Source: Nitrospirota bacterium (GTDB taxonomy: Bacteria > Nitrospirota > Thermodesulfovibrionia > Thermodesulfovibrionales > JdFR-88). Taken from it: a DNA stretch of 32,000 nt. The notes under the pieces were generated by a model, which saw only the letters and a list, made by a program, of their open reading frames with translations, did not search any database and was not told the DNA's origin. The translations under genes and the position numbers were made by a program. Below are positions 1 to 32,000 of the stretch, one piece after another. Every line of letters starts with the position of its first letter. Positions within the stretch are counted from its first letter, which is position 1. Location of the stretch: the NCBI GenBank assembly GCA_021813405.1, contig JAKAKS010000033.1:12995-44994 (forward strand), written 5' to 3'.

Positions 1-961
1 TAACTATCAGCCTGAACACGTGGGACTTCCTGGCGCCCATCGCCTTAAGAAGCCCAAGTTCCCTCTGCCTTTCGTTTACTATCATATAGAAGGCAAACCC
101 TATCATCAGCAGCGCCATTACCCACAGCACTGCGCTTATTGCAAATATTCCTTTCAACAGGCCGCTAAGCTGGGCACGAACGGTTGTTATCACCTTGTCC
201 GAGGAGATGGCCTTCACTCCCTGGCCGTCTGTCGCGTAATTTATTTTCAGCGCTACCCTTTCAGGGCTGTACCCCTGCTTTACTTTCACAAGAACGGCCG
301 AGATCTGGCCCTTATCAAGCTTCAGGGGACGTATTGCTTTTTGAGCGGAATCCGCTGCCATCTTGTATGCGGAATCCATCGTCATGAAAACTGTATTATC
401 AAAGTAGTTCATGCCCGTGCGCGCCATGGTGCCTGCCACTGTAAAGGGGCTGCCGTAAAAGGGGAGGGTGTCTCCTGTAATGACCGGCACATCCCGGCCA
501 GTCAGAATCTGCCCCGTCTTCATCGAGCCGGCCAGTCCTTTTGCCAGCCATGGCGTAATGGTGAAATCCGTAGCAGGGTCGAACGCGACCAGGAATACGG
601 GCACACTGTAGCAGCAACTGAAGGTGGTTGGTTTAATGAATATCTGCGGAGAAGCCGTAAGTACGCCCTCTGTCTTTCTGACTGCATTCAGCACGGAGCT
701 GTTCATGAAGAAGCTTTCAGGCTGCCCGGAAATCAGGGCGGATTTGGCCTCCTGCACGCTGTTTTTGGGCACCACTATTACGTCTGCCCCAAGCCTGTAT
801 GTGCCTACCCGCAATGCGTTATGCATGCTTGAGATGAATAACGTGGCCGAAAAAAGAGTGCCGGTTACGACTGTAATAGCCAAAAGCAAAAGAACGCTCC
901 GGACGGGTTTTCTTCTTAAATTCCGTTCCGCCAGCGAAATGATTCTCAATCTGGTTGACAT
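1..961 (-). CDS. ABC transporter permease, FtsX/MacB-like (C-terminus runs off the left window edge)
   Basis: My own minus-strand translation from the ATG at 961-959 gives MSTRLRIISLAERNLRRKPVRSVLLLLAITVVTGTLFSATLF (N-terminal TM helix). A roughly 200-aa extracytoplasmic domain follows, then GIFAISAVLWVMALLMIGFAFYMIVNERQRELGLLKAMGARKSHVFRLIV, which is typical of the start of an FtsX domain. The frame has no stop before position 1, so the ORF track omits it. Confidence 0.8.
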   Translation of the reverse strand, partial: MSTRLRIISLAERNLRRKPVRSVLLLLAITVVTGTLFSATLFISSMHNALRVGTYRLGADVIVVPKNSVQEAKSALISGQPESFFMNSSVLNAVRKTEGVLTASPQIFIKPTTFSCCYSVPVFLVAFDPATDFTITPWLAKGLAGSMKTGQILTGRDVPVITGDTLPFYGSPFTVAGTMARTGMNYFDNTVFMTMDSAYKMAADSAQKAIRPLKLDKGQISAVLVKVKQGYSPERVALKINYATDGQGVKAISSDKVITTVRAQLSGLLKGIFAISAVLWVMALLMIGFAFYMIVNERQRELGLLKAMGARKSHVFRLIV

Positions 962-1058
962 ATGCCGCCTTTCAAGCTTCCTGGAGTATTTGCGCAGCCG
1001 GAAGAGGGCGCTTTCGCGCCCCCTTATTCAAGTGGCGGTTTGCCTTAATGCAGCGGCT

Positions 1059-2141
1059 TTATCCGCCTATCGGTTTGTGCTTCATACCCCAGCCAACGGT
1101 AATGCCGCAAAGATTCGGATGGCCCTCGGCCATTTTCACCACTATACCGTTTGCCTGATGGCAGCTTCCGCATGCCGAGATGTCCGCCACTACCTTGTGC
1201 GAATCGGCATTCATCACCATGAGGCGGCTGTCGTCCTGGTACGTCCTGGCCGGAATAAGTACCCATTTGCCGTCCTGGGTGAACGCTACGTCGTGCGGGT
1301 AGCGATGCTCAGGAAGCACGATGTGTTCTACCACCTTATTGGAATCGGTGTCTATGACCACAAGCTGGGATTTGTGGGTGGGCGGCTTGAGCCCCGGGTC
1401 GTACTCGTTTGGGGCTGATACCCACAGCTGGTTAGTGTGCGGTCTCAAATGGATCTGGTGGATGAACGTCATCTGAGGGTCGGTTATCTTTTTTACTACC
1501 TTTTTCGTTGTCCAGTCAAGCACGTAGATTGTGCCCGTGGGCATATCGGCCACATAGGCCACCTTGTTGTTATGGACCCATTGTATGCCGCATACGGCAG
1601 CGCCAACGGGGATATCGTCTACCAGCTTGGCTTTTTTGTAATTCCACTGGTAAATGTGCCCGTCTGCCATGTCCTCCAGGTACAGGCTGTTGTCTGGGCC
1701 TTTCATAACATCGCAGATCTTCTGGCCTATCTGCACCGGCTCGGAGTTCATGCCGGTCTTCAGGTTATGCACAACCATCCTGCCGTCCAATAACCCAACA
1801 TACAGTTTATCCCCTACTATCGCAGAGGCGTGGATGCCGCCGCCCCTCTTGATCTTCTCAAATGACATGCCGGCGATCTTGCCTTCCATCTCGCTGCCGG
1901 AATTTGTTATTGTGATCCTGTCGTTCTGGATGCTCACCGGCGATTTCATAGTGGCAAGGTTGATCATGGCTATGTGCCCGCCTTCACCGGCCACAAAGGC
2001 TATGCCGGTCAGCTTGGGCATATCGGCGGTTACATAGTGGTAGTCTATCCCGGTGTTGGCGGTGTTATCATCGGCGCTTGCCGTATAATAAACAGCCGTC
2101 GTCAACGCCAGCGCGATCACGGCGAGTAAAACCTTCTTCAT
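1059..2141 (-). CDS. Secreted YVTN-type beta-propeller repeat protein with a C-terminal CXXCH motif
   Basis: The 360-aa ORF starts with signal peptide MKKVLLAVIALALTTAVYYTASA. YVTN-like strand signatures recur: LYVGLLDGRMVVHNLKTG, GTIYVLDWTTKKVVKKI, QLVVIDTDSNKVVEHI and RLMVMNADSHKVVADI. The C-terminus reads ISACGSCHQANG, a CXXCH motif. An SD sequence (GGGAGGAAG) precedes the ATG. Confidence 0.8.
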   Translation of the reverse strand: MKKVLLAVIALALTTAVYYTASADDNTANTGIDYHYVTADMPKLTGIAFVAGEGGHIAMINLATMKSPVSIQNDRITITNSGSEMEGKIAGMSFEKIKRGGGIHASAIVGDKLYVGLLDGRMVVHNLKTGMNSEPVQIGQKICDVMKGPDNSLYLEDMADGHIYQWNYKKAKLVDDIPVGAAVCGIQWVHNNKVAYVADMPTGTIYVLDWTTKKVVKKITDPQMTFIHQIHLRPHTNQLWVSAPNEYDPGLKPPTHKSQLVVIDTDSNKVVEHIVLPEHRYPHDVAFTQDGKWVLIPARTYQDDSRLMVMNADSHKVVADISACGSCHQANGIVVKMAEGHPNLCGITVGWGMKHKPIGG

Positions 2142-2253
2142 GTGCTTCCTCCCTTCAATTTTTTACGCCCCCTGTAAGCCCACTTAAGAATAAAACGGGT
2201 TCCCCCCTCCCATTTTTCCTCCCACCTCCTTCCAATTCCCACTAATTAAGCTC

Positions 2254-2283
2254 AATATAATGGAAGCAACCCACGGTTTGCAA
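2254..2283 (-). promoter_or_regulatory. Sigma70-like promoter for the beta-propeller gene (TTGCAA-N18-TATATT)
   Basis: The minus strand reads TTGCAAaccgtgggttgcttccatTATATT. It lies just downstream of the YeeE terminator and about 110 nt upstream of the ATG at 2141. Confidence 0.35.
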
Positions 2284-2342
2284 CGTGAAGTTATGATTAT
2301 TAACAGGCTTTTTAATTGGAAGATGAAAGCAGATTAAAGGCA

Positions 2343-2369
2343 TAAAAAGAGGGGGCGGAAGCCCCCTCT
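2343..2369 (-). terminator. Rho-independent terminator downstream of the extended YeeE reading frame
   Basis: The minus strand reads GAGGGGGC-TTCC-GCCCCCTC followed by TTTTTAT. This is an 8-bp GC-rich stem with a tetraloop and a U-tract, about 25 nt after the stop at 2397-2399. Confidence 0.7.
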
Positions 2370-2396
2370 TTCGATTGCGGAAGGTTTTCAGTCCCT

Positions 2397-3473
2397 CATA
2401 GGTTTTATAAACCTGAAATAGACCATCGTCCAGTTGCCAAGCACAATGAAGATAGTGGAGACGATGCTTGATACAGCCAAGGTCGACACACCGGTCAACC
2501 CATGCCCGATGTTTCAGCCGCCTGCTACGGAGGCGCCAAACCCCATGAGGAGGCCGCCTCCGAATACTATTGCCAGGTCCTTTGCCGGCGGGGCGTTCAG
2601 CTTGAATTCCTTGAGGCCTTTCGAGCTGATGTATGCGCCTATCGGGACTGCCAGGATGTATATCGCGCTCCAGGTTGCAGTTATGTTGCCGAACGAGAAC
2701 ATCGGCCATGACGAATGGCTGCTGCCATTTAGCACCGCGTTGGCGAACTCGCCAAGCGGACCGGTAAATGAAATCCCCCTGGGATAACCGCCGAACACGC
2801 CGGAAGCCCACCATCCCGCGGTTGCAACTATGCCTATCAAGACACCGGCTATGGACCATTTATATCCCTTTGCCGGGCCTTTCCGGAAGGGTTTTCCCTT
2901 AAGAACGTAGATGCCCGCAATGACGGCAATTACCCCGATTAATATCCACTTGGTGGTGTCGCCTCCCCCGAAAAGGCCGTATAAGGTCAGCGCATTGCCG
3001 CTTGCGTCGTTCACCGTGTAGTGTTTCATGGCCAGATAGACCGGTTTCAATACCCCGCTGGTTGTCATGATTATCCCCATGGCGAACGCCAGTGTGGCAA
3101 GCAGGGCCGATATCAGCCCTTCGCCCACTCGGTACAGTATGCCGCTGCCGCAGCCGCTGGCAAGGACCATGCCCAGGCCGAATATATATCCGCCCACTAT
3201 GTTTGCCACGGGCGCAAAAGACTGCCTTGCAAGGGTGAAAGGACCATACTGGTCCGACCCGAGCCAGTGCATATCTTCCAGGAAATTTGCCCCTACCATG
3301 GTTATGACCAGCGCAATCAGATAGGCCCTGAAAAGGGTGACATCGTTAATGAAGATGATGTCCCTGAACGCCGTGTTCATGCAAAACCTTCCACGTTGCA
3401 ACGCAAAGCCGATTGCCAGCCCTATCACAATGGCCGAAACAGCTACTGTCCATGTGCCAGGCGAAATGCCCAT
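2397..3473 (-). CDS. yeeE: YeeE/YedE family sulfur (thiosulfate) transport protein, predicted selenoprotein with an in-frame UGA at 2514-2516
   Basis: The family motifs QRGRFCMNTAFRD, GGYIFGLGMVLASGCGSGILYRVGEGLI and LLMGFGASVAGG[TGA]NIGHGLTG are present. The TGA falls where the family has its third invariant Cys. Reading through adds 39 codons (a hydrophobic last TM helix) up to the TGA at 2397-2399. The 358-codon total matches the family length, and AGGAGG precedes the ATG at 3473. Confidence 0.75.
2480..2501 (-). promoter_or_regulatory. Candidate bacterial SECIS hairpin downstream of the in-frame UGA
   Basis: The minus-strand RNA reads UGA, then AACAUCGGGCAU (12 nt), then GGGUUGAC [CGGUGU] GUCGACCU. 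The stem has 8 bp (6 Watson-Crick, 2 G-U) and the 6-nt apical loop contains GGU. Confidence 0.5.
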
Positions 3474-3567
3474 CGCTGCCTCCTCTTTTTAGTATCCCGT
3501 ATGCGTGGGGACCGAAGTGTTTCAATAATAAATTCATAAGGCCTTAAATATCAATGGGGGTTGTCCG

Positions 3568-4362
3568 TCATTCTCCTATCTTGGGGATTATACCCCGGTC
3601 TATAACAATCCGGTACATGCGTCTGAAGAAAAGGAGTGAAAGCGCAAGGTAAACGGCATTAAGCGCCGTGGCATCCAGAAGCTCACGGGCGGGGAAACTG
3701 GCCCCGTTTATCACTGCCCGCATCCCTTCAAACGCATGTGATGCCGGGATAAACGCGGCAACCGCGCGGAGAAACCCCGGCAGGACAGAGACGGGATAAA
3801 ACACGGCTGAGAATGGCAGAAATACAAACCCGAGCGCCCAGGCCAGGATCTCGGCCTCAAGGCCGTATCTTAGAATAAGGGCGGTCGTAAATATCCCGAT
3901 AGCCCATCCCATTGCGGTGAGATTCAAAACCAGCGGCAGCAGGGAGGCCCCAAGTTTCAGGATGCTGAAGGAATAGAGAGCCCAGCCCAGCACGGACAGC
4001 AGGGCAAACGCTGCGGCCACCTTTATAAAACTCATCACGATCAGGCCAAGGACATATTCGGCCATGGTCACCGGCGTTACGAACACGTTAATCAGGTTCC
4101 TGGACCACATGTCTTCAAGAAAAGAAACCGAGATCCCCTGTTCGGCCCTGAACAGGACATCCCACAATATGAGCGCGCCTATGAAATAGGATACGAACTT
4201 CGGCATGTTCTGGCCGGATGTCCTGCGAAGGTAAACCGTCAGGAACCCCCATAAAAGCAGGTCCATGGTGGGCCAGTATACAACTTCCATAAGCCGTGCC
4301 ATGCTTCTTTTGTAAAGATAAAGCTGTCTGAGCGCAACGGCCGCAACGTGGCTTGCTTTCAT
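3568..4362 (-). CDS. ABC-2 type transporter permease
   Basis: The ORF has six hydrophobic spans and an ABC-2 membrane-domain pattern: MKASHVAAVALRQLYLYKRSMARLMEVVYWP ... FIPASHAFEGMR. I chose the ATG at 4362 because it forms an ATGA overlap with the ATPase stop. The longer track ORF has an implausible G/R-rich N-terminus. Confidence 0.85.
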   Translation of the reverse strand: MKASHVAAVALRQLYLYKRSMARLMEVVYWPTMDLLLWGFLTVYLRRTSGQNMPKFVSYFIGALILWDVLFRAEQGISVSFLEDMWSRNLINVFVTPVTMAEYVLGLIVMSFIKVAAAFALLSVLGWALYSFSILKLGASLLPLVLNLTAMGWAIGIFTTALILRYGLEAEILAWALGFVFLPFSAVFYPVSVLPGFLRAVAAFIPASHAFEGMRAVINGASFPARELLDATALNAVYLALSLLFFRRMYRIVIDRGIIPKIGE

Positions 4363-5090
4363 TCGCCTTCTCCTAGCGCCTTGAAGAAAAGCTCTTCCAG
4401 GTTTTTTGCGCCGTAGCTGCCCAGAAGGTCTGCCGAGCGGCCCTGCATCAGCACCTTTCCCTCCTTCATGAAAAGCACCCTGTCCGATACCTCCTGCATC
4501 TCCCAAAGGTTATGGGACGTATAGATGACGGACATGCCTCTTTCGGAGCAGAGCGATTTCAGCATATGCCGCGTCTTCCTGGCAATCTCCGGGTCCAGCC
4601 CGGCGGTGGGCTCATCCAGAAGCAATATCTCCGGGCTGTTTATCATGGCCTTGGCCAGCGCCAGCCTCATCATCTGGCCCGATGAAAGCGTCCTTGATGG
4701 TTTGTTCTTAAGTTTTTCGAGCCCGAACATGCCAAGCGTCTCATCGCATCTTGCGGCCCTGTCCTTGATCCCGTACATCAGTGCATAGACCATCATGTTT
4801 TCACGCGGCGTAAGTGTTAGTGGCAGCGAGACATAGCTGGAGGCGAAATTCATGCGCCTTAAAATACTTGCCCTTGTTTGCGCGGAAAGCCTTGTGCCGA
4901 ATGCCTCCACCCAGCCTGAAGACGGGGAGATAAGCCCAAGAATAGTGTGGATTAAAGTAGTCTTGCCGGCGCCGTTTGGCCCAAGCACGCCAAGTATCTC
5001 TCCTTTTTCAAGCGCAAGGCTTACGTCTGAAAGGGCGTAAACCCCAGGTTCAAACGATTTCGATATCCCTGTAACCTTTAAAATCTTCAT
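4359..5090 (-). CDS. ABC transporter ATP-binding protein (ABC-2/DrrA-like)
   Basis: Walker A (GPNGAGKTT), signature (LSSGQ) and Walker B (LLLDEPTAGLD) are present, along with an H-loop (SHNL). The start is either the ATG at 5090 (MKILKV) or the GTG at 5105; neither has a clear SD. Confidence 0.9.
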   Translation of the reverse strand: MKILKVTGISKSFEPGVYALSDVSLALEKGEILGVLGPNGAGKTTLIHTILGLISPSSGWVEAFGTRLSAQTRASILRRMNFASSYVSLPLTLTPRENMMVYALMYGIKDRAARCDETLGMFGLEKLKNKPSRTLSSGQMMRLALAKAMINSPEILLLDEPTAGLDPEIARKTRHMLKSLCSERGMSVIYTSHNLWEMQEVSDRVLFMKEGKVLMQGRSADLLGSYGAKNLEELFFKALGEGE

Positions 5091-5222
5091 AAAGCAATCT
5101 ATCACTGCAAACCGGGTGCGGTCAATGGAACTTATTGAAAATTGCCTGCTGCAAACCCGCTTGCGCCCATTTTCATGCTAGAATTTTTCTAATCTGAATG
5201 AACAGCAGGATAAGGAGGCCAC

Positions 5223-6437
5223 ATGCCCTGGAAAAGCCCTGTCTGCCTGCGCAAACTCAGAGCGGCTTTTATCATGAGCATTCTGGTCTATTTCCTGATT
5301 GCGGGCGAGATAGTCATAATGATTAGCCCGTTTGCGGCTTATTTTTTTTCAGTATATGCGCCTGTACTGGAATTGCTGGCCAAAAGCCGCCGTCTTGCAT
5401 GGGCCGCCGACTTTTTTCTGCCGCATCTTGTTTTTACCGGGGACTGGCTGGTCAGGTCAGTCTCCTTCCTCCAGATTTTTTTCTTGATTGGTCTGGTCCT
5501 CTTTCTGCTGGCTGCCCTGCCGCTTTATTATTTAAAAATCTTTAAAAAGAGGATGGCGCAGCGCGGGCCGTACGCGATGGTCAGGCACCCGCAGTACCTG
5601 GCGCTTGCAATCTCGGGTTTCGGGCTTCTTATATACTGGCCAAGATTCATTATTCTCGTTCTGTACGTAACGATGCTTTTTGTATATTACGCCCTTGCTA
5701 GGAATGAGGAATGGCGCTGCATGCGCAAATATGGTGCCTCGTATGAAGAGTATCTGAAGAAGACGCCCATGTTTATACCAGGCGCGCCTGGCGGCAGGTT
5801 CTTCATGGCGGCCTTTGGATGGATTCGCCCGCGATGGGCCGGAATGGCCGCGCTTTATCTTGTTGTGCTTGTGGGCAGCGGGCTGGCCGCAGCCGCGCTC
5901 AGGGCCCATTCTGAAAAGGTGATCACAAAATTTCTTTATACGGACAAGACTGGAAATTCCATCATGGCCGTACCGGTTTACCCTGGCAAGGCAAAAGATA
6001 TTCTTGGCATTACCGGAGCGGCTGTTGATGCTGCCGGAAGCAGGCAGGTAAATCTCCATGGTGTCAACCTGGCATATGTGATGCCAGCCGATTTCTTTTT
6101 GATGGCTGTTGCCACCGGAGAGCCGCGTTTCAATGACAGTGCCGGGCACGATAATCAGGCCCATACCGGTTTGGCTGATTTCTTCGGCATATTTTTCAAC
6201 TATATGGCAGGGCTTGCAGGCAGTGTATATTCCGCCTCGGATGTTGAGAGGGTGATATTTGTGCAGGCGGCCGGCCCGGGGGGGGCGCCTGTTGCGGCAG
6301 AGGACTGCCTGAGGGCTGGACTCATCAGGATGCCGCGTGCGATGGCCGACATGGACCTTGTAACCGGAAAGGTAATCGCGGTTAAAAAATTGGGCGGCGG
6401 CAACAAGTGGGGCCGGGCCCCCATGCCCGCGTTTTAA
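5223..6437 (+). CDS. Membrane protein: ICMT/PEMT-like methyltransferase domain fused to a roughly 210-aa C-terminal domain of unknown function
   Basis: AAGGAGG lies 6 nt before the ATG. The ICMT-family signature is VRHPQYLALAISGFGLL ... ARNEEWRCMRKYGASYEEYLKKTPMFIPG. One more TM helix follows, then a region with no motif I recognise. Confidence 0.8.
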   Translation: MPWKSPVCLRKLRAAFIMSILVYFLIAGEIVIMISPFAAYFFSVYAPVLELLAKSRRLAWAADFFLPHLVFTGDWLVRSVSFLQIFFLIGLVLFLLAALPLYYLKIFKKRMAQRGPYAMVRHPQYLALAISGFGLLIYWPRFIILVLYVTMLFVYYALARNEEWRCMRKYGASYEEYLKKTPMFIPGAPGGRFFMAAFGWIRPRWAGMAALYLVVLVGSGLAAAALRAHSEKVITKFLYTDKTGNSIMAVPVYPGKAKDILGITGAAVDAAGSRQVNLHGVNLAYVMPADFFLMAVATGEPRFNDSAGHDNQAHTGLADFFGIFFNYMAGLAGSVYSASDVERVIFVQAAGPGGAPVAAEDCLRAGLIRMPRAMADMDLVTGKVIAVKKLGGGNKWGRAPMPAF

Positions 6438-6445
6438 TCAGGCGT

Positions 6446-7156
6446 TTATTTATCCGTGTGGCAATTTCTGCAGATTATGCTCTCGAACAGGGGATTTTTA
6501 TTGCCCGAATTCCTTAGAAATTGAACCCCGCTGCCATAATTGTTTCCGTTGTGCGGGTTGTGGCAAGTGGCGCACTGCAATGTGCCACTGAAAAGGGGAT
6601 AAGTATCTGTGTTGTAGAGTGCGCCTATGAAAAAATTTGCCAAACCGTTGAAGCCGGGTCCGTTGCCAATGTACACCCGATCTCCCGCAGGATCATTACC
6701 GATGGGTATCAGGCTCCTGAACGGCGTGACAATTCCAAGGTTTACAACCTGTCCTACTGAAAAATTAAACGGGTGTTCGTTAAAGTGGCTGGTGATATTA
6801 GGGCCGGTGTCTCCGTCATGGCAGCCCAGGCAATACATTGAGCCCATGGCCGGGTTGGGTGGGTCGTCCGCGGCTTTCTGGCCGGTTGGAATGCCTATGT
6901 TGTTGGCGGGCATGGAATCATAAGAGTAAGAAATATTATAAGTGTAGTTGGATATGCCGTCATCCCAAAGCATATGCTGATTAATTAGGTTGGAGCTGGC
7001 TATGTGCGGGTGATGGCAAAAAACGCACAACTGCCGCGTTTCGGGCAGTTTGCTTATGGAGTTCATATCGTGCTTTGATTGCATCAGGCCCATTGCAAGC
7101 GCATGGTGCACGGCTGCGGCTGCAAGGGCCAGAAACAGGATGAGAATTTTCTTCAT
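6446..7156 (-). CDS. Periplasmic tetraheme c-type cytochrome
   Basis: The signal peptide is MKKILILFLALAAAAVHHALA. Four CXXCH motifs are present: CVFCH, CLGCH, CATCH and CRNCH, two of them in the form CxxCHxPH. I chose the ATG at 7156 (AGGGGA SD) over the track start at 7195. Confidence 0.85.
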   Translation of the reverse strand: MKKILILFLALAAAAVHHALAMGLMQSKHDMNSISKLPETRQLCVFCHHPHIASSNLINQHMLWDDGISNYTYNISYSYDSMPANNIGIPTGQKAADDPPNPAMGSMYCLGCHDGDTGPNITSHFNEHPFNFSVGQVVNLGIVTPFRSLIPIGNDPAGDRVYIGNGPGFNGLANFFIGALYNTDTYPLFSGTLQCATCHNPHNGNNYGSGVQFLRNSGNKNPLFESIICRNCHTDK

Positions 7157-7240
7157 CGGTTTCCCCTGTTTTTGAGGGTCTGAATGCCGTGGCATTTTTA
7201 ACCGTTGTCTTAAGACGGGGAATGGTGCTTGCCTGATTCC

Positions 7241-7268
7241 AGTATAGGATGTAAATTCCGGGTTTCAA
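7241..7268 (-). promoter_or_regulatory. Sigma70-like promoter for the cytochrome gene (TTGAAA-N16-TATACT)
   Basis: The minus strand reads TTGAAAcccggaatttacatccTATACT inside an AT-rich 260-bp spacer after the end of the RND gene. Confidence 0.35.
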
Positions 7269-7453
7269 TAAGTAGTTTTGCGGTTCAATTTTAAAAATTG
7301 CTCATCTGTTTCTTTTTTGGCATTTAAGCATTTGCGGGGGCATGTTTTTTAATATGCGCACCATGAATATTATTTGTTTGTGGAGGAAGGTGGCAGCGCT
7401 TGTTTCCGATACGGTTATAAAAGGATTGCGCCAGTTGCAGGCTTATAGTTTTT

Positions 7454-10400
7454 TCACTTTCCCTTTACCCTGAATGTATAAAAAATCACAGGCAGTACGA
7501 ACAGCACCAGCGGAAACTGGACCACCAGCCCGGAGATTATGGCTATTGCCAGGGGTTTCAGCATCGCGGCCCCCTGGCCGATGCCGGTTGCAAGCGGCAT
7601 TAAGGCCAGGATGGCGGCAAAAGTAGTCATGGCGATGGGCCGCATCCTGTTTTTCCCCGCGGTTATGAAGGCCTCTTTTCTGTTCATCCCTGCGGGCATT
7701 TCGTAATATTCAGACACGTAAAATATGGCTACCTCGGTTGCTATGCCGATAATCATCGTCATCCCCATCATGGCGGAGATATTTAATTCCGTGCCTGTGA
7801 TAAAAAGGCCCGCAAACACTCCCATGACGGCCAGAAGGCTGGTGATAAGTATTGCCCCGGCAACCAGAAAGCTCTCGTACAGATAAAGAAGCAGCAGGAA
7901 GATTAGCGCAACGGCGGCGGCAAACACGGCCATGAGCCCGGCAAAGGCTATCTTCTGCTGTTTGTAGAGCCCGCCAAGGCTGTAGTAAACCCCGGCAGGG
8001 AAAAGCCCCGGCCGCGCAAGCGCCTTCTTTACGTCACGGATAACAGAGCCCATGTCCCTGCCGGTTATGCGTCCGGTAACGGCGGCCATTCTTTTTAGGT
8101 TGTCCCGTGTAATCTCGGGCTGCCCGCTTATGGCAGTTAATGTGGCAATCCTGCCAAGCGGGAACAGGTGGCCGTCAGGGGCGCGCAACTGCAACTGGGC
8201 AAGCTGCCCGACGGTTGCCCTGTATTTTCCTGGAATCCAGACTCTTACGCCAACCATCTTGGGTTCCTTCTCAACCTGCGTGGTGACAATGCCGCTTAAC
8301 ATCGCGTCCAGGTCCTTTGTGACGGAATCCGGGTCCACCCCTTCCAGGGCGGCTTTCACCCTGTCCACCTTTATATCCAGGGCATCACCGGCAAGTACTA
8401 TGCCGGGGTCCACATCCACCACGCCGGGTATCTTGCTTATCATGTCCGCTATTTTAGGGGCAAGAGTATCCAGCACCTTCCCGTTATCCGAATAGATTTT
8501 TATCTCGATTGGCTGGGGGACGCCGGTAAAATCCCCTATCATGTCTTCAAGGAGCTGGGCCATTTCAATATGCAGGCCCGGTACGGATTTTTCCACGCGC
8601 TTGCGGATGTCATTCATAACCTCGCCAATTGGCTTTCTGGGGAAGGGCTTCAGGCGTATGAAGAAATCGCCCTGGTATGCCTCCGTAACACCGCCGCCAA
8701 GCTGAAGCCCGGTGCGCCTGGAATAGGTCTGCACTTCAGGTGTTGTACGGAGGATGTCTTCCACTTGTCTTAGCAGGCGGTCCGTCTCGGCCAGTGATGT
8801 GCCCGGCTCCGCCAGATAGTCCAGGATGAATCCCCCTTCGTCCATCCTGGGCATGAACCCGGAGCCAAGGTGCTTGTAGCACAGCCATCCACCGATAAGA
8901 AGTGCGGCCACAGGTATCAATACCAGCATGGGGCGGCCAAGCAGGCGGGACATGGTATTTTCGTATTTTTTGTGCGCCTTTTCCGTTACAAAACCGCCTT
9001 CCTTCTGGTCCGCATCCTTTTCACTTAGCAGATGGTCCGCAAGCAGCGGGACGGCAAGCCATGCTACAAAATATGAGATAAAAAGGCTGGCCGCCATTGT
9101 CAGGGAAAGCGCCTTGAAAAAAGCGCCGGTAACGCCGGAGAGGAAAGCCAGCGGCGTGAATATTACTATTGTGGACGCGGAGGACCCCATCAGAGGCCTT
9201 GTAAACTCCCTTGCCGCAAACATGATTTTTTCATGGTGTTCGCCGGGCGCCATACTGCCGCCGCCGCGGAGCCGCCGCACGATGTGTTCCAGCATAACGA
9301 TAGTGTCATCAATTATCAGGCCCACGGCTGCGGCCATGCCGCCAAGCGTCATCATGTTGAAGCTCTGGTGCATTATGTACAAAAGCAGCACCGAGGCCGC
9401 AAGCACCCCCGGCACAGTGATAATGGCTATAAGTGTTATCTTTACGTTCTTAAGGAAGATAAAAAGTATAACGGCCGCAAGCGCAACGCCTATCAGTATG
9501 GCGTCCCTTACACTGCCGGCCGAGGCGTTTATCAGCTGGCTCTGGTCGTACCAGTTTGCTATCTTTACCCCCGCTGGTATCTGGTTTTTAAACCCGGCCA
9601 GTTTCGCTTTCAGGTCTTTTGCTATGCGCACGGTATTTCCGCCGCGCTGCTGGTAAACATTCAGCAGCACGGCGTCGTGGCCGTCCGCTGTTACCCTTGT
9701 CCATTGCGGCACCGTTGCGCGGCTTACGGCGGCCACGTCTTCCAGCAGTACCGGCCCGTTTGCCCCGGAGCGCAAAACCGTGCTGCGGATTTCATCAAGT
9801 CCGGTAAAGCTGGTGTCGGACATTACAAGATAAAGCTTGTAATGGTCCTCCAGGCGGCCCACCGCGGTTATGACGTTTGCTGCAGAGAGGGATTTGGCCA
9901 CGTCCGAAAGCGTAAGTCCGTAAGAGGCAAGTTTTGCCGGGTCCACCGTCACCCGGTATTCCTCGGTGGTGCCGCCCTGTACCTGCACCCTTGCCACGCC
10001 GTTTACCGTGGAAAGAAGCGGGCGGAGCTGATAGAAGGCGAAATCGTGCAACGCGGTAAGGGAAAGATTGTCCGATGTCAGGCTGTAGGCCAGCACCGGG
10101 TCGATTGTGGGGTCCATGCGTTTTACCGAAAAGGTGGTACTCGAAGGCATGGATGGCATCACCTGGTTTATCGCCGATTCCACCTGAAGCAGCGATTCCG
10201 CCATATTCCGGCCCCATCCGAAATCCACCCTCACTTCCGCGCTGCCGCGGCTTGTGGTGGAACGGACGCTTACAACCCCTGGAACAGCCCTTACCGCCTG
10301 CTCCACGGGCAATGTGACCTCGATTGCCATCCGGGTGGCGGGGCGGTCCCCGGCATCCAGCTCGACGGCAATCCTTGGGAAGCTAACGTTTGGAAGCAGG

Positions 10401-10504
10401 GCAACCGGCAGCTTCACACTGCTTGCGATGCCTCCAAGCATCAGCACGGCCAGCAAAAAGAGTATTGAACGGCGGTGGTACTGAACCCATCCGGTGAAAG
10501 TCAT
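7454..10504 (-). CDS. RND efflux transporter permease subunit (AcrB/CzcA superfamily)
   Basis: The ORF is 1016 aa with a 12-TM, two-large-loop architecture. The TM4 motif is GLIIDDTIVMLEH. Its ATG forms an ATGA overlap with the adaptor gene stop at 10501-10504. Confidence 0.95.
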   Translation of the reverse strand: MTFTGWVQYHRRSILFLLAVLMLGGIASSVKLPVALLPNVSFPRIAVELDAGDRPATRMAIEVTLPVEQAVRAVPGVVSVRSTTSRGSAEVRVDFGWGRNMAESLLQVESAINQVMPSMPSSTTFSVKRMDPTIDPVLAYSLTSDNLSLTALHDFAFYQLRPLLSTVNGVARVQVQGGTTEEYRVTVDPAKLASYGLTLSDVAKSLSAANVITAVGRLEDHYKLYLVMSDTSFTGLDEIRSTVLRSGANGPVLLEDVAAVSRATVPQWTRVTADGHDAVLLNVYQQRGGNTVRIAKDLKAKLAGFKNQIPAGVKIANWYDQSQLINASAGSVRDAILIGVALAAVILFIFLKNVKITLIAIITVPGVLAASVLLLYIMHQSFNMMTLGGMAAAVGLIIDDTIVMLEHIVRRLRGGGSMAPGEHHEKIMFAAREFTRPLMGSSASTIVIFTPLAFLSGVTGAFFKALSLTMAASLFISYFVAWLAVPLLADHLLSEKDADQKEGGFVTEKAHKKYENTMSRLLGRPMLVLIPVAALLIGGWLCYKHLGSGFMPRMDEGGFILDYLAEPGTSLAETDRLLRQVEDILRTTPEVQTYSRRTGLQLGGGVTEAYQGDFFIRLKPFPRKPIGEVMNDIRKRVEKSVPGLHIEMAQLLEDMIGDFTGVPQPIEIKIYSDNGKVLDTLAPKIADMISKIPGVVDVDPGIVLAGDALDIKVDRVKAALEGVDPDSVTKDLDAMLSGIVTTQVEKEPKMVGVRVWIPGKYRATVGQLAQLQLRAPDGHLFPLGRIATLTAISGQPEITRDNLKRMAAVTGRITGRDMGSVIRDVKKALARPGLFPAGVYYSLGGLYKQQKIAFAGLMAVFAAAVALIFLLLLYLYESFLVAGAILITSLLAVMGVFAGLFITGTELNISAMMGMTMIIGIATEVAIFYVSEYYEMPAGMNRKEAFITAGKNRMRPIAMTTFAAILALMPLATGIGQGAAMLKPLAIAIISGLVVQFPLVLFVLPVIFYTFRVKGK

Positions 10505-11604
10505 TTTGTATGCGGCACCTTTACGGCCATCCCGTCTTTAAGTTCGTAGTTGCCAACTACCACAACCTCATCACCCGGTTTCAGGCCCCCGCCGGATACC
10601 AGCGCCAGATTGCCGCTTTCAATGCCTCTTTGAACTATGTGCTTGACAGCTTTTCCATCGCTTACTGTATAAAGCACGTATTTCCCGCCCTCCGGCAGCA
10701 CTGCGCTCCTGGGCACAACCATCCCGTAAGAGGAGGCCATCTGTATCTTGCCCATGACATATTCGCCAAGAAGAAACCCTGCGGATTGCCCGGCCCCTGC
10801 GGAAGGCAACGCAACAAAAACATCCACAAGGCGCGTGGCGGAGTTCACCGCGCGGGAAATCTTCCTTACCCGGCCTGTTATTCCGGTTGGCAGCTGCTGG
10901 TTTACCGGCGAAAGCAGTACGGGCTGCCCTTGAACCAGCCGTCCGGCGGCGTTAGGCTCCATCCCAAGGCGTACCTCCAGGCGGTTTTGAGCTATTGTGC
11001 CAACCAGCGGCTTGCCGTCGGCAACTATAGCGCCGTCCTGAACGTTTACATAGCTTACCAGGCCGCCGGCATCTGCCCGTATTACCCGCATGCCGTCCAC
11101 GCCCATCTTTTGGAAGTTTTTCAGTTGCAATGATGCCTTCCTGAAGTCCTCCTGCGCCTTAAGCATCTGGGTGTTGGTTGCAAGCTTAAGATCGAACAGC
11201 TGCTTTACATGCGCCAGGTTCTGTTTTGAAATATCATAGGAGTTTTCCGCCTGGCCCAGTTGAAGAAGAGTATCGGGGCTGGGTTCCACCTGAATAAGCG
11301 GCTCGCCCCTGGCCACCTTCTGCCCGGCGCTCACCATTACCTGCCCCACCCTTATCTCATATGGCACGGAGGCAACCTGCACCGCGTCCGGCGCGGGGAC
11401 AACTTCGCCAAATGCCGTACCGGCGGCTGAAATCCTCTGCGTTTTTACCGGGGCAACTTCAACGCTTGCCACCGGGCCGCCCGCCTCCGGCGCCGGGCTG
11501 TCCGCGCTTGCCTTTTGCCCCCTGCCTTCAATAAGCTTGTAGCCGCCAAAAGCAAGGCAAACGGCAAAAACCGTAATAAGGACGCCCCTCCAGGGGAATT
11601 TCAT
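10501..11604 (-). CDS. RND efflux periplasmic adaptor (membrane fusion protein, HlyD-like)
   Basis: There is an N-terminal anchor (MKFPWRGVLITVFAVCLAFGG), a coiled-coil segment (LQLGQAENSYDISKQNLAHVKQLFDLKLATNTQMLKAQEDFRKASLQLKNFQ) and beta-barrel C-terminal domains. AGGAGG lies 9 nt before the ATG at 11604. Confidence 0.9.
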   Translation of the reverse strand: MKFPWRGVLITVFAVCLAFGGYKLIEGRGQKASADSPAPEAGGPVASVEVAPVKTQRISAAGTAFGEVVPAPDAVQVASVPYEIRVGQVMVSAGQKVARGEPLIQVEPSPDTLLQLGQAENSYDISKQNLAHVKQLFDLKLATNTQMLKAQEDFRKASLQLKNFQKMGVDGMRVIRADAGGLVSYVNVQDGAIVADGKPLVGTIAQNRLEVRLGMEPNAAGRLVQGQPVLLSPVNQQLPTGITGRVRKISRAVNSATRLVDVFVALPSAGAGQSAGFLLGEYVMGKIQMASSYGMVVPRSAVLPEGGKYVLYTVSDGKAVKHIVQRGIESGNLALVSGGGLKPGDEVVVVGNYELKDGMAVKVPHTK

Positions 11605-11617
11605 CAGCGCATACCTC

Positions 11618-12985
11618 CTATTGCAAATACTCTCCGGCGCTGATCTCCAGCGCCACATGCAGTTCCGCCAGCGTCAGCCTGAGCTTCAGCGCGTCCAGCC
11701 TCCTGGTGGCCAGCCTGTTTACCTCGTTGTAATAACTGAGAGCGTCTATGTTGCCCTCAAGAAAACCGTTATACGACACGGATACAAGCTTCCCCAGCGC
11801 CGCCACGGACTTGCCGGCCGCGCTTATCTGGGCCTTAACCGCTTTAATGTTTGCCAGTATGGCCGCTGCATCCGCCCGCGCCTGGAATATCCTGTTCATA
11901 TATTCGTCATACAGCATTTGCCTTGTGGCTTTCTCTATGGCTATATGGCCCTGGTTACGATCGAAAAAAGGCAGTTTAATGGACAAGGAAAAGCCCGTTG
12001 ATATAACGTTGGTATTGTCCCTGGCATGGGAGAACCCGATGCCTATGCTTGGGAACTGTGCGCGCACGGCCTCCCTTAACGCTGCATCCTGGCTCTGGTA
12101 ACCCTGTTTCAAGGCAAGCAGGTCCAGCCTCCTGTTTTCAATCCCTTTCATTATGCCGTTCAGCGAAGGAAGGGTTTTCAAGGCCGGAAACGCCATGTTC
12201 TTTTTCAGCGGGATATAACTTTTGGGGGGAAACCCAAGCACAAGGTTAAGCCTTAGCCGTTCCTGTTCCAGTTTCTGGCTGGTGCTGAGGGCTGTGGAAT
12301 GCGCGCTTCTAAGCGTTGATTCCACCGCATCCAGATCAACAATCGTCATATTGCCTTCGTCAACTGCTTTTTTTATGGCTTGCAGGTTCTGAAGCAGAGT
12401 GTTCTCCTCATTTTTCGCAATCTTCAGCTGCTGCTCCAGCATCATTACCCGATAAACTTCCAGCCTTGCGGACTGGGCCACCTGCCATTCCTGCCAGACT
12501 ATATCAAGGCTGACGGATTCCTTATTGGCCTGCGCCGCGTCAATTTTTGGCCCGCGTGTAAGCAGGGATTTTATGATGCTCCAGTCCAGCCCCAGCCCGT
12601 AGGCGTTCACTGTGCCCTGGTCGCTGCCGCCGCTAGGCACATCCAGGCTGTAACTGAATGCCGGGTTGGGAAGGATGCCAGCCTGCAAAAGCTGGGCATT
12701 GGCAATACCAAGCCGGTCCCTTTCGGCGCGAAGCTGCGGATTTGCGATAACGGCTATAATTGCCGCGTCCTGGGCGGAGATGCCTTTTGCAAAATCTATA
12801 TTTCGCGGCTTGAGGACGGGATGCTTTATCTGCCTGGCCTTTATCCGCAATGATTGAATATCAGGGGCCGCAAGCCTGCCGGAGATGGCCTGCCGGTTAA
12901 TGGGCTTCGGCTGATATATTGCGCAGCCGCAAAGCATGGCAAGCGGCACTATGCATAACAGCTTTTTTATCATGGGAGATCGCAT
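11618..12985 (-). CDS. Outer-membrane efflux protein (TolC/OprM family lipoprotein)
   Basis: A lipobox is present (LAMLCGC), and the two-repeat OEP helical pattern runs throughout. The gene order OMF-MFP-RND is as in czcCBA. The start is the ATG at 12985 or at 12973. Confidence 0.9.
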   Translation of the reverse strand: MRSPMIKKLLCIVPLAMLCGCAIYQPKPINRQAISGRLAAPDIQSLRIKARQIKHPVLKPRNIDFAKGISAQDAAIIAVIANPQLRAERDRLGIANAQLLQAGILPNPAFSYSLDVPSGGSDQGTVNAYGLGLDWSIIKSLLTRGPKIDAAQANKESVSLDIVWQEWQVAQSARLEVYRVMMLEQQLKIAKNEENTLLQNLQAIKKAVDEGNMTIVDLDAVESTLRSAHSTALSTSQKLEQERLRLNLVLGFPPKSYIPLKKNMAFPALKTLPSLNGIMKGIENRRLDLLALKQGYQSQDAALREAVRAQFPSIGIGFSHARDNTNVISTGFSLSIKLPFFDRNQGHIAIEKATRQMLYDEYMNRIFQARADAAAILANIKAVKAQISAAGKSVAALGKLVSVSYNGFLEGNIDALSYYNEVNRLATRRLDALKLRLTLAELHVALEISAGEYLQ

Positions 12986-13095
12986 TTAAAAAATCTTAAA
13001 CAATGGGCATCTTGTTGTCCATGCCTGCCCGCCTCAAATTTTATTGCAATTTTTTTAATATAAGTTCCGGGAATTGCATGGACATTGCGCAAACA

Positions 13096-14526
13096 TTACA
13101 AATCTGCAATGTTGTCCGTTTTGGGATTGGCCGGAATGTAGACAGTAAAAACGGAACCTTCGCCCGGCGCGCTGGAGACCTCCACGCGTCCTTTGTGCGC
13201 CAGAATGATTGCCTTTACAAGGCTCAGGCCAAGCCCAAGCCCCCTTTGTGAGCGGCTTTTGTCCCCGCGGTACAGCCGGTCCCATATTTTCGGGAGTTCC
13301 TGCTGCTGAATGCCGGCGCCTGTATCTGTTATTTGGATAACGGCGCTTTGATTTTCCCTGGATGTTTGGATTTCCACGGACCCTCCGCAATCCGTGTACT
13401 TGACTGCATTGTCCAGCAGGTTAGCGATGGCCTGCTGAATCCTGTTTTTATCCGCAAGCACTTGCATATTTCCCGTGAATGAGGCGCGGATGGCCACATT
13501 CTTTTCTTCCGCCACATAGCTGTAAAGGTCTGTCACCTCATTTATCAGGGCCGACAAGTCCACATCCTGCAAATTAAGCAGCATTGCGCCTGTTTCAGCC
13601 TCCGAGATGTCCATCACAGTGTTAAGCATTGTCAGTATGCGGTCCGCCTCCTCTATGCTGTCGGCCAGCGCGCTTTTCAGCGTGTCCGGGCTGGCTTCAG
13701 AGCGAAGCGCCATCTCAGCGCCGGCGCGAATTCTTGTGATTGGGGTGCGCAGGTCATGGGCCACATTGTCCAGGCCCTCCCTCATACCTTTTATAAGCTT
13801 TTCGATTTTTTCCAGCATGGTGTTAAAAAGCCTGCTTAGTTCCTGAAGCTCATCCTTGCTATCTCCCACAGGCACCCTGGCGTTTATCTCCCCAGTGCCG
13901 ATTATCTGGCGCGTTGCGTTTATCAGGTAGCGTATGGGCCTGAGGGCCCGGAACGTAAGCAGCATCCCCCCGGCAAAACCGGTTATGAATACAGGAATCA
14001 GTATTTTCAGGAATATCGCGCGGAACCGTGCGATCAACTCCTGGCTGTTAACAGTAAGTTTGCCAACCTGCAGGATTAAACCCGGTGTGATGGGTTTTGA
14101 CAATATCTCATACGTGTTCTTCACGCCATTTGAAGAAATAGAAGACCATGGCCCCTTGTTTTCCGTTTGGCCGGTGTCCAGCCGCTCTAAATCCGGCGCC
14201 GGCCATTGCCGGGGGATGGACAGAAAAACCGTCCCCTTTTTCGCATCCGTGAGGCGGACAAAAAAAAGGTCCTGGCCGGTCGAGTCCTTGAACCTTATTT
14301 CGGACAGGGCGCGCTCCAGCCTGCTGCTTCCTCCCATGCGGAAATCGGCTACGTAATCTTCCATTTCGGACTGGATGAGCTTGCGGTCGTTCTGCCTGAA
14401 GGAGAATTTAAGGGAAAAGAATGTAACAAAGAACAAAATCAGGGAACTGGCAATAAATATGGCCGAGTACCAGAAGGCCAGCTGAAAGCCTATTGTTCTG
14501 CTGGATGCCCTAAGCCCTGAAAGCAT
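13096..14526 (-). CDS. Sensor histidine kinase (two TM helices, HAMP, HisKA, HATPase)
   Basis: The H-box is HDLRTPITRIRAG, the N-box is NLLDNAVKYT, G1 is DTGAGI and G2 is GLGLGLSLV. The ORF overlaps the response-regulator gene by 17 nt. Confidence 0.9.
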   Translation of the reverse strand: MLSGLRASSRTIGFQLAFWYSAIFIASSLILFFVTFFSLKFSFRQNDRKLIQSEMEDYVADFRMGGSSRLERALSEIRFKDSTGQDLFFVRLTDAKKGTVFLSIPRQWPAPDLERLDTGQTENKGPWSSISSNGVKNTYEILSKPITPGLILQVGKLTVNSQELIARFRAIFLKILIPVFITGFAGGMLLTFRALRPIRYLINATRQIIGTGEINARVPVGDSKDELQELSRLFNTMLEKIEKLIKGMREGLDNVAHDLRTPITRIRAGAEMALRSEASPDTLKSALADSIEEADRILTMLNTVMDISEAETGAMLLNLQDVDLSALINEVTDLYSYVAEEKNVAIRASFTGNMQVLADKNRIQQAIANLLDNAVKYTDCGGSVEIQTSRENQSAVIQITDTGAGIQQQELPKIWDRLYRGDKSRSQRGLGLGLSLVKAIILAHKGRVEVSSAPGEGSVFTVYIPANPKTDNIADL

Positions 14527-15181
14527 AACCGATCCCCCTCATCGTCTGGATCAGCTTCTGGTCAAAATCCTTTTCGATCTTGTTTCTCAGCCGGCAAACC
14601 AGCACGTCCACCACATTGGTCTGCGGATCAAAATTATATCCCCATATATGCTCAAGTATCATGGCCTTTGAAACCACCTTGCCCGCATTGCGTAAAAAGT
14701 ATTCAAGGAGGGCAAATTCCCGATACTGCAAATCGATTTTTTTGCCGCCCCTGAATACCTCGCGCGTGAGGAGGTCTATCGAAATGTCCTGGGCGGCCAG
14801 GCGGGTGGTTTCGGCCATGCCTGATGATCTTCGGATCAGCGCCTGCAAACGCGCCAGGAGTTCGGAGAAGGAGAACGGTTTTGTAAGGTAATCGTCGCCG
14901 CCTGCGCGCAGCCCGCGCACCCTGTCGTCCACGGAATGCCTTGCGCTGAGGATTATCACCGGGGTGTTGATCTTCTGGCGGCGAATCTCTTCGATCACAG
15001 CCAGCCCGTCCAGCCGCGGCAGCATGATATCAACTATGGCTGAATCATAAACCCCCGTCTGCAATGCGCGCAGGCCGTCCTCTCCGTTGTCCTCACAATC
15101 CACCGCAAAGCCGGCCTGCTTCATTCCGCTGGATATGAAAGAGGCTATTTTTTTGTCATCCTCTATGATCAGAATGCGCAT
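14510..15181 (-). CDS. OmpR/PhoB-family response regulator (CusR/CopR-like winged helix)
   Basis: The receiver domain reads MRILIIEDD ... VDIMLPRLDG. The wHTH segment ILEHIWGYNFDPQTNVVDVLVCRLRNKIE resembles the heavy-metal response-regulator subfamily. Confidence 0.95.
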   Translation of the reverse strand: MRILIIEDDKKIASFISSGMKQAGFAVDCEDNGEDGLRALQTGVYDSAIVDIMLPRLDGLAVIEEIRRQKINTPVIILSARHSVDDRVRGLRAGGDDYLTKPFSFSELLARLQALIRRSSGMAETTRLAAQDISIDLLTREVFRGGKKIDLQYREFALLEYFLRNAGKVVSKAMILEHIWGYNFDPQTNVVDVLVCRLRNKIEKDFDQKLIQTMRGIGYAFRA

Positions 15182-15204
15182 TTCTTCCGGTTCCGCTACT
15201 ATTT

Positions 15205-15210
15205 ATTATA
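15205..15210 (-). promoter_or_regulatory. Perfect TATAAT -10 box upstream of the response-regulator gene
   Basis: The minus strand reads tttTATAATaaatagtagcggaaccggaagaaATG. The -35 is poor (GCAACA-like), so this is only a candidate. Confidence 0.3.
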
Positions 15211-15304
15211 AAAAATGGCGGCTGTTTGTTGCCGGAGTGCCCTGAAAGTGCTATCCTCTAGAATATGCGTGTGCGTCTACATCCCAGGCGTGCAGGAGGA
15301 AAAG

Positions 15305-15619
15305 ATGAATAGCGGATTGAAAGCTGCCATATGCGGTGTTGTTGCCGCAGCGTTTATCGCAACCGGTACCAGCGCCGGCGCATTTACAGGGCAGAAGTAT
15401 TCCAAAGAGGCCAGGATCAGCCTTGCCAAAGCCAGGCATATAGCCCTGAAGGTATATCCGGGCAAGATTGTCTCGGAGGAACTGGAGCATGAAAAAGGCG
15501 GCAGCGGACTCCGCTATTCATTCGATATTACTAACCACGGCAAAACGCATGAAGTGGGAGTGGACGCGGTGACCGGGAAGGTGCTGGAAAATTCAGTGGA
15601 AGGCCCTAATCCGGACTGA
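15305..15619 (+). CDS. PepSY domain-containing secreted protein
   Basis: AGGAGG precedes the ATG at 15305. The signal sequence is MNSGLKAAICGVVAAAFIATGTSAGA. The PepSY pattern is ISLAKARHIALKVYPGKIVSEELEHEKGGSGLRYSFDI ... VGVDAVTGKVL. Confidence 0.8.
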   Translation: MNSGLKAAICGVVAAAFIATGTSAGAFTGQKYSKEARISLAKARHIALKVYPGKIVSEELEHEKGGSGLRYSFDITNHGKTHEVGVDAVTGKVLENSVEGPNPD

Positions 15620-15696
15620 TTCTGGTTAACTGCGCGGCCCTGTATTATTAACTGCTAGTTTATTTACAGTTGCACTCTCTTCCGGCCTGACCCTGC

Positions 15697-16002
15697 TCAG
15701 GACTGGGCTGACCTATCGTCCTTTTTTCCGATGAGCATTGCTGTGCCTGGACATATTTTAGCGCGCTGAACTCCTGAATGGATAACGCCTGCCGCCCTGT
15801 TTATTATCATGCCCATCCAATATGGTTGCTTTGTGATTTCGTGATTCGAGAGGCCAAATGCTTGAAATTTAATGCGGAATACTGGTACAACTATAAAGCT
15901 TTTATCGAAATGTTTTTTTGGATGTTTTTTCACGTGCGGAGCTTTTAACGCCGCAGATATGAAGTAACTCAAGGCCGCAATTTCCACGTCATCGGGAAAC
16001 AT
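15697..16002 (-). CDS. Hypothetical ORF of doubtful reality
   Basis: This is the only ORF over 60 aa in the 385-bp spacer and it is low in GC. It has no recognisable motif and no SD. Its start abuts the acyltransferase start head to head (ATG 16002 against ATG 16005), which leaves no room for promoters. Confidence 0.2.
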   Translation of the reverse strand: MFPDDVEIAALSYFISAALKAPHVKKHPKKHFDKSFIVVPVFRIKFQAFGLSNHEITKQPYWMGMIINRAAGVIHSGVQRAKICPGTAMLIGKKDDRSAQS

Positions 16003-16004
16003 GA

Positions 16005-17099
16005 ATGAATAAAATTGATGCAAGAGATTACAGGCTGGACCTCCTGAAGGCGATTGCGATTAGCCTTGTGTTGTTTTGGCACCTGAAGCCCCTGGGTTTA
16101 ACGGCATCCTCCGCACCAGCCGCCGGACTTGGCAGTATTTTGAATCTAGTCCCTATTGCACTGGGCATATTCTATTATCAGGTTACGCTGATCGGCGTGC
16201 CTGTATTCATTATAGTTTCCCTGTATTTGTTTTACGGGAAAATAGATAAGGACAATTATTTCCGGAATCGGATTTTACGGATAACGCAAATTTTCATATT
16301 CTGGACGGCCATTCAGTTTGGCATTTACTTTCTATTGAAATTTCTCGTATCCGCCGGAGACATCAAAGATCCACATAACTTGTTCCCACAAATCAATTTT
16401 GATGCAATAATCATGGGTGGCCCCGATTTGCCGGTTGTTGGCGGTTCCGTTTTGTATTTTCTTTTCGATTTGATTTTTCTGTACATCCTGGCTTATGGTT
16501 ACCATCGCCTGAACGCCAGAATAAGGAAGCCGCTGGGATGGGTGGTAATAGTTCTTTCCGCGATGTATTTCCAGTTCTGTATTTTTGGTGGGACCTCTGT
16601 GGCATTCTGGAATATAGAAAATTTCCTAGTATATATTCCCATCGCGCATTTTTTAAGATTTTCGGGCCGGTTTTCAAAATTAAAAAAGTTCTATTTGCTT
16701 GGATTCATAATATTCGGGATTGAAGAAAGTAAAATTGCCCTTAAAATGGGTTCCCTGGGTAATGCGCCATACGACCGGATTTCGATAGTTTTTGGCGCAA
16801 TCGCGCTTGTATCATTTGTTTTTGAATCTTCAAGGCTGGCCACCCAGAGGAAAAAGCACGCTGTTATCAGCCTTGTATCCATGTACAGTCTTGGGATTTA
16901 TGCCACTCATAAATACTGGTTTTTATTGCTGAGGCTGTTTGCCGGTTTGTATTACAAGGTTTTTCCCCGGCAGGATGTGCTATTGTTCAATCTTGATTTG
17001 CATATGGCGCGGCTGATAATAGCAACGGCGGCGGTGCTCCTTACATTGCTCTCAGCATACCTGCTTGGCAAAACCCCGTTAAAAAGATTTGTTTCCTGA
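16005..17099 (+). CDS. Acyltransferase family 3 integral membrane protein (O-acyltransferase)
   Basis: The N-terminal signature is RDYRLDLLKAIAISLVLFWHL. The rest has about 10 hydrophobic helices and is F/Y/I/L-rich. GC content is visibly lower than in the flanking genes. Confidence 0.8.
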   Translation: MNKIDARDYRLDLLKAIAISLVLFWHLKPLGLTASSAPAAGLGSILNLVPIALGIFYYQVTLIGVPVFIIVSLYLFYGKIDKDNYFRNRILRITQIFIFWTAIQFGIYFLLKFLVSAGDIKDPHNLFPQINFDAIIMGGPDLPVVGGSVLYFLFDLIFLYILAYGYHRLNARIRKPLGWVVIVLSAMYFQFCIFGGTSVAFWNIENFLVYIPIAHFLRFSGRFSKLKKFYLLGFIIFGIEESKIALKMGSLGNAPYDRISIVFGAIALVSFVFESSRLATQRKKHAVISLVSMYSLGIYATHKYWFLLLRLFAGLYYKVFPRQDVLLFNLDLHMARLIIATAAVLLTLLSAYLLGKTPLKRFVS

Positions 17100-17163
17100 A
17101 AAGCCGTGAAGAAAAGCTTGATTGGCCTTACTAATTCCGGAACGTTTTAATTGCTATTCTCCT

Positions 17164-19083
17164 TCATTGTTGCTGGGCCTGCTCTTGCACGTTGCCGCTC
17201 TCGTTTTTCTTGCCCTTTGCTTCCTCGATAATCTTTCCAATCTGGTCGCGGTCGAGGACCTCTTCCTTTATCAGGTTGGCGGCCAGTTTGTCGAGGATTG
17301 GGCGGTTTGCCTTCAGGATATTTTCGGCGGTTTCGGCTGCGCCGTTTATAAGGCTTTGTATCTCCTTGTCCATAAGCCAGGCCATCTCCTCGCTGTAACG
17401 TTTGGGTGTGGCAAGCTCGCGGCCTAAAAACGGATGCTCCTCGCCGCGGCCCAGATTCACCGGGCCTATCTTCTCGCTCATCCCCCATTGTGCCACCATC
17501 TTCTCGGCAAGTGAAGTGGCTTCCTTCAGGTCGTTTGATGCCCCGGTGCTGATGTCCCCGAACACCAGCTTTTCAGCGGCCCGGCCTGCAAGCATTACGG
17601 CCAGCCGGTGCATAAGGTAACCCATGGGATAGAAATGCCTGTCCTCTTCCGGTATGGTCTGCGTAACGCCCATGGCCATTCCCCTTGGCAGGATGCTTAC
17701 TTTATGGATGGGGTCCATGTCCGGCAGTTCCCAGGCCGTAAGGGCGTGCCCGGATTCGTGATAGGCGGTTATGCGCTTTTCCTGCTCACTGACCGTGTCT
17801 TCCCGGACGGCCCCCATCAGCACCTTGTCCCTGGCCTCCTCGAAGTCGGACATGTCCACCGTGCTCTTGTTTTTTCTCACGGCCACAAGGGCGGCCTCAT
17901 TTGCCATGTTCTCCAGGTCCGCCCCGGTAAGCCCGGGCGTGCCCTTGGCCAGCCTCTCCAGGTCCACCCCTGGCGCAAGTGGCTTTGAGCGCGTATGAAT
18001 TTCCAGGATGGCCTTGCGTTCCTTCCAGCCTGGCCGGTCCACAACTATCTCGCGGTCAAACCTGCCGGGGCGCAGAAGGGCGGGGTCCAGCACGTCGGGC
18101 CTGTTGGTGGCCGCTATAACAATAACTTCCTCATGGGCCTCAAACCCGTCCATCTCGCTTAGAAGCTGGTTCAGCGTTTGCTCTCTCTCGTCATGCCCGC
18201 CGCCAAGCCCGGCGCCGCGCGTGCGCCCGACAGCGTCTATCTCGTCTATAAAGATTATGCTTGGCTGTGACTCCCTGGCCTTTTTAAACATATCGCGCAC
18301 CCTGGACGCACCCACGCCAACAAACATCTCTATGAATTCCGAGCCGCTTATACTGTAAAACGGCACGCTGGCCTCCCCGGCAGTGGCCCTTGCAAGCAGG
18401 GTTTTCCCCGTGCCGGGCGGGCCCACAAGCAATATGCCTTTGGGCACCTTGGCCCCGATTGCATTGAACTTGGTCGGGTCCTTCAGAAATTCTATGGTTT
18501 CGTTGAGGTCCCGTTTCACGTTTTCCATGCCTGCCACGTCGCGGTAGGTTACCTTTGGCTTTTTCACGTCATATAGCCTGGCCTTGCTGGCCCCGAATGC
18601 AAAAAGCCCTCCTGCGCCGCCCTGTATCTGCTGGGCCCTCCGGAACATATAAACCCAGAAACCTATCAGCAGTATCCATGGCAAAAACCCTATCAGGATG
18701 GTAGTAAACTGCGAGCCCTGAGAAGGCTTTACGTTCACCTGCACACCCCTGGCCTGGAGATCATTCATGATCCCGCCGCCCTGAAATGAAGGCAGGGTTG
18801 TCTGGAAGGTGGTTACTTGTTTAGCGGCGGTTTCGCCGGGGGGTTGAAGGCTTGTCTCTTTTTTCAGTTCGCCTGTCACCTGCAGGTCCTTTATGGTAAC
18901 GGAGTTTATGTTGCCGGCCTGCAGCTGCTGCATGAACTGGGAATAGCTGATAGTGGCTGGCCCCGTTTCGCCCTTGTTCACCTGCCCCCACAGGTATATA
19001 ACCAGTACCGCAAGGAGCAGGAAGAGGACTACCCCCCAAGAGGAGCTTTTGGTTTGCTGCGGCGGTTTCTCCTGTGTGGCCAT
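17164..19083 (-). CDS. ftsH: ATP-dependent zinc metalloprotease FtsH
   Basis: Walker A is GPPGTGKT, Walker B is IIFIDEID, the SRH is present, and the zinc site is HESGHAL. Two N-terminal TM helices are present. I prefer the ATG at 19083 to the TTG at 19101 used by the track. Confidence 0.95.
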
Positions 19084-19173
19084 AATTAATAATAAACTCA
19101 AAAGGTTTCAATTACAATTCACGTTAAATTGGTATCACATACGGTTAATATCCTTGATAAGTTAAACTAAAAT

Positions 19174-20250
19174 ATGGATTACTCTTTGACGACCGCCAGG
19201 CACTTCACCAGGGGCCGGATAACCGGCGTTAAACCGTTTGGCAGCGGCAATATAAACAGCACCTTTCTGGTTGAATCTGAAGACGGGGGGAAATTTGTCC
19301 TCCAGCGCATCAATACCCGTGTTTTCCATAGGCCTGAGGATGTTATGCGCAACATGCGCGTGTGCACGGAACATATGATAGGAAAAAACAATTCCACGTC
19401 CAGCCGCCTTGAGGTGCCGGGCGTTGTCCTGGCCACGGACGGGCTGGATTATTGGGTTGACGATGAGGGCGGGTTCTGGCGCGCCCTCACCATGATCGAG
19501 GGTGCACAATCTTTCAACATAGTCCAGAACGAAACCCATGCAAGGCAGGCCGGTTATGCGCTTGGCCTTTTCCACCAGCTTTTAAGCGATCTGCCCCCCG
19601 GCAAACTTGCCGATACGCTGCCAGGCTTTCATATCACGCCAGGATATCTGGCGCATTACGGTGGGGCGCTGGCAATTTATAAAGGGGCCGTGCCGCCTGA
19701 GGCGGCCTGGTGCATGGATTTTATAGCGGCACGCAAAGGGCTGGCATACATGCTTGAAAACGCAAAAGGGCAGGGCAGGCTGCCAGTGCGCGTGATGCAT
19801 GGCGATCCAAAGATAAATAATATCCTTGTAAACCCGCAGACGTTCAGGGCCGTAAGCGTTATAGACCTGGACACGGTAAAGCCCGGTCTTGTCCATTACG
19901 ACATAGGCGATTGCCTGCGCTCCGGGTGCAACCCGCTTGGCGAGGAGACCGCAGATGTGGATTCCGTTTATTTTCATACCGGGTATTGCCGCGCCATACT
20001 TGAAGGCTATCTTGAGGCGGGCAGGGAATTTCTCACCGCCGGCGATTTTGAATTCATATATCCCTGTGTCCGCCTGATAGCGTTTGAGCTTGGGTTGCGG
20101 TTTTTCACGGATTACCTGGAGGGTAATGTCTATTTTAGGGCTAATTCACCCGGGCACAATTTAAAAAGGGCCCTTGTGCAGTTCAGGCTTACTGAGAGCA
20201 TTGAGCATCAGGAGGCGGACATAAGGCAGATAGTGCGGGAGGGCGCGTGA
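19174..20250 (+). CDS. APH-fold phosphotransferase, NahK-like (sugar-1-kinase type)
   Basis: The nucleotide loop is FGSGNINSTFLV. The catalytic region is HGDPKINNILV ... VIDLDTVKPGLVHYDIGDCLRS. The specific substrate cannot be read from the sequence. Confidence 0.75.
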   Translation: MDYSLTTARHFTRGRITGVKPFGSGNINSTFLVESEDGGKFVLQRINTRVFHRPEDVMRNMRVCTEHMIGKNNSTSSRLEVPGVVLATDGLDYWVDDEGGFWRALTMIEGAQSFNIVQNETHARQAGYALGLFHQLLSDLPPGKLADTLPGFHITPGYLAHYGGALAIYKGAVPPEAAWCMDFIAARKGLAYMLENAKGQGRLPVRVMHGDPKINNILVNPQTFRAVSVIDLDTVKPGLVHYDIGDCLRSGCNPLGEETADVDSVYFHTGYCRAILEGYLEAGREFLTAGDFEFIYPCVRLIAFELGLRFFTDYLEGNVYFRANSPGHNLKRALVQFRLTESIEHQEADIRQIVREGA

Positions 20251-20783
20251 CTTCCGTAGAGTTTGCCCTGCTGCCTTTTCCCGGTGAAATTTTTCCGGAA
20301 ATAAAGATTTCCGGGAGCGCTGGGAGGGAAGGCAACGTGTTCTCAATCCATTACAACATTACCGGTGATCTGCCGCGGATAGTGCTGCCAGCGGCGGGGA
20401 CGGCGCCGGAGCGTGTGGACGGACTTTGGGAAGCAACCTGCATGGAGTTTTTTCTTTCTCCGCGCGGCCGCGTGGATTACTGGGAGTTCAATCTCTCGCC
20501 ATCGGGGGACTGGAACGTTTACAGGCTGGACTCTTACAGGGAGGGGTTCCGGCGGGAACCGTCAATAGAGCGGCTCCCGTTTAAGTTTCATCGCGGGCCG
20601 GACGCGCTTGGGTTATCGCTGGAATGCGACCTGGCCCGGGTAATTAATCCGGATATCAAAATCGAGGCCGCAATAACCGCCGTAATAAAAACCGCGGACG
20701 GAAAATTGAGCTACTGGGCTTTAAAGCATCCAGCAGGCAAACCCGACTTCCATCACAGGGAAAGTTTTGTGATCGAACTTTGA
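20247..20783 (+). CDS. Hypothetical soluble protein, possibly a DOMON/CBM9-like beta-sandwich (family assignment from memory only)
   Basis: The GTG start overlaps the kinase stop (GTGA at 20247-20250). Codon usage looks coherent. The motif is LWEATCMEFFLSPRGRVDYWEFNLSPSGDWNVY. Confidence 0.6.
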   Translation: MTSVEFALLPFPGEIFPEIKISGSAGREGNVFSIHYNITGDLPRIVLPAAGTAPERVDGLWEATCMEFFLSPRGRVDYWEFNLSPSGDWNVYRLDSYREGFRREPSIERLPFKFHRGPDALGLSLECDLARVINPDIKIEAAITAVIKTADGKLSYWALKHPAGKPDFHHRESFVIEL

Positions 20784-20795
20784 CCTGGCCTGTTT

Positions 20796-21113
20796 TCAGT
20801 CCAGAAACGAGCAGCAGTAATCCGTAACGGACTTTACCTTCACGATGAATGAGGAATTGGCCGGCACTTCAAACGACTCCCCTCCTTTCACGGGCTTCCA
20901 CTGCTGTGAGCCGGGCAGGCGCACATCCAGGTCGCCGGATGTTATCTCCATCAGTTCCGCTTTCCCTGTATTGAATTCGTACTGGCCGGGCTGCATTATT
21001 CCCAATGTTTTTTTGGAGCCGTCTTCAAACAGCACCGTGCGGCTTGCCACCCCGCCGTCAAAATAGATGTTTGCCTTCGTCAGTACCTTTACGTGCTCGA
21101 AAAATTCCGGCAT
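20796..21113 (-). CDS. ppnP: Pyrimidine/purine nucleoside phosphorylase PpnP (DUF1255/YaiE family)
   Basis: The 105-aa cupin-like protein reads ANIYFDGGVASRTVLFEDGSKKTLGIMQPGQYEFNTGKAELMEITSGDLDV ... FEVPANSSF. GGGAGG precedes the ATG. Confidence 0.9.
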   Translation of the reverse strand: MPEFFEHVKVLTKANIYFDGGVASRTVLFEDGSKKTLGIMQPGQYEFNTGKAELMEITSGDLDVRLPGSQQWKPVKGGESFEVPANSSFIVKVKSVTDYCCSFLD

Positions 21114-21153
21114 CGCACGCCTCCCTTTAAAAAGTTATTTGGTTTGAAGCACG

Positions 21154-21162
21154 ATTATATCA
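21154..21162 (-). promoter_or_regulatory. Extended -10 promoter (TGaTATAAT) for ppnP
   Basis: The minus strand reads ttcTGaTATAATcgtg about 40 nt upstream of the ppnP ATG. Confidence 0.35.
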
Positions 21163-21391
21163 GAAATCAGGCCACATTCGGAGCGTTTAGCTGCGCATGC
21201 ACTGGTTCGCCTTAAAAAATAGATGGAAGCGTTCGCGGAGGTTTTACTTTCACGTTAGGATTACGTCAATTTTTTTTAGAAATTGCCCCGGGCAACAGCG
21301 GCAGAGCCGTGAGTTCGAAACCTCCATCGCTCATTTTTCTGCTCTAATATCCTACAGATGGACGCGGCACACGTTCTGGAAACTTTTTGTT

Positions 21392-22189
21392 CTATTCGGG
21401 ATTTGTTTTATCTGGCAAACAAAAGCCCAGTATCTTAGCCGCAAGCTCGCTCCTTCGTTTTACATCGAGCTTTCCAAATATGTTTTTCAGGTGGTCCTTC
21501 ACGGTCATTTCAGTGATAAAAAGCCGCTCTGCAATCTGCCGGTTGGATAACCCTCTTACAGCCAACGCGGTAATCTCATGCTCTCTCCGTGTTAAATTAA
21601 AGCCGGAGAGCTTTGTCCGGATGTCATCCCGCTGCAAGGCCATTTGCTCCAGTAAAGCAGTGTGGTCCATAGCCCGCGAAAGATGAGGAAGAAGGATGTC
21701 CATGACCGCGATATCCTGCGCTGTGAAATCCTTGTCGCTTTTTTTCCTGTGAAGGGCAAAACCTGCGGATGGAGCCCCGCGTGAGCCGAGGTTCGCGCTC
21801 AACTCATAAAAGATCGGGACCTTCGGCTGGAAATCCCTGCCCCACGCGGTATCATGCAGACTTGAAGCCGGAATAAAATCTGTAAGCCGGAGTGATTTGT
21901 TCAAGGGCATCATGTGCATTTTTTTTTGTACAAGAGGATGCAAAGGGGCGTAGTAACTGAAAAAACTTAATAAAGGTCCATCTTCAATATTAAAACTTAC
22001 GGCCCCATTCTTTTTAAAAATTCCCGTTTTGATGTCCAGGGGGAGAAAGACCCCGCTGCTGATGCCTATCCATTTTTCAAGTTTCTCAAATATGGCTAGC
22101 AATGTGGCTGTACGATCGAAGCTGGAATAGGCCATGTCAATAATATCAAGGATGGCCCTGTAATCTTTTGAAGAAATACGGGAGGCCAT
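21392..22189 (-). CDS. LuxR-family transcriptional regulator (N-terminal sensor-like domain plus C-terminal HTH), paralogue 1
   Basis: The C-terminal segment is LTRREHEITALAVRGLSNRQIAERLFITEMTVKDHLKNIFGKLDVKRRSELAAKIL. I chose the start at MASRISSKDYRAILD (22189), which aligns with the start of paralogue 2 and lies 1 nt after its stop. Confidence 0.85.
   Translation of the reverse strand: MASRISSKDYRAILDIIDMAYSSFDRTATLLAIFEKLEKWIGISSGVFLPLDIKTGIFKKNGAVSFNIEDGPLLSFFSYYAPLHPLVQKKMHMMPLNKSLRLTDFIPASSLHDTAWGRDFQPKVPIFYELSANLGSRGAPSAGFALHRKKSDKDFTAQDIAVMDILLPHLSRAMDHTALLEQMALQRDDIRTKLSGFNLTRREHEITALAVRGLSNRQIAERLFITEMTVKDHLKNIFGKLDVKRRSELAAKILGFCLPDKTNPE
21435..21547. repeat. 113-bp near-identical tract, copy A (inside the HTH region of LuxR paralogue 1)
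   Basis: A hand alignment to 22264-22376 shows 4 mismatches in 113 nt, including a 57-nt perfect run. The flanking gene sequence is strongly diverged, including at synonymous positions. Confidence 0.9.
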
Positions 22190-22190
22190 T

Positions 22191-23234
22191 TTACGTTCCA
22201 GCGGAAGCGGGCGGTTTCTCCATGCTCCCGGTTTTGCTTTCATAGGGTCGCATTACAAGCGCCTTGGCCGCAAGCTCGCTCCTGCGTTTTACATCGAGCT
22301 TTCCGAATATGTTTTTCATGTGGTCCTTCACGGTCATTTCAGTGATAAAAAGCCGCTCTGCAATCTGCCGGTTGGAAAGGCCCTGAATGGCCAGCCCCGC
22401 AACCTCTTTTTCCCGTATTGTAAGGTCAAATCCATCCAGCTTCAAGGCAAGCTTATCCTTTGCCGGCTGAGGCTCCAGGATAGTGAATTTCCCCTTTCTC
22501 TTTCTGTCTATTGGCACTGTGCGGACGCGGAACGTGCGGCCTTTTTTGAAGAAGACCGGGGCACAACCAAGGCCAGGGTCCGGAATTGCATCAGGCGAGG
22601 ACCCGTTAAGCGCCCTTTCGGCCTCTTTGTTCATGAAAAAGGGCTTGCCGCTCTCATCGGTCATAATAACGCCGCAATCCTCTTTGTCGAGCCCTACGGA
22701 ACTCGTCAATTCCCGAATGTGGATGGCCCTGGCGATATGAGGAAGGAGGATATTTACAACCTCTTTGTCCCTCCGGCTGAAATTGCCTTCATGCTTTTGC
22801 CGGTGAATTCCAAGCATGCCTACTATATCGCCCTGCACGCCCAATGTGGAGGCGATAACATAAAATACGGAGGCCATGGGCATAAGGAAATCGGTCGCGA
22901 ACTCGGTCTTTATCAACTCTGGCATAAGGTCGGTATTCCGTGCGGCCTCGTTCGGGTGGCCTTTAAACCAGCCGCATGAAGTAAAAGGGTCTTGGGGGGC
23001 ATAGTGGGACAGATATGCGAGCATGGCCCCTTCCCAGTTGTTGAATATCTGGTAACCGCTGAAAAGAAATTCTCCGGTTTTAAGATTGGCCGGGACAAAA
23101 ATTGCGCTGTAGATGCCTATGAATTTCCGTAATTTCTCACAAAGGGCATGGAACATTGCGCCTGTGTCCGGGACGGAATAGATGACATCGATACTCTCCA
23201 GAACACTTCTGTAATCTCTCGCGGAAAGAGCCAC
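22191..23234 (-). CDS. LuxR-family transcriptional regulator, paralogue 2 (longer, with a roughly 60-aa insert before the HTH)
   Basis: The start is GTG with a GAGGG SD. The N-terminus MALSARDYRSVLESIDVIYS parallels paralogue 1. The HTH is LTIREKEVAGLAIQGLSNRQIAERLFITEMTVKDHMKNIFGKLDVKRRSELAAKAL. Confidence 0.85.
   Translation of the reverse strand: MALSARDYRSVLESIDVIYSVPDTGAMFHALCEKLRKFIGIYSAIFVPANLKTGEFLFSGYQIFNNWEGAMLAYLSHYAPQDPFTSCGWFKGHPNEAARNTDLMPELIKTEFATDFLMPMASVFYVIASTLGVQGDIVGMLGIHRQKHEGNFSRRDKEVVNILLPHIARAIHIRELTSSVGLDKEDCGVIMTDESGKPFFMNKEAERALNGSSPDAIPDPGLGCAPVFFKKGRTFRVRTVPIDRKRKGKFTILEPQPAKDKLALKLDGFDLTIREKEVAGLAIQGLSNRQIAERLFITEMTVKDHMKNIFGKLDVKRRSELAAKALVMRPYESKTGSMEKPPASAGT
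22264..22376. repeat. 113-bp near-identical tract, copy B (inside the HTH region of LuxR paralogue 2)
   Basis: This is a direct repeat of 21435-21547, 829 bp away; see copy A. Confidence 0.9.
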
Positions 23235-23330
23235 GGCGCAACCCTCACATAAAGACGCCTTTTTTTCTTTTAAAAATCTTTATTTACCACTTTTTGCCAA
23301 GTAGACCAAATATAACACAAAATACTTTAA

Positions 23331-23352
23331 AAATCCCTCTTTCGAGGGATTT
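23331..23352. promoter_or_regulatory. Perfect 9-4-9 inverted repeat, a candidate LuxR-type operator (alternatively a minus-strand hairpin)
   Basis: The sequence is AAATCCCTC-TTTC-GAGGGATTT. Its centre at 23341.5 lies about 43 bp upstream of the TSS predicted from the TATAAT at 23373-23378. Confidence 0.4.
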
Positions 23353-23378
23353 ATCTGAAAAGCTATTTCCCTTATAAT
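23350..23378 (+). promoter_or_regulatory. Sigma70-like promoter with a perfect -10 (TTTATC-N17-TATAAT)
   Basis: TATAAT lies at 23373-23378. The -35 is weak and is overlapped by the right arm of the inverted repeat, as expected for an activator-dependent promoter. Confidence 0.4.
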
Positions 23379-23406
23379 GAGGCAGACAGATAAAAAGGGC
23401 GAACTT

Positions 23407-23580
23407 ATGGCCGATGCGGAAGAACAGAAGCTCATGGAGATATTAAAGCCGCTTGAGGAGATAAAACGAGGATTACTGGAACTGCTTAAAATAGGAGCCT
23501 GTCTTCAGGCGGCAAGGACAAAGGCTGCGTCCGGAGGAAACCGGAGAGCAGCCTTTTTTATTTTCTGCGGCCGCCTGTGA
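23407..23580 (+). CDS. Short leader ORF (57 codons) that reads through the terminator hairpin; coding status uncertain
   Basis: The translation is MADAEEQKLMEILKPLEEIKRGLLELLKIG followed by ACLQAARTKAASGGNRRAAFFIFCGRL. The first half looks like an amphipathic helix. The second half is encoded by the hairpin-forming sequence. The SD is weak (AAGGG). The track start at 23377 overlaps the -10 box. Confidence 0.3.
   Translation: MADAEEQKLMEILKPLEEIKRGLLELLKIGACLQAARTKAASGGNRRAAFFIFCGRL
23521..23566 (+). terminator. Rho-independent terminator or attenuator inside the leader
   Basis: AAGGCTGC pairs with GCAGCCTT and the inner UCCGG-AGGAAA-CCGGA forms a second stem, giving 13 bp in total. TTTTTTATTTTCT follows. 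Confidence 0.65.
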
Positions 23581-23696
23581 GGACAGGCTCTATCAAGCAA
23601 GGACTGCGGCATTACCTCTTTGAAATATATGGCAGTGGGACGTTGCACACCCGTTTTTGAGGCGTAGTGGAAATTTTGAAAAATGGAGGTCTGAAA

Positions 23697-25787
23697 ATGA
23701 AAGGAAAGCTTGGGAGGTTTTTTGCAGCCGGGGCGTTGTGTGTATTTGCAGTGTTATTTTTTGGGGGCTGCGGAGGGGGAGGCAGCAGTTCGCCATCCGG
23801 CTCGTCTGGCGCCCCTGTAAGCGGGTTTGTAGCCGATGGCGCTGTGGCAAACGCAACGGTAACGGCATATACCGACTCTGGGCTTACAAACCAGATTGGC
23901 TCCGGCTCCTCGGATTCAACCGGAAAATTTTCTTTTAGCCTTACTGTAACTCCGGTGCCTTCGCCTTTTTACCTGAAGTCCACCGGCGGCATAGATTTGA
24001 GCACGGGCCTGCCCGCGCCGACGATGGTGTTTGCAGGCATTACAAACGGGGCCGGCATCAATATCACCCCGCTTACGGACACGGTTTACCAGTTAAGCCT
24101 CTCCGTTGGGCTTGCTAATGCGATAACAAGCGTTGAGGGCCAGCTTGGGGTAACAAACGCTGATATTTACAGCGGAATTTCCAATTCAGCCACTGCCGCT
24201 GCTGTAAACAAGGTGGCGGATTCCGGCTCGATGGCGGCCACGCTTCCGGACGGGGCATATTATATGACCTTAATCCATGCAGGGAGCAACGAAATCCAGA
24301 ATCCAAAACACACCTTCGGCAGCATAGCGGATATCCTTACCAACAGCACGGAAGCGCTCAACATAACAGTTTCCAGCGGAGCGGTAAGCGGCACAATGTC
24401 TGATGCAAGCAATGGTACGTGTACCGTTTCAGGAAGGGTAAGCGGCGATGCAGTGGTCCTTCAAACGGCACCATGCAGCATCACTGGCAAGACCATGAGC
24501 GCAGGCGGGACCATAGGCCGGCTTGGCGGCATCACCGGCACATTTTTAGTTAATGCGCCGGGTTCAGGCCATCCCCTCAGGGCGGGCGTATTCGCCGCGT
24601 CGGCTATTCCTCAGAACGTAAACGCATCCACCTTCGCAAATGCTGTAGGCGCATCGTATACTGGACCGTTTAATTTCCTGGCCAGGGGCCTCTTTGGAGC
24701 CGGGCACAATCTGATCTGGGGCCAGGAGCCGCAGCAGCCCATACCCAGCACCATGGGCGGTACGTTTACCCCAAGTAACATCTCGGTAGCCATGGACAAC
24801 GGCTCCGGCATCAACCCAACCACAGACACCCTAGCATCCGCATCCGGGTTCGGCAGTATGGTTTCCAGCAAAGGATTGCCTACCGCGCTGGCGGTAATGC
24901 AATATACCGACATAAGCGGAGAAAACATTTTCATAGTACAGGCCGCGGGAAGCAGGGGCGGCATCTGGGTGACAGCCAATCCTGCCAACTCCAATGAGGC
25001 GGACGGAATAGGCGACTTATCCGTTACAAAGCCTGGCAGCGTAGATTCTCTTTCAGACAGCTCATATAACATCTATGTTGCATCAGTTGACCCCGGTGAA
25101 CTTGGGCAATCAAGGAGCTCCGTATTAGGCGGCATGCCGGTTTCCCCGGGAACCGCTGACTTCAGCGTTTGCAGCGGCAACACCGGGTTATGCACAAGTC
25201 TTTCCGGCTTTGGTGTAGGCAACAGCCCCGAACTGGGTGTATTTGCCGGTGACGTACTTGGGATGAAGAAGGACGACGATGACGTATGGGATGGCGCCGA
25301 GCAGGACGGATCGAACGAACATATAAGGCTGGTGCATTTCTTCGGCAGTGGCGCGTTCTCTGGCGGGGAGGAGCAGCCGGTAAACGTACCCATGATGAAT
25401 GGCGGCGGTAGCGGCATTGGGAATTTCCCGTCAGCCTTCGTGGGAATGGCCGTGCCCACATCCGGCAGCGCGCCCTCTTTCAGCGGCACGCTGAGCTTCC
25501 TGGCCAGGAATCTCTATACCACTGACGGCAACTACAATTTCAATTGGGGCTCCATAACCATCTCCGGAACCAGCGGCTCAATTACTTATGCGGGCTCCGA
25601 TGGAGGAAGCGGCACCGCCTCATTGTCAGTCTTGAATACAAACGGCGTTTACCATCTGTCCTTCCCGAGTAGCGGTGGCGGCTACATAGATGTTTTCTGG
25701 CCCGTCGGCGGCCGGAAGGCCATTTACTTCTCGTCAGACAGTAATGGAAGCATAAATGAAATAGGCGAGGCGTATATGACCCAGTAG
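23697..25787 (+). CDS. Large secreted lipoprotein of unknown function (G/S/T/A-rich)
   Basis: GGAGG lies 8 nt before the ATG at 23697. The signal and lipobox-like sequence is MKGKLGRFFAAGALCVFAVLFFGGCGGGGSSS. An N-terminal segment (VSGFVADGAVANATVTAYTDSG ... STGKFSFSL) resembles a carboxypeptidase-regulatory-like fold. The rest has no motif I recognise. Confidence 0.85.
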   Translation: MKGKLGRFFAAGALCVFAVLFFGGCGGGGSSSPSGSSGAPVSGFVADGAVANATVTAYTDSGLTNQIGSGSSDSTGKFSFSLTVTPVPSPFYLKSTGGIDLSTGLPAPTMVFAGITNGAGINITPLTDTVYQLSLSVGLANAITSVEGQLGVTNADIYSGISNSATAAAVNKVADSGSMAATLPDGAYYMTLIHAGSNEIQNPKHTFGSIADILTNSTEALNITVSSGAVSGTMSDASNGTCTVSGRVSGDAVVLQTAPCSITGKTMSAGGTIGRLGGITGTFLVNAPGSGHPLRAGVFAASAIPQNVNASTFANAVGASYTGPFNFLARGLFGAGHNLIWGQEPQQPIPSTMGGTFTPSNISVAMDNGSGINPTTDTLASASGFGSMVSSKGLPTALAVMQYTDISGENIFIVQAAGSRGGIWVTANPANSNEADGIGDLSVTKPGSVDSLSDSSYNIYVASVDPGELGQSRSSVLGGMPVSPGTADFSVCSGNTGLCTSLSGFGVGNSPELGVFAGDVLGMKKDDDDVWDGAEQDGSNEHIRLVHFFGSGAFSGGEEQPVNVPMMNGGGSGIGNFPSAFVGMAVPTSGSAPSFSGTLSFLARNLYTTDGNYNFNWGSITISGTSGSITYAGSDGGSGTASLSVLNTNGVYHLSFPSSGGGYIDVFWPVGGRKAIYFSSDSNGSINEIGEAYMTQ

Positions 25788-25808
25788 GGCCGTTTTGCCA
25801 ATGGCTAA

Positions 25809-25838
25809 GGGGCACGCTGCAGCGTGCCCCCTTTTTTT
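25809..25838 (+). terminator. Rho-independent terminator of the lipoprotein gene
   Basis: GGGGCACGCTGCAGCGTGCCCC is a 22-nt perfect palindrome. C and TTTTTTT follow. Confidence 0.8.
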
Positions 25839-25932
25839 ATCCGCGGGTCGCTAAAAAAAATTTTAAGCCGCAAAAGAGCAGGTTTTCAGGTGCACCAGAC
25901 GCCAGTGCGCCGCCCCGAATCCCACAAAAACC

Positions 25933-25975
25933 ATGACATAAACTTAATGACATATGTCATATGGACAATGTCATA
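25933..25975. repeat. Four ATGACAT half-sites in a symmetric array (operator-like)
   Basis: ATGACAT occurs at 25933-25939 (+) and 25947-25953 (+). ATGTCAT occurs at 25954-25960 and 25969-25975. The inner pair forms the perfect 14-bp palindrome ATGACATATGTCAT. Confidence 0.5.
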
Positions 25976-26152
25976 TATTGCCGGGGTATGATGGGCATGC
26001 GCCAGGCACTCAGGGCGCTGATGGCCACGTTCTTTGAAAAGATAGGGATTGAACGGCTTTGAACAGCGGAATTCAAAAAAATATTTTAAATCAGCAAGTT
26101 GAGAGTTTTGGGTTGAACACTAAAAAAGGGGGCAGGGTGCGGCAGAAAGAAC

Positions 26153-27703
26153 CTAAATCGGGTTTCCGCCAGTGCGGGGGCGGGCTGCCGACAGTTTATT
26201 CAGCGCGTTTACGTAGGCCTTTGCGGATGCTGTTATGATGTCCGTGTCCGCGCCGTGTCCGCGGACCACTCGCCCGTCTTCCTCCAGGATAACGGTAACC
26301 TCGCCCAGGGCGTCGGTGCCGCCGGTAATGCCCTTTACCTCGTATCTGTTAAGCGTGCTTTTGGTGCCGGTGATATGGACAATGGCGCGATAGGCCGCGT
26401 CCACGGGGCCATCGCCGGTAGCGGTCTCTTCCACCTCTTTGTTTTCCATGCGCAGCCTTACCGTGGCGGAAGGCTTTTGCCCCATGCCGCTTGATATGGA
26501 AAGGCCGGCAAGCCCATATATCTCGGGCGCCTTTGAAAGCCCCTCGGACACAAGCATCTCTAAATCTTCCTCATAGATGTCTTTCTTCTGGTCGGCCAGG
26601 CGCTTGAAATTCTCAAATGCCTGTTCCAGCTCGCCTTCTGCAAGCTCGAAGCCAAGATCCGCCAGTCTGGATTTAAAAGCGTGCCTGCCGGAATGCTTGC
26701 CAAGCACAAGCTTTGTGCTGTGCAGCCCGATGGATTCCGGCCGGATGATCTCGTACGTGGACTTTTCCTTAAGCAATCCATCCTGGTGGATGCCGGACTC
26801 ATGCGCGAATGCGTTTGCGCCAACTATCGCCTTGTTTGGCTGCACGGATATGCCGGTTATCTTGGTCACCAGCCTGCTTGTGCGCGTAATCTCCTCTGTG
26901 CGGATGTTTGTGTCCGCCCCGAAGAGGTCCTTGCGCGTACGCAGGGCCATTACCACTTCCTCCAGCGAACAGTTTCCGGCCCGCTCCCCTATGCCGTTGA
27001 TGGTGCATTCAATCTGTCCCGCCCCGGCCAGCACGGCTGCAAGGCTGTTGGCAACGGCAAGCCCAAGATCGTTATGGCAATGCACTGATATAACCGTCCT
27101 TTTGATGTTCGGGACGTTGTCAACAAGAAACCTGATCAGTTTTTCGAACTCCGCGGGGATTGTGTACCCCACAGTGTCCGGTATGTTCACCGTTCCAGCG
27201 CCCGCCTCTATTACCGCCTCCACAACCTCGGCCAGGTAGGCCGGTTCCGTGCGGGTGGCGTCCATGGGGGAGAACTCCACGTCGTCAACAAGGCTTTTTG
27301 CAAGTTTAACCATCTCCACGGAGCGCCTGAGCGCCTCTTTCCGGTCTACGCGGAACTGGTATTTAAGATGTATGTCCGATGTGGAATGAAACGTATGGAT
27401 GCGCTTTTTGGGGATGTCCCGCAAGGCTTCCCATGCCCTTTTAATGTCCGGCTCCTTGGCGCGGGCAAGGCTTGCTATTATCGGCCCATCAACTTCCGCG
27501 CCAACCCGTCTTATGGCGTCGAAATCCCCCTGGCTGCTTATGGCGAAGCCGGCCTCTATAACATCAACGCCAAGCCGGGCAAGCTGTTTTGCTAGCTTTA
27601 CCTTCTCGTCCACGTTCATGGATGCCCCGGGGGACTGCTCACCGTCCCTCAGGGTGGTATCGAATATCCTTATATGCCTTAAATTGCTTCCTTTTTCGCT
27701 CAT
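26153..27703 (-). CDS. leuA: 2-isopropylmalate synthase
   Basis: The motifs RIFDTTLRDGEQSPG and HCHNDLGLAVANSLAA are present, along with a C-terminal LeuA regulatory domain. The length is 516 aa. An ATGA overlap joins it to the pssA stop. Confidence 0.95.
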   Translation of the reverse strand: MSEKGSNLRHIRIFDTTLRDGEQSPGASMNVDEKVKLAKQLARLGVDVIEAGFAISSQGDFDAIRRVGAEVDGPIIASLARAKEPDIKRAWEALRDIPKKRIHTFHSTSDIHLKYQFRVDRKEALRRSVEMVKLAKSLVDDVEFSPMDATRTEPAYLAEVVEAVIEAGAGTVNIPDTVGYTIPAEFEKLIRFLVDNVPNIKRTVISVHCHNDLGLAVANSLAAVLAGAGQIECTINGIGERAGNCSLEEVVMALRTRKDLFGADTNIRTEEITRTSRLVTKITGISVQPNKAIVGANAFAHESGIHQDGLLKEKSTYEIIRPESIGLHSTKLVLGKHSGRHAFKSRLADLGFELAEGELEQAFENFKRLADQKKDIYEEDLEMLVSEGLSKAPEIYGLAGLSISSGMGQKPSATVRLRMENKEVEETATGDGPVDAAYRAIVHITGTKSTLNRYEVKGITGGTDALGEVTVILEEDGRVVRGHGADTDIITASAKAYVNALNKLSAARPRTGGNPI

Positions 27704-28428
27704 TTTAAATTTGCCTCTTGCCGGTGCGCGCCTTTTTTATGCGCCAACAGGATCAGATTTTCCACAATGCCAACCATAAGGTAAAGCATGGCGAAGCAGA
27801 ACAGGGCAATCTCCGGATACACTGCTACTACAACAATAACAACCACAATGGCCACCAGCAGCCAGAACGGTTTTCTTCCTTTGATATTAAGTTCCTTAAG
27901 CCCGTGGAACCTCAGCGTGCTTACCATGAAGCCGGCCAGCACGTACGTCAGCACAAGCACCAGCTTGTTATCGTACAGGTTAAGCTGAAGCTTGTCCGCG
28001 AACAGGACCAGCGTGGATAATATAACTGCCGCGCCCGGTATGGGCAGGCCCATAAAGGATTTTCTCTCCGTCGTCACCATCTGCACGTTGTACCTGGCAA
28101 GCCTGAGCGCCCCGCATGCCGCATAGGCAAAAGCAGCAAGCCAGCCCAGCCTGCCAAACGCCTTTATCGATATTTCGAAGATCATGATGGCCGGGGCCAC
28201 GCCGAATGCAACCAGATCGGACAGCGAATCCAGTTCTATTCCGAAACGTGTGGCGCTCCCGGTCAGCCGGGCAACAAATCCGTCCACGCCGTCAAACACC
28301 ATGGCAACCATCACCGCCCAGGCAGCTACGGAGAAGGTGCCGTTTATGGCGTAAATAATAGCCAGGAAACCGCTGAACATCCCCATCAGGGTAAAGGCGT
28401 TTGGAAGTATGTAGATGCCTTTTTTCAT
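27700..28428 (-). CDS. pssA: CDP-diacylglycerol--serine O-phosphatidyltransferase
   Basis: The CDP-alcohol phosphatidyltransferase motif is DGVDGFVARLTGSATRFGIELDSLSDLV. The protein is multi-TM. An ATGA overlap joins it to the psd stop. Confidence 0.9.
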   Translation of the reverse strand: MKKGIYILPNAFTLMGMFSGFLAIIYAINGTFSVAAWAVMVAMVFDGVDGFVARLTGSATRFGIELDSLSDLVAFGVAPAIMIFEISIKAFGRLGWLAAFAYAACGALRLARYNVQMVTTERKSFMGLPIPGAAVILSTLVLFADKLQLNLYDNKLVLVLTYVLAGFMVSTLRFHGLKELNIKGRKPFWLLVAIVVVIVVVAVYPEIALFCFAMLYLMVGIVENLILLAHKKGAHRQEANLK

Positions 28429-29066
28429 CTCCGCTTCCTGGCCAGCACCGTTTCCCCGGCCCGCACCACAGTGCCTATCTCAACCGCAAGCTCCACATCT
28501 GTTGGCAGGTACACATCCACCCTGGAGCTGAATTTAATTATTCCGAAGCGCTCCCCGCGGCTCAGCGTGTCACCGGGTTTTTTCCTGCAAACCGCCTTCT
28601 GCGCTATCGAGCCGGCCACCTGCCTTACAAGCAGTTTTTTCCTGTCCGGCCCTGTTTCCTCCATTACTGTGGAGATATGCTCATTTTTGTGAAACGCCTC
28701 CGCGGAGAAGGCCTTTTTGAAAGACCCCTTCTTATATTTTACCTGCTTTACTTCCACGTCGCAGGGCGCCCTGTTTACATGCACGTTAAGTGGGGACATG
28801 AATATGCTTACCAGCAGCGCGCGGCTTTCAAGATATTCCCCTTCGTATATCTCCTCGGTCAGGATTATCCTGCCGTCGGCCGGGGAGACGTAAATCCCTT
28901 CTTCCTGCGGCACTGTGCGCTCCGGGTCCCTGAAAAAGTAGAACATGAAGCCCAGCAGCAGGACAGGCAGAACCGTCAATATGCCGCCGCCCAGCAGCAG
29001 CGTGAGGCCGGATATTCCCGCAAAAAGGGCGAAGTATGGATAGCCTTCAGGGGCAAAAAAACGCAT
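28425..29066 (-). CDS. psd: Phosphatidylserine decarboxylase (short form)
   Basis: The 213-aa protein has an N-terminal TM region. It contains FMSPLNVHVNRAP and the C-terminal GERFGIIKFSSRVDVYLP, a proenzyme cleavage-type motif. Confidence 0.9.
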   Translation of the reverse strand: MRFFAPEGYPYFALFAGISGLTLLLGGGILTVLPVLLLGFMFYFFRDPERTVPQEEGIYVSPADGRIILTEEIYEGEYLESRALLVSIFMSPLNVHVNRAPCDVEVKQVKYKKGSFKKAFSAEAFHKNEHISTVMEETGPDRKKLLVRQVAGSIAQKAVCRKKPGDTLSRGERFGIIKFSSRVDVYLPTDVELAVEIGTVVRAGETVLARKRR

Positions 29067-29076
29067 CGATCAGCCT

Positions 29077-30153
<1,077 letters not shown>

Positions 30154-30215
30154 TTATTATAACAGAAACAGCCTGAATAACTTGATTTTTCATTCAATTT
30201 AGCCATTATAGAAAG

Positions 30216-31469
30216 ATGTCTGCGCAAAAGGACAAACTGAAGGCGAAAGGGTTATTGGCGGAATTTCTGCGCTATGCCGGGCCGCTGGGGCTTACGGCAT
30301 CATGCTGGATGGTGGGCGGCACTGTAAGGGACATGCTGCTGGGGATAAAAAAACCCGCCGACATAGACCTGGCCTGCAACTGCGATGTTATTAAGCTGGC
30401 CAGGGGATTTGCCCGTAAATGTGATGGCACGTTTGTAATGCTGGATGAGGCCCTGGGGATGGTTAGAGTGGTGAAGGGGCAGGAGCATCTGGATTTATCC
30501 AGGCTGCGCGGCGAGGGTATCGAAGACGATCTCCGGGAGCGGGACATCACCATAAACGCGATGGCGCTTGCTCTTGCCCCTTACGGAGGGAAACTTATAG
30601 ATCCGCTTGGCGGCCAGAAGGACCTGATGCGCGGACGCATAAGGATGGTAGCCGAAAAAAACCTGCGGGACGACCCCTTGCGGGTGCTGAGGTGTTACCG
30701 GTTCATGACAATGCCGGGACTCCGGATAGAAAGAAAGACTGCGCGTATTTTAAAAAAGCTCGCTCCTCTGCTGGCCGCCCCGGCCAGGGAGAGGATAACG
30801 GAAGAGTTGAAATGCATACTTCTTTCCGGCTCTGCCGCGCTGATAACGGACAGGATGCGCCGCGACGGCGTGCTGCGGTACGTTATGCCGGGCGCAGGCG
30901 CCAGGGGCATTAGCGCGGTAAAGGAACTGGACAGGCTGCTGGCGGATTTCCCTTTTGCACAACAATTCGGGCAGGTTGCCCGGCGCGAGGCCATCCCCAT
31001 GAAACTGGCCGCTCTGGCATGGGCAGACGGCAGACCGCTTGTGAGGCTGGCGCTTTCGTCCGCGCAGGTGAGATCAGCGGCGGCAATCCCGGTGTTTGCA
31101 AGGCGCTTTTTAAGGTTATATCAGGGCAAAGCAGGCCGGGAAGCGCTTGTGAGGGCGATGAGGGATTCGGGGGACCTTGTTTATGTTTATCTTATTTGCG
31201 CATGCGCCAGGCGCAGCGGCAAGAGAAGCAAAGGCGGATTTTTTCATTTTGCGGAGTCCGTGCTGGAAGATTACATTAAAACCATAAGGCCCAGGCTTGG
31301 CAGGAAACTTGTTACCGGCGATGATTTGATCACCGGGTTTGGCCTTAAACCCTCGCCGCTTATAGGCAAGATTCTGGACAGGGTGGAAATGCTTTGGCTG
31401 ACGGGGAAGATAACGAACAGGCGGGGGGCGTTGGAGGCAGCGGGGCGGTTTTTGAGGGCTGTTAATTAA
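30216..31469 (+). CDS. cca: CCA-adding enzyme / poly(A) polymerase family tRNA nucleotidyltransferase
   Basis: The head-domain motif is MVGGTVRDMLLGIKKPADIDL, with RDITINAM and the body motif DPLRVLRCYRF. The length is 417 aa. Confidence 0.8.
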   Translation: MSAQKDKLKAKGLLAEFLRYAGPLGLTASCWMVGGTVRDMLLGIKKPADIDLACNCDVIKLARGFARKCDGTFVMLDEALGMVRVVKGQEHLDLSRLRGEGIEDDLRERDITINAMALALAPYGGKLIDPLGGQKDLMRGRIRMVAEKNLRDDPLRVLRCYRFMTMPGLRIERKTARILKKLAPLLAAPARERITEELKCILLSGSAALITDRMRRDGVLRYVMPGAGARGISAVKELDRLLADFPFAQQFGQVARREAIPMKLAALAWADGRPLVRLALSSAQVRSAAAIPVFARRFLRLYQGKAGREALVRAMRDSGDLVYVYLICACARRSGKRSKGGFFHFAESVLEDYIKTIRPRLGRKLVTGDDLITGFGLKPSPLIGKILDRVEMLWLTGKITNRRGALEAAGRFLRAVN

Positions 31470-31493
31470 AGGGCGCGGATTTCCGCGCCCTTT
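31468..31493. terminator. Bidirectional rho-independent terminator between the convergent cca and ankyrin genes
   Basis: The sequence is AAA-GGGCGCGG-ATTT-CCGCGCCC-TTT. The 8-bp GC stem is flanked by an A-tract and a T-tract. Confidence 0.75.
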
Positions 31494-31511
31494 AATTCTG
31501 TTTTTGCCTTG

Positions 31512-32000
31512 CTACTGTGCGCCGGCCCGTTTCAGTATGCGGACGATCTTATCGTAAGTGTTTCTTTCCTGCTGGCTGAGGGGCGTATAAATCGGGTTAA
31601 AATTGGAATCGAGGTTGGTTATATTCCCTTTTTCGATCTTTTCATAAGCCCATCCCAGCGCGGTTTTTCCAGCGTAGTCCTTCATGTTTACGTCCGCGCC
31701 GTGTTTAATCAGTAGCTCTACAAAGTCCGCATCCGCATGGTCAACCGCCTGCATCAGGGCGGTATATGAGCTGCAGATTGCATTCACATCCGCTCCGTGC
31801 TTTATGAGGACCAGGGCGGTATCCGGATGATCGTTAAGGGCCGCCCAGAGCAGCGCAGTTACTTTTGAGGTTGGAATACTGGCGTTTACATCCGCGCCCC
31901 TGGCTATCAGCAGTTCCACAACTGCCGTCTGCCCTTTGCTTGCCGCTTCCATCAGCACCGTTGCATTAAGGTCATTATCTCTTGAATTCACATCCACGCC
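31512..32000 (-). CDS. Ankyrin-repeat protein (N-terminus beyond the right window edge)
   Basis: At least four ANK repeats are visible: TVLMEAASKGQTAVVELLIARGADVNA, TALLWAALNDHPDTALVLIKHGADVNA, TALMQAVDHADADFVELLIKHGADVNM and KTALGWA. The frame stays open to position 32000. Confidence 0.85.
   Translation of the reverse strand, partial: GVDVNSRDNDLNATVLMEAASKGQTAVVELLIARGADVNASIPTSKVTALLWAALNDHPDTALVLIKHGADVNAICSSYTALMQAVDHADADFVELLIKHGADVNMKDYAGKTALGWAYEKIEKGNITNLDSNFNPIYTPLSQQERNTYDKIVRILKRAGAQ

Follow-up and report, generated by a model that had tools for sequence, protein, structure and literature searches.

A YeeE/TsuA-type transporter gene of Thermodesulfovibrionia with a predicted selenocysteine codon at its third conserved pathway cysteine

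In the 32,000-nucleotide stretch of Nitrospirota DNA analysed here (referred to as the window), the reading frame of a putative sulfur transporter is interrupted by a TGA codon that lies within the signature of its family (LLMGFGASVAGG[TGA]NIGHGLTG). This raises the question whether the codon ends the protein or is decoded as selenocysteine (Sec), as an earlier sequence-only reading of the locus had proposed. Given a Cys/Sec column among homologues, the occurrence of the TGA in 52 genomes, purifying selection downstream of it and a covarying SECIS hairpin, Sec is by far the best reading, and we hold it to be very probable that the third invariant pathway cysteine of this transporter has been replaced by Sec via the internal UGA. 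The window gene displays every computational feature by which bacterial selenoproteins are called.

Reading in frame past the TGA adds 41 sense codons (NIGHGLTGVSTLAVSSIVSTIFIVLGNWTMVYFRFIKPMRD) before another TGA is reached, and translation yields a protein of 361 residues (362 codons when the stop is counted) in which the UGA occupies position 320. The sequence-only reading, which had correctly placed the interruption and its context, counted 39 codons and a product of 358, with the second stop at 2397–2399; those positions are in fact the Met codon of ...KPMRD. The intrinsic terminator that it had seen past the end of the gene was recovered by a terminator scan, and the first and second Cys motifs were likewise found unbroken (QRGRFC31MNTAFRD and LASGC108GSG). 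The features of the locus are listed in Table 1.

Table 1. Features of the transporter locus, in window coordinates.
Feature	Position	Strand	Basis
YeeE/TsuA-type transporter CDS (ATG at 3473; 361 residues plus stop)	2388..3473	(-)	Translation
Candidate sigma-70-like promoter (TTGATA / 18-nt spacer / TATTAT)	3525..3554	(-)	Consensus scan, 10/12; consensus match only
Shine-Dalgarno AGAGGAGG, 5 nt 5′ of ATG	3479..3486	(-)	Direct sequence reading
Cys31 codon TGC (StYeeE C22, cytoplasmic end of Cys line)	3381..3383	(-)	6LEO alignment and sequence
Cys108 codon TGC (StYeeE C91, central Cys)	3150..3152	(-)	6LEO alignment and sequence
In-frame UGA, predicted Sec codon, residue 320 (StYeeE C293 / E. coli C302)	2514..2516	(-)	6LEO alignment
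Predicted bacterial SECIS hairpin	2480..2501	(-)	Folding, covariation, synonymous-site test, bSECIS model
41-codon post-UGA extension (NIGHGLTG...GNWTMVYFRFIKPMRD)	2391..2513	(-)	StYeeE alignment, conservation
True stop codon TGA	2388..2390	(-)	Sequence
Intrinsic terminator GGGGGC-UUCC-GCCCCC, then U run	2350..2366	(-)	Terminator scan; ~21 nt past true stop

With the UGA read as Cys, residues 27–349 of the product matched the Pfam Sulf_transp profile (PF04143) over its entire length (positions 1–310 of 310, E = 8e-67; 226.3 bits against a gathering cut-off of 27), which confirms full membership of the YeeE/YedE family; this end-to-end match arises only when the TGA is read through. The best match among solved structures, as found by phmmer, was the YeeE protein of Spirochaeta thermophila (StYeeE, 6LEO; E = 3e-42, residues 14–357), and its sequence served as the reference for aligning the third cysteine. 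In this alignment, C31 and C108 of the window protein correspond to C22 and C91 of StYeeE, while UGA320 falls on C293 within an identical AGGCNIGH motif, placing the TGA at the third invariant cysteine as had been claimed. The post-UGA extension aligns with StYeeE residues 294–330 and should supply the last transmembrane helix. In the StYeeE structure, the three cysteines are aligned, with a spacing of about 7 Å, where the hourglass-shaped protein has its waist, and C293 lies in a periplasmic indentation beside bound thiosulfate (site I); both C293A in StYeeE and changes at the equivalent C302 in E. coli abolished function (PMC7449682).

Among NCBIfam models, those for TsuA were nearest to the window protein, with scores of 229.6 against a cut-off of 400 (NF052577) and 144.2 against 645 (NF041049). 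By these scores, which are below both cut-offs, the window protein is a TsuA relative rather than an equivalog. It shares with TsuA/YeeE (S. thermophila 6LEO and 8J4C, and E. coli) an alignment of near-whole length, the three pathway positions and a C-terminal GNWTM motif, and it differs from them in carrying a predicted Sec in place of C293; the other two positions, C31 and C108, are cysteines. The YedE/FdhT models yielded only partial matches, confined to residues 12–136 (68.1 against 350 for NF033796 and 37.8 against 200 for TIGR04112).

Could the TGA nonetheless be a genuine stop, leaving a pseudogene or a 319-residue protein without its last helix, followed by a decaying frame? Public gene calls do end at this codon, as in P0001, a 319-aa 'YeeE/YedE family protein'. 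When 5.8 billion proteins were searched, however, 108 of the best 120 homologues carried Cys in the column and 12 ended exactly there, with no other residue occurring, which bears out the expected Cys/Sec pairing. These 12 protein clusters, all ending at ...GG, were 57–98% identical, and in the five of their loci that we followed at the DNA level the TGA was succeeded by 41 conserved codons.

The distribution of the codon was then charted with a degenerate DNA probe (GG-TGA-xx-GH-x-LTG, 17 codons, GNW) run on species-representative genomes and on the window. The probe matched once in the window and in 52 species-representative genomes, and each of the 52 contained a YeeE gene with the in-frame TGA, then 38–44 open and conserved codons, and then TAA, TAG or TGA. 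Nearly all carriers belong to the Thermodesulfovibrionia within the Nitrospirota, including a Thermodesulfovibrio yellowstonii MAG and Dissulfurispiraceae; the others comprise two genomes of Synergistales/Acetomicrobium, a Chloroflexota MAG and an unclassified bacterium. Over the 38 codons that follow the UGA, pN/pS was 0.18, compared with 0.45 in the 38 that precede it, and comparisons of the window with individual orthologues gave a pS of 0.5–0.7 and a pN of 0.04–0.08 downstream of the UGA. The codons after the UGA are under purifying selection; the extension is real coding sequence, as the sequence-only reading had held despite its shorter count.

These data leave a genuine stop scarcely credible. 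Such a stop would remove an essential cysteine together with the C-terminal region (PMC7449682), which both the Pfam domain and the 6LEO alignment require, and the interrupting codon is invariably TGA, whereas TAA, TAG and TGA all occur as the real stops further on, at the same place as in the window gene. The pseudogene reading was rejected because the extension is conserved, open and under purifying selection in 52 species. An error of sequencing or assembly, or a code in which UGA is sense, has nothing in its favour beyond the single codon itself and appears virtually negligible: the same TGA recurs in independent assemblies from many studies, and of the 22 window genes, 10 (among them the four with ends at 4359, 10501, 27700 and 28425) terminate normally at TGA, which indicates the standard genetic code. 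Both explanations were rejected on these grounds, and any recoding must be site-specific, as had been argued from those four genes.

A bacterial SECIS element was sought near the UGA, and a hairpin (GGGUUGAC-CGGUGU-GUCGACCU) was found that conforms to the published bacterial SECIS model in each of its four constraints (PMC13188914). It begins 13 nt past the UGA and consists of an 8-bp stem with the apical loop CGGUGU at 2493–2488, 20 nt from the UGA. Taken alone, it folds at –10.3 kcal/mol (z = –2.6), which was equalled by 3 of 200 shuffled sequences; the 81-nt fold around the UGA was uninformative (z = –0.38), and in Rfam there was no family covering the hairpin. Across 53 distinct Sec-form sequences, 86.8% of the cells of the helix were paired, as opposed to at most 40% when the partner column was slid, and compensatory changes were present (GC/CG in 15 sequences and CG/UA in 16). 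Within the TVGH-type subfamily, two loci (L011 and L039) with an AGY-type Ser codon after the loop also have TTG instead of CTG as the codon of the paired Leu, suggesting independent covariation inside that subfamily.

Because the hairpin arms encode the conserved peptide L-T-G-V-S, resampling of synonymous codons was used as a control. All 6 core pairs were present in 49 of the 53 Sec forms but in only 1.4% of the synonymous resamples. Cys forms encoding the same LTG[VA]S peptide (three sequences only) retained 1, 4 and 1 core pairs, and between a Sec form and a Cys form whose proteins are 93% identical (L036 and L059, respectively), two synonymous changes in the latter break the stem. It was the specific-helix test alone that separated real sequences from controls; a minimum-free-energy test with the same resampling did not, because Gly-rich GC codons fold anyway.

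The hairpin also bears on the possibility that the UGA is read through without Sec, by a near-cognate Trp or Cys tRNA or by leakiness, or that it mainly serves as a selenium-dependent switch between a truncated and a full-length protein. The identity of the inserted amino acid is a prediction from sequence, and termination at Sec codons is expected when selenium is limiting, which would suit such a switch. Nevertheless, we regard these explanations as very unlikely, as every homologue without the TGA among the best 120 has Cys in the column, in classic Cys/Sec pairing, selection on synonymous sites maintains a suitably spaced hairpin with a GGU loop, and Sec use is known from the lineages in which the TGA occurs, with Thermodesulfovibrio yellowstonii, T. 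thiophilus and species of Anaerobaculum (now Acetomicrobium) all listed as Sec users (Peng et al. 2016, Table S2).

The machinery for Sec insertion was not encountered next to the gene, which by itself would fit a genuine stop. Pfam scans of 20 window genes revealed no selA, selB or selD in the 32-kb window, ARAGORN found no tRNA-Sec (selC) in the window or in 53 loci, and a scan for further in-frame TGA candidates yielded no second selenoprotein gene in the window. For Nitrospirae, a review of 2026 refers to a selC that lies nested inside selB (PMC13188914).

The sequence-only reading had taken Sec in such a transporter to be undescribed. At the level of the family this does not hold, since YeeE/YedE has been catalogued as a predicted selenoprotein family since at least 2016: the 'YeeE/YedE family', with 5 sequences from as many organisms, stands among the bacterial selenoprotein families of Peng et al. 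2016 (ISME J, Suppl. Table S3). Peng 2016, like Zhang & Gladyshev 2008, provides only the family name and counts; an example with one Sec and the motif 'GUxSG', WP_012471001.1, appears only in two reviews (PMC9312934, PMC13188914). Like the window protein, the catalogued form is a PF04143 protein with one predicted Sec, known purely by bioinformatic prediction from a Cys/Sec pair. Compared by its published motif only, however, it fits the second Cys motif (GCGSG/GCASG) and not the window site (GUNIG), and the position of Sec may thus differ between the two. Judging by accession range only, we take WP_012471001.1 to be from Geobacter lovleyi; the third-Cys probe gave no Geobacter or Trichlorobacter match among species-representative genomes. 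On metagenome contigs, no match was obtained with two probes for a TsuA-like context in which TGA takes the place of the second conserved Cys, and the Cys version of the broader of these recovered 49 of 60 loci, so this probe was sound.

Our literature search found no experiment showing selenium in any YeeE-family protein, and the accessible parts of the papers mentioning both YeeE and selenocysteine contained no link between Sec and the structural role of C293. Other transport proteins with a predicted Sec in or near a membrane transport pathway, namely a mercuric transport protein, an E1-E2 cation ATPase, SaoP and the SO_0444 Cu/Zn efflux transporter, are likewise all known by prediction (PMC13188914). 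In contrast to the window gene, whose predicted Sec lies in a sulfur-anion pathway with a solved homologue, these are of unrelated fold and associated with metals or metalloids.

What the transporter carries was approached through its neighbourhood. Upstream lie the genes of an ABC-2 exporter (4359–5105 and 3568–4362 of the window), and downstream a secreted periplasmic haem-c beta-propeller with a CGSCH haem-binding motif (2141–1059), followed by a MacB/FtsX-type ABC system and, in some loci, by NosL and DUF4418. About 10 window-type loci share with the window this arrangement of ABC-2 exporter and beta-propeller. Unlike TsuA/YeeE genes, the window gene has no TsuB/YeeD (TusA-like) gene adjoining it, the intergenic gaps being short and without room for another gene, so thiosulfate as the substrate is an extrapolation. 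Relatives of both the Cys and the Sec form stand in clearer sulfur contexts. One Cys form (P0014) sits between rhodanese-DsrEFH-TusA genes and a Psr-like molybdoenzyme, another relative (P0004) has TusA and ThiF nearby, and the Synergistales Sec form is followed by three ORFs of ~118 aa that, as assigned by eye, resemble DsrE, DsrF and DsrH. For this reason we prefer import of thiosulfate or sulfane sulfur, which by analogy is most likely the substrate, with Sec320 as the outward-facing capture residue.

We also considered that the protein, while being a selenoprotein, might handle selenium or tellurium, in uptake or detoxification, like YedE/FdhT or the Ext-type selenite/tellurite systems. 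Published work connects YedE-type PF04143 members with selenium metabolism (PMC5322559, PMC11097638), and an ExtJ homologue follows the YeeE gene in related loci. ExtJ takes its NCBIfam name from a Geobacter selenite/tellurite reduction operon and has itself no assigned function (PMC5877670), and the window and window-type loci contain no such homologue. Moreover, the neighbours of the relatives are the sulfur-relay proteins TusA, DsrE/F/H and rhodanese, and the protein scores far higher with TsuA (229.6 bits) than with YedE/FdhT (68.1 and 37.8 bits). YedE/FdhT and the window protein have a Pfam superfamily and a link to selenium biology in common; beyond the weakness of the match, selenium is the proposed cargo in the former and a predicted constituent of the protein in the latter. 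A selenium or tellurium substrate therefore seems rather unlikely to us.

For a sulfur transporter containing Sec, the following course of events can be envisaged. The hairpin, 20 nt downstream of UGA320, would recruit SelB with Sec-tRNA(Sec), and Sec would be inserted; translation would then go on for 41 codons, complete the C-terminal end and stop just before the intrinsic terminator. The product would be a nine-helix inner-membrane transporter of the YeeE/TsuA type that carries a reduced sulfur compound, for which thiosulfate or sulfane sulfur is the likeliest candidate. Occupying the position of StYeeE C293, which is periplasmic, contacts thiosulfate at site I and is essential in the homologue, Sec320 would for that reason head a three-chalcogen line Sec320-Cys108-Cys31, with the spacing of ~7 Å being that of the homologue's structure. 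A selenolate, ionised at neutral pH, would surpass a thiolate both as nucleophile and as leaving group, and we infer that Sec320 should capture the substrate's sulfur and pass it on more rapidly, and that on the outward-facing side it should withstand irreversible oxidation.

A related gene (about 330 aa, of the U-TVGH type), observed in 29 of the 52 genomes, carries another in-frame TGA in place of the first conserved Cys, in the context ...QRGRY[TGA]MN[ST]AFRDVIF and with a conserved N-terminal piece of ~31 aa upstream. About 15 nt past this TGA stands an invariant AGAGACGUGAUCUUU that can form a small hairpin with the loop CGUGA. The reviews credit the YeeE/YedE family with one Sec (PMC9312934, PMC13188914), whereas these 29 relatives carry two TGA codons. 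A gene for a small secreted ExtJ-like protein follows the YeeE gene in 29 loci; this protein ends in ...KKKKxxEGC and matches the NCBIfam ExtJ model ('selenite/tellurite reduction operon protein') with 63.6 bits, the cut-off being 52.5.

To the catalogue of selenoproteins, in which the family was already listed, these results add the position of the Sec, the SECIS element, the taxonomic spread and the two-Sec relatives. Public gene calls that stop at the UGA lose an essential residue and the C-terminal end in 12 protein clusters and 52 species genomes, and the sulfur-transport capacity of the Thermodesulfovibrionia is therefore under-called. In the one structure solved for this fold, a single cysteine is observed in contact with thiosulfate, and it is on this cysteine that the predicted Sec falls.

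In the current model, the role of the three cysteines is to donate hydrogen bonds; naturally occurring exchanges of Cys for Sec argue for chemical reactivity instead. Predicted Sec positions comprise the third Cys in 52 species, the first and third in 29 related genes and, from the published GUxSG example, possibly the second. This might hint, tentatively, that Sec has replaced the pathway cysteines of YeeE-type proteins repeatedly and at more than one position, which would imply a covalent persulfide/selenosulfide relay across the membrane. Since Sec normally replaces only chemically reactive Cys, the 'hydrogen-bonding' cysteines would then form covalent chalcogen-chalcogen intermediates, and, if this were true, the ExtJ-like protein, with its C-terminal ...KKKKxxEGC arm, could feed the two-Sec relay from the periplasmic side.

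Within the YeeE family, a second in-frame TGA was found at the first conserved cysteine (corresponding to C22 of the Spirochaeta thermophila StYeeE) in a subfamily of ca. 330 aa, referred to as U-TVGH[AS], in 29 of the 52 species genomes matching a DNA probe for the TGA at the third cysteine. This set consists of the loci L006, L010, L013, L025 and L049 together with 24 further loci, and the window is not among them. The second TGA is located in the context ...GFVLQRGRY[TGA]MN[ST]AFRDVIF, is preceded by a conserved N-terminal piece of ca. 31 aa, and is followed ca. 15 nt downstream by the invariant AGAGACGUGAUCUUU, which could form a hairpin with a CGUGA loop and with a closing pair that is C:G in some genes and U:A in others. 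The U-TVGH[AS] proteins would be two-Sec transporters. The catalogued YeeE/YedE selenoproteins are given with a single Sec (PMC9312934, PMC13188914).

In the public gene calls, P0001 and 11 other YeeE protein clusters all stop at the Sec codon, yielding shortened annotations such as a 'YeeE/YedE family protein' of 319 aa. Part of the extension following the UGA has been annotated as a separate ORF of 30-33 aa in some assemblies (see table).

Comparison of the Sec-form locus L036 with the Cys-form locus L059 (protein P0004) revealed the same 357-aa protein, with 93% identity at the protein and 83.5% at the DNA level. Two synonymous changes in the Cys form (CTG to CTA and GTG to GTT) break the predicted SECIS stem. 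The pair looks like a recent Cys/Sec switch.

At 29 loci, and also at the Cys-form loci L059 and L060, YeeE is followed ca. 140 nt downstream on the same strand by a gene for a small secreted protein that scores 63.6 bits (cut-off 52.5) against the NCBIfam model NF040942 for ExtJ, a 'selenite/tellurite reduction operon protein'. Its conserved C-terminus (...KKKK[AP][IV]EGC) places a cysteine on a lysine-rich arm, which we take to be reminiscent of the SoxY sulfur carrier. No ExtJ-like gene was found in the window or in window-type loci. In Synergistales, DsrE-, DsrF- and DsrH-like sulfur-relay genes adjoin the Sec-form YeeE, and such genes are also located upstream of two-Sec forms; one of these neighbours matches PF02635 DsrE (E = 6e-5).

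Coordinates of YeeE-associated and other features
Feature	Locus	Position	Strand
Beta-propeller gene	window	1059-2141	-
MacB/FtsX-type ABC system	window	1-960	-
249-aa ORF	window	6446-7195	-
RND efflux operon and two-component system	window	7454-15181	-
Separate extension ORF	L003	11030-11122	
Separate extension ORF	L004	11021-11122	
DsrE/DsrF/DsrH-like genes	L009	948-1952	
DsrE/DsrF/DsrH-like genes	L011, L013, L026, L033, L039	upstream of YeeE	
ExtJ-like gene	L036	7084-7408	same as YeeE
ExtJ-like gene	L010	4770-5064	same as YeeE
ExtJ-like gene	L013	3360-3612	same as YeeE

Elsewhere in the window, genes for an outer-membrane factor, an HlyD-type adaptor and an AcrB-type pump form an ordinary RND efflux operon, beside which genes for a histidine kinase and an OmpR-type regulator make up a two-component system; nothing unusual was seen in this region. 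The 249-aa ORF, located between the RND pump and a PEMT-like membrane protein, weakly matched two multihaem cytochrome c profiles (paired CXXCH and cytochrome c7), with neither score reaching its Pfam cut-off.

Downstream of the window-type Sec-YeeE (in the window, L001, L003, L015 and L058) lies the gene for a conserved secreted beta-propeller protein of 360 aa, which carries a C-terminal CGSCH haem-c motif and is weakly similar to cytochrome d1 and lactonase-type NosZ. It is followed by a MacB/FtsX-type ABC system, with NosL and DUF4418 besides in L003 and L058. This gene group may constitute a candidate periplasmic assembly system for a metal or sulfur centre.

Follow-up and report, generated by a model that had tools for sequence, protein, structure and literature searches.

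The window, by which we mean the whole stretch of 32,000 nucleotides that was analysed, carries on its minus strand, at 2388–3473, a gene for a YeeE/TsuA-like (Sulf_transp) membrane protein of 361 codons, one of which is an in-frame UGA. The frame starts with an ATG at position 3473 and reaches its first TGA at 2516–2514. It remains open for 42 codons past this first UGA, until a second UGA at 2390–2388, which is the true stop. The true stop is followed, at 2350–2366 on the same strand, by a hairpin resembling an intrinsic terminator, complete with a T run and outside the recoding signal described below.

For the protein comparisons we used the 361-residue translation in which Cys was placed at the first TGA. 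This translation matched PF04143 over residues 27–349, with an E-value of 8.4e-67 and 226.3 bits, for a gathering score of 27, and the match spanned the UGA. The YeeE protein of S. thermophila (StYeeE, PDB 6LEO) aligned with it end to end (residues 14–357, E = 2.9e-42), and all three conserved Cys motifs of 6LEO were in place in the window protein. Two of the conserved Cys, in RGRF-C-MNT and SG-C-GSG, were encoded by ordinary Cys codons. The first UGA (2514–2516, minus strand), a putative selenocysteine (Sec) codon, aligned with the Cys of the AGG-C-NIGH motif, C293 of StYeeE. The window protein would differ from 6LEO at this position, C293 being replaced by the predicted Sec. In the YeeE structure, C293 lies in the periplasmic indentation, in contact with the bound thiosulfate, and tolerates no replacement (PMC7449682). 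The scores obtained with the NCBIfam TsuA equivalogs were below the curated cut-offs (229.6 against 400 for NF052577 and 144.2 against 645 for NF041049), and the window protein is a relative of TsuA but no certified TsuA equivalog. No YeeD/TusA-like partner gene was seen adjoining the YeeE gene in the window.

The putative recoding signal is located immediately downstream of the first UGA. Positions in the mRNA are numbered from the U of the UGA, so that position p corresponds to 2517 minus the window coordinate, on the minus strand. The UGA is followed by a 12-nt spacer, AACAUCGGGCAU, corresponding to the codons Asn-Ile-Gly-His (2502–2513, mRNA positions 4–15). The 5' arm of the stem, GGGUUGAC, occupies 2494–2501 (mRNA positions 16–23), the apical loop CGGUGU occupies 2488–2493 (positions 24–29), and the 3' arm, GUCGACCU, occupies 2480–2487 (positions 30–37), all on the minus strand. 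The eight pairs of the stem include two G-U wobbles, G16-U37 and U20-G33. When a 42-nt piece was folded, RNAfold returned exactly this hairpin, at -14.7 kcal/mol. The stem-loop was worth -10.3 kcal/mol when evaluated within 60 nt of mRNA, and -9.8 kcal/mol as an isolated 22-nt hairpin. The UGA, the spacer, the stem and the loop had been placed right to the base in the preliminary description, which had also stated that the hairpin is not a terminator. This was borne out, as no T run follows the hairpin, the frame goes on and the terminator is elsewhere: the terminator-like hairpin, announced about 110 nt further on, was found 114 nt past the stem. The free 60-nt window mRNA favoured another fold, hereafter called helix A, in which positions 5–14 pair with positions 20–29 around a UGGGU loop, and the reported hairpin had a probability of approximately 18%. 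With nucleotides 1–13 blocked, which mimics the presence of the UGA in the A site, the probability of the reported hairpin rose to approximately 100%.

The geometry of the hairpin was compared with the consensus model of bacterial SECIS (bSECIS) elements of Zhang and Gladyshev (summarised in PMC13188914, Fig. 2A). The model comprises a loop of 3–9 nt on an upper stem of 4–16 bp, with a G at loop position 1, at position 2 or at both, generally within the pattern N1-G-[G|U]-N-N2. The loop is expected 16–37 nt past the UGA, and the free energy should not exceed -7.5 kcal/mol. The window hairpin lies within all four constraints, with a 6-nt loop on an 8-bp stem, a G at the second loop position, a distance of 20 nt and the above-mentioned -10.3 kcal/mol. 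In the loop C-G-G-U-G-U another G follows the one at position 2, and a pair between C24 and G28 is possible, in agreement with N1-G-[G|U]-N-N2. The element resides in the coding region, directly 3' of an in-frame UGA, as in the model, from which no structural difference was apparent. It would be a new instance of the model, one in which a conserved Thr-Gly dipeptide additionally constrains the loop GG. The more general description of a SECIS element, a 6–8 bp stem with a conserved loop G about 20 nt past the UGA (PMC4605307), fits the hairpin as well. When the whole window was searched against Rfam at the gathering thresholds, no match was found at the hairpin. At E-values up to 10 nothing overlapped 2480–2516, and the sub-threshold matches were all located on the terminator region (2300–2414). 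Rfam is not known to include a general model of bacterial SECIS elements, and for this reason the negative result says little.

Considered alone, the window sequence provided limited statistical evidence. The 42-nt piece had a z-score of -1.5, with 14 of 200 shuffled sequences folding as well, and an 81-nt piece had a z-score of -0.38 against shuffles. Hairpins with at least eight perfect pairs and the bSECIS criteria numbered 58 on both strands of the window, or 0.09% of the positions; by this rule-based scan, the chance of such a hairpin at an allowed spacing after any given codon was approximately 2%. A control set was made of the TGAs of the window preceded by at least 80 open codons and followed by at least 15 (n = 33). 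A hairpin of this type was present after a single one of these long-ORF TGAs, that of YeeE. TGA served as an ordinary stop in 11 of the 23 probable genes of the window, including at the YeeE gene's own end, which indicates that the organism has no TGA reassignment. The single sequence excludes chance only modestly, and the statistical weight is carried by the comparative data.

The DNA of 160 related loci was taken from genome and metagenome collections. The named loci were nearly all Nitrospirota MAGs, labelled Nitrospirae, Thermodesulfovibrionales/-ia, Dissulfurispiraceae, Thermodesulfovibrio or similar, and the gene of one locus, L001, was 98% identical to the window gene. The C293 column was TGA in 23 loci in addition to the window and TGC or TGT in 121 loci. 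As expected of a Cys/Sec pair, the UGA column is thus Cys in 121 loci, and the frame continues for 42 conserved codons. At the protein level, the search returned many full-length Cys homologues of approximately 360 aa, together with 12 database clusters of 318–349 aa, labelled as ordinary YeeE/YedE, that end at ...GG exactly at the UGA column.

The window and the 23 UGA-bearing loci made 24 sources, all from Nitrospirota and for the most part MAGs of Thermodesulfovibrionia type, corresponding to 21 distinct sequences (16 in a first set), hereafter called Sec forms. The 21 sequences aligned without gaps, with an invariant spacer length and with 20 nt separating the loop from the UGA throughout. 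The helix was present in all 24 sources, in the same register and without indels, positions 16/17–24 pairing with positions 29–37. In the 21 sequences, 88.9% of the cells paired in the reported register, compared with 31–44% when the 3' partners were shifted by one to three columns, and none of 500 shuffles matched the observed paired fraction or covariation score. Without a supplied structure, RNAalifold predicted the same helix in the Sec alignment. The hairpins of the 16 distinct sequences of the first set had free energies of -10.4 to -13.0 kcal/mol. Compensatory changes were observed at three pairs and in nine cells: 17:36 and 18:35 changed from G-C to C-G, and 19:34 from U-A to C-G. Independent events are few, since no variation was seen at three of the nine pairs and the Sec forms represent a small number of clades. 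The same changes alter the peptide, from GLTGVSTL to SLTGMSAL or ALTGVSAL. A search for compensatory changes in orthologues had been suggested at the outset, and the structure was found to be kept, and to covary, in all UGA-bearing orthologues.

The loop varied among the orthologues (GGUG, GGUA, GGCG, GGAG and CGGGGU), and those with ACA at codon +7 had a 4-nt loop on a 9-bp stem. The loop nucleotides G25 and G26 were invariant in the 21 Sec sequences. Synonymous codon identity in the Sec forms was 0.67 in the hairpin codons, against 0.43–0.49 in the flanks, and was also raised, to 0.78, in spacer codons +1 and +2. A family-specific covariance model gave 57–77 bits to all 24 TGA sites and 44.6 bits to the best Cys homologue; as it was built from the same 21 sequences it is circular and serves as a consistency check only. 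This model found no second site in the window. A small helix including the UGA itself (alignment columns 4–9 with 14–19) was also considered and rejected, as it showed no compensatory change and its columns were equally conserved in the Cys forms.

The situation was very different in the homologues with a Cys codon. In 108 distinct Cys homologues, 40.6% of the cells paired in the reported register and 27–43% in shifted registers, and 444 of 500 shuffles reached the observed pairing. The mean number of in-register pairs, out of eight, was 7.5 in the Sec forms (first set, 16 distinct sequences) and 3.3 in the Cys homologues, where the maximum was 6. The ensemble probability of the core helix in the free mRNA was 0.56 for the Sec forms against 0.01 for the Cys forms, and with nucleotides 1–13 blocked it was 0.87 against 0.01. 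This was so even for Cys homologues with the identical peptide GLTGVSTL, which had two (L008), four (L093), five (L071) and six (L084) in-register pairs. Synonymous codon identity in the Cys forms was 0.30 in the hairpin codons and 0.38–0.44 in the flanks. The loop GG corresponds to the glycine codon of the conserved Thr-Gly dipeptide and was equally invariant in the Cys homologues. For this reason it is not independent evidence for the element.

A neighbour-joining (NJ) tree of the proteins, which is quick and crude and gives no direction of the Sec/Cys change, distributed the TGA forms among four clades or more, with Cys forms lying between them. The TGA groups were the window with L001–L009; L082/L083, with the Cys form L008 as sister; L070 alone; L051/L095/L123/L150, with the Cys form L086 as sister; and L060/62/64/65, with the Cys form L074 as sister. 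The Cys sisters L008, L074, L086 and L053/57/58 were without the helix, with two to four of the eight pairs. Even with so crude a tree, the helix has followed the UGA across several Sec/Cys switches. Such switching may be easy, because the Thr-Gly codons already put a GG at the right loop position; this conserved placement could explain the ready switching of the site, and few stem-forming substitutions may be enough to create or destroy a SECIS element there.

In the SECIS element of E. coli fdhF, which with that of fdnG is the paradigm defined by experiment, a bulged U in the upper stem is a determinant of SelB binding, 11 nt separate the UGA from the minimal hairpin, and the loop region reads C-AGGUCU-G. 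The window element resembles those of fdhF and fdnG in being a stem-loop after a spacer of about 11–12 nt, with GGU in the apical loop. The ACA variants of the orthologues come close to fdhF at the loop, where they read C-AGGUGU-G, and tethering by SelB is presumed to be the same. The window hairpin differs from fdhF in having a perfect 8-bp stem without a bulged U and a spacer of 12 nt instead of 11. There is also no conserved lower stem including the UGA, and the third loop base is U, C, G or A among the orthologues. The likeness to bacterial SECIS elements noted beforehand, with fdhF as the paradigm, is consequently upheld for the general model, in its four constraints, and not for the fdhF detail (no bulge, 12-nt spacer). 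By analogy, the hairpin probably works like that of fdhF in the general model, the detailed architecture not being copied.

Hairpin-directed insertion of selenocysteine at a UGA is a textbook mechanism. We propose that the hairpin is a bacterial SECIS element directing the insertion of Sec at the UGA 2516–2514, and on the basis of the sequence comparisons we give this reading a probability of approximately 0.88. In this model, when the UGA is in the A site, the first 11–13 or so downstream nucleotides would lie in the mRNA channel, and the formation of helix A would be prevented. The 8-bp stem-loop, which starts 13 nt past the UGA, would sit at the channel entrance. SelB, loaded with Sec-tRNA(Sec) and GTP, would bind the G-rich apical loop through its C-terminal winged-helix domains, and the tethered complex would outcompete release factor 2, leading to the insertion of Sec. 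Translation would run for 42 more codons and terminate at the second UGA, which is without such a hairpin. The product would be a full-length YeeE/TsuA-type transporter in which the substrate-contacting Cys of the periplasmic side (C293 in StYeeE) is Sec.

A Pfam scan of 20 ORFs revealed no selA, selB or selD gene in the 32-kb window, and no tRNA or tRNA-Sec was found there by ARAGORN. A complete selA/B/C/D set was reported for genomes bearing selC*, including Thermodesulfovibrio (PMC5389517), so that the lineage is reported to be equipped for Sec decoding. The selC* genes, which encode a tRNA(Sec)-like tRNA(Cys), were reported from Thermodesulfovibrio and from contigs that probably belong to Nitrospirae, and when a deltaproteobacterial form with a UCA anticodon was placed in E. 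coli, UGA was read as Cys (PMC5389517). It could be imagined that the hairpin is a SECIS element in form, and that the UGA is read partly or conditionally as Cys by a selC* tRNA(Cys) with SelB or a paralogue, which would make it a facultative Sec/Cys codon. Either residue would be functional at this site, given that Cys homologues are common. We nevertheless hold this for improbable. The window contains no selC* gene, having no tRNA at all, and the description of an opal-anticodon selC*/CysRS*/SelB* set concerned Desulfobacterales rather than Nitrospirae (PMC5389517). Furthermore, a UGA with its hairpin is costly, and its maintenance in place of a Cys codon speaks for selection of the Sec product.

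The second alternative is that the functional element is helix A, or that recoding is tuned by switching between helix A and the reported hairpin. Helix A, with 10 bp, was the minimum-free-energy fold not only of the free window mRNA but also of the free mRNA of L002–L005 and L007, and 82.4% of its cells paired in the Sec forms. However, 63.7% paired in the Cys homologues too, so that helix A is for the most part a consequence of peptide conservation. It showed one compensatory cell and a covariation not above that of shuffles, and it was missing from the L051, L082 and L070 Sec groups. Since the ribosome occludes approximately 11 nt downstream (PMC4513850), the 5' arm of helix A would be inside the ribosome when the UGA is in the A site. 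Helix A was on these grounds, its pairing in Cys homologues and its lack of covariation, rejected as a Sec-specific element, and a role for it or for a switch appears very improbable. The last alternative, a hairpin that is a chance or codon-driven by-product beside a UGA that is read through otherwise or is a real stop truncating or splitting the gene, draws on the weak single-sequence folding statistics and on the database gene calls that stop at the UGA, but is strongly disfavoured, as the helix is absent from Cys homologues with the same peptide, compensatory changes keep it though the amino acids change, the 42 codons past the UGA show in-frame conservation in 23 loci, spread over four or more clades, and truncation would deprive the protein of its final transmembrane segment and of the site of the essential Cys (6LEO alignment; PMC7449682).

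With the hairpin taken as a SECIS element, the predicted Sec position is an uncatalogued one in a YeeE-type protein. A selenoprotein of the YeeE/YedE thiosulfate-transporter family has been catalogued (PF04143, motif GUxSG, example WP_012471001.1; PMC13188914, PMC9312934). It shares with the window protein the Pfam family and the presence of one Sec in place of a conserved Cys of the pathway. The position is different: GUxSG, placed by motif alone, matches the second conserved Cys (the C91 equivalent, GCGSG here), whereas the predicted Sec of the window is at the third, GG-U-NIGH, the C293 equivalent. The codon of the second Cys (GCGSG) was a Cys codon in the window, as it was in each of the 160 loci, with no TGA. 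The two reviews list only the GUxSG entry, with no mention of a C293-type Sec form of YeeE, and YeeE was absent from the main text of the primary papers that they cite.

A second UGA was observed in the clade composed of L051, L095, L123 and L150, at Cys site 1 (the C22 equivalent, on the cytoplasm side). The search for a SECIS element after this site-1 UGA in the four loci yielded only a weak hairpin, of -2.4 to -3.6 kcal/mol, similar to the Cys background. It is possible, although we consider it doubtful, that these genes represent an uncatalogued class of YeeE-type transporters in which the C293 equivalent is Sec, as is the C22 equivalent in this one clade. Such a class would have gained or lost the Sec state at least four times.

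These observations bear first on annotation. At least 12 database clusters are cut at the UGA, and their true products would be approximately 42 residues longer and contain a predicted selenocysteine. The interleaving of Sec and Cys forms, with a hairpin that comes and goes with the UGA while the peptide is near constant, points to a selection at the RNA level on top of the coding sequence, and the YeeE Sec/Cys set would be a useful test set for SECIS predictors. If the uncatalogued class exists, it would offer a natural series for studying the origin of SECIS elements inside coding sequences. The predicted Sec, placed at the residue in contact with thiosulfate in the YeeE structure (C293), may mean that this residue performs chemistry rather than passive binding. 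For the class as a whole, it would suggest that the Cys of the pathway engage in covalent or redox chemistry, with an S-Se bond, beyond a hydrogen-bond relay.

A competing helix, in which ACAUCGG.CA pairs with UG.CCGGUGU (window 2488–2512, minus strand; mRNA positions 5–29, counted from the U of the UGA), shared nucleotides with the candidate SECIS hairpin in its 5' arm and its loop. The free mRNA favoured this competing helix in the window and in the related loci L002–L005 and L007, and in these five loci it formed a perfect 10 bp helix. It was somewhat enriched in the Sec forms, with TGA at the column of the conserved cysteine C293, where 82% of the alignment cells paired, versus 64% in the Cys forms. 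The competing helix is largely a consequence of the conserved peptide.

One clade of Sec loci, of the Dissulfurispiraceae type, showed an additional in-frame TGA in the YeeE gene (L051 and L095, both at 3088–3090; L123, 3064–3066; L150, 479–481). This second TGA corresponded to the first conserved cysteine, equivalent to C22, in the context QRGRY-*-MNTAFRD, and in all four loci the reading frame was conserved before and after it. A single hairpin lay nearby, AGAGA/UCUUU with a CGUGA loop from +24; it was weak (-2.4 to -3.6 kcal/mol in the four loci), too weak for the published bacterial SECIS consensus model (-7.5 kcal/mol or lower), and was indistinguishable from the Cys background.

The YeeE gene is immediately preceded by genes for an ABC ATPase and an ABC-2 permease (window 3568–5105, minus strand), and this gene order was common to L001–L007. 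With its listed TTG start at 4506, the permease ORF would share 148 nt with the ATPase gene, and the true start is therefore probably located further in. The next gene downstream (1059–2141, minus strand) encodes a 360 aa protein that has a signal-like segment at the N-terminus, matches beta-propeller and cytochrome-d1-like proteins weakly, and carries the haem c motif CXXCH, as CGSCH, at the C-terminus. The gene is conserved next to the Sec-type YeeE in L001–L007 and L070; among the Cys loci only three possessed one.

Elsewhere in the window, a small multihaem-like protein with weak paired-CXXCH and cytochrome c7 matches (6446–7195, minus strand) precedes an operon for RND efflux (AcrB-like, HlyD-like and OEP proteins) and a two-component system (7454–15,181). 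All of this is ordinary context and bears no relation to selenium. Two ORFs on the plus strand, 20,247–20,783 (178 aa) and 23,667–25,787 (706 aa), gave no Pfam match at E ≤ 0.001.

In public databases, the Sec-type YeeE is called as a gene that ends at the UGA, with products of 318–349 aa, and every one finishes in ...GG (protein database clusters P0001, P0002, P0006–P0009, P0011, P0033, P0041, P0058, P0073 and P0092). Where the source names them, they appear either as "YeeE/YedE family protein", as if ordinary, or as "hypothetical protein". These public records constitute a systematic mis-annotation of a predicted selenoprotein.
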